Origin: Trichosphaerium sp. ATCC 40318
Taxonomy: Eukaryota; Protista; Tubulinea
DNA length: 64,000 nucleotides
Direction of reading: 5' to 3'
Assembly (NCBI GenBank): GCA_038496445.1
Contig: JALMLS010000342.1
Location: 62,001-126,000, forward strand
Below are positions 1 to 64,000 of this stretch, piece after piece (position 1 is the first letter of the stretch; each line of letters starts with the position of its first letter). Position numbers and translations under genes: made by a program. The notes beneath the pieces are model-generated. The model did not search any database, was not told the DNA's origin, and worked only from the letters and a program-made list of their open reading frames with translations.

Positions 1-890
1 GAAAAAGAAAAGATGATCATCATGGAATTTATGGAACTTGGTAACACAAGGGTGGCACTCATTATGTAAATCTAACTTGGATGTTAAGGAAGTTTATTTG
101 ATGTACTTCATAGTGGTAACGAAAACCACTATATCAGTGATTGGAGCAATAAGATTAAGATGGGAAAAGACACGGTACAAATAATGAGGTATGTGCTAAG
201 TACCTAATCCTCTCCAAGGCATCTGCAATGGTATATCTCCATAGCTCCAACTTTAGGCAAGTAAAGATTTAGTACTGAATCAAATTGCGCTAAATGCTTA
301 CAGACACATGGATTTGAACAGCAAAAACGTACTTGTTAGTAGGGAGCATAAAGTCAAAGTGGCGGATTTTGGTTTATCTCATGAACTTGAAGAAGACTAC
401 GAAGCATCTCAAGCTGTTAGAAAAGTTGGGTATAGTGGTTATAACATTTCAATATATCTATGCATTATACTCAAGGATACATTTTTATAGAACACTGCGA
501 TGGATGAGTCCAGAAATGTTAAGAAATAAATGTGATTCAATGCAAAAGAATGATGTATACTCTTTTGGTATTATTCTCTATGAACTAGCGTAAGTTTGTG
601 CGGTAAAAGCGCCTTTAGTTCTAATATAAAATAGATCCTTAGCTATTCCTTACTATGACAAAGTTGACTCAGACGTCAAGTACGAAATATACAATACTGA
701 GGATTTTTTGCTAAATTTTTTTGTTCACAAAAGATGGAGTATTCGCAATCATATTCCGCCAAAAGTCCCTGATACTTCGATATGGAGAGATAATAAACCT
801 TATAAAAAGGTCATGGAACAGTGTTGGAAAAAAGATCCAAAGCAAAGGCCAACTTTTAAAGAGATATGCGTTCTTCTAGACGAATTGTAA
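1..890 (+). CDS. TKL-group protein kinase, C-terminal catalytic half (5' truncated by window, 6 introns)
   Basis: Spliced exons give IMEFMELGSLFDVLH, YLHSSNFRHMDLNSKNVLV, KVADFGLS, GTLRWMSPEM, DVYSFGIILYEL and CWKKDPKQRPTF; stop TAA at 888-890. Confidence 0.9.
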
Positions 891-970
891 AACAAAGTAC
901 TTTGTAAAATAGAAAAATAAATGTAAAGTTTTGCTATGTATTCTTCTTTAGATCTTTTGAGGTCAACTCA

Positions 971-2625
971 TTAAGATGTTGGTTTTTTTGTAGATAGGAT
1001 TCGTTGAAAAAACCCTGGTTGTTCTTCGTTCTGTGCAGCAACAAGTTGAGCTGCAAGGTCATCTTTTGCCTTCTTTTCACGTTCGAGAGCAATCTCAAGC
1101 TGACGAATCTTGTCCTCCAAATCCTTTGTTGTAGCACCTGAAACTGGTTCTTTGTCCTATGGTTTTAAAAAGTTACTCAAAATGCTCAATGTATATGAGT
1201 TCATATAGCGTACATCTTTAGGTTTGAAGTACTCTTCCATACGAGCTATTACTAAGTCACGCATAAACATCATGTCTTCTTCAGCATATTTATGAACAAG
1301 ACCAATGGCTACAGGTCAAATTAACAACAGTATTAATCACGTGAGAAATTACCTGTATCATTCAACTCCAAGATATAAATTTTGCCATCCTTCTTACTGT
1401 GTAAGATATCTAAACCGAGTATATCTACGCCTCCGAAAAGTGCAGCACACTGTTCTTGATGTTAGGGTAATTTTATTCACAAATCTTGTACCTCATCAGC
1501 CCACAATTTAAATTCGTCACTCAACTCCTGATACTTAAGTTATTCAAAAGTCTCATTACAAATAAGTACCATATCCTCAATAACAGCCATGTTGCCTACA
1601 TTACCCTTCCAATTTGGTGATCTACGCCTGAAAACTCGATAGTGTGGTCTATAAGGGTGTGAATAGCATATACATTCGCACAAATAGTCTTACCCGATTT
1701 TTTGTATTCTACCATCCCAATCCCAATCAATAAACGGTTCAGCTGTAACCTAAAAGAAAGGTCACTCGACGCACGTGCCACAGAAACCGTACGTAATCGC
1801 CGTTTATTGCACAAACGCTCGCAAAATCTCTAAAGTCACCTTGGTTCGTTAGTCTCATCTTGCCATAACCAGAGTGGCAATGCCCAACCTGTGGTTGTCA
1901 ATGTTAATATTAAAGCATAAATAGGTAATATGTTACTTGCTTTACAAACAATAGGAAACTCTGGAGAGATGAGCATTTCCTTGTGAGACGGGTAATACGT
2001 TTGGTTGACAAGTGGGAACTTGTCTTTGCCAAGCTTCTTTTGAATTGACTTGAGGCCACCCCACATTAGTGGTCTCTGCGTGAACATGAACGCTAAAAGA
2101 GTCAGGTCATCACAACTGAACTTTTGCTACCCGAATGTAACGAGTTTACAGCAGGCACTCCTGCATGAATTAGCGCGTATAAGAGATTCCTTGAGTCTAG
2201 TGGGTGTATGCCATGTGAAACAGAGCGCAAAAGCACCATGTCAACCTAATTAACGTGTCAGATATGTAAAATACAAAACCCTTATTAAGTACCTCCACAG
2301 TTCTATCTTGTTGTTGTGACGTGCTCGGAAGAGGTTTTGAAGCACGTCGCATGCTTACAACAGGTTTCTACGTATAACGTAAATTAAACACCGTTGTATT
2401 GTTCTTGTACCCCGGTATTGTACGATACAATACTTATATCTTGCCATTCCGCTTGTTGAACCTGCACGCAATTAACGAATAGTAAAATAGGTTGCTACCG
2501 CGCACTATCACTGGGTGTCCAAGTATCGTAGCACCTTCAAAGGTTTTATACCAGTTCAAGTGGGTAGAACATTCAACAACAAGTAGCGTCAACGGTTTTT
2601 TCTTTGTTTCCTTTGGTTCTGCCAT
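971..2625 (-). CDS. SYN: Synapsin-like ATP-grasp protein (synapsin C domain plus short coiled-coil tail)
   Basis: Motifs LLVVECSTHLNWYKTF, KKLGKDKFPLVNQTYYPSHKEML, VCKVGHCHSGYGK, YVTAEPFIDWDWDGRIQKIG and NWKGNVG are colinear with the animal synapsin C domain ([57 protein letters not shown]). Confidence 0.88.
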
Positions 2626-2834
2626 CGAGGTGTGTGCAGGCTATTTATAACTTAAGTTATTCTATAGTTCAGGTAAAATATTACAGACAAACTTTAGGCG
2701 AATCTATTTCCAAATTTCAACTAACTGCACTCTGACAGATACGAATGTATCAAGAAAGGTTGTGATGAGGTTTGGTGGCCCGATAAATGTCAACGTCATT
2801 CAGCTAGATTCAAAACACTCACATCAAGAAAGCG

Positions 2835-3247
2835 ATGTCGTGGTTCAGTACGTTTAAATTTGCCATTACTACACTTTACACTATTGTAGGAAAGAAAACG
2901 CCACGAGATTATGCCAGCAACCAGGTACGCGCCTACTATTAGCAATAATTTGTAATGTCAAGTAGTACCATTCAGTTGGAAATGAATATTGGACAAATAA
3001 GGTTAGACAACAGAATTAGGTTCTAGTACTCATACAAATAGTTCATTTATCCTAATAATTGGTCTACACGCTCTTTCAGAACAGTTTCTGCAAAGGTACG
3101 TTTGACTGCCGCGTTTATTGCTAAGCTATAACGCAGGGAGATTGGCCACAGAGAGCAGATCAGGAAGAACGCTTCTCATTCAAAGTCTTAGTTTATTTTG
3201 TACTTGTACTTGTTGCATGGTACTTTTTTGCTCCGGAAATGAAGTAA
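2835..3247 (+). CDS. Small (~82 aa) protein with C-terminal transmembrane helix, 4 introns; absent from the ORF track
   Basis: Five exons joined at GT-AG introns stay in frame: MSWFRKKTPRDYASNQYHSVGNEYWTNKFIYPNNWSTRSFRTVSAKGDWPQRADQEERFSFKVLVYFVLVLVAWYFFAPEMK*. An AATAAA follows the stop. Confidence 0.65.
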
Positions 3248-3297
3248 AAGCGCAATCACACCCTTGTAAATAATAAATCCACTTTTAACGGCGAATA

Positions 3298-3306
3298 CGC
3301 GCCAAA
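3298..3306 (-). promoter_or_regulatory. E2F-type site (TTTGGCGCG on minus strand) upstream of FANCD2
   Basis: CGCGCCAAA about 175 bp before the FANCD2 ATG matches the E2F consensus TTTSSCGC. Confidence 0.45.
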
Positions 3307-3479
3307 GCGACAAGTGATTTTGGCTGGCAAAATCGATCAATTTAAAACTTACCAGTCCCTCTCAACACAGTCAGAAATATTTTATTACGCCCGTCCGGTG
3401 TTTTAACGCCCTCTGAACGAAATTTAGACCTGCTGTCAAACTTCCACGAACTAGTCGTACCAATACGCTCCCCAGTACA

Positions 3480-6400
3480 ATGGCTGTCAAAAGAAAAGCT
3501 ACTGGAGTGGCTACAACACCAAGTTAGCGCTTTTAACAAAACCGTTTTCTAAACACTTTCAGATAAGAAACCAAAGCTTGCTAATAGAACGTATGATGAT
3601 TTTTTTGCGCTATTGGAAGCACATTCAATAATATTTAAAGACGGCAAATTTGTAGGTGCGTAGACAACACGTACTTGGAAAACATACACTGAGCATCATT
3701 CTTATGCGTCATCAAATTCATTTGACACGTTTGGATTAATAGCGTATGCAGGTTCACCAAATAACAAACAACGCCTTGATTCATACGTCAAAGACTTGGC
3801 AGTGGGAATACCTTCGTCACTACAAAAGCTAACAAAGCAACTGACACAATGTCTGTCTGATGACATTGTTTTCCAAGCCGCTCTGCTACCCTTGCGCCAA
3901 AACACAGCCAAAGAGAACGGACGTACACTTGGCGGCCGTACGATTTCTTTGGCCAAGATGCTTCTCCAGATAGACGCCCTGCAACCTAAACTTACTGAGT
4001 TTTTGCTCAGAAAGATTCCTGAGGTTGCAATGGATGAGGAGTACGATATCATGCGTTTACAAAACCTTAGCTGATTATGTGCTTAAGAGAAGACAGTATA
4101 AGAGCCGCTAAGCTTATTCTGGGCCAATTTCGGTGGCTTGATAGAGTTGTAGAACCGGAAGCACTTGGTGATCTTGTAGTGGAATTACTAGAAATTTGCC
4201 CTACTGCTGTTAAGAGGGAGATTATTACCTGTCTCCCAGAGATAATGTCAGACGAAGGGCAAGAGGAAGTGGTTGCCGCTCTTAAAATGATAGCAGACAA
4301 TGAAACCGAGCTATCTGTTACAGTGATTGAGACACTAGGAAATCTGAACTTAACAGAAGCACTTGAAGGTACGCTAAACTCTTTTTTTTACCCAAGTTAT
4401 GTTAACATGATTTAAGATGAGACTCGACTGACTGTGGTCCGCAGCCTGACCTCTACAAATGCAGAAGATGTTCCTGTACATATACAATTCCTCCTCAGAT
4501 CTACAAAAGGAAAGAAAATCACTGAGGTATGTTGTACCGTGTCACTTTTTTGTGTTCTGACATTGTACAAGTTAGTCAAACAAATACGAAGCAATCTTCA
4601 TATTGAGACGTTCAATAACGTGCCCAATGAAAATCTTCTACAAGGGAAAACGCTTATCATAGATGCTATACGTTCCGGGTTCCGTTTACGCGCTGACTTT
4701 GCAAGCGCTTTTCTCAAAGAAATACAAGCGAACCAATCAGCTGTACAACTACCTGATTCTTTAATAGTTCTCTAACACTTTTTTGTAGAGTAGCCACTTT
4801 ATTCTCGATTTCTGGGTGTTACTTTTACTACATACGATAGCTGATAAGAACACGGTAGAACAAGTTATAAGAAAGAAAATTATGGACAAGAAGTTCTCTT
4901 TGGGATACTTCAAGCGATCTATCACTAATGAAGGAGTAGCACTAAAAGAGTATGTACCTTTCTTATTTTCTTTAACTCTTACTTGCAAAACAGTTGTTTC
5001 ACGAGCCTTGTACAAATTGCTCACATGTTAACGTCATCGCGTATTGTTGGCTCAGAGGATACCCTACCAGCATTTGGTGCAAACCTCTACAGGTTGCTAT
5101 TTGTCGAATTTAAAGAGCGAGGATGCCGTCAGGTACCTTACCAACCTGACTATTTTGACAATCTGTAGAATGTTATTGAAGCAAGTTTATCACACCTGGC
5201 TTCTCCGGATGGAGTTGTTGTTGAACATGCATTACAAGTATTTGATCATAAGACTGTCTTAAAAGTGCGTTTTTTCTTTTTATTGAATCCTCTCAAAGCC
5301 ACTCTAGAATATTAGCCCTTATGCTACTACTGTACATACATCAGTTCTAGATCATATACGTACATACAACCTCGAGTTGACGCACATTCGTAAAATATTC
5401 GAAATCCTTGGCAAAATACACAAAGAAAATCCACAGTTGAAGGACAGGCTAAATATTTACGTTGAGAAGTTTACTTCCTCCCAAGAATCTCATTGTAAAC
5501 GTATTGGAATAATTGCTGCAACAACACAAGTAAAGCAAATAGGTACACAATCATCAAGCGAGTTGCCGAAAATACTGACTTTTTCAAAGGCAATTCACCA
5601 TCGCATGATGGCGTTACACCCTTCGATATGTTCAATAAGCTCTTGAGTAATACTCAAGAACAACCAGAGCTTCAATGTTTCTTTTACGACGAGTGGGTGA
5701 ACTTGCTACTCTCATCGGATCTGTCTTCAAAGCACATAAAGAATATACACAAAACAGTTTGCGAAGAGTTCGAGCAAACTCATATTGCCAAAGTACGCCA
5801 AGAACAAACAAAGCGATTACCTCTGCCTCATCTTTTTTTTTTGAACTTACTTTTCCTTTACAAGATCCCACTCGATCCTGAGGTTACAGAAAGCATTGTC
5901 CTAGATATGAGAGATCCTCAAGATGATGATATTTGTATCTCTCTTTATCCTAGAATACAAGAGCACGAGGGTGATGTTGCTAGATTAGGTTCGTTTATAA
6001 CTCTTCTGTTCTTAATGCTAAACATGCCTAGCACCTGAGTTCAGGTTGTTTCAAGTTCTTACACGTCGCATAAGTAATAACTCACTCAGCCGTTTGAACC
6101 AGCTGTTAGTTTTACCACTAGTTATGTTTCCTCTCGACGAAGCTTCATTTACAATTGTTCCACCCAAGGATAAGAGTCGCAAAATTGAATCCTTAGTTAT
6201 AGCCATAAACTGGATTAGAGAGCTCATAAATGCTTTCGCCACACAGAAAGACACAAGGTAAGAGTCGAGTTTTGATAGCAAATGTAGCAACTAACATATG
6301 TTAAAAAGGGGTGCAGTGCTTAAACGATTGACGCACTTGTGTGAGTTGGAAGATACTTTAGAGTCATATTTGTCTATTGTTGATGCTCAGCGAAAATCTA

Positions 6401-8421
6401 AAAAATCATCAAAGAAAGATAAAGCGCCTAAGATAACAGGACATTTTCTTCAGCATAAAGCGTCTGAATTCCGTCCCTTAGATGTACGTTACCCTTAGTT
6501 CTAATAAGCTCTAATGATTGCCCCGTAGTTGTCAGTGACAAAGGTTATGTCTTGGAAGCTAAAGAGACCACTTGAGGTACAGCTTAAACAAGCTACAACT
6601 GACAACTCACCAGCATCTCTAGGTTAGAGTCCTGTATTTTATGGCACAAGATGTACGAGAAAAAGTTCGTTACTTGTTTGAACCAAAGAAACGCCGTGTG
6701 GGCTCGAACAAAAATCAGCATGTTGAACCAGGTTCGTTAATATCCTGCGCCCATAAAAACCTTACATCAATATAGCTTGGATGGCTGGTAAACATAAAAC
6801 AACAGTTCAGGAATCTGTTGCCAAATATGTATTGTATTCTATCCCAACATATATTGATAAGGTCTTCCGTGCTGATTATCGTACGTGTGAAACTATTTTA
6901 GCCATGTACTGTTTCTTAGCCTGTATTTAGAGAGTGGTGATTCAGAGAGCCCTAGAGACTATTGCCCTTATAGTTGCCCTACTCTCATTTTACTTATTGA
7001 CTCCCTCACAGCATTCTTTCAAAACGCTAGCTCTGAATCACATGTTTTAACGGTCTTAAAAGGCATGCCTAAGACTACAAGCCCAGCAACTGCGTTCAAA
7101 AGTACGTGTGGAATACATCTTGTGGCAGTAACTAACAAGGTTTTTTACGTTAGTTTTCGCCAAGTATATTGATCCAGATGTTGCTACTGATTTCTTGACA
7201 TCCATGTCCTTTCTTCAGCTTTGCAAAGCTCTATTAAAAATAGTACCTGAAAATGCACGTGAGGAGTTGTCAGAACAATTCGGAAATATTGCAGAGTCCA
7301 TGCTGAGTGCGTTTTTTTTATTCGTTCAAAAAAAAATGACTTTCCTTTATAGGGCGACCTTGGCCTTCTACAGCTCTTATAGCGGCTCAGTACCAGACAT
7401 TATTATCTATAGTAGTCACGTACTCCCAAGAGCCTCTAGTGGCGTTACAAAAACTGACACAATTGCTTGCTGCGCCTATGGAACATTCGGAGTTTTCAAC
7501 GCTTACAACGAAATCTTTTAGGCACTACTACAAAGTGACCTTTCAGGTACGCACTATCGGCGTCAATCCACCAACGCACTTACAACACGTTTCAGCAATT
7601 TACGAAGATGTTTGCAAAGTATAAAAGGAGTATGGGCACAAGAACAGTGAGAGAGTCTATATTCTTGTTAAAGAAGTACATTGCTATTTTCAAGCATTTG
7701 ATACTTCTGACAAGAGTGCGTGATGCAATTTAAGATATTTTTTACGGTTACAACCTCTTGATTAACCTCTTATTCGTTAGGGTGAGAAATGCGAACTGGT
7801 TAACTTTGATGTTACTCTAAGACAAGGAAAGAAAGTTATCGATATTTTTGTGTCAACTGTAATGGACATGTTGAGCAGAAATTTTACTGCTTATTCCGAG
7901 CATATAAACCCTATTATAAAGACCCTTCAAGCGGGCACAAGGTATTAAAATACGCGCGCAATAACTAAATAACTAATTCTTCCCGCGTAGACAACTACAT
8001 CACATTTGCTCAGACTCTAAGGTCAAGTCGAAAAATGTCCGTCTTACGCTCATACCATCTCTAAAGAAGAGCCTCGAACAACTTTTGTTCAAGGCCAAAA
8101 CTATGCTCACAAAAAATAATTTTATGGACGCGTTTTGGGTTGGTAACCTCCTTCACAAAGACATAAGAGGGCGAGGTAAGTAGCACGTGGTAAATATTGA
8201 GCGCACTCACGAGTTTAAAAGTCGTTGCATCGCAAATAGATGAAGAAGAGCAAGAAAACGAAATTGTCGAAGAACAGAGCGGAGAAGTGGTAGAAGACGA
8301 AATAGAGGAAGACTACGATAGCGATGGCGTTGATGTAGATATGGCAGACGAAAATGAACTAGTTTCGTGTAAGGAAGAGTATCACAGCGAAGAAGACGAT
8401 GAAATAAGCTTCTCTCAGTAA
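3480..8421 (+). CDS. FANCD2: Fanconi anemia group D2 protein (~23 introns)
   Basis: SLAKMLLQIDALQPKL, LILGQFRWLDRVV, REIITCLPEI, monoubiquitination-site region IYVEKFTSSQESHCKRIGIIAA, AINWIRELINAF, C-terminal AFWVGNLLHKDIRG and an acidic tail. Confidence 0.93.
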
Positions 8422-8727
8422 TAAAAAAACGGTTTTGTTGGCATTTTTTTTGTCTTTAATTATTGCTCAAAGTATGATGCGAGTGAATTTATGAACAACA
8501 CAAGAACTGGTTTTTTATGTGTGATGAGGGTGCAGAGGGCGATTTAGAGAGATTTTAAGGGTTAAATGTAGTGCGTTAACCATCACGTGTGTTAGTATCA
8601 ACGTTGTGCACGCTTTTGCAACCACATTAAACGTAGAAATTGGAATAAAGACAAAGTTAGTGATTTTGAGGACGTATGGCAATTTTTTTGATTTCACTTG
8701 CACCCCTCGTAAAGTTTGTCACTAAAC

Positions 8728-8781
8728 TAGCCGTTATATGTTTTGGGTAAGAAAGTAGCCGTTGGTTTATTTTGCGCCAAA
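8728..8781. promoter_or_regulatory. Two MSA/Myb-like AACGG elements plus an E2F-type site upstream of the small basic protein gene
   Basis: TAGCCGTTA (8728-8736) and TAGCCGTTGG (8756-8765) read YAACGGCTA on the minus strand; GCGCCAAA (8774-8781) reads TTTGGCGC on the minus strand. Confidence 0.45.
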
Positions 8782-8827
8782 CCAGAAATTTGACCAAATT
8801 TTTGCTATTATCTAAAAATCAACAACC

Positions 8828-9210
8828 ATGCCAGCTCGTCGTAAATCTACCAAGAAAGCCTCCAAATCTTCCAAAGGAAAGAATGTCACCCTTGTACGCT
8901 TTACCTAAACAAGTTATGGCGGTTTTTAACGATTACCCCTAGTTCCGCAGCCTAGAAGAAATCATGGACGAAGCCAAGTCTAACCCTGATGCAGGAAGAC
9001 AATTGAGAACCCGCGTCGCAAAGAACACCCTCGACGGCAGGACTGTCAGTAAGTTATACCTTGTTTTGTGCAAATAAGGCTTAGTATTCATTTTCCTTCC
9101 TAGACAACGATACCAAGATGGTATACGGTGACTGGGGAAAGCTTCGCTTCACTGGCGCCACCAAAAAGAAGTCTCCAACCAAGAAGCGAGGCAGAAAGTC
9201 CAAAAAGTGA
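8828..9210 (+). CDS. Small basic (Lys/Arg-rich) protein of ~92 aa, histone H1/HMGA-like in composition, 2 introns; absent from the ORF track
   Basis: Spliced product MPARRKSTKKASKSSKGKNVTLFRSLEEIMDEAKSNPDAGRQLRTRVAKNTLDGRTVNNDTKMVYGDWGKLRFTGATKKKSPTKKRGRKSKK*. Codons are strongly C/G-ending (GCC, ACC, AAC, AAG). Confidence 0.8.
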
Positions 9211-9595
9211 ACGTTAGAAACTTTTTAGCGCGCTTGCAACCGAAACTTTGCCAGGCCTTGTGTACTATTTGACAACGTAGTGTATTATATAAAAAAATTG
9301 GTTTCGAATGCCGCCTTGCATTATTTATTATTTAATTTCTTTTTGTTTTTTTCAGGCGCAAAGTCCCTTTGTATGTTTTTTTTTTCAATGTCTTTATTTT
9401 TTTTCTCTATTGGCGTATGGTTGCAATTTAGGTTCTCGTGCTTTTTGGTCTTTAAATGCCGCGTTAATTTATATGCGTACTACTTTACAAGTGTTTTATA
9501 ATGCGCGTTACGCCTTTTGTGGCGCCGCAATCTTACGTCACATGAAAAAAAAGAAAAATTAAGATTATGTGGTTTCTACTTTTCTTGCGTTTGGG

Positions 9596-10243
9596 TCAGT
9601 CTTTGCATTGGTAGGTCTGGGCCTCAAGGAAGTTTTTAAGGCCATCTTCAAAACGAGCCCAAGGATGATTTACAACCGAATTTAAAAATGTTTCAAGGCT
9701 GAGGCGTCTGTCTTCAATAAATTTAGGATCGAAACGGCCTATGCGAATTGGTTAATTTGGAAAAAATGTTGTGTGGCAAATAGATTTTTCTATGGAGGTT
9801 TTAATCGTTGTCTAGGCGTACCATTGCTTATGTTGAACAAAGAGAACATAGTATTGCCAGGTAATTCTGCGATGGTGAGGCGTTTACCCTTCTCGTCGAG
9901 TTTTTGCTTTAGATGTGCTCGTAACCATACAAATTCAGAGTAGCGGCGTCGTACGGAAAAATCCGTAGATTTGAAGTCTGGTAGTGTTGTCTGTTCGCAA
10001 TTATTAGGGATTTGGTGTTATTTACACTACGTATTAACGGTACTAAAGCGACCAACGCACCTGTGTTGAAATTTTGTAGTCAGTGTACGAATTCTTTCCG
10101 TTGGCGTCCTGATGAGTGATCGGGTCCGTCACAGAAACTGTAATGTATTCTGGAACTTGGTAATCACCTGAAATTCTCTTTCGTGACTTCTTCTTTTTCT
10201 TTTGCTCTGGCGCAGCAGCTTTCTTGTCTGTGGCTTGTGACAT
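9596..10243 (-). CDS. SNX3: PX-only sorting nexin (SNX3/SNX12-like)
   Basis: ITVSVTDP, YTDYKISTQTTLPDF, SVRRRYSEFVWLR, LPG, FDPKFIEDRRLSLETFLNSVVNHP. Confidence 0.8.
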
Positions 10244-10499
10244 TACAATTTTTTTGAGCTAATGCCTTCTAAAACGTGTAGCGTGTCTTTAAAGCGTTGA
10301 CTGAACAGTCAAAAAATGTAAATTATTGAATTACACAATCGCTTCTGTGGCACTCGTACAATACACATGGATTATTTTTCGAGGGATGTACTGCTAGGTG
10401 TCAAATGGTTTATTTATTCACTTCATGGACGGTGCTTGACTAGTCTTATTCCCTCACGACGCACGTAAGCGTTGTTACATTGTATTGGATGTTATAATT

Positions 10500-13400
10500 A
10501 TGTCTATGGATACGTTGTTAAGTAAATTAAAAGCGGGCGACCACATAGGCATTCACAGGTATTGTTAGCAGTTATTTGTCAGTTTCGCGCTGACTGTATG
10601 CGTTTAGCACTCTACGTAGCCTATCTCTTACAAAAGTACGTTCAATTGTAGCGAGTGCATATTTATTGCGCCACAGGTATCGCCAAAGGAAGTTAGTACC
10701 CTCATTAGCGAGAGTTGTCGTGTTAGCATAACTTCACCCTCGCAATGGCTTCTTATTACTGCTCTGACAAAGGCAGAAGTAGCGCCATCTGGTACCAGCC
10801 ATCAAACGTGCTTTTCTTACAATTGTAGATGTTGTAAAGACACTCATCAGCGAAAGTCCTTCCGTGGTGTCTGGAGCGTACGTGTGTGCGAAATATCACG
10901 TCTAATATTGCTAGTGCGCAATTAGGACTGTTAACTGTTTTATTCAAAACTAATGGCATGACATGTGCTGGCTACTTACCCCAAGTACTTGTATTAATAG
11001 GCAAAGTGTTAAAATCAAGTTCAGACGTGCGTGTCACTAAAAATGACAATTTTTGGTGTATTAACTTTTTATCCAGGTATCTTTTAAAGCTGAGGCCCTT
11101 AGAACACTGGATGCAGTTTTAGATGGCACTAGGAGATCAGGTGAAGTAACATTCGCCATGACACCTTATATTAACACTTTAAGGCTCCTTTATTCACCCA
11201 GAAGCGTACAAATACCTTAAGCTTGGACTGGGAGTGCGTGCGACAGTACAAATGTTAGAATTTGAGTAACGGTTCTTGTTTTTAGGATAAATCTGCCCAC
11301 GTGAAGCGATCTGCCGTGTTGGTTATACCTACACTTGCCAAATGTACTGGGAATTTAGACATATTGGATTCACTTTTAGCTACATGTGCTAGAGTACGTG
11401 GCATGCCTATTTGTTGTTGTGGGTAAATAATTTTTAAAATAGGATGTAGCGCTCACTTGTAAAGCCTATGGCGTAGTTTTAGCCCAATTGATACAGAATG
11501 TGTCAAGGACAACAAAAAAGAAGCGTAATAAGGACAAGGGTATCAATAGCGTTGATTCAGCCTTGAAGTACATGAGCGCTTCCCTTTGGACTAAAGGTTA
11601 GCTGGTGTTAAAGATTGTAGTATAATTATATGTACTAGGATCAAAAATCCCGCGCGAAGCTGTAGTTGAGACATACATAAGCTTTCTAAATGCGCTTGAC
11701 TTGAAAACTTTGGAAAAAGAAACCACAAATATTCTAAACGTACTACTTTCTTTGGTTATGAACAGCAATGAGAAGGTGACTCCTTGATAATTATTAACTA
11801 TCTTTGTGTGTGTAACAACAATGTAGCTGTATTCTGGCGCAGAGGAGTACTTGAGAGCTACTGTAATGCTTGGCACTATTCTGAATAAGAGCGTGTCAGC
11901 GCGCATGTCAGAAAGCAAACTTCAAGCCTTGGCGTCAACTCTTATTCAAATTGTGAAAGCTGATAAAAAAGGAAACAATCCAATGGTTGTCATAGTCGCA
12001 TTGAATAAGTTGACGTGCGTATTTATTTTCATTAATAACACTTTCAAGTTTTGATTTTAAACAAGTGTCAAAATTTCTGCAGACATCTTACATTTTTTTT
12101 TCAGACACTTGTTACTTGGAATGGGTGAAGGTAGTTTTATGATAAGAGAACCACTAGTTTCGGCTGTTGCCCCATTAGTATCGCATAAAAATTTAGAAGT
12201 GCGGTTGAGAGCCAGCCTATGTTTAAAAGCCCTTGTTGAGGCTTTACCAAGGTAAAACTAGGTTGTTTTTTAATTCTAATTGTGCTTTAAGAGCTATGGC
12301 TCCTTTGCTAGAGCAGTGCTTGAGTTCTATTACAAAAACACTTACTGCAGGTGGCTCAAGGTACTTTGATTTTAGGGCCATAATCAGAAACTATACTGAC
12401 AAGAGACTAGCGTTGGTAGCGGTGACGTTGGCTTGAGTTATACAATTTCGGCATTGCTCAGTTCTGTACCTAAAAATATTGGATTGCCAGTGGAGTACGG
12501 TCAGATGGCCTTTGACGTAGCTAAGAAGTTAACAAGCTTGAAGAACAGTACATTTTGTAATTCCTTTACTATTTTACTAAGTGGGATCAGTTGCTGGTGT
12601 ATCTGCGGGTTGGTCCATAATAAGTTCTTTATGCTCTGTTGGTACTACAACTATACAAGCGTATGTTGGAGAATTATTGGATCTATGGAAAGTGCATCTT
12701 GGTGTTCTCAAAGTGCGTTCTTTTATTCACTCATTTTTTTACGTTTTGATTATCTTTCAAGTCTGAGCCTTCAAACGATGGTGAGCGAAAAGGTTTCTGT
12801 AGAAGCCGAACAGTAGCTGCAGAAGCTCTTAGGAGTTTGTTGCGATACTCTAAAAATGTAAGAACCTTCAAAGCAAGTATTTGCTGCTCATTATACGCTC
12901 TTAGGCATTGTCTGTGGCACAATCAGAGTATGTTATGACCATGATGACAGGTTTATTGAAATTTGTAATGTCTTGGAAGTCGACACCATCAACAACAAAA
13001 TCAGGAGAGGCTGTGTACAAGTATGGTATTGGAAAGCTTTTTTTATCGCTTACAGTATTGTTAGATTGTATACTAGTATTCTAGAGACATTTTATAGAAT
13101 TAAACTAACGCCTACATATCCGTATACATTGCTTTTACGCCTAGCAATGCGCGGTATAACTTCATGTATGTAATCTATGACGAGTTTTTGCAAAATGAAA
13201 CTTATTGAGTTTTTTTTCTAGCAAAACTTACTTCATTGGCTTCGTACAGACTAAACCCACAGGATGATGCTCTCACAGAAAAAATTGAGAATGGAACACC
13301 GTCTCTTCTGTCTGATGAACCAGAAATTATTTGGAACTACAGCGCGAAAGAAATATTGCAGCGGAGCGTACGGAGTGTCAAAGTGAGATTGAACTAACAC

Positions 13401-16400
13401 AAGAAAAGATTATCGCACCTGCTCGTCGTTTTGTTGATGCTTCTATAAAGATGTTTCCATTGGTGTTTGCAGCTCAACAAGAAGCTGTTCGTGTGCAAGC
13501 CATTAACCAGTTGATAGCCAATATAAACTCGGTAAGTGTACAGTCATTTAAATTATATTATCAGTTGCTTACTTTACTTTTTGCTAGACATCATCGAGCC
13601 TTTCAATGAGTTTCCCTGGGCGATCAGGAAATGCAAATAAGAAGGAAATAATGATGTCCAATCTATTATGTCTAATGGTCACAATCACACAGTCATTCGC
13701 TAAACAAAATGTGCGCCTCCATAGCGAAGCCGAAACAGTGCAAAAGTTCGTTGAGAGTCTCGTTGGAAACCCAAACGAAGTTGTTCGCCGGTCAGTTGGT
13801 CAAATACTTGGTACTCTAGCTAGGGTTCAAGGTATGTGGTAATTACCAGTAGTATCTGTAATAACAAGGTTAGGTGATGTATTCGCCCGTGCTCTGGTCC
13901 AAAGGTTGCTTGCTGCTCTGGGTGCTACTAAAGATGCCACTGCTTCTTCCGGTTTAGCTTTCGCTTTGGGTGCTACAATACGGTATGCATGCAACAATAG
14001 CATGTATTGTTTTTTTAACTTGTTTCTTAGTGCAATGGGAGGTATTCGCTCGACTAAATTCATTGCTGCTTCTGTCAGTGTTCTATGCAGACTAGCCAAG
14101 AACTCGTTAACCATTCCAGCTGTACTTGAATTTTTCCGTTTGTGAAACTCACTGCTCTAGGCACATGCTTGGTATTTGCACTCGTTGTGGCTTTCCTGTC
14201 AGGTCGGTGGTAATGCTCTTGCTCCTCTTAGATCATCTACAATGAATCTTGTATATGAGTTATTACTGTCAGAGGTCTGTAACAAGCACGTTACTGGCCA
14301 ATGCTTATGTTGTACTAGCCGGATAGTCAAAAAATTGGGGAAATAACACAAGCACTTGGAAGAATAACAAATGCGATTGTTGGCGACTTGGGGCCAGAAC
14401 TACAGCCTGGCAGTAAATTACTTTCTACTTGTAGAGCAATAAGTACAGAGTTGGAGCGTTCTCATGACTGGAAAGTACATGTTGAGTCAATGGAGTTACT
14501 ACAAAAACAGATATATTTTGCACAACAAATAGTTGATCCTGATCTGTTCCTAAAAGCAGTCTCACGTCATTTGGATTCTCCAGATCTCTTACTACGGTAA
14601 TAAGCTTATATCTAATACCCTTGATACTCATTTTTACAAAGACGAGCTTGTATTACAACGTTAAGGTTGTTAGTACAGAAACATGCTGCTAAGTTCCCTA
14701 CCATAGACCTTGATGAAAAGTTGTTTATGACTCTTGATCGAGAAAGTGATACAAAACTTTTAGACGAGATCCAAAAGTTACTAGTAGAGTTACTTGAACA
14801 ACTTGCACCAACAAACATTACTCGATGGTTGGACCTTTCAGCAAGGTTTATTATGGAGATTCAACAAGTACTGTCTACCTTTTTGCTATTGCATGTACTT
14901 ATCATACAATCTTCAACTAGAAAAAGGAGACGAATGAAAAAAAAGAGGATGGATTTGAGGAAGGTGCAAGCTTTACCAATAAAGATGCAGAATCTTGGAC
15001 CCCAAGGTACCTAATCTATGCCCCTAAAGTGCTCTAACGCGATACTCTCGTAGCTGGCGGTCAAAAGTGTTTGCGATGGAGTGTGTACGTAGAATTATGG
15101 AAAGCGTAGGTACTGATACACGTCACGTTGATATGGTACGAAAGAATTATCATTGTACTTGATTTTGTTGATTTTATCACAAGGCTCTCGCTCTTGAAGA
15201 TAAAAAGAAGAGAGAAAACACAATAGATTTTGAGAAGAAAGAAGTCACGTGGTTAGTTATGCACTTGGATAGAATAATAGAAATGACTTCAAAGGTAAGC
15301 GTAACAACTCCAAAAGCAACTGCCGCAGCTGGTATTCATACGAACTTTAGGCTGCTGCATCACGTATAGACTCGTTTAGAATAGAAGCTATTTCAGTGAT
15401 AAAACAAGTTATCGAGCAGTTTGGTGACACCAAAGACCCACTTATGGATGATGGATACCTACTACAACTCTACCAACCAAATATTGGTCCTAGTCTGAGG
15501 TACAGTAACGAGGACACAAAAGACACTAACTACTCTGAAGAAACTGTTTCAGAGAGGGCGAAACGCCAGTACTAGCGCAGAGATGTTGCCCTGTACTTGC
15601 AAAATTTCTTATATGGCACTTGGGGCACGCTGAAGATGGCTCCAATACAAACTTTTTAACAAAACATGTGGCTCTATTGACGAATAGGTGAGTACAAAAT
15701 AACTTATTTAGTCTAACACTTTGTTAAGCCTGGAATCTTTTGGACAGTCTTCAGGCTCACGTGTTGGACAAAATACAAAAACATTCCTTCATTTAGCCGT
15801 CCTTACAGCACTAGCTGAACTATACACATCTTATCCAGACAAGATACACATTGAGAAGTATCCACTTATTTTATACATAGTTTTTTTTGATTTTTACTAT
15901 TCCTTTACAAATAAGACACATCATAAAACTTGCAGCTGATTGGGTGGGTATGTTAAGAGATTACGCTGTATTGAGAACACAAGCAGATAGTGCAAAGTAT
16001 ATTTACTCACCACATTTCCCTCTGCAAAACACACTAGAGAATGTTCGAAAGTACTTTTCTGGTATGTACAAAAATCTTACAAGAATAACAAAATATTTGT
16101 ACTAACACAACTAAGGTTGGTCTATTGTACTGGAAGCAGTGGCTAGTATGCATGGTTTGAAAGTGTGGAGAGAACAGCGTGATGCAGAATCTACTAATGA
16201 CATACACGTTGTATTGGGTCTGTGCCTTCATGCCTTTTCCCCTAATCTTGATACTAAACATGTCATTCGCGCATTACGTGCTTGCAAGTCAATAATTTCA
16301 CGAGAAACAGCTATAGCCGATATTACAGACGTAAGTTCTCTTGATCCAAATAACCAATTCTTAACTGTGTTCACAAGGATGAGTTTTATGAATTGCTTTA

Positions 16401-17801
16401 CGCACTGTACATTTTACTTGGTGCTAATAGCAAAAAGAAGTGCACTACAGAGTTACGAGAACCTATTTTCTCCTTGGCAAAGTGTGTTGTAGATATGCTT
16501 AGTGTTACAGCAAGCGATTATTTCGAAAAGTACGAGACCTCGTTTTATTTACATCTAATTCTTTGTAGACCTGCTGGTGCAAAATTAAAGGCTTTACTTG
16601 TTGATATAGCGTTAGAAGGCTTGTCAGGAGAAAAAACAGCGTCTGTTTTAGGTCTAGTTGAGACTCTAGTAACCAAGGATATTTCAGAGGTAATCAAAAC
16701 GTGCATGCATTGTATAGTAACCTCGTTTCACTTAGGATGTTGTCGCTCAAATAGTAGTAACCCTTCTCGAGAATCCAACTCAGAAAGTTATAATATTAAT
16801 ACAAAAACTTCTGCTACAACAGTCATCCAACTTTGTAAATGAAACGATAGCAACTGTTGTAGAAAAGATAGAAAAGTACAAAGTACCATCAATCTGTTCC
16901 AACAATACTAAGCATAAACGTAGGAGCGATTCTCCGAACCCTAACCATCTCTTGGCGCTCTATGGATGTGTAGCGACTATAAAGCCAATAAAAGAACCAA
17001 ATCCTGCGTTGGACATTGCCATCAAGACTGTACAGGAAGCGCTACAAGGAGAAGAAGAGGTTCTAACTTTTTTTTTTTCGGATCTTTTTTTGTTAACAGA
17101 AATGTAGTTGCGATTGATTGCATTGCGGGGAGCCAGAACGCTTATCCAAGCTGCTGTGGGGAAACCAGGTGCAGATATACATACAATATCAAAATATTTG
17201 TTATGTCAATTGTCTACAAGTGTTGTGGTACGTTTCAAGTATAAAACTGACCGCGTAACTGGCTATTTAGCTCGTTCTCCGAAAATACAACGATAAATCC
17301 AAGTACAGCGTTACCGAGCAGACAACTTTTTCGGAGTGTCTCAATTTTCTAGTTTTATTGCTCGCTTACACAGACAAAGAACGGCGTACGTTGAAAAAAA
17401 AAAAAACCAAAAAAATCATGTCACGTGATTTTTCAATATAGTAAAATCTCACTATGTTTTTTAGAAGGTGCTGTTTTAGCGTTTACACTCCCTGCATTAC
17501 TCGGGGTTTTGTCACCCAATAATGTAACAAACATACATACAGCTACACTCCAAATATTGATGAAATATGCTCAAAGTGTGCCCGAGTTCGCAACAGTTGT
17601 TGGAGGACTACCAGAGGTACGTGTAGATGTGCAGTAACATATTCAAATTGATTCTTTGTACCCCAGCCAATGCAAGTGTGTCTACGCGACTCCCTAACAA
17701 AACTACACCAACAAGGTCAACAGAAACAACCAAAAAAACAAGTCACACGGGCTGCTGTGTCTAAACCAAAAGCGCTCGACTTCTCAAAGTATCAAAGTTA
17801 A
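10500..17801 (+). CDS. HEATR5: HEAT repeat-containing protein 5 (HEATR5/Laa1/SWEETIE, AP-1 accessory factor); dozens of introns, exon structure only partly resolved
   Basis: RRFVDASIKMFPLVF, LGRITNAIVGDLGPELQ, WRSKVFAMECVRRI, LVMHLDRIIEMTSKAA and FGDTKDPLMDDGYLLQLYQPNIGPSLR are HEATR5-type motifs; length fits a ~1900-aa helical-repeat protein. Confidence 0.85.
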
Positions 17802-18093
17802 TGGGATGATGCGTTTTAGCGTCATAATGGCGCCTTATCGAAGTAATGTAGTTTTGCTGTTGTCCATAGTTAAAAAGGTGAAAACTGCCCCAAAAAAAGT
17901 TGTGCTTGTAAAAATACAATAAACCAACAGTATTATGTCTCGTAACAATCGATTACATGGCAGTACTTGGAGTTCACATGCCTACCTTACGAATTGCCCT
18001 GACTGTGTTTGTGAAACATTTTTTTTCTTGCGTTCTGCATGCAAGCGTGAACGAAAAGATCCGAATTACGGAAGAAGCAATTAACAGCACCTT

Positions 18094-19414
18094 ATGAGTA
18101 TTCTTACATTGAAATGCGCAATATGTGGTAAATCTGGTCTACTCCTGGATGACCTGGAGTCTCATATGTGCCCAGGACGAACGGTACGTGCGTCTTTGTA
18201 CTCCTAAGACAATACTGGAGTTTGTAGTAAAATAGAGAATTATACTCACGTGCAGCGTTTTAGAGCCACGGCCATTCTCCACCATCAAAGCGACGTACAC
18301 TAACAACTAGCGCCAAATCTCAACGGGATAGAGTGTCTAGAAAAAGAAACAAGCGCTATTCCTACGACCAGCGAAGTTCGTCTGTTAACCACAAACCACG
18401 TTCTCATCGCCAACAAAAGTCAGTTGATTCAGTACATAAGAAAAAACACAAATACAGCGGTGCTAGGCCTAGAGAGCGTTCTGAGACAGTGCATGCGCGT
18501 ATTTACTCAAACGACGATCTACATTACAAAAAGAGATTGCGTACTGCGAACATTGAAGTACTTGAGTCTAACACTATTGACATTGATGAATTAAAACGGT
18601 ATGATAGCTACTAAATACAGAAAATAGAAACAAAAAAAAAGTTTTAAAACTAAAACTGAGATAGACTCAGACGTGAAGAAGAGTTGAAATTTGAAAAACT
18701 TATGGAAGAAGATATAAGAGAAAGGAATAACGTAAGAGTAAATAACAACTTATGGTTTTTTTTTTCAACTCAAGGACGAAACTATTTTCGAAAATAAAAA
18801 ACCGATTTTTGACGTTTCTTTTTTAGAGAGTCATAGCTAAGACTCGCACAAAATCTGTTCCTAAGCAATCTACACAACCTGTATTTAAACAAAGAGAAGC
18901 AGCAAAGAAGAATGTTTGGAAGTCTGTAAAGCATAAAGTTAAAGGAGGTTCGAAGGTACGTCGTTTTTTCTGAACTTGTTTATTTTTTGGTTTTACCAAT
19001 GTTCGTATTGTATTTGCGTACTTTCTTGTCATTTGGCGAAATTTCTAATCGTATTGTTTAGAAAAAATCTTCTAAGAGTAAATAATCTGTATAATAAAAC
19101 GTTTTGTATTTGTAATCAAGAAGCACTAATTAATCAATATTGGGAAAAAAGACAAATGGAAGAAACGTTCAAGTTTGTGAAACACGTGATTAATCTGCTG
19201 ACACATTAGATTTAAATCCAAACTTGTCTGGTTTCATTAATACTTTCACTTCAGTTCTTACAACAACAATCACGTGTTACCGATCAAAGCTCAGGGATCT
19301 TTCGAATATACTCCAACTAAGACTTTTCGTGACTTTTGTACCAATGCTGTTTTGCAAGGTTATAATTTGTTAAAACGTGGAGTGTGTTACGACCCCGAAT
19401 ACGGAGGCTATTAA
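18094..19414 (+). CDS. Hypothetical basic protein with N-terminal C2HC zinc-finger-like motif
   Basis: First exon MSILTLKCAICGKSGLLLDDLESHMCPG, followed by K/R/S-rich exons. The last exon reads FRDFCTNAVLQGYNLLKRGVCYDPEYGGY*. The 3' exon joins are uncertain. Confidence 0.55.
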
Positions 19415-19635
19415 TCGACCCTCCAATGGCCAAGGATATCTCTCAGAAAGAATTGTAAGATAATACGTATTTTAATTACGCTAAACATGCATCAGTCAGC
19501 AAACTGTGACCAAAATGCGCAGTTTGCGGTCAAGAGTGACAAATAACTGTATTGATATTAATGAAGCGGTTGGCACGCATATAACTATCATGGATCGTGT
19601 GCAGGGCCTAACGAAAACACATTCAAAGCTTCGTA

Positions 19636-21083
19636 ATGGCCTTTTTAACTGCCTCGTCTCACTTGCCGGTAATTTTCCTTAAGAGCGTTATAGACGCGTA
19701 TTTAACGCGCATAGAATCCTATAGAACCAACAAATGGGCGGATGACACTTATGATAAATTACTTGCTGCAGCTGAGACCAAAACGTTTTGGGGTACGTTC
19801 AACCGCCAACACTATTCATGGATAATCGCACCAGTCCCTAAAATTGTTGTAGGTCCCAAACAAAGAGAGAAACTTTTAGCTTTTAAAACACGTAATTTTG
19901 ACATTCTAACGATAGTTGTACGTTGGTGTTTTGTCAAGAAATGTTCCTTACTGTCAACTCTTAGAACTCAAAAGATCCAAACAGAAAAATATCTAAGCAA
20001 ATACCAAGACGTCTTAGAGTTGCTGAACGTGTGTTGCAAGGCCGTACTTCACGTTTCTTGATTGTTATGGAAAAAACTTACGATGATCTCAACGCACAAG
20101 CAGTACTTCGTACAGCAGAAGCACTTGGCATTCAGCATGTATGGACAGTAGTAAGTGAATTACATGATTGTATACAAGGGAGTATTAACACTAATTAAGA
20201 AAAATCCAGAAGTAAAACACAGAGGAATTGCACACAAAATAACTAGAGTAAGGTTGTTTAAATCACGTTTTTTCAAACATTTGAGATAGGGCAATGATAC
20301 ATTTCTTTCAGTGAGATCTTTTACTACGAGTGAAGAATGCTTAAAGGAGCTTAAAGATCAAGGTACCGCTGTTTTTTTAATAAAGTAATCAGACTGAAGT
20401 ATAATCGTACTAATAGCTCTTAGGTTGGACAATATGGCACGTGTTCCTATTCACAGATATCCTATTCCAAGAACCAATTTTTGTTTTTGCACATATGTGT
20501 AATTGTTTTTTAGGGCAACTGATTTGTCTCAGGAATCTGTTCGTTTAGATTCACCGGATATAGTAATCCCAGAGAAGCTTGCCATTGTATTTGGTACCGA
20601 AGTACGCACCTAACAACATTTTACTTGTTGCTTGGACGAAGTGAGTTATTGCTCACCTTAAAATAGGCCACTGGTGTCTCTGAGATGATGTTAAATGCTG
20701 CCGATAAGCGCGTTTACTTACCTCTTTACGGATTTAGCGAATCTCTTAATCTTAGCGTTGCTGCAGCGCTTGTACTTCAAAAACTATTTCAATTATGCCC
20801 TGAGGCAAGAGGCAATCTAACAGATGCAGAAAAACAAGAAATAAGGAGTGGTTGGTATGAAAAACTTTCTAAACCTGCGAACCTTGAATTCTACAAAACT
20901 TTTATTGATAACCCTCCTGCTCCTGCGGAGGAATTAAGACGTGGTCCAGATGAACAACATAAAATATGGATACCACGCAAAAAGAGACGAGCAGCTTATC
21001 ATGCACAACAAGAACAAACAAAAAAAATGCGCCTTGAAAAAGAAAAACAACAACCTCCTGGTGAAGACAGAATGGAGGAATAG
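19636..21083 (+). CDS. trmH: SpoU/TrmH-family RNA 2'-O-methyltransferase
   Basis: LIVMEKTYDDLNAQAVLRTAEALG (motif 1), LAIVFGTEATGVS (motif 2), LPLYGFSESLNLSVAAAL (motif 3). Confidence 0.85.
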
Positions 21084-21291
21084 GTTACAAAAGATGCAAA
21101 ATAAAAAATGAACAAAGCAACCTATTTTGTTATTACGCGTAAGCGATTCCTTTTTATTTTAATGTATTGTGAGCGTCTTTAAGACGGTGATTAATTTGTA
21201 ATTCCGTTTTACGCCTGTTGACATTTAAATAATTATTAAAGCAAGTTAAAAGCGCATAACAAGCATCGTGACGCGTAATTATAACCATGGG

Positions 21292-23702
21292 ATGGCGATT
21301 CGCGTTGGCGAGATAGTTTTGTTGCTAGTTTTTATTGTAAATGCCTCAGCAATAGATACAAATGTCTCAGAAACAAGAAATAGCATTGCTCAATTACTAG
21401 CAAGAGTGCCTAATAATCGGGGACCCGTACTTTCTTTGCCAACGTGGAAGCCATCTAAAAACTACGCACCTGCTTGCGCTAGTAGTGATTGCAGTACTTG
21501 GATACAAACTATACCACTTCTGGAGCTGCAAATACCTCCAATGACAATAGTGATACCTGACGAAGGTAAAACCGCACCAAACTATTTATTACGTGTACTT
21601 AACGCGCACAGGTGTATGTGTAGTGGCTCATAATCGAACGGAACAATGCGTAATTCAAGAAATTGAATCAATTACCGTAGAAACGACAGTATCCACTGGT
21701 ACGCCATCATTACTATTTTCTCCATAAAAAACAAACGTCACATCCAACTTACGCTTGTAGACATCATATCCTTGGCAGAATACACCGATAAAGTAATGTC
21801 ATCTGTTGCAGCAAAGAGACTAAGTGAAGAAACGATCAAATACGTGAAACCCGTTCGAGATCCTGAAACTAGCATCAACTACGCGTCAACAGATTGTGGT
21901 GCAAAAATAATAAGCGCTAATCCAGAAGCAAAGGTACACTACAACTTTTTCTTTTTGCCACGTCATAACACGCGATACAATCCTCTGACGCTGCTTGGAG
22001 GATGTCCACCATGTATTACACGTGTCAAGGGATAAATATATGCTTAACGAATGTGTGGCATCCAAATGGCTTGTCATTGAGCTTTGCGAAGAGGTCCAAG
22101 TTGATTCTATACAAATAGCAAACTATGAGCTATTCTCGTCTATGGTTAAAGACTTTGTACTTCTCGCTAGCCGTGAGTATCCACCAAAGAAGTGGATACT
22201 TCTGGGTAATTTTACAGCGTCAAATATAAGACAGAAACAATCCTTTGATGTCGAGCAAGAAGATGGTAATCTTTTTTTTGTAACTAAATTGAGTTGACAT
22301 GATTTTTAGCGCCGTTTGTCAAGTATGTAAGAGTTGGACTATTAACTCACCATGGTAATGAGCTATATTGCCCTTTATCTAAAATAGTCGTTTTGGGCAC
22401 TACTGTCGTAGAGCACTTATCATTACGTACGAGAAAAATAGTTGTCTTGGACATTTTTTGTTTATTTTGTATAAAGAGGTTCAAAGAGATGAAGCTGAAG
22501 TCAAGATTGTTGAAGAACAACTCTTGGCACAGAATGGAAACGGTGACGCTCGTGATGTTACTGAAAAATCTAAGAGCACAGAAAATACAATAGAGCCATT
22601 GACTCCAAGACATTCTGGGACTATTGAACCAGTACGTACATCTTTAATGAAACACCTAACATTTTTTTGTAAGACAGAAATGCCAAAAATCGAGCAACCT
22701 CTTGAAGGTTTGTTAGATAAACTTACAAACATGCTTCGAGGCACAGCTGTTATTGATACAGAGCAACGTCAAGATAATGGAGATAGTTCATCAGGAGACG
22801 TTGTCGGTGCATCTGCTTCAAGCAAAGCTATAAACGAGCAACAAATCAAAATAGATCCAACGCCAGTTGTTACTCAGTACGTCCCCATACTATCCTTTTT
22901 TCACTTTGAACGCCTTGAATCTTATTTTCTATCAGTCAGGAGGAAGCACAAGGCGCACACAAGGATCGAACAATTTTTCAGACAATAACTGCTAAAATTA
23001 AGAAATTGGAGATAAATCAGTCATTGTCTTATCAGTACCTCAAGGATCTACGCGAAGGTCTTAATAATAAGCTTAATGAGATCAAAGGGAACCTAGGGAA
23101 TTTAACTAACAGGTTGAATAAGCTCGAAAGGCAATTCACCTTGGTGACAACATCCCACAACAAAACTGTAAGCACAAGAAACAAGCGACAAATGTTATGT
23201 TTTACAGAACCCTTACTGGTTTTTGTAGATTCGTAAACTCAAGGAAGAGAGCAAAAAAGAGCTTGAAAATCATGCACAGCAAATTCTAAAAGAATCACTT
23301 GCGGCAATGGCACGACAACATCAAGTACATACCACGTTTTTATTGTGGTTTATGGTACGTCATTGAAGCTTTTAAAAAAAAAAGTCAACTTCGTGTCAAA
23401 ATGTCTTTAACTTGCTTGTGCTGATGAAACAAACGTAGGGATCTATTTGCTTAGCTATCTTTGTTTTGATGGGTATCATTACAATGTATTTCTATAAACA
23501 GAACGTGAAGCTACAACTCATGTTGCGTACACCAACCTCATTACAAAGACAAAAGTCAAAATCAAAATCAGTAATAGGAGAACGCTTCGTGAAACGATCA
23601 CTTAGTAGTAATTCAATGCCTAAAGGTAGGTTGACATTGTCAAAGACAAACCAACACAGAAGGCAATTAGCACGAACACAACCACGCAAAGTTGTAAAAT
23701 AA
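21292..23702 (+). CDS. Mid-SUN domain ER/nuclear-envelope membrane protein (SUCO/Slp1 type)
   Basis: Signal peptide, NYASTDCGAKIISANPEAK, DKYMLNEC, IELCEEVQVDSIQIANYELFSS, HHGNELYCPLS, LEINQSLSYQYL, a coiled coil and a C-terminal TM segment. Confidence 0.88.
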
Positions 23703-23935
23703 ACATAAAGAACGGGTTGCAAATCCGTTCAAATAAAATTTGTAATTTTTGAAACATGGCTACAGTTTTTGTTATTTGTTGTAGAGGCACGTGCCAAATG
23801 GAACTGTGGCTTTGGCCTTATGGTGAGAAGAGAGTTGTGTTACGTTGGCACGGGGTAAAAAAAAGCTGAGCGAAAAGTCAGTCATTTTCTTATATTTAGT
23901 GGTTCTGCTCTTTGCGATTGCTTGTTAACGTCGAA

Positions 23936-24776
23936 ATGGTACCATAGTTCAAATTTATAGTATTAATAGAGATAATAGCTACCTTTATCACTGTTAAGGA
24001 CAGCAAAAAACAATGCAATCGTACGGCGTTAATATCTACGACTGTGACATGTATTTACGAAACTACAGCTTGTAGAGCTCAAAAATGGTGAAACTTACAG
24101 TGGTATACTCGACAACTGCGATAATTGGATGAATTTGAACTTAATTGACGTTATTATAACTTCCAGGGTAAAGTGAAGCTCAAGACAAACCTCAAACTAA
24201 ATTGTTTTACAGTACGGCGACAAATTCACGAGGGTAACACATTGCTACGTGAGAGGCAACACAATAAAGGTAAACAAAAAATAAACTGCCCAAACCAACA
24301 AAATTAGTATATTCGTGTACCATCCAGCGTCATAGATATGGTGCAAGAAGAAGATTTCCAACCACGCAATAAGTACGTCATAAAACAGTTGAATGGAGTT
24401 TTGTTTTCAACCCAATGTAAGTGATAACATTGTTCTATCAGGGGTCGTGGGCGTGGCAGAGGCAGAATGGGATCTCGTGGTCGCGGACGTGGACGTGGTC
24501 GAGGGGGCCGTGGTGGACGCGGTGGACGCGGCGGCAGAGGTGGCTTTGGTGGTAGAGGATCTAGTAGAGGTAGAGGCGGCAGAGGCGGTCGTGGTATGTG
24601 GCGTAGCACTTATAAAACAATATTTGTGATATTTTGCAAACTCTCCAATAGTCCTAGAGACATTTCTTGACAATACTCATTCGCTGTTGACACATTGCAT
24701 TTTTTTCAATTTTTTTGACATTTGCTTTGTCAGTTCGATTATTAACTCACAATTTTATTTAGGTAGAAACTGGTAA
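23936..24776 (+). CDS. LSM4: U6 snRNA-associated Sm-like protein LSm4 with RGG tail
   Basis: The first coding exon is ATG only, then [45 protein letters not shown] and an RG-rich C-terminus. Confidence 0.95.
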
Positions 24777-25045
24777 TGATAACGGTTTACATTGTAATTT
24801 ACTAGCCTTGATCAGCATTTTGAAAAAAAAATCACATATCTTGATCCCTCTCCATGCTTTTAGCACTACCTGTAATATGTTGTACAACACGTAATTCAGC
24901 AATTTTACTACCACATGATTACCTTGATTTGAGAATAATAGAAAGAGAAAACGGTTGCAAAAATTATCGGCAACAAAAAAAAAGATTCTGTCGGTTTTTA
25001 GTCAAAGTGAGCATTGATTCCAAAATTACTTTTCTCCTCACCACG

Positions 25046-27250
25046 ATGGAAGTAGAACCTATTGTACAAACATATACGCCTTCAAAACGCGTAAGAACGC
25101 GTTCATTCGTTATAAAACCAGAAAGTGATATTAATGTTATCTTATCACTACCCAACGAGATCCTTGCTAACTGCCTGTGTTTTTTGAAACACCGCACGGT
25201 TCTAAAGTCTGTATGCAAGCGATGGCGTACTGTCGTTGAGCAATATACGACATTCTTGACAATTAACAGCCTCTCACACAAATTAACAACAAAATACAGA
25301 AGTTTAGAACATTTGGAAATATCAGAAGCGTGTGGGCTATCTGGAAGGTCTTCTGCGCCTTTGCGTGTCCAATTGATCTCTTTCAACGTTAAATTGACAT
25401 TATTTCTTGCGAAACACCAAGGCATTACACAAGCGCGTACTTCAAACGTTTGGTTTAACTCCGCTATACTCACAGGTTCGTTTTTAATCAAAGTGTCAAC
25501 AACTCTTTTTTTTTTTTTCCTTTTGAACAACGCCAAGCAGGCGTCAATCCATTCTATTCCCACCAACGCCTTATTTAGTTCTACCCAATATTCGGATCTT
25601 GGAAACAGCAGAACTAAGCAACGAAGAAGTGCCACTGTGCTATGGAGTACAAAAACTTATACTTAAACGTTTATGTCCTCACTCAACTATTCGTCTCATT
25701 CCAACACTCACAAAACTCGAAACATTACAACTTACCACAGATCTCCCTAACCTTCCTCTACCTACAAACTTACAAAACTTACACTTATGTAACTCTGGAC
25801 TTCATCCATTCAGCCTTCCATTCCTAGAGGGTCTAGGAAAGTTCCAACAGTTAAGAAATCTTCATATTGAGCAGTATAGATGGGGTGTTGCACTTCGTGA
25901 TCCAAACTTCTCTTGGGACTTTGTTACAAAACTAAAGAACCTTGATGTATTACAAATTACAACACAGCCATCAATTAAAGATGTATGGACAGTACCTGTT
26001 ACATTTCCGTTAGAACTATTAGCATCAAACTACAAAACGAAGATAAAGGTAAGCGAGTTTTTATTGTGTTTTTGAGAAATTTTTTGCTTTTTTGCTTTTT
26101 GTTAATGTTTGTATTTCAGGCTCTTAAGATTTACCATGAGGGTGTTAACGATACAGATACTATTGATTTAAGTCCACTTCAATCATGTTCAAACTTTAAC
26201 TCATTGATTATCGACACTGCGAATGATTACAACTTAAACTTTGGGTCAATAGATACTTTAACAAGTATTTCTTGTCAAGGATTCGGTAAAATATCAGTTC
26301 TTGGTGCACCAAACCTTAATAAAATACAATCACTAAGTACGTGGTATATGTCACTAGTAATATACACCAACTAAAGTTGTATTATAGGCCTGGACGTTAC
26401 ACCAGCTCCAGATTTTGAATCAAGTTTGTTATTTCAGCTTGTTGGCTTATCAACGCCACTTAAACTATGTCTAACTAATCCTCAAAAGCTAACAAGTGCT
26501 GCTATACCTTATATAAGATCAGCAACACAGATACTTCAACTTACACAAATATCTCATCTGGACCTTGAGATTGTAGTCGTCTCTAAATTTTATAGTAGTC
26601 TTTCCTCCCTTTGTAATTTATCAACACTTTCTGCCGTACGTCTCTCACTGTGCTTCATGACTTTTAGTTTAATCGTGGACACTAGATATACCTTAATAAT
26701 GAGGCTGCAGTATCTTTAAAGTCACTGACTGCACTTACGAATCTTCATTTGCAGACAACTCTTATGTCAGATTTTGCGCTACCTCTGTAAGCAGAAATAC
26801 TTTTTAGGTTCTTTATCTTCAGAAAAAATAACTTGGTTTTTGTCCTTTAGGCTTGGTAGTATTCCAACACTGACAAAGCTTAACATCGACGCTGGTATTT
26901 TCAGTGTGGAAGCACTCAATTCATTCAGTGCTACATACCCCAAAGTTGATGTACGTTGCTGAGTCCAAAATGATTCATTTTTTAATTCTGACTTTATTCT
27001 TGTTCAGTTCGAAACATCTCGGATAGACTACTTTGAATTAATGGGATACCAACATTTTGGTAAAAGCAAACATACTGGAAGTGATGAGGATAGAGATATG
27101 GGTTTTCGCAACAGACTTTATGGGTTTGATGATATGATAGAGTTTCAATCATCCTCAGAGGACGACGATGAGAACGAGTTCCAAAGACTTGTAGATCTCG
27201 AAGATGAGGAGGAAGATGACGATATTGACCCATTCTTACGTCGGTTATAG
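25046..27250 (+). CDS. F-box protein with leucine-rich repeats and acidic tail
   Basis: F-box ILSLPNEILANCLCFL...SVCKRWRTV; LxxLxL repeats (LTKLETLQL, LQNLHLCN, LRNLHIE); D/E-rich C-terminus. Confidence 0.8.
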
Positions 27251-27375
27251 AACTGAATCATATTTGTAGTATACTTTGAACTGATTTGTATGAGCCCGTA
27301 CACCAGTTCGGGCAAAAAATACAAGGTTTTTCTGAATTAATAGTACATTTTATTTTTTATTTGATTTATTTTTTT

Positions 27376-30089
27376 CTAATAAGGTCCGTTTGGTCTTCTA
27401 TCTCGTCGTTTATCTCCTTAAAACTAGTTTAGTAACAGCATAATAAAATACCAGTATTTATATCGTACCATAGCTGGATCGTTGCGGGCCGCCAGAGTAG
27501 TCACCATCGTCTCGACCATAGTCACTACCGCGGCCACCACGACCGCCTCTACCACCACGATTACCGCGACCACCACGGCCGCCTCTACCGCGACCGCCTC
27601 TACCACCACGGCCACCACGGCCACCACGACCACCGCGACCACCTTGGCCGCTTCCGTTGTATCCTCCATCGTAGCCACTTCCACCACTATTGTAGCCGTA
27701 ATTATTGTTACCGTAACCGCCTTGGCTACCAGCACTGTAACCACCTTGCTCATCTGATGGTATGTTAGGTGATTTTTAAACTTTATTCTGCGCTACGTAC
27801 TTTGCGAGTCCCCCGAATAAGTAGAGATGGCAGAGGAACCACCATAACCGCCTTGATCCCCATTGTATGGAGGTGCACCACCAGTATACCCACCTTGAGA
27901 ATAAGAAGCTCCACCATCGTTGGAATAACCAGAATCTCCACCAGAGTAATTTCCTTCAAAAACAGGTTAGCACATCTCGAAGTTGAAAAAAAGTACCTTG
28001 AGAATATCCTCCTCTGTCGCCGCCGCGCTCTTGCCTGTCGCCATATCCACCGCGACCATAACTATTACCTCTACCGCCACGGTTGTTATATCCACCTCTA
28101 CCACGACCTCTTCCACGGCCTCTACCGTAACCATGTCTGACATGTGATGCGGGTTGTTTTGCTTGCTCAACAATAATATTTTTGCCCATAAAGTCTGTTT
28201 GGTTGAATGCATCAATTGATGCTGCAGCAGAATCAGGATCAGCAAAAGCAATCAACGCATCTCCCTAGTAGAAAAAAAATGAGAAAATTACTCACTTAAA
28301 GAGAACGCAAAGGTTAATCCAACTGTATTAAAAAAGCAATTGCAGAACCCTCTTTTGCTTTCTTTGTTTTTTCTTACCTTGAACTTTCCTGTTTGTCTGT
28401 TAGTATACATCCTCACTTTAGGCCTACCAGTCCTTCTATCCGTCTGTAGAAAAACAAGTCAACAAAAAAGATAAACAAAGCGTAGAGCATCAACAGTACA
28501 AACAACAAAAAAAAAACCATAAAAAACTACGCAAAAAATATCAACACTAACCTTAACTGTGCCAACAGTACCAAAATGGTCAACCAATTGCTGTTGCGTA
28601 ACATCGTTTGGTAAATTACGTATATAGATAGAGTCAAGCGCAGGTACAAACTCAGTATTAGGGTCATTGCGCCAGTCACCTCTACCACGAGAACCTCCTT
28701 TGTCTTGACCCTGTTCACCAGAACCAAAACGATTATTATAACCTTGATCATTACGGCCGCCATAAGGTGGCCCTTCGCCACCGCCGTTATTACTATACGA
28801 ATCATTTCGCCTATTATCATACTTACGGCCGCCCTTGTTATTACCACGGTTACTTTGATAACCGCCTCTAGATGACGAAGATTGATTACCATAATTATCA
28901 CCAGCGTACGCATTACTACTACCGTTCTTATTACCACCGTAACTATCATTACCACCGTACGAAGGAGGGGGGCCTGCAGAAGACTGATAACCACCACGGT
29001 TCCCAGTACTACCTTGCCTATTATCCCCAGAGTACCCACCTCTACTTCCACCGCGCCTACCGCCACGATCGTCACGGCCACCGCGACCACCACGACCGCC
29101 ACGGTACCCAGAGTCATTATACTGTTGTCTACCACCGTAACTAGAACCTCCTCTACCTTGATCATAACCACCACGGGACGAATTATAACTATTGCGTCCA
29201 GCGCTATTGTAACTAGAATTGGATGCATTTCCTACGCGATTACTGTCTTGTCCTCCGCGACCATAATTCCCGTAACTGTTATTACCTCCAGGCGCACTGT
29301 AGCCAGAATTTCTGGTTTGATAGCTCGGTTCCTCTGGGGAGTAGGCTGTCATCGGATTTGATGGAGTGTAACCTTGGTCTGGCGCTCTTGAGGACGTTGA
29401 AGAAGGCCCTGAATAGCTAGAGTTACTTTGCGCGCTGTAGTTTTGTGTGTTGGGAGGTGCACTACGCTTGGCACCCGGGTTAGATACGTTTTGTGTTGAT
29501 ACTGGCTGTTGATAACTTGTTTTAGGAGCATAATTCGGTTGGGTATAACTGTTCGAAGCCGCAGGAGGCGCGACTGAAGCTAACAGATTTTTCGCTACTC
29601 CAGGTTGTTGTTGCATGGTGTTGAGGAGCGCTTGGAGGGCCGCAATACTTGGTGTAGCAGCGGCGTTTTGGCTAGATAGGAAACAAAGTTAATAAAAGGA
29701 GTTACTGTGTCGGTTTAACAAAAGTAAATGTTTTGGCTCCGTTCAACTGGTTTTTAACGAACTTCTCCGAGGTTACTTGTAAAAATTACGTATTTAACTG
29801 AAATTAACTAATTAACAAGTGGCAAACGCCTTTGGAGTCCTTGAACGAAGAAAAAAGAGTAATTCTAAAATTTTAGATCAACCAACGATTATAACCTTAA
29901 GTTGTTGTAACCAGTGGCATTATGTGCCTGTACTGAAGGTATTGGCGCATTGCTGGGTGGAGCATAAGTGCTTCTTCCTTGCGTATTACCAACCGCGCCA
30001 GCTCCATACGTATTAGCATTTTGCGAGCCTTGTGGAGCCTGATATCCGTAACCTCCACGCTGTTCATAATTTTGAGATTTACCGTTCAT
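27376..30089 (-). CDS. FET-family (FUS/TAF15/EWS-like) RNA-binding protein
   Basis: SYGQN-rich prion-like N-terminus and RGG tracts; FET-type RRM with extended basic loop (SIYIRNLP...VKTDRRTGRPKVRMYTNRQTGKFKGDALIAFADPDSAAASIDAFN); C-terminal PY-NLS RRDRRPNGPY*. Confidence 0.88.
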
Positions 30090-30248
30090 CACAAGTAAAT
30101 ACAAAGGTGTGTAATAATTTACGCGGTTATCGTGCAAATAGCAACGCACTCGAGAATAAATGAGAATATTAAATTTCGCGCATAGTTTTTCTCCAGTATT
30201 TCTTCAGGCGAGTATTGTAGTTTCCTTACGAACAAAGAAACATACAAC

Positions 30249-32951
30249 ATGAGCTACCGCGACGAAGACGAAATGGATATTGATGATCTCATCCCACCAG
30301 TGGCGTTAGATGAGTCCGTCAGAAATATCGTAGTTGTAGACAACATACCTGTTATTCCAAAATCAAAACAGGGAAAGCTAGAAGGCGTATTAAAGAAGAT
30401 TTTCTCGCAAGTGGGACCTGTAGCACACTTACACTTGCCTTTTGGTGATGATGGAAAGTCTAAATCGTGCGTTTACACCCTTTAAATTCTAGGGAGGATT
30501 AACGTAGTTTAGCTACTGTTTTATTGAGTTCAAAAGCGCTCACGTCGCTACCAAAGCCATTGAACAAACAAATGGATACAAATTGGACAAAAGCCATGTG
30601 TTCCGCGTCAACAGTTTTGCTGACTTTGAAAAGTACCAAAAAATGAGCACTGAGTATGAGCCAAAGGAATTACCAGAATATAAACCAGCTGTACGCGTTT
30701 TGGACTCGATTCTGTTTCTCAAACTCACTCAACACTCCAGAAAGATGTCTACAGTTACCTACAAGACCCAATGTGCAGAGATCAATTCGGTATACGCTAT
30801 GGTGATGACACTGAGATCTGGCGTGCGACTCCTTTCAAAGGTCATCCTCCAGAGCTTGAACAACGCAAAACAGTGCGTCATAAGCTTTAAAATCGTGGTG
30901 TAACGTTTTGTTTTCAGAAATGGTCTGAAACGTATTTCACTTGGTCACCTCGCGGATCTTACCTCGCTACACTACATCCTCTTGGCGTAGCTCTTTGGGG
31001 AGGACCAAAATGGGAAAAATTACAAATGATGAGACATCCTGGTGTCAAATTGATAGCTTTCTCTCCATGTGAAAAATACCTCGTTTCCTTCTCTAGCAAT
31101 TTTTCTAAAGAAGACGCCAGCAATCCAAAAGACCCAAAGGTTCATTTCAATCACCTTGATTTTGTTTAACCATTATTTTTGTGCTCTCTACGCTCTCTTA
31201 CGTTTTGTTTATTAGTCTATTATTATTTTTGACGTCAGAAGTGGATCTAAGATGCGTGGATTTACACACGATGAGGACATCTGGCCTGCATTCCAATGGA
31301 GTTACGATGACAAGTATTTTGCACGTATGAAGAAAGGTATGGTTTCAGTTTACGAAACCCCATCAATGCGTCTTGTTGGTGGTAAATCAATAGCGTTCGA
31401 TGCACCAGTACAGGTACGGCTCAATAAAAAAAGCAATGAAAGCGATTCTTGATGATTTTAAATAATTTTTGTAGAGCTTCACTTTCTGTACTTCAAAGCC
31501 ATTGATATCATGCTTTGTGCCAGAGATGGGTTCTGCTGCCGCTCGCGTAATCTTGGTTTCACTACCTACAAAAGCAGTTGTATGCAGAAAGAATCTTGTT
31601 CAAGTACAAACTGTACGTAGTTGTAATTTTTTAGCTTACTTGTTTGACTAAATTGTAGTGTCGTATGCATTGGAATAAAGGTGGTGATTACTTGTGCTGC
31701 AAAGTAGACAGATCCAAGAAAAAGGGAGGGTAAGAATCAATAGAGAAAAAAAGCTTAGAATTAGTAATAATCGTATGTATTTAGACGTGTCTTCACAACC
31801 TTTGAAATTTTCCGAGCAAATGATAGAGGTATTCCAACTGAAACCAAAGAATTTGAGCAGACGTGCCACGTTATTGCATTCGCCTTTGAACCAAAAGGTA
31901 CATAGTTTAATTCTCACTTAAAACAGCAACAAGAACCAAAATACTGCTTGTTTTCTAATGAATTTAATTCAATACTTATACAAGTGTTTAGGTCACCGAT
32001 TCGCTATCATCCACCAAAAGGAAGGACAAACACGTCCTAGCGTTACATTCTACACAATGCTTGTCAAAGAGAAGCATGGTAAAATAAGAAAACGTCTTAC
32101 TGAAATCAGTATGTAACTTATTAACTGTTTGGTTAGCTAGCTAGTAACACCTTTTTTTTTTATAGTCACCCTTGAGAATCGCTCAGTTAATCACTTGTTC
32201 TGGTCTCCACAAGGAAGCAATATTGTAATGGCAGGATTTGGAAAATTCAACGGAAACCTTGAGTTCTACAATCTTGACATGCAAGAGCTAATGTCACAGG
32301 AAGAGCATTACATGGCCACTGATATTGTTTGGGATCCATCTGGTCGTATTGTCATGAGTTACGTATCTTATTGGCAAAGAACAGTACGTTTCTACTCTTT
32401 TGCTTGGCAACTGCTAAGTTACTTTTTTTCTAAATAGAGCGAAAATGGTTATTACTGCTGGACATTCAGAGGTCAGTTGGTAGAGAAAAAGATGCTTGAA
32501 AAGCTGTACCAGCTCTCATGGCGCCCAAGACCACCTACACTCCTTGGACCAAAAGAACTCCAAGTATGATAACTTTAAATTACGGATAGCCATTAACTTA
32601 TCAACTAGAAAATCGAAAAAGACTTCTCAAAAATTTCAGATCGTTTGGCAGAGGAAGATACCGATCGTTCTGGTGCGGTTGCAGCCAGAACCAACCTCAA
32701 AAACGCCGAGGAGAAGAAAGTGCGTTAAAGAACCGAAAACCATTGCAGTTTTTTTTCGTTGTTTTTTGGATTGAGTCTGATGGTTTCTTTAGGAATTTCT
32801 CAAATTTATGGCCCAGAAGGAGGCTGAGTATAGAGCCCAGGCTGAGCGAAGGAAGCGACTCCGTGGTTGCGACTCTGATGACGAGAGCGACTGGGTAGAG
32901 GTAGAGCAGACTAAGGAAGTCGTTGTAACTGAAGAGGTTGTTATGGTTTAA
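30249..32951 (+). CDS. EIF3B: Eukaryotic translation initiation factor 3 subunit B
   Basis: RRM (IVVVDNIP...YCFIEF...NGYKLDKSHVFRVN), WSETYFTWSPRGSYL, WPAFQWSYDDKYFAR, FAFEPKGHRF, WSPQG, WDPSGR, WRPRPP. Confidence 0.95.
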
Positions 32952-33272
32952 TGTACTCAATTGAAACAAATAAATAAGATGACTATTAGTCATTGCCATG
33001 CACAAGACATGTTACTCCATCCCTATGCTTGCACTACGCAAAACATCAATTTGAATCAAACCATAGTACTTTTTTGTGATCGCGTACAGTTTTTTTTGAC
33101 TATTTGGGTACGTGGTCAACGGTAGTTTGCTGCCAAAAAAGTAAAGTAAGCCTTTGTCATACTTTGTATCGTTGTATTTGCTTGTTAAATTATAATTGCG
33201 AGAAAGGAGACGGAGTTGTCAAGCTAATTGCTTATTTCGTAGTTCAGCCCAATAAAAAAGGAAAGAATCAAC

Positions 33273-34584
33273 ATGGAAGTTAAACGCGAAGAAGGTACTT
33301 GCATGCCATTTTCGACCGTTTGTTTTGCAAATTTCTTTGAAGACAGTACAATCACTGCATATGGAAGCCACACGCCATACCACGTCAGCCTAATAACGTA
33401 TCCGCGAATAAAAATGTTTAGGGCACAAAAAGAAATCGAAACAAACAAAACATAACTCCTCCCACGGTTCAGAGCAATCACGAAGTGGTACGACAGATTT
33501 CGCGAGTTATTGTTGTATTAAGAATTGACAGATAATGCGCGGCACAAACGTAATCGCTCCCACAATAAGAGTAGGCGACAGTATTTTATTAATGTCAATT
33601 AAACGACTATTAGGCGATCACAGTTCAGTTAGCGCAAAAAGTGGCAAGAAGTCTTCAAAATACGGTGATAGCGCAAAAGCAGAGCATGCAAAGAAAAGAA
33701 AAGAGCGTAGAGGATCAAAAAAAAGACGTACAAAGGCAAAGGCTGACAAGGGAAACTGCTTTGAAGCTATATGTCATGTCCTATTCAGTGACGGCGAGAT
33801 GGAAGGCTCTGATAGCTCCCATTCATACAAGGCTGATGCCTTGCAACTGAGCGAGGAAGAGAGTATTGAGAAAATACGTCCTGTTAAATCGAAGCATTCT
33901 ACTCCACGTTCTCCAAAGCCTAAACAAAAGAAAAAGCGTTGTAAGATTTTTCCCATTTTGTTCTTGTTTTTGTTTTCTTTTTTCTTTCTTTCCTTCTTCT
34001 AATGTACCTTAGCAAAAACGCAGTCGGACAGATCATTGTTGAAGGTTGGTGCTAAGGCACAAACTTCGAAGAAGAAGAAACGGCGAAATACAGTGGACAA
34101 AGGAAGGCAAACTAAGAAAGTTACTAGCCCAGCCGCTAGCCCGGTACTTTTTCTTATTGTTGTGGTGCATCTTGCTTACGAATAAGAAGAGGGTTAAGAC
34201 AAAACAAAAGTCACGTGGATTCTTTTCTCCAAGAGGAGGAAAGAAAGCAAAAAAGAATCCAAACAAAGGATCTAAAGTATCTTTGAGTATGTCCAAAAGT
34301 GCTCCAGATGTTGCCATTGAATGGGATGAAGCTATGAGCATATGTTCTGATAAAACAGAGGACATCTATGCTAAAACAGAAGCTATGCCTTTTGAGTCAT
34401 CTGATGAAGCGTCAATAGCTATAGATACGTTAAGAAGGAACGTGGATGTCCTTATATATGACTCCGACTATGAGACAGCTACTGCTGCATCACGCAGGTA
34501 AGAAAACTTAGAACATTGCGATTTCTTACCTTTTTTGTTAGAGGCACAATTGTTGATCCAGAGTTAGCGTTAAAAACATTCTAA
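33273..34584 (+). CDS. Hypothetical Lys/Ser-rich low-complexity protein
   Basis: A chain of plus-strand open exons with GT-AG introns (MEVKREE..., KKRKERRGSKKRR, SPRGGKKAKK, ...VDPELALKTF*). No family recognised. Confidence 0.55.
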
Positions 34585-34737
34585 CTTGCGTGACTAGTGT
34601 CACTTGTATGTAATTTAAATGTAAAGAAAAGAAAAGATTTTAAACGACTTTTGTTAGCGTCAGAAAAGTCCAGTACACTTTACTACTAAAACGCCAACCT
34701 ACGCCTAATAGTCAATGATTCGTACTTAGAAGTCTCA

Positions 34738-37700
34738 ATGACGGATATTATAGCTGCAATTGCTAGACTTGATCCTAAAGTGGTTAAAAGCGATGTCGCT
34801 AAGATAGCAAAGGCAATATACAGTAACGTGTCAGTTTTAACGTGCTTTAGGCACTAAGCACTTCAAGTCGAAGCAGGGACGTTCTAGATAAGCTACGTAG
34901 GATATATCAGCTCTATAGTGTACGTAAGGCCGATGTACCAGAAGATTTTACCCACTCGCTGTACGTTGAATTTGTGGTTGCCACAAAATAATGTCAATAA
35001 GCCTACGGCTCGTGGAGAGTGAAACAACACCTTTTCGAGTGAGATGTATAAGTGCTTACATGTTAATACACACATTGCGAGGAGACATCACAATACTTAC
35101 AGAAAAGTGCGTACACGAGCCTTATTAGTTGTTTGTAACTCGTGTCAACAGTTTGTCATTGTTTCCCGAAGGCTACCGCGAAGGTGTTATGTTCCTTTTT
35201 ACGACGCTTGGTGGCATGCCAGGTGAATATAAGCTACAATTGATAATACTTGTTGACGTTAGAAATTTAGCACTAAAAGCGAATATCTCAAATATTCCAA
35301 AGTGGCTTTGTGATGAAGATTACGCACATAAAGGTGCCTTGTTTTCTGGTTTCCTTACTTTACGTACGTACTATCTCGTCCTTCAACTGTATGTAGCTAA
35401 TTTTTAATGAATTATAAGTACGTCAAGAGCCTGAGTTGTTTGATGTCACAAAGGTTAAACCACTTGAACGTAAGATTGACACGTGGCTTTTACATGCCAG
35501 TTTACAATCCGCAAAACCACAGAGTTCTGGAACTTGTACGCTTTTAGAAAAAAGGAGAGATTAATGTACTTATGGGTATTACTAGTCTTTAGTGTACAAG
35601 CTACAAAACAACAACCTGTCACTGAGTTGGATGGTTCTGTGATTGCAGTTGGCGATGCTGAACCCGATTTTTTTACTGTTCTCAATGAGTCTTTGTCTTA
35701 TACACCTGACCAAGTGTTTAATATTCACACTTTCTCAATTTTGTACACTCACCTTGATGCTTTGTATGTAAAGAAACTAGATTCAGGTATGTAATGTGAC
35801 CTCAGTTGTTTTTCGCTTATCAAACGATTAGGGAAAGAAGGTGAAGATTCTTCTACAAAGTGAGCTCTTTTGTGATTCACCTTATTTACTTTTTCTAACG
35901 CATGTGAATAGACCAGATCAAAGGCTTGTGGAGGTGATTATAAAGTACTGTGTGAGGGTAATAGAGCAAGCTAAATGGACACCAAGCGAAGATAATCCAC
36001 AGAATAATGTTAATCATACCGTTGCTGATATTGCTCAAGTTGAAGCCATTCGTATATTGGATAGATTATGTAAATTAGATTCATCATTGGTACACAACTC
36101 TCATACAAGACAATCAATCGCTAACCTCTAAATTTTAAGGTGCCTAGATTGTTTCCAAATATAAATAAAGTGTTTCAAAGTGTAAGTTGCAACCACAGGA
36201 GATACGGAATCGGACTTATACTTATGTTATAGTTAACTGGCAATATAACACCCAGAAACGCTCATATATTATTGGGCTTACTACGATTTTGGGTAAACCA
36301 CGGGTACAATAGTCATGGATAAAACGATTTCTAACTCTCTACAGAAAAGCAGTTGTTTATGATGCGGAGCCTATCATAAGATCGTTTTTTGAAGAATACC
36401 TGTCAACATACTGTATCCTATTTTTTTCTTGTTTCTCATTTTTTGGTTAAACGGTTTTTTGTTTTTTACCTTGACGCTACAAGATGCTGATGCATTTATT
36501 GCTTTTGAGACTGTATTCTTTTGTATAGAAAACAAAGAAGTGCTCATAAATAACACGAATCTTTTCAGTACATACTTTCCACCTCTCCTAAAATTATTCG
36601 CATGGGCGCCAACACAATATCACAAGTAATTGCCAAAAAGAGAAAAGAAAAACCCTTGACTAACTCTTAATCTTTTAAGGGAGTTTTACGAATTAATACC
36701 ATGCTTTGTGGGACCTTCAACATACTTGGAATTGTTCCATTCGTTATTAGATCTACCATTGCTTGCAAGTGCACTTGAACGTATTGTGTACACAACAGGT
36801 AATACCAAAGCAGCTTTGTTGGTTATAAAATGAGAAGACCTTTAACTCTTGCTAGAAAACGTGGGTGGTGCTAATGATAGAAATGAAAGTGTTGGTAGCT
36901 ATTCGAGTTATGGCCGTTATGACCCAGAGATGCTTAGAGCAAATCAATATCATGTTGTCTATAATCTACTGTTAAGAAACGAGAGTGGCCTTGCTATAAA
37001 CTTCTGGGATAATCCTTCAACTGTGCGTTTTCAACATATTCATTAGTTTGTTAATTTTGGGTTTGCATAGGCATCCATTGTTACTGCATTCTGTGAAGTA
37101 AGTGAAGAGCATTTTACAGCAGGCATCATTGACTATTCTTGCAGGAAACTATCATGTCTCCAAGAGTACTAGCAGCGTGTGAGCGCGCAGTTGACTTGGT
37201 TGATATCTATTTTGATGTTATGATATCGTATGCTGAAGAGCAGCAACTCTTCGATATGGTGCCTATAATATTCAGTCGGATAACACATGTAAGTTGTATT
37301 TCTAGCATGACAACCTCTAAATCTCCTGTAGTTGTTTCCTCAAGACGAATACAGAAAGAAAGTCCGTGCGATTATGGCAGATAAGATTTTAGCAATTTTT
37401 GAAAAATACCCTCATTTTGTGGTTTCTCATAAGGTAACTAACGTTTTTTTGTCTTTTTAGTACTCTTTACGTCGCATTAAAAAATACCTTAGAACTTGAT
37501 AATCGAGACTATTGGTGATACTTCAGAGTTGTCACGTGCTGAACTCATACTAAACTTGTGTTGGATAATAGGTAGTGTGATAATATTATTTGAGTGTTGT
37601 CTGTATTTACCCATCACAAGGTGCTTATGTAAGTCCAAGTATTGTACCTGAAGTCAACACTTCAGTGATGAATGTGTACGAAGAATCATTAGAACTTTTT

Positions 37701-38243
37701 GCATTCGAAAGAATGTCTATTGTGAGCGTAACGAGCTCGGAGCAAAATGGAGAAACTGAGTATGTGTTTTCTTTCGACTTTTTAGATTGAATCGACCTAC
37801 AAATACTGACCTTTTTAAAAGCAACCAAGTTGATGAATATAACACCAGACTTATGTTATTGGTTATGGGAGCACTTTCAAAACTAGCAGCAAGGGTAAGT
37901 TTTAAAATCGATGCTTAAAAATCTAAGCCATTTTTAGTATCAACCACTGGCATCACGTGTAATTCTCTGCCTCGCAAAACTTTTACGTTATGACAAATAC
38001 TTCCATAAAACAGTCATAGAACGTGCTAATGAATGTTTGACGCTACTTAAATACCCAAGGTGCGTTCACATTATGATAGGGAGTACCTAATCGTTATCTA
38101 GTATTGCAGCTTCGATTCTAGATGTTCAGCACAAAACTGAGCCTACAAGCCACCACGTCGATGAGAATTCATCTTTACCGTTCCTACTTAGATCTGCAAG
38201 CGAGTATATTCCTCAGAAAAAGATTCATCAGTTCATGTTTTAA
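34738..38243 (+). CDS. AP5Z1: AP-5 complex subunit zeta
   Basis: ELDG...DFFTVLN...DQVFNIHTFSIL, EAIRILDRLCKLD, YFPPLLKLFAW, ELFHSLLDLPLL, LCWIIG, RANECLTLLKYPSIA. Confidence 0.88.
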
Positions 38244-38522
38244 AATACTAAGCCAAAGACGGCTGGTTAAATCAAAAATGTTACAATCCAGAAAGGTTTG
38301 CAAAGAACCTTTTTTATGTGAATACAGACATGTGAAAAGTTATCACTTTGTCGGAACTTGATGTACCCGTAACTTACTACAAAATGTACTCGGTTTGAAA
38401 GCTTTAAAAATGTGAGTGAGACAATAAGGCAAATTTATTAAGCGCGCCTATTTCATTTCTCGGAAGCTGCTACAAGCGACACATAGGCTACGCATTTCGT
38501 AGAACTAACGTTAATACAAGAG

Positions 38523-38559
38523 TTTGAAAGGTACGCATGCCATTGCGTTCTTTTGGCGC
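38523..38559 (+). promoter_or_regulatory. CHR-like TTTGAA and E2F-type TTTGGCGC upstream of HELLS/DDM1
   Basis: TTTGAA at 38523-38528 (also 38394-38399) and TTTGGCGC at 38552-38559, about 120 bp before the ATG. Confidence 0.4.
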
Positions 38560-38675
38560 CATTGCAGGCTTCACGCACATCACAACAGCTTGTGCGTAGT
38601 GTTGTGGGTGTTAGACCGCCAAGTTTACTATGTGTTATCTAATAAGACTAAAAGTTCTGTGTAAACAATTTGAGT

Positions 38676-42577
<3,902 letters not shown>

Positions 42578-42632
42578 GAAAGTTCCTACGCCAAATAAAG
42601 TGTTTGACCGTAACAGAAAGTTATGTTCCTAG

Positions 42633-44143
42633 TTATTTTTTGCAGGCTTCTTTGTCGATTTTTTTCGCCTCAGTTTGATGTCTTGCGAGAGCCATAAGCC
42701 TCTCGTTTCTCCATGCTACCATCTTGTTGATGTATGCAGTGTCATACCTCTCACGGAAGGAGTCTTTGATCTAGTTTGGGTAAGAAAGAAGCCAAGGGAA
42801 GAAATTACTAATTTTCTTTTTTCTTTGTTTGTACTTTTTCGTGTGTTGAGTCCTTGATCTTTCTGTACTTCTGGTTTTGCCAAATCTCATCAATCTCAGG
42901 TAGGTATACCTCTTTAAGTTCTTGCATTCCACCTTGGTGGTTCAAATCTGAGTGGTGTTATCAAACAAATTATTATGATTTTTTTTGTTGTTGGTACCAA
43001 CTGTTTGGAAAGGACCCATGAAAGACCAACGTCTCCCCAATCCCTGAATGGAAATTAAATAAAAGGAGAAATGATTTTGTATTGTGTACCTCAGATACTA
43101 CTTTATCCAAATCACCTACACTACATACGCCATCTTCAATGAGTCTAGTTGTAATGTTAAAATATAACACTCAGCAACCCCATTTTGTCTCTTCTTTTGA
43201 CCAGCACGTGCCTGAATGCCTCAGCGAGGATTGCGTATTGTAGTCTGTTGACAAGAAATCCGTTAATCTCTTTAAAGAGTACGACAGGTGCTAGTGTACA
43301 ACTATGTGAGATAAACAGTTTTTGATGAAATCTGTTGTGTACCAGAACCACATTTTTCTAACAGTGCCTTAGCACGCTCTACAACTGCTTTATCTGTCCA
43401 TGGAGCAGGTACAAGTTCGATAAGCGGTACCACATGAGGAGGATTCACCTGTAGGAAACGAAATCGTGAGTATTTTCGTGAGGTGAAGGAGGTATGGGAT
43501 GGTCCGTACTGGGTGGGAAACAATACAATTCTTGCGGTGTTTCAATTCTTCAGTAAACTTTGAAGCAGGGATGTTAGACGTTGATGACGCGAGAATGGTG
43601 TCTTGTAGAATGATGAATTAGTGTTGTTGAGAGTGGTGACGCTTACCTTCATCGGCTACTTTATCTAGCTCAGCAAATATCATTTGTTTGAGATCAATGC
43701 GCTCAGGTATACACTCCTTTAAAATGTTAACGCGTTAACGGTTGACGTTGGCGTACTTGAACGTAGATTGCGCCTTTCATTGCGTCTTTTAGAGTGGCTG
43801 CTTTATGTATACGTTCTATAACGTGTAAATGTTTTAATTACGAAAAAGAGGGCCGTACTTCCAACAACGGCTGCAGTTTGGCCGTTAAGCAAATCTTGCT
43901 TCTCCAGGGTGGCTAGTTCGCCCTACGAACGCGTTAGTATCTTTGTAACGCTAAAAAAGCATAACCTCTGTGGCCTTTAACGCGGCGTCTACTTGCTCTG
44001 GAAATTTGTCGTACATATGTACGTCATATCCAGCTCTTGAAAAGACCTATAGCTGTTAATACGTGACTAGTTGAAGTTCTTCTTACAATAGCAAAGCTAC
44101 GGCCAATATAACCGCTACCGACGATACCAATTTTACCAGACAT
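42633..44143 (-). CDS. CRYL1: Lambda-crystallin / L-gulonate 3-dehydrogenase (3-hydroxyacyl-CoA dehydrogenase family)
   Basis: IGIVGSGYIGRSFA, YVQECIPE, ILASSTS, HPVNPP, LIELVPAPWT, KEINGFLVNRLQYA, GLGRRWSFMGP. Confidence 0.88.
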
Positions 44144-44259
44144 GTTGCGTGCTGTGATGGTGTTGAGATTTAGAAATTACAAGACATTTTGACACTTTGA
44201 CTTAAAATAACAGTTTCTTTTTGGCACCCTTGCTATGGAATGTCATTACGGATAATCTC

Positions 44260-47200
44260 ATGTCAGCAAGAAATGGTGCAGTAACAAGTAAAACCGTTAA
44301 TCAGAATGAAAAGCTTATTCTGTTGGTAATTCAATGTAAAGCGCCTTGGATCCACGAATGGCTCTCCGTCGTAATGTACGTTATATATGATCATTGAGGC
44401 CTCTAAATGAGAACAAGAATGATTTGGCGAGTAAATACGGTATAAAAACCACACCAGCGCATTTCTCGCGCTACTTTTTGAATTTTGTGAGCGTCGAAAT
44501 CAAAACCATCCAGGCGGTGCCAAGCAAAGCGAAAATAAAGAAATATGACCATGATTTTCCCGCCATGACAGTGTCTACGGCCAACTCGCCGGTACGTTGA
44601 TTTTTATGCAAGTTAGACTCGATTGATGATAAATAGCGTCGTATGCACCCAACAACAGTCCAGAAGTTCGGACAAAAACCCACACAACGGCGTATAACAC
44701 CAATACCCACAAGGCTGTCAAACGTGCAACCATCAACCCGCAAAGTGAACAAGTCATTCACAAGCAAGCCATTCAAACTTGACAAAGAAGCACAAGGTGT
44801 CATGGATAGGCGTGTCTCTGAGCGTCCTAAAACAAGCAATAACAACAAGACAAAAAAAAAGAGGTATCAGCCTACACAAGTCACTAGTAAACGAACTGTT
44901 GTTAAAGTAAGTATACGGATGTTTGTGTAGTAACATAATAGCTAATATTTAACATTGTAGAGGGAATCATCGAGTAATTTAATCCCTGATGACTTGCTGA
45001 CACGTGTTACAACGAAAGATATATTAAAGTGTCTTGCTCATGTATATGCAACTCTTATTGTTTGTAAATTGTCGTCAGGGATCTCTAGCGAACTGTCATT
45101 TTTACTGCAATTGCTTCGTATGGATATACACAAGGTAGTGCAACAATCTGTCAAGCAAAAGTATGTAGCAATGGTTATGTAGTTCCATTATAATCTTTTA
45201 TGAGGTTCTGGGATCAATTTGGAGCCAATGTAGTACCTTTTGGTACTGGCGTTAATTGTTTGTTCTTTGCAAGTCAAGTAATGGATCATATGAGACCTAT
45301 TTTATGCTCGTTTGCGAAACCAACACGTGATAAATTTGTAGAAAATCAGATGTATGTTTGTTATTGATCATTTGGTTTGTTAAACTATTGTAGATTGCAA
45401 AAGTTCGCTCCAGGACTTACTAGCACCTTAAAAAATGTTAAGGTGAAGCCACCATTCGTTGGTAGCAAGACGCCTTTTACAACACCTCCGCGTATGCTAA
45501 ATGGTACGTGAATTGCACTATCCAGTACTTACTCAAAGGTATACTAACTTATTGTAAACTACAGATTCTCGTCACGATTTTACTAGTCCAGAAGAACGCA
45601 AGTATTACAATTCTAGAGAACGGTGTCGAGATGAGTTTAAGCACTTAATTAGCTCGTCTGAAGTTACAAATCCAGCGTTTAAATTCACATTCCGATCTAA
45701 AGTACGGAATGATTTTTGAATCATTGTTTTGACTTTTGCAACAAGGTGCTGGCGTTCATTAAAGCGCTCAATCCAACTGTTTATCCATGGTTTGCTGATT
45801 TATTCGTGCGCGAATTATTACATTTTACATCATCACGTGATGAGTTTGAAGCAAATTTACAGAACTTAGCGACTCCAGTAAGTTATCAACAGTTTTTTAC
45901 AAGATGTTTAACACGTTCTCAGGCTAAATTGCGTAAACTTGAATCAAGACTTCATGGCGGGTCTAAAGGAGGATTTAACAATAGAAAAGGAGGTAACAAA
46001 TCTCAACAGAAAGTCGATAACTTGCAGGCAAGTCGTCATTGCGAAAAAATCTAGACACTTGGGTTTTTTTGACATTATTGTTTTGTTCAGAAACTTGCGT
46101 TGGATGAGACTCCTGTAGATGTTGTTTTTAATAATAGAGAGAAAAGATTTTATTTATTCCTAAAAAGCTGTAACAATTATTGCTTGGCTTTCCATATTAT
46201 AGCTAATCTTAAAAAAATCATTGGAGAACTTCTTCTAAAAGACCAAGTTCCTCAGACTTTTGGAGATAAACTTCTTCAATTGCGTGTTCTATCAAAGGTA
46301 CTTCACATGATGCACGTGAAAGGCTAAATTTTGTTATCAAGTTTCTAGCGTTCCTATTACATTGGCCATCTTTGCTAGCTCTAGAGTCAAACCATACAAA
46401 TCATACGTAAGTCATATTTTTTTCATGTCAAAAAAAAACCGTTGAGGGATTTCTAGGAACATGGCTTCAGGTTTCGCTCAGTTTGATGTCTTGAAGTATC
46501 TTCAACATGCCAAGTACTCTAAAAGCCTTGTATTATATATTCCATGGATAATTGAGTACCTACGGGTACTGAAGTTCCATAAAGCCACACGGTACTGCGT
46601 ACTGTATTTCCTACAATTTTCTTACTATTTATTAGGACGTCACTTTACATGAAGCGTGTAGTAAACGAGATGGTACTAATACATCGATTAAACTGGTTAC
46701 GGCCTACGCATGAGAAATTTTCAACAACAACACTATTTGTATGTATGCACTTAGAGGAGTTTTTTTCTTTATTCGAGATTACACCGTGTGAGTATAAAGT
46801 CCAAAAAGATTTCGATCCTCTTCCTCCACAATCAGACGATAAAACACAAACAGTATGTTATCTGTATATGCAATATAGCACTTACACTGTAATAGCTTAA
46901 TCTAGACGCGTTACATCTACTACAGAACGCTGAGACGTTGGCACTTTGTATGCCAAGGTTTGCTGAAATAGACAGGTTAGTTTGTTTTGCTTTTCCTTTA
47001 GAATGAAGCATTATGTGACCTTGTTTATAGCCTTGCTAAGGATGCTTTAAAGCGATATACAGCCTCAAATAGTAGATCGTCTAGCCCAAGACCACAAAAC
47101 GCTTTTGGAAGTGCCGTTGTAATTAGGAAAGTGACACCAACGCCTCAGCTTGTTGATAACACAGTACGCTCGTCAAAGTTGTGTACAGATACATTATTTT

Positions 47201-49052
47201 GTTTTAACTTTTTTTTTGTAGAGTCAACAGCAAAAACAATTGAGGCATTGGTTCTTCTGGCAACACCCTGAATTGAATAGTTTGACTAACTTTGTACTTA
47301 ACAAAGTAAGCTTTATTCTAACGTTTAAGCACTTCTATTTAATGATACCTCTGCATAGGTACTACCTAACGCTACATCAATAGCTCTCAAAGAAATACAA
47401 ACTGTATCTGATGTACGCTTTGACTTTCAGTTCGAGTCTTGTTAGAAGCTTATTTTTTTCAGGAGATTGCTAAAGAGTTGCCTCCAATAGCCAAATCAGT
47501 GGCAGCTACTGCCACTAACGCTAATGATATGAGAAAGGAGCGGTTAAAGCCTGTCATCTCTTCAAAAATTAAACGTGCAATTGCTAAAGCAGAACAAGTA
47601 GCAATGCCTTACTGTACGCTTTCACATTTTTTAAATTGCTTATTGTAGTAGGTGCCAACAATATCAAGGAAGCTGTTAATTTATTAGCACCTGAGAGTGC
47701 TAATAAACGTACAGTAGACATTGCTATCAGGCTCACAACAGAACATGCAAACAAACTCTTGCACGCTCAGATTGCTCCAAAAGTTGAGAATAAGTTGACT
47801 AATGATGCTAATCTGCAAATAAATCGGGTGCGTCACTTGTTATTACTTTGTTGTTACAATTAACATATTTTTATAGCTTATACGACAGTACGGTAAGCAG
47901 TCTCGCCCGGAAAGACAAGTAACAAGCCCATCAAGATCTCCACAAAAGTCAAAGACAGCGTACTAATTTGTTTTTTCATTTGTTTAAATTCTGATTTATT
48001 TAGTGTTCAATCACTTTTGGGTGATGTAGACCTTGTAAGTATAATTAACATACCATACGCGTGGATTATATTTACAATTTATGTCTAGGAAAAGGAAACC
48101 GCTGACGGTATTTTGGAGAAGTACAGAGAAGTGTTATCACACTATGAAGTATGAGCTTTAAACTTTTAAGTTTTAAGTCTTAGTTATATTTGTAACCCTG
48201 TGCTTCTTAGGTTAATCTAAGACATGCAATACTCAATGCTCGTGGTACTTTAGGACCTCTGTTACAAGTGTTTTTTGTAGATGGACATAAATTGTTAGCA
48301 CATGTTTGGTGTCATCAGTATGTATACTTCTTTTTTCCGCTTTCGTTTCTAATACCATTTTAAGTATGGACACCAAAAACTCCAGATTGATAGAATATAC
48401 TGTTAGAATAACAACACTTGTGGTAATTCTATGTCCACGACCAATATCTTTAGCGTTCCTTCAATGTTTTGAAGATAAGATGGCAGTTATAACAGAAGAC
48501 CCAAATTCAATTGCTACAAATGCTCGTAACTGTTTTTATTTGATCGCAAAGGTTCTTAGAACAAGTGAGGATGTAAATCTGCATATTGAGAAGATTATTA
48601 AGTCATTTCTATTCCCAACAGACGTATTACAAAAGTTATGTGATAATCCTTCTCTTGTACGTCTTGAGCCATCTTCTTTTGGTTCTTCTTTTTTTCTTAT
48701 GTTTTTTCCCGTTAGGCCGGTTGGACGTGGCAGTTTAATACTTTGGTGTTATACCTTCTTGATATCGAAGGTGTTGATGAGATTATATTAAAGCATCTAA
48801 GCTCTGTGGTGAAGAAATTAGTAACAAACCGGATCAATCAGGTTTTTGTTTTTCCTCTTTTATTCTTGTTTCTTATTTTTTTTGTAGGTGTATGTTGAAC
48901 TGCTGATAGATTTTTTGGGTCGTCACCAAGTTTTTGGAGATTCAAATAGAAAGATTAAGTTTAAAACAGTAATGGAAAACCTTCTACAAGCTAACCTGCC
49001 TGGTTTATCTAAAGAGCGACTCAAAAGAATATATCAAACACAAATCCAGTAA
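44260..49052 (+). CDS. CDAN1: Codanin-1 homolog (ASF1/histone supply regulator)
   Basis: FSRYFLNFV, LAHVYATLI...SELSFLLQLL, CLFFASQV, DSRHDFTS...RDEF, KLRKLESRL, LVLYIPWIIEYL, RKVTPT...QLRHWFFWQHP are colinear with codanin-1 motifs. The first exon is less certain. Confidence 0.8.
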
Positions 49053-49262
49053 TAAATGTAACATACTTGCTACCTTTCTTTTTCTGAGAAAACTGTAAAA
49101 GGTAGATCGTCTCGCTTTATTGCCAAAATTAGCATACAAATGTTGTATGCAATGGGCGGTTGAGGAAGGTGCAGTGACTCATAAATTCTGCGATTATGTA
49201 TTGTTAAGTTTACGTCAAAACTGTTTAAGTAAGTCTACGCCGTCAAAGTAACACGTTTCGCC

Positions 49263-50782
49263 ATGGAAACAAATATAAGGTGCCTCACTTGACTTAGGAG
49301 CGTCGTTTAATCTTTAAATTTAGCACTTCCACCGGACAATTATCGTTATTAGGCCTTCCACTCGAAATAATCGTGCATGTTATCTTATTTTTGAAAATAG
49401 AGCGACGGTTTATATCAGAAACGTGCTGGATGCTCTATAGCGCTGTTTTGAACTATACTGGATTTAGTTCTATATACATAAGGACAAGAGAAGCGTGTAT
49501 ACGTCTTTCAAAGAGCCCGTTGCTTAAAAATACCCAAATTAGACTGAAGCATTTTAAAGCAGCAACAGACGAAGATCTAGCCCTCTTGAAAGGCGTACAG
49601 GATATCAATATTAGAGGTAACCCGAAAATAACAGATAAAGGGATGAAAGAATTATCAGGAGTAAATTCCATCTCCATTTGGGATTGTCGTTCAATAACAA
49701 ACGAGGGTATAAAGTCAATCTCAGGCGCAAAGTCTGTAGATATTTATGGTTGTAGAAATGTAACAGACGAGGGATATAGGTGTATTGCGGGCGCTGAGTT
49801 TATAGATGTAAGCTATTCTGATGTATCGGATGATGTTGTTAAGGATTTTGTTGGTGCTAAGACAATAAATTTGTCAAGTTGTGATCGCGTGTCAGACAAA
49901 GGTGTTTCGGCTCTATGTGGCGTCCATACTATAAAACTTAGATCATTAAAAGTAACAGATGAAAGTATATTAAAAATAGCAAACACTGAAAATCAGATCT
50001 ACAATATTGATCTATCATACACGAACATAACAGATAAATCACTTTGTGCACTTGCTGGAGTCAAAAAAATTTCTCTTTCAAATTGCCTGAGAATAACTGA
50101 TACAGGTATTAAAGCGCTTGCTGGTGTACATTCAATTGTGTTACTACGTACTAATGTAACAGATGTTGGAGTAAAAGCGCTCAAGGGAGTTCACACTATA
50201 AACTTATCGCACACAAAAGTGACAGATGAAGGGATTGAAGCACTTGACGGAGTTTCCTCAATAACTCTTCAGTCATGCTCTTCTGTTACAGATAAGAGTA
50301 TGAAATTTCTATCAAATGCTACAGAAGTTCAAATTACAGATTCTAAAGGGATTACGAGCGAAGGAATAAGGGAGTTATCTAGAGTAGAATACATTCGCTG
50401 TTCAGGAATATTCATTTCTGATGAATGTCTTAAATCAATTTCAGGAGCTGACATTGTTGTTATGACTTCTTGTACCTTTGAGAGCCAAGAAGGCTTCAAG
50501 CACATTAGAAATGCTTCAAAAGTACGTCTTGGTGAGTCTAATATTAAGGACGAAGGATTGAAATGGCTTAGTAAAGCTAAGTACATTACTGTTTCCCAAT
50601 GTAACATATCTGATGTTGGTGTAAAGTGCTTAACATCTGCTGTTTCTTTAAACGTAGCAGGATGCCCTAACGTCACCTCTGATTGCCTTGATTATCTTCC
50701 AAGCTTAAAGAATATTAGTATAGCCAGAACAAAGATTAAGAAATCTGATTGTGAAGAACGCAATATCACTTGGTTACAGTGA
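49263..50782 (+). CDS. F-box/LRR protein; one short 5' intron then a 1459-nt exon
   Basis: METNIS|TSTGQLSLLGLPLEIIVHVILFL (F-box-like), followed by about 17 regular 22-24-aa repeats of type GVHTINLSxTxVTDxGIxAL. Confidence 0.85.
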
Positions 50783-51000
50783 CCAACAAATTGTGTACTT
50801 TCAAAAAAGTCTCAGAATTTAACCTCATCCGTTTACTATAGTTCTTATAGATCTGAATGTACTTCGCCCGCTTTGTTGTTTACTTACTTGAAAATACATA
50901 AAATTCCTCCGGATTTGTAGATCAAGTGTCTACACTGTCGTAACAATTTAGCCGCAAACACTATCGTTGACATTTGGTTATTTTTAAAGCAGTTGCACAA

Positions 51001-52393
51001 ATGGACTACCTAAAATACAAATTGAGCTATTCTACGTCACCGTATCCTGGTGACAGCAATGTCGCGTTCAGAGTACAAATTTTATCTGATTTGCACTTGG
51101 AAATGGTACAGCAGCTCTCTACATACTATGCGAGATGCTCCGACGCTATGTTAACCAAATAATACCAGGCTCTACAAGATACGCTTACATTCGAAGCAAG
51201 AGCTCCATACTTGGCATTGCTAGGTACTATTTAGCGCTACAAAACTATTTAACGGCTTAAACAGGTGACATTGGACATCCGTCTAAACCAACGTACAAAG
51301 CTTTCTTGCTACGCATGGCAGATATGTTTAAAAAGGTGTTCGTTGTAACAGGTAACCACGAATATTTCAAAGGCACCAGGGATGGAATAAACAAGCAAGC
51401 ACGTGTTTTCTTGTATTGTCGTAAAGTTAATGACATTGTATAGATTACTGACATCTGTGCATGTCATCCGAACCTTATCTTCCTTCAACAAAAGAGTGTT
51501 ATGGTGGAAGGCATAAAGGTGACTTGAATTTTTGTTGTTTAAGGTACTAACTCTTCAAAGGTTGTGGGCGCTACGTTATGGAGTCACTGTCCAGAGGAAT
51601 CAAAGAAAGTCGTTGAGGTACTTTGTAAAAAAACTGTTTTTTGCTGACTCAAATGAACTGCAGTCAGTGTGGAATGATTACAAGCAAATCTCTTGTTTTG
51701 AGAATGGCGTAAAGCGTAATATTACTGCAGATGAAACGAATGCTTGGCATCTTGAGGAAAGAACATTTCTGCTGAAAGAAATAAAAGAAGCTAGTGCCGC
51801 CAATGTAAGTAATTGATCGAAACTGTATGCGTTTTAACTGAGTACCAGATACCTTCAGTCGTATTTACACACCACAAACCATATGATTTGCACCCTGGTA
51901 TAGTAATAATAGAGGGTTTAATTGGGTAATCGTATTTTAGGAGCAGGAACTGAACTGCCTGTGGAATTCTTTGATAATGTTGCTCTCTGGGGCTATGGAC
52001 ATACGGTTAGCTTAAAACCAAAAGTAGTCGCTGACTTGTTCATAGCATAGCTCGTCTAAAACACGCAAACATGGTACTCTTATTGTAAGTAACCAGCTTG
52101 GATATGAGTACTGTATGGGTGAATCAGACGATACTTTCAGGGCTGAGTTTGTTGCCAGTGTGGTTGGTAAGAGTAATATCATTCTAACCAAGAAACTTAT
52201 CGTTTGTTGTAGCAAAAGGAAAGGTTTGGGTTCATTCAGGGCATAAAGCGAAAATAGAGTTGTACAACAAGAAGAAAAAAGAAGAAGAAGAATGGGCAAA
52301 CAGAGATACATCGGTACATGCCTTCCTTCAGTTTATAGAGGTTTAACTCTATATTAGGGCCCACCACCTGTACCACCACCACCACCAATGTAA
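51001..52393 (+). CDS. Calcineurin-like metallophosphoesterase with proline-rich tail
   Basis: SDLHLE, LLGDIG, TGNHEY, GATLWS, FTHH, YGHTH and SNQLGY motifs; ends GPPPVPPPPPM*. Confidence 0.88.
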
Positions 52394-52555
52394 GTAGACT
52401 ATCTTACACACAACGTGTAAAATGTGGAGTAACAAGCTAAGAAAAAATAAAGAAAACGGCATTTAAGCCCTTGCTATAATTAGATCGTCCATTGTTCGTA
52501 GACTTCGAAAGCGTGGAGTAAGACTCATTTTTATTACGGAAAGTTATTAACAACT

Positions 52556-53880
52556 CTACTGAGGGACAAATGTTTTAACCCAGTCGTCTAGGTCTGCGTC
52601 GGAGTTTTCACATAGGTCAGACATTGCACTTCGCATCCATGATCCTGATTTCATCAAGTACTTTACACCAGCAGAAGTAAGACGGTCTCTTAGCTCCCTA
52701 AATATTTATTAAAAAACACGTGGCTTGGTTGTTTAAAAACATACCTGTCAGATGTTGCTACAAGCGCAGTGGTGCACTTGGAAGGGTTCGAAACTGCCCA
52801 AGCCACTAATGCATCATCGGCGATTTGGAAGTCAGGGACGCATCCTTTCAATACAATAACTGTTCCATTTTCGTTACTATTATAAGGTAAGCAGGTCGGT
52901 TCTCTATAATTGATTTAAAGCGTACGTTACTTCTCTACGTTTGCATCTTCCGTCAAAGAGTACAGTGACAGACTTAAGTTCAGCGTGTTTTGCAGCAAAT
53001 TGTTTTGCGATATCAAAGAAAACATTTTCAATGCACTTTTTGCCTTTGCCTCCTTTTCTCTTCAAGAAGACATTACGTAAAGTGCTAGTGATGAAGATCA
53101 TGTTGTTTGCATCAAGCAATAGGTGTGAAACACCTTCAGGGAAGGCATCAGGGTTCCTAAAAAAAAGTAAGAAAGCGAGTTCTTCAAATAACAATAAAAA
53201 ATGTACGTTGCGTTCTCATCAGACTTTTTCGTTTCTGCTGACTTTTCGTCATCGCTGTCACCTTTTGCAAGCTTTTTAGCTGCTTGACGAGCTTCTTTCT
53301 TTTGTTTTCTGGCTTCATCTTGCTCCTACATGTAACGTTAGACAAACACACAACCTCTTTGTACGTACAATCATTGCTTTAATAACAGGCTCGATATCAC
53401 CTTCGAAACCAATCTTTCTCATAGAAGTAAAGCACTTGTGCCATTTCGTATAGCCTCTAGCATGCAGTTGAAGTAATCCTGCAATCCACAAGGCTTGATC
53501 GTCTTTTGGTACGCTCTTGGAGAAGCGAGAACATCTCTTAATATCACCAACAAGTTCAGCTTGATCAACAGGATGAACGGAAACATTTACGCTTTCAAGA
53601 TCTTCAGGTGCATCGAACTCTGCACTGCCACCATGAGGAGCACTGCAAGCTTCAGCAAGCTATAAACGCAGTTAGGAAAATTGTAGAGAACCATACAAAT
53701 TGAGCGTACTTGTTTCATTGATGGGCAATAGACGTCAACACCACAACTTTGTAGAATCTTTTGAAGTTTGTCTACAACTTTTTGGTCGTTGTCTTTTTTC
53801 ATGTCAATGTTGATATTGATGCGGACAGTTTTGCTGTCGTCACTTTTGGTTGTTGTTTCTGTTTTTGTTGTAGGTTCCAT
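52556..53880 (-). CDS. YacP/Rae1-like NYN (PIN-fold) nuclease with N-terminal extension
   Basis: Acidic catalytic pattern LLLDANNM...VLFDG...IADDAL...VATSDRELRDRL...GV, typical of YacP-like NYN domains. Confidence 0.72.
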
Positions 53881-54311
53881 TATTCTTGTGTGTACGTAAG
53901 CCACGAGATATGTTTGCTATTGATTGGTGTTGTAGTTTTTGACAGTGCCTGGTGAAGAAAATAGTTCAGTGAATGAGATTGGTGCTTTTTCTCATCTTTG
54001 TAGCAATTTCCTTCAAATCAAGGAGAGTAGCATAGAAGACATTGATATTGGAAAACTGAGATCCACTATTGGCCACTGTGGGAAAATTTCTAGTTTTTTT
54101 GCAATAACATTCAGAGCACGTGGTTATCGACCATTCAAAAGGAAAACACAAAAAGTCAATGTATGTTTGCTTGAGTACTACCAAAAGGTAAGTAGTCGTT
54201 TTACACCGACAAAATGAAACAAGGACGTTTGTTTAGTACTATAACTGTCGAATACATCAAACATAGAACGGTATTCAAAGGGACTCTTATTTTCTTTTGT
54301 ACATATTTTTT

Positions 54312-57300
54312 TTACAGCAAGTCCACATAGTTTTTTTCTTTTCGTACACGTTTGCGGTCTCGATAGTCTTCAGTTGAGCCATAATTACCGTCTCTTCTTC
54401 TCTTATTATTATCTCTACTATTGGTCGCAGTAAAAAACTTGTCGGACTTAGAGGCAATAACATCTTAGCGCGAAAGTTAAGGATAAAAAATTGGTAAAAC
54501 AACAAAGAAGAAATAAAGAAAAAAGTTGGATACAAGTGCCCTTCCTCGTCGTATATGATATATATTTATCCCAACATTTGTTATGTGTTAATGAATGGGT
54601 ATTCCCTACTACCCACAATGCGTACTTAGCACGTGTAAAAGCAACATTCATCCTACGAATGTCCGAAACAAATCCAATGTTACCACCTAAAACTTGTATT
54701 CAGTTTACGAACAAACGTCTGTTATGGCGTACGGTTATTCGCTCTAACACAACTAAATATTATTATATCCTTTTCTCTACCTTGAAATCCATCCTTAAAT
54801 TTATGAGTACAAAGGTATACAGAAGTGGTCATTAAACAGAGTTGTGGCGTTTTTTTAACCGAAGGCTGCTTCAAAGAAAAAAGAAAAGATAAACATCCGT
54901 ACGACTGTGTTAACTTCAATTGTTTTATCTATCTGTTGTAGACGATACTTCAAATCTCTTGATTGTGCTTTGTACGGTGTAATGACACCAATCTTATCTC
55001 TGAACTAAACAAAAATCTGTCAATTAAAAATTTACAATGACCCTGTTTTTTCCTATCTTACATCGATTTCTGGATACTGTGCATATAATTCTTTTAATAG
55101 TTTCATAATAAATAGCGACTCTGACTCATTGCGTAAGCTAGAAGACCTCGATGATCTAGACTCCGAACTAAAAAAATACGTTAGTGTTTAATGCAAGCCA
55201 AAAAAGATTGAATGTACGCACCTATCAACGTGATAAAAGACCTGCGGTCTGAATAAAGTACATTTGTGATAAGCCTTTGTATACTCATTTAATGGAACAC
55301 CGTTTATAAGGCAGTCATCATAAAACAGCTGAGAAGGAAATTCACAAATAGCTGGGTGCATACTAGAAAAATGTTGAGAAAAAAAAGAAAAAAATGAGAA
55401 CTAAAGCTTCCTTACCGATACTGTTTTTCTAGACGTATTACAGGAAAGTCAAGTTTTGTGAGCCTCTCAAATAAGCTTTGTGCATAGTAATTCCTTTAAA
55501 CAAACAAGGATTAGGATATAATAATTCAATCTAAGGCTTACTTTTGAGCTTCAAGACTTAACACTGTTGCAGGCAATTGTTTTGGGTCGCCAACAAGTAC
55601 GCAATGTTTTACATTATGTAGTAGCGGTATCAAACAATTTACTTCGACAGCCTGTAAAAACATGGTTATAAAGGATAGATTAGATGCTTTGTACCTGAGC
55701 TGCTTCATCAACAATGACAACATCAAAAGAGTTTTTGAGCTTTGTGAAAATACGCTGACCACTAATGATGTTAGTACTCGTTTTTAGAAGCTTCATGGAT
55801 TGTTATTACATACCTACTACTCAATGTGGTAAGGACAATATGAGCTGTATTTAATACACCAATTTTGGCTGCGTTCTTAGTCTTCATTCGCAGTAAGCCT
55901 CTTCACTTTTTAAAGCTGTTAACGTACCCCTTTTCCATGCTTTTGAACGAGTGTATCCAGCCCAATAGCAGCCTCAACTTGCTGTGCAATGGATCTAGTA
56001 GCGCCCTTGAAAATAACATTTCAATAAACGTATAACCAATGACAAACGTACCACTCGCACAACTCGTTTTTCAGTTGTAGATCTAACGCATTCACCACTC
56101 ATAGATAAGGTATACAAGCCTACAAACATTGAGTTTTTAATCAAATATTCAGTCTACTCACCTTTCTCTATAAGACGCAAAGCAATTTCATCAACACCAG
56201 CATTACTAGGTGAGCAAACAAGAACACGAAGCTACAATATACGAGTTAACAAAAAAATACAATACCTCTAACAAGTACGTACCCCTTTAGAACAAAACAT
56301 GGACACCATACCCATGATAGTACTCGTTTTCCCTGTTCCTAATCCAATATTTTAAGATCATACCAAGGGCACACTCTACTTTACCTGGAGGACCTTGGAC
56401 AAGAGTAAATCCCTCAACACTTGAAGTAACTTGTCGGATTGCATTGATTTGGCCTTGGTTGAAATCAGAAATTGCCATCGCTTCTAGTAATGGAGTGGTG
56501 CACGCTACAGTATGTCTATTTTGCGTTTGACCAAGCAACTAAAACATAAAGGCAGTGAGAACAAAACTGTACAACAAAGGCATGTAAAAATAAATACTTG
56601 ACGTAGGAGCAATCTCGAAGGATAAACAGTTAGATTCTGTAGTGCCTGGTACTCCCGTTGTGTAGTTGAGATGTTAGATATCTGTAAAGATATTGGTTAG
56701 TTAAGGTTGTGATGTAGAAATCGTGTACCTTTTTGAGGTACCAATTGGAACCAACAATAACACGCTTTTGCATTTCCTTCATCCTTTCCGAGTTGGTATT
56801 GGCAGTAAAGCACATTTTCATCACAACTTGAGTACCATCCTTATCATTAGAAATACGTTCAACCTACGAAAGGCTTGTGAGCTTTTTAAAGCAGTAAATA
56901 AATTACCTTTCCAAGAGCATGTATGCCAAGTGAAAATTCTTTGTTGATACCTATAAGCACAATATCGTTCTCCACAAACGATGGATTACCGCCAAATGAC
57001 ACTAACGTGAACTTGTCAACTGTTTGGACCCTTTTCACTACCAGTTTGTGAAATGGGTGCTCTATAACAATTTAGATACAAAACACAAAGCATATTTGTG
57101 TATACCTGATTCGGTCTTTTCGCGTTCTAGGTTAGCTCTGAATTCCTCTAAGAGCAATGGACGAAAAATAGATATATACTAGAATCTGTTAGAAATACAT
57201 ATGTATTCATGTGCAAGTACTTCGAATGTGTTCTTGAATTGAGACGGGATAGAGTTTAATCTAGCACAAGTAAATCGAAAAAAATTCTAAAAATATAGCA

Positions 57301-60300
57301 TTTGTACTTTACAGGTAATGCTCTAGTCTCCAAGGTATCATAGTTGATGGATAATATAACTTCAAGTAGACTAAGTAATGACGTGAGTACTTTAGCACTA
57401 GGTCGTTCTCTCTGGTTAATAGAATCCTGCAATTGTCTAGGCATTTCAAGCTAAACATTAACATCAACACTTAAACGTTTCTTGTTTCGAAACGTACTTG
57501 TATAGTCCTTGTGTTGGCTTTTGCTTGTGGTGGCGGAGCCACACGTGCTGGTACACTCCTATAAACAGGTGCTGTGTTCATTCTAGGTGCAGGTCTCTTA
57601 GTATTTGCAACTGCCATCGAGCTTTTTTGGTTCTTCTTTCTAACAGCCAAGTCCTTACGCATCTGCGATAGCACTACACCTCCAGCTCGAGCTGACATAT
57701 TTGGTTTCTTTGCATACATCCCTTGTCTAGCCAACGGGCCACGTGAGAATCGCGGTTGTTGCCTAAACGAAGGTCCACTTCGATTTTGTGTAGCTGATCG
57801 TCCAAAACTCCAAATGTCATTCTTCTTGGGTGCCATTCTCTTGTTTATATTTAACTATGAATCAATTAGTATATAAATGTTTCTTCTAAACCTTTTCAAT
57901 ACCTTAGGTCTGTTGGAGAAAAAAGTTTGTTTAGGCTTGGGAGCTGATGGGAAACGTCTTGGCGTTGAATCTCTAAATGGGCTAGACATTTGGGTTTTAA
58001 GATTGAGCTTCTTAAAAGATAATTGCGGCACTTTGGTCTTGTTAGGTTCTATAAATAATAAGCCTACACTAACACTAATCAAAACGGACTTTTCATAAAC
58101 GAGCTAGTGAGATCTATTACTGGCTTTGATGGCCCAACTGACGGCTTTTGTTTACCGCTGTTCAGTGCACTAGTAATAGAATTGCGCTGACGAAGCGGAC
58201 ATTGAGATGCTACAGATAAGCAAGCCTTACGAATATCAGGGCTCACTATCATTTTATAGGTTGTGAACTTGTGTAAGCACGTTGTTATTGTAGCAACCCA
58301 GCTTGCTTGTAAGTTCTACAACAAAAATTAATTAAATGAAGGAATAGACAACTTTTTTGAACAAAGGACATTACTAACCTTTCCTGGCTTCCACTTGAGG
58401 ACATTTAAGAAACACTCAGTGATTCTTTTAGTGTCACGAGTTGGTAGAGATAAAACCCAGTCGATTATACCAGGTAAAATAGTGAGCATCTCTGGTATTG
58501 CTTGAGAATCTACATCTCCTGGAATAAGACCCATTCCATCGTCTGTGGATAGTTATAAACATGATCTGTAGTATTTCAATTTGCATACTTATATCCAAAA
58601 CATCTTCGCTACATATTGATTTACATGCATCAACAACAAGTCTCCACTGTAGTAACAAAAAATCGTGTGCAGGTTTTCTACATTGTTTTTGACCTTGAAG
58701 CTTTTTAAGCCAATAAAAAGCACGTTCCTGACACCTTGCACTTTAATAAGTAAACACCTTAGTATTGATACGTACTGCCTACAATTTGGAGCACCAAATA
58801 CCTCCACAATATCGGAAGTGACAGTTACAGCACCTCGGAAAAATATTTGTGGATGTTTTAATATCCAGGAAGTCAATGTCGTCTCATAATCACCTGGAGC
58901 ATACGCTTCTATTATTTTTCGTAGCGCTTGTCTCTGAAATGTGTGAGGCGTAACCAAGTATGCATAAGCAACACCAACAATGTTTAAATATTGAGTGGAA
59001 GTTGATTGTCGTAATGAAACTGCAATTGTTCTGAAGCAAGTTAACATGCTTGTTAGGTTAATGTACAAAATATCCTAAAACAAAGTGTCAATATTTTTTT
59101 GATTAACATCACTGAGACTTGTAGTACCCCTTTGTCATTATTTGGAGACACATAAGCAACAGCTATACGCGAAAAGAAAGACAACAGTTGCCAAAGAAAT
59201 GGCACATTTAATGAATCTATAGAATCTGAGCTCACTATACGATTAAGACAATCCCATGCATTGTTTGTAGCAAATGTACGGTACTAAGTAAAAAGAATAA
59301 TTACAATTAAGAACATATTGGTAACATTGATGCAAACCTGTGATGTATCTTTACGATGAAGTAGCTCCACATATTGTCGTTTGAATATTTTTACATCAAG
59401 AGAAATTGCTTTCAAAAGAGTATCCTGACTACGTTCTTGTAATATCTCCTTCTTTGCGCTTAGAGCACGTTTTACAATCCTAATCAAACTTAGTGTTGAA
59501 ATACATTGTTAAATCGCCCTTACAAATCCCATTTGAAGCTTGGTAGCAATGTCTCTTTAGTATCTTGTTGCATGCAACTTTTAAAATGGAAGTTAAAAGT
59601 CAATTGAAATTGGTTGAAACGAGCTACACTTACAGTTTGTTGATAATTGCTAAGCTTATGTTAAGAGCAGCGTTTCTAGCATCAACCTGTAATCTTATTA
59701 GCTAGTACTAATAGACTATCACGCACTCTGTATTTGTCATTTGTTTGCACATCCAACAACAAAAAAGTCTGAAGTTTCGATATCACAGCACGTTTACCTT
59801 TTTTTGATTATAAGTACGTTTAACTTGTTAATGATACCACTTACTAACACATCTACCAAGGGTATCTACGAGTGGTACAAAACATGTAAATATTTCATGT
59901 TGAACTCCACGAGACTCGGTATTATTTGCTTTAGCCAAGATGTCATCAACAACGATCAACACGTTCACATTTGGTTCAAACCATAAAGAATCACCTACCC
60001 AAAAAAAACCAATTAGATAAAAAATAAGGTGACACGTTTACCAATCTTCTCCAGAAGTGCTCGAAGTATCTCAGTGCAAGCAACGTATTTTTTACCTTCC
60101 ACGTAAGTGCCAAGTTGGCCCAAAATAAGAGATGCAAAGTCAGTGTTGTCCTTTAGGAAATGGTCGAGAAGTACTTCCGTAGGAGTCACCTTGTACACTT
60201 TTAAAACACTTGATTACAGGCATACTCACCTCTACTATAGATTTTAATCCTTGCAAGAGTGACACAGGTGAGTGAGAAACACCATTCTTATCCATCTTGC

Positions 60301-61312
60301 ACTTGAACTCGCGCATTATGTACTTTACAACACGCTTGGTTATCTTTATGTGCTCATCCGAATACAAAGCAAATTTTTTTTTCTTGAATATCTCCACAGC
60401 GAATGCCCTTTTGATCACGTTAAAATGTATCCTTGCATTTCAAAAAAAAACAAGTTCCTTACACTAGATCTTTGTTACCAGTTGTAAGCAACAAGAAAAG
60501 TCCAGGTAGGGCAGCTACAAGATTTGCCTATGTTCACTTGTAAGTCTGTTATTAAACTTAAAAGAACTCACTGGTTTATGAAGTTTTTCTATAGCCTTAA
60601 CAACCTGTGAAGTGTTATTACGTAATCAATCAATAAGAACCAATTAATCGAACCTTAAGAAACCCTTCTACAATGTTTTTGTCCTTCAATAACAGTGCGT
60701 TTTGATCAAGAAGAGAAGTAGCAAGACACGTAAATCTAATCACATTTTTTGGCAACGAGCAATCTTTCTTGCATAACAAGCTTAACCAAGGCACTATACG
60801 CTTTTGATCATAGCTAGAGTAAAGTAAAAACCCGACAACTAACGTGTATACACTCACATTTCTAGAAGGCTACGCAGAGCTGCGTTATCATCTGTTCCAC
60901 GTTTAACGCAATGATACGTGTGCAAACTTCACAGTGTCAAACCATACGTCAATCTTTTTACGTACCACTTTTCGCATTCCATAACTGCCCTTGCAAGGTT
61001 GTTTTTTAAACAATCTGTAACCTTGTTAGTATTTGGCGCCCAAGTTCGAAAAATTGTAAACTTGAAAGCTTCTTGGAAACGTTGAAACATAACGTACTAC
61101 GCACTACATTACCATCTGTAGCCTCTAGAACTTCTAACAGCAATTGACCTCTACAACTTAATTAGAACAGTCTGTAAATACTCTACGCGCTCTGTGCATA
61201 TATGTCCGGTTTCTTCTAGCGTGTTTAGCAGTGTTTTAAGTTTCGCCTTTACTTCATCCTAGTTGTAGCCGTTTAAAACTAACCACGAACGCGTACATAC
61301 GTTCAAGCTCAT
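54312..61312 (-). CDS. SETX: SEN1/senataxin-like superfamily-1 RNA/DNA helicase
   Basis: Long helical N-terminus with CEKCLHTYH; LVQGPPGTGKT, CSPSNAGVDEI, IVDEAAQ, LVGDPKQLPAT, QYRMHPAI, VITPY, DGFQGREKD, RMNVAFTRAK. Confidence 0.88.
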
Positions 61313-61458
61313 TGATTGACTCGACAGTAACGAACAGTTTTCGTTCAACTGATTGAGACGCCACACTGCGTTTACTACGGGTGAAATAAACTGCGTGTCA
61401 AATTAAAATTAAGTGATATTGATAGTGCCTTATCACATACCGCTAGCCAACGGCAACA

Positions 61459-64000
61459 ATGCAAAACGGAGCCATACACCGCTCTAAATCGGCAGCTGGT
61501 GACCTAGCCAAAATAATTATCAAAAAGAAAAAGGGTGATGGCGTGATGGACCATATTCAAAATGTATTGCAATGGGGTGTTGAAAAAGATCTGCTAACAA
61601 GTGCTGCTCGCGACGAACTATGGGAAGAATTAAACAAGCGAATCACCCCAGCGAACACTAAAACGAAACGTACAGGTGTTAAGGGCAAAAAGAAAAAGAA
61701 AAAAGGTTCGTTTTGTTGTTTCTGGCGTTTATGGCTTCGCAATCACTAAACAACGGTAGTTGTAATACCAAGCTTGCCTGTGACCGTGTGGCAAACTGTA
61801 TTTTCGTATCTCAGCATCAAAACTTTAATGAGGTAAGCCGGCAATTACGAACTTGCGTAGTAAACTAACATACACGAAAAGAGTAGAAGGAGTTTGCGCG
61901 CAGTGGCGTGAAATTTGCTGGAAGTGCCCATTGCAATATATAGACCTCAGGTACTGAAATAGCTACTTACAAGACCTCCCTAATAAAGCATCGCCGGTTC
62001 TTACTCTCTAATTTTAGCGACCTGCACTCCATTTCAACTAAGAACGCCGCGAGGCTTATGTCTAGAATTCCAAGGTATACCATACGCATTTTTTTACGCT
62101 AGCGGCTTTTTTACGAATCATCAAAACTCGCTAAGTAACTAAAGTATCCATCAAACTAATCAATTTCATCAGAGAAAACATGACAGGAATATCGCTAGCG
62201 CACTGCGGTCACATCTCGAATAATATTTTCGATTTATTTTTGGACGATGAATCTGGTAGCCCTGCCACCTCAGGAATTCGCTACCTTAGTCTGTTGGGTT
62301 GTTCTAGACTTGATGCCAATGCCATGGGATATTTAAGCAAAATGACAAGCCTCACGCACCTAAACGTTGCGCGTGCGAAATGGTTAAGGTAAGAAACACG
62401 AGAAGCTTTAAATGTTTACGTTTGTTAATTTGTAGAGATGAGTATTGTCGTGGGTTTAGTAGCCTGACGAACTTGAAAACATTGGTGCTTGATCATTGCT
62501 ACAAATTAACGCACAGAGGTTCAGGATAACAGGCTTGAGTGTTTATTTATTGTTTGTAGGCATTGCACATCTTATCTCTCTTACAAATCTAGAGGATCTA
62601 TCTATGAAGGGTCTCGATAGACTAACCGATGTTGGTACGCCTTAACATATGTGTGGTTTCCCAAATATTCACATATCATAGCATTAATGCACATTGCTCG
62701 ATTGGTCAAAATAACTAGTTTAAATCTTGAGGGTTGTGACAAAATTAGCGACACTGGTACGCTTTTGACAGGCTTTTTTCAGATTCTGTATTAAGTGGAT
62801 TGTAGGCGTGAATCAGTTGTTAATGTTGACTGGCTTGTCTTATTTGAATGTGTCAGGAATCAAGCTGACCAATAACGGCTTAAAGAGGTGTATAGCTAAC
62901 ATGCCTTCGCTTACATCTGTTCATTTAGCTTCTTTGAAAATATCTGGTAAGGACATAGTTTAAATTTGCTCTCGACTGACTCCTTGTAGGAGAAGGACTT
63001 TCGAGTCTTGTTACTCTACCTAGAATGCAAAGTCTCGACTGTTACGAATGCAGGAGACTGACAAATGACGTTCTAGAGCACATAGTGCTCATGCAGCGTC
63101 TGACGTACTTAGACTTGTCTGATTGCAAACAACTTGAAGATGAAGGAATTAGTAGATTAAAGGCACTAAACAAACTGCAGACGCTAAAACTCGCTGGGTA
63201 TAACTAATAAGTCTAATTCTGTTAATTAATCTAATTGTTAGATTACACCAGTGCACTGATAAATCACTTCCAGCTATTGTAGAGTTGGAAAACCTCACTG
63301 CCTTGGACTTGTCCATGTGGACAAAGATTACAGATAAGGGACTAGCTCATCTTCACAAGCTCTCAAACCTATTGACTCTTGAACTTCGGTACACATTTTT
63401 TTGGTGTTACTGTTTTATGTAATGTTTTTATTAGTGCTTGTGTATCTCTTGATGATCTTGCAGTAGAGCGTATAACGTCACTGACGCGCTTGACTGATCT
63501 TGATCTAAGTAAAGTACCTGAGATAACAGATGCCGCAATGGCACATATCACACATTTCACTAACTTGCGTTACTTGAAATTGTACTCGAATGGCATCACT
63601 GATTCCGGACTTAAAACGCTTGGAAAATTACCTTACATTGAAAAGCTTGACTTACGCGCTTGCTTTGAATTGACACCTCGAGGACTAAAACGCTTTATGA
63701 AGACAGTAGCATGGAAATCAATACAGAACTTGAAGATTGAGGTACTTACAATGGAAAAATTGGATCACATAGTTATACTTATTTCTCTTAGGGTTGTTGG
63801 AGAATTACCAATCCTGACGATTATGATTCAAGTTCAGAGGAGGAAGAGGACTTGGATGACTCACCACCAGTCACACCGAGAAAAGGACTGAGGAAATCAA
63901 TGCACAAGAAGCAGTATTCTGAGCTTGGCACTACGTACGTTTCACAAGACTTTAGACGGTTAGCTTACGTTTGCCTTAGACCAGAAGGAAAAGAAGGAAA
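61459..64000 (+). CDS. F-box/LRR (FBXL-like) protein, 3' end runs off the window
   Basis: F-box PSLPVTVWQTVFSYL...VCAQWREI, followed by cysteine-containing LRRs (LTYLDLSDCKQLEDEG, LEKLDLRACFELT-like). Confidence 0.85.

Follow-up and report, generated by a model that had tools for sequence, protein, structure and literature searches.

The gene at positions 8828–9210 of the window (the whole stretch of DNA that was analysed, 64,000 nucleotides in length) encodes, in a marine amoeba, a small, strongly basic protein whose N-terminus reads like that of a histone. Is this a chromatin protein, and how is it related to the organism's own histones? An earlier, sequence-only reading took it for an orphan chromatin-like protein with an H3-like start and a CDK site, made in abundance and perhaps standing in for the linker histone H1.

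The gene and its transcript

The gene lies on the + strand in three exons, with its ATG at 8828 and its TGA at 9208–9210, and sits between two transcription units that end near 8440 and 9440. It is present in one copy in the 70.3-Mb assembly. Its features are as follows.

8823–9308, + strand: transcribed span defined by spliced contigs; its 5' end lies beyond what contigs can prove, and poly(A) follows 9308
8828–8893, + strand: exon 1, 22 codons; K/R/S-rich N-terminal tail, starting MPARRKSTKK
8894–8942, + strand: intron 1, 49 nt, phase 0, GT..AG; joint 8893>8943 in 4 runs
8943–9048, + strand: exon 2, 35 codons and the first base of a split AAC codon; predicted helical part of the core
9049–9103, + strand: intron 2, 55 nt, phase 1, GT..AG; joint 9048>9104 in 4 runs
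9104–9210, + strand: exon 3; predicted β-hairpin (KMVY / GDWGK loop / LRFT), 17-residue K-rich C-tail with SPTK and KKRGRK, TGA

Evidence for transcription comes from four public runs, each from a different study, whose Logan contigs were aligned to window positions 8400–9700. In each run one contig has both introns exactly removed; the spliced contigs begin at 8823–8834, and one of them reaches 9308 and continues with 22 A's. The exact skipping of the introns, together with the poly(A) contig, indicates that the mRNA, ∼380 nt long, is spliced and polyadenylated and that its leader is very short. The gene is thus real and transcribed, and it lies at the coordinates given for it from the letters alone. 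Intron 1 starts with GTACGC and intron 2 with GTAAGT, both ending in TAG; the 5' splice site at 8894 accordingly has GTAC, compared with GTAA in the second intron.

Contig identity to the window is 100% in three of the four runs. The remaining run (X10, a marine metatranscriptome) holds an mRNA variant, 95–99% identical, that has the same splicing and no indel, indicating that the gene is present in a second strain or species. Among the differences listed for this variant are two synonymous changes, a V>R change in the second helix and, directly before the C-tail, the changes A>D and T>A (window 9014–9016, 9141 and 9158–9160); its YGDWGKLRF hairpin is intact.

Both neighbours are transcribed in the same runs. 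The upstream unit has a very acidic C-terminus (E/D-rich ORF 8197–8421) and its contigs stop at 8429–8440; the downstream unit, on the − strand at 9439–10243, starts at 10243 with a K-rich N-terminus. Contig depths of the 92-residue gene are 67, 240 and 527, compared with 10–33 for these two neighbours in the same runs, but contig depth cannot rank genes, and the very high expression proposed for the gene is only hinted at by these values. That proposal had been drawn from codons described as strongly C/G-ending. The direction of the bias is right, with a GC3 of 0.57 (34 of 91 whole codons are C-ending) compared with a mean of 0.36 and a range of 0.27–0.40 in the real frames of fifteen other long open stretches of the window; its strength was overstated, since GC3 in exons 1, 2 and 3 is 0.41, 0.60 and 0.65, and so just 0.41 in the first.

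The histone-like tails

The product has 92 residues, a mass of 10.4 kDa and a pI of ∼11.6, with 28 Lys and Arg residues against 8 Asp and Glu (net charge +20). Acidic residues are absent from both the 19-residue N-tail and the 17-residue C-tail, the latter having 10 Lys and Arg residues and a single SPTK. Every motif quoted in the sequence-only reading is present in the product, and the weight that each can bear was judged by shuffling each tail's own residues. Shuffles of the N-tail yield AR(R)KST in 0.13% of cases and RKST in 1.3%, and shuffles of the C-tail yield RGR in 0.8%, so that the N-terminal motif and the RGR triplet exceed what composition would give. The supposed CDK site fares less well; SPTK is present and conforms to S/T-P-x-K/R, but 5.5% of C-tail shuffles yield SP.K and 14% yield [ST]P.[KR], which is not beyond chance. 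SPTK is a candidate phosphorylation site. The likeness to an AT-hook does not hold either, as the C-tail reads KRGRK, with Lys in place of Pro after RGR. As in HMGA and other AT-hook proteins, an R-G-R triplet is flanked by lysines in a small basic protein; unlike them, it lacks the defining proline (RGRK, not R-G-R-P) and has only a single triplet.

A composition of this kind would also suit a small basic protein that binds RNA, be it nucleolar, ribosome-associated or of another kind, whose lysine-rich tails would direct it to the nucleus or nucleolus and bind RNA, and whose likeness to histone tails would be compositional. Lysine-rich termini are typical of nucleolar, ribosomal and RNA-binding small basic proteins, and this counts against taking them as a mark of chromatin. 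The small size, very basic character, codon bias and contig depths above those of the neighbours are likewise what ribosomal-type genes would show. No ribosomal or nucleolar family is matched when the protein is searched exon by exon, however, and we consider an RNA-binding role quite unlikely, given also the character of the N-terminus and of the promoter, described below.

The closest relatives of the N-terminus were found in the organism itself. A search of the genome for core histones located H2B in two genes (L014:1495–1854 and L013, on contigs G000:C50 and C82), with the start MPARKSTKTTKAPAEVSKG. Both of these H2B genes and a linker histone gene on contig C7 (L022) begin with MPARKSTK, and the 92-residue protein begins with the same residues and one extra Arg. 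Local alignment of exon 1 with the H2B start gives a score of 40, which is matched by 54–89 of 20,000 composition-preserving shuffles, and at the DNA level 22 of the 24 bases that make up the first eight codons of H2B are identical. When written as a degenerate DNA pattern, M-P-A-R-(R)-K-S-T-K occurs at four places in 70.3 Mb, namely the two H2B genes, the gene for the 92-residue protein and the H1 gene on C7, and at none in the reversed control. This N-terminal identity with H2B and H1 is above what composition gives, and to that extent it argues against an RNA-binding protein with an incidental likeness to histones. A third H2B gene (L012) starts with MPRKSPKK instead.

At the sequence level, then, a PARKSTK cassette is found at the head of H2B, of one H1 and of the 92-residue protein in this organism. 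The link to chromatin that had been proposed is borne out by this match to the organism's own H2B and to one of its H1 proteins, although the model is not the one originally named. The H3 of this amoeba reads A-R-K-S-T, as do H2B and the C7 H1, whereas the 92-residue protein reads A-R-R-K-S-T. The extra Arg shifts the alanine from position −2 to position −3 relative to the lysine, making the comparison with H3 less apt than that with H2B and H1, and MPARKSTK is the closer model. The MPARKSTK H2B itself carries A-R-K-S-T, the motif that surrounds K9/S10 in H3.

Comparison with the organism's own H2B (L014:1495–1854) shows how far the likeness extends. Eight of the first nine residues are the same, in addition to the identity in DNA, and a further K/A/S/K/G stretch can be aligned. 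Beyond the tail, in contrast, the 92-residue protein has no histone fold; there is no Pfam match and no long central helix is predicted. An H2B/H1-type tail appears to have been copied on to a non-histone protein, and the presence of one short cassette on H2B, on a linker histone and on a protein that is not a histone would point to a common reader, kinase or import step.

Such a tail need not package DNA. The protein could act as a decoy that displays an H2B/H1-type N-tail and shares or competes for the importins, kinases, methyltransferases and readers of histones, without DNA packaging of its own. Human PAF15/PCLAF, a small S-phase protein, has an H3-like N-terminus that is read by UHRF1, and other histone-tail mimics include the ARKS cassette of human H1.4 (K26/S27) and the ARKT of G9a. 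Like these, the 92-residue protein is not a core histone yet begins with a short basic segment of histone type that includes a K-S pair, and it resembles PAF15 in its small size and, as its promoter suggests, in S-phase expression. It differs from them in that its model is H2B/H1, not H3, and in that the A-R-K-S register is broken by the extra Arg. The restriction of the cassette to H2B and one H1 is in keeping with a decoy, whereas the shortness of the copy (8 of the first 9 residues), the shift in its A-R-K register, and the C-tail and net charge of +20, which fit direct binding to nucleic acid, are not; we regard a decoy as distinctly improbable.

Promoter elements and probable replication-coupled expression

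Upstream of the gene, two AACGGCTA(C/G)TT elements and one E2F-like TTTGGCGC site all lie within 105 nt of the ATG. The former resemble the plant MSA consensus, YCYAACGGYYA (PMC5405339).

8725–8735 (G000:C51:70725–70735), − strand: distal Myb/MSA-like element AACGGCTAGTT, 10/11 to YCYAACGGYYA
8753–8763, − strand: proximal Myb/MSA-like element AACGGCTACTT, 10/11 to YCYAACGGYYA, inside the 14-mer CCAACGGCTACTTT
8774–8781, − strand: E2F-like site TTTGGCGC, fitting TTTSSCGC, 47–54 nt before the ATG

The E2F-like site overlaps CCAAACCAGAA, which is one base off ACCAACCAGA, a core histone promoter box. Matches to TTTSSCGC number 11 in the window, where 4.97 are expected, and none of 100 shuffles reaches 11. 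These copies, spread from 3299 to 61039, mostly read TTTGGCGC or TTTCGCGC; in 64 kb, only 1.4 copies of the 8-mer TAGCCGTT would be expected.

Elements of the same kind recur at histone genes. The 11-mer AACGGYTASTT occurs 119 times genome-wide and, among the matches listed (100 of 119), only the promoters of the 92-residue gene and of the H2B variant L012 have two within 150 nt. The L012 promoter has two AACGGYTACTT and also holds the 11-mer AACGGCTACTT. The promoter of the H1 gene L003 has AACGGCTAGTAA, and that of the C7 H1 has AACGGTTACTT, a second AACGG and TTTGGCGG. E2F-like sites are found at −41 to −123 in H3 (L005), the H2A/H2B pair (L013/L016) and H2B (L014). The longer 14-mer CCAACGGYTACTTT from the promoter of the 92-residue gene occurs three times in 70 Mb and not at all in the control; the copies belong to this gene, to the C7 H1 and to one coding exon. 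The last copy (L028), being inside a coding exon, was set aside as a promoter block and taken as chance, and the copy shared with the C7 H1 has the opposite orientation relative to its gene. Core histone and H1 promoters (L005, L008, L013/L016, L014 and L002) also share a box at about −60 to −110, which reads CTGGTTGGT with a T-run after it or, as the complement, ACCAACCAGA, and which is often present in both orientations.

Because the motif was refined after the sequences had been viewed, the counts at histone promoters are partly circular. This does not apply to PCNA and RNR2, which were picked before their promoters were inspected. The PCNA promoter (L031, G000:C198) carries AACGGCTACTT at −190 and TTTGCCGC at −70, with two further AACGG(C)TA elements, and the RNR2 promoter has TTTGGCGC at −100 and AACGGCTAGTAA at −25; both pair an E2F-like TTTSSCGC with AACGGCTA elements. 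RNR2 is found at two loci, L034 (G000:C19:487632–491261) and L035 (G000:C118:190126–193755), which have equal scores and an identical 450-nt upstream sequence; either the gene was duplicated recently or the assembly has left two copies uncollapsed.

Since E2F-like and MSA-like elements are common to PCNA, RNR2 and histone genes, the cell-cycle-type promoter envisaged in the sequence-only reading is plausible, and replication-coupled transcription of the 92-residue gene is likely on sequence grounds. In plants MSA elements mark G2/M genes, and PCNA, RNR2 and histone genes are S-phase genes elsewhere. The amoeba promoter thus resembles plant MSA/3R-Myb and E2F promoters in its two 10/11 elements and its TTTSSCGC match but differs in that these putative elements sit on PCNA, RNR2 and histone genes. 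This distribution suggests an S-phase regulon that would use a Myb/MSA-type site, and the compactness of the promoter, with two AACGGCTA elements and an E2F-like site so close to the ATG, would make it a useful model for amoebozoan cell-cycle transcription.

The promoter bears on two of the alternatives. Elements shared with PCNA, RNR2 and histone genes speak against the RNA-binding reading. They are, on the other hand, what would be expected of a regulator acting at the replication fork or in S phase by protein binding, such as a disordered protein associated with PCNA or RNR, that has no structural role in chromatin. The promoter grammar is the same as that of PCNA and RNR2, and the protein is small with disordered tails. 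Direct reading of the exon sequences, however, finds no PIP box (Q-x-x-[ILM]-x-x-[FY][FY]), a point of difference from PAF15/PCLAF, and no APIM motif, and the tails look histone-like; we judge such a regulator to be very unlikely.

A histone-like N-terminus combined with a promoter of DNA-replication type indicates that the product is probably a lineage-specific chromatin protein. The fuller description, in which a small chromatin protein with tails of histone type is lineage-specific and coupled to replication, is one that we place at an even balance of probability on the sequence evidence. Such a protein would consist of a compact core of two helices and a β-hairpin between two unstructured lysine-rich tails, the N-tail reusing the start of the organism's own H2B and one H1 and the C-tail resembling the C-terminal tail of H1. 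The E2F-like and Myb/MSA-like sites would drive its synthesis in S phase, at the same time as that of the histones, and the protein would be imported into the nucleus and bind DNA or nucleosomes both by the charge of its tails and by its core. Kinases could loosen this binding at serines beside basic residues (RRKS-T and SPTK), as in linker histones. If this is correct, the histones of this amoeba are accompanied by a small chromatin protein that has not been described before and that may be confined to a narrow lineage.

The core and its possible relation to linker histones

Structure predictions were made with AF2 for single exons. Exon 2 alone is predicted to form two helices (exon residues 4–13 and 15–30; pLDDT 88.7), and exon 3 alone a β-hairpin (strands KMVY and LRFT joined by the GDWGK loop) followed by an unstructured tail (pLDDT 75). 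The core of ∼55 residues would thus comprise two helices and then a β-hairpin, although single-exon folds cannot show the real fold.

Searches with exon-sized queries match the core to no known family. Pfam hmmscan, exon by exon with E up to 10, gives no family, and for exon 2 the same is true of Pfam, NCBIfam and PHROGs together at E up to 10, MC1 and DVNP included. The core histone fold (PF00125) is not matched by any exon in Pfam, and helices of 10 and 16 residues with a hairpin are predicted in its place. Exon 3 has just two matches in PHROGs, with E values of 0.077 and 0.13; the latter, to a WhiB-like family, was taken as chance. Searches of PDB sequences by exon return chance matches alone (E 2–9.5), for example an RCC1 repeat with GDYGKLG, and for exon 2 the ESM Atlas gives recognition under the useful level and returns unnamed short clusters. 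With phmmer, exon 2 (35 residues) finds nothing at E up to 0.001 among 1.84 billion representatives, a library that does not include this organism's proteome and so gives no self match. A word search with the 44-residue open frame around exon 2, among proteins of 24–77 residues, gives no candidate, and a degenerate DNA pattern for YGDWGKLRFTG has no match in JGI metagenomes or in IMG/VR. The single match to a degenerate DNA pattern for LEEIMDEAK (L030) falls where an unrelated ORF ends, on a contig of 173 kb, and was dismissed as chance, and readings of the core as ribbon-helix-helix, SAP/HeH, Sso7d/Cren7 or an H-NS-like hairpin were set aside as ideas from sequence without tool support. These exon-sized queries, in libraries lacking the organism's own proteome, point weakly to an orphan protein.

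The idea that the protein replaces H1 is not supported, since the genome has canonical H1 genes. Three matches to PF00538 exceed the cut-off, on contigs C143, C19 and C79, and the C7 gene is a fourth; the six-frame PF00538 search missed it because introns split the domain.

G000:C7:797159–800182 (L022), − strand: C7 H1 gene, exons at ∼1399–1524, 1113–1208, 990–1070 and 637–918, three introns, MPARKSTK start

The C7 protein has a globular domain and a long TTKK/PKK tail with KKRGRK and SPTK. When compared with a GH1 profile made from 32 H1 sequences, its second exon reaches 21.7 bits, a score attained by none of 1000 shuffles, and we conclude that the gene encodes a true linker histone. Its nearest library match, in libraries without the organism's own proteins, is 49% identical.

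The common N-terminus, the shared promoter block and a phase-0 intron at an equivalent place led us to test the core as a worn H1 globular domain. In both genes the phase-0 intron falls directly before F-x-S (GNVRK|FIS in the 92-residue gene and KNVTL|FRS in the C7 H1); the second intron of the 92-residue gene is away from the H1 position. Exon 2 aligns with the second exon of the C7 H1 without gaps from the first residue, 9 of 32 residues being identical, with a score of 25 that 26 of 2000 shuffles reach in what was one of 18 comparisons. Exon 2 obtains 2.4 bits from the GH1 profile, where it aligns to helix 3, and 11 of 1000 shuffles reach this value; exon 3 scores −1.1 bits. The hhalign probability for the core against GH1 is 0.6%, and BLASTP detects no similarity. 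With p ∼0.01 the likeness between the core and GH1 is marginal, and we treat it as a lead, not a finding. The original observation that the core cannot be recognised as a histone fold or as an H1 winged helix therefore stands, given the Pfam, hhalign and BLASTP results.

Other points of comparison with the C7 H1 (PF00538) fall on both sides. The two proteins have the same tail-core-tail layout and the same MPARKSTK start but for one residue, the phase-0 intron before F-x-S, K-rich C-tails with S/T-P-x-K and KKRGRK, and Myb/MSA-like promoter elements. KKRGRK was discounted as evidence of kinship, its DNA pattern being as frequent in the genome as in the control (33 compared with 36). The 92-residue protein differs in its length (92 residues compared with more than 200), in its C-tail of 17 residues compared with ∼100, in its core of ∼55 residues and not ∼75, in its lack of the S-x-x-A-I-x-K-Y-I helix-2 signature, and in scoring 2.4 bits on GH1 compared with 21.7.

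From these comparisons it seems rather unlikely that the gene descends from a C7-like H1 and that its core preserves helix 2, helix 3 and the wing of the globular domain in worn form. It is unlikely, too, that the protein is what might be called a mini linker histone, a drastically shortened H1 descendant forming an abundant second class of linker-DNA protein beside canonical H1. Such a gene would still carry the S-phase promoter, the intron in front of F-x-S and the H1/H2B-type N-terminal cassette, together with a tail that is of H1 type but short, and what is left of helix 2, helix 3 and the wing would constitute a new minimal DNA-binding fold.
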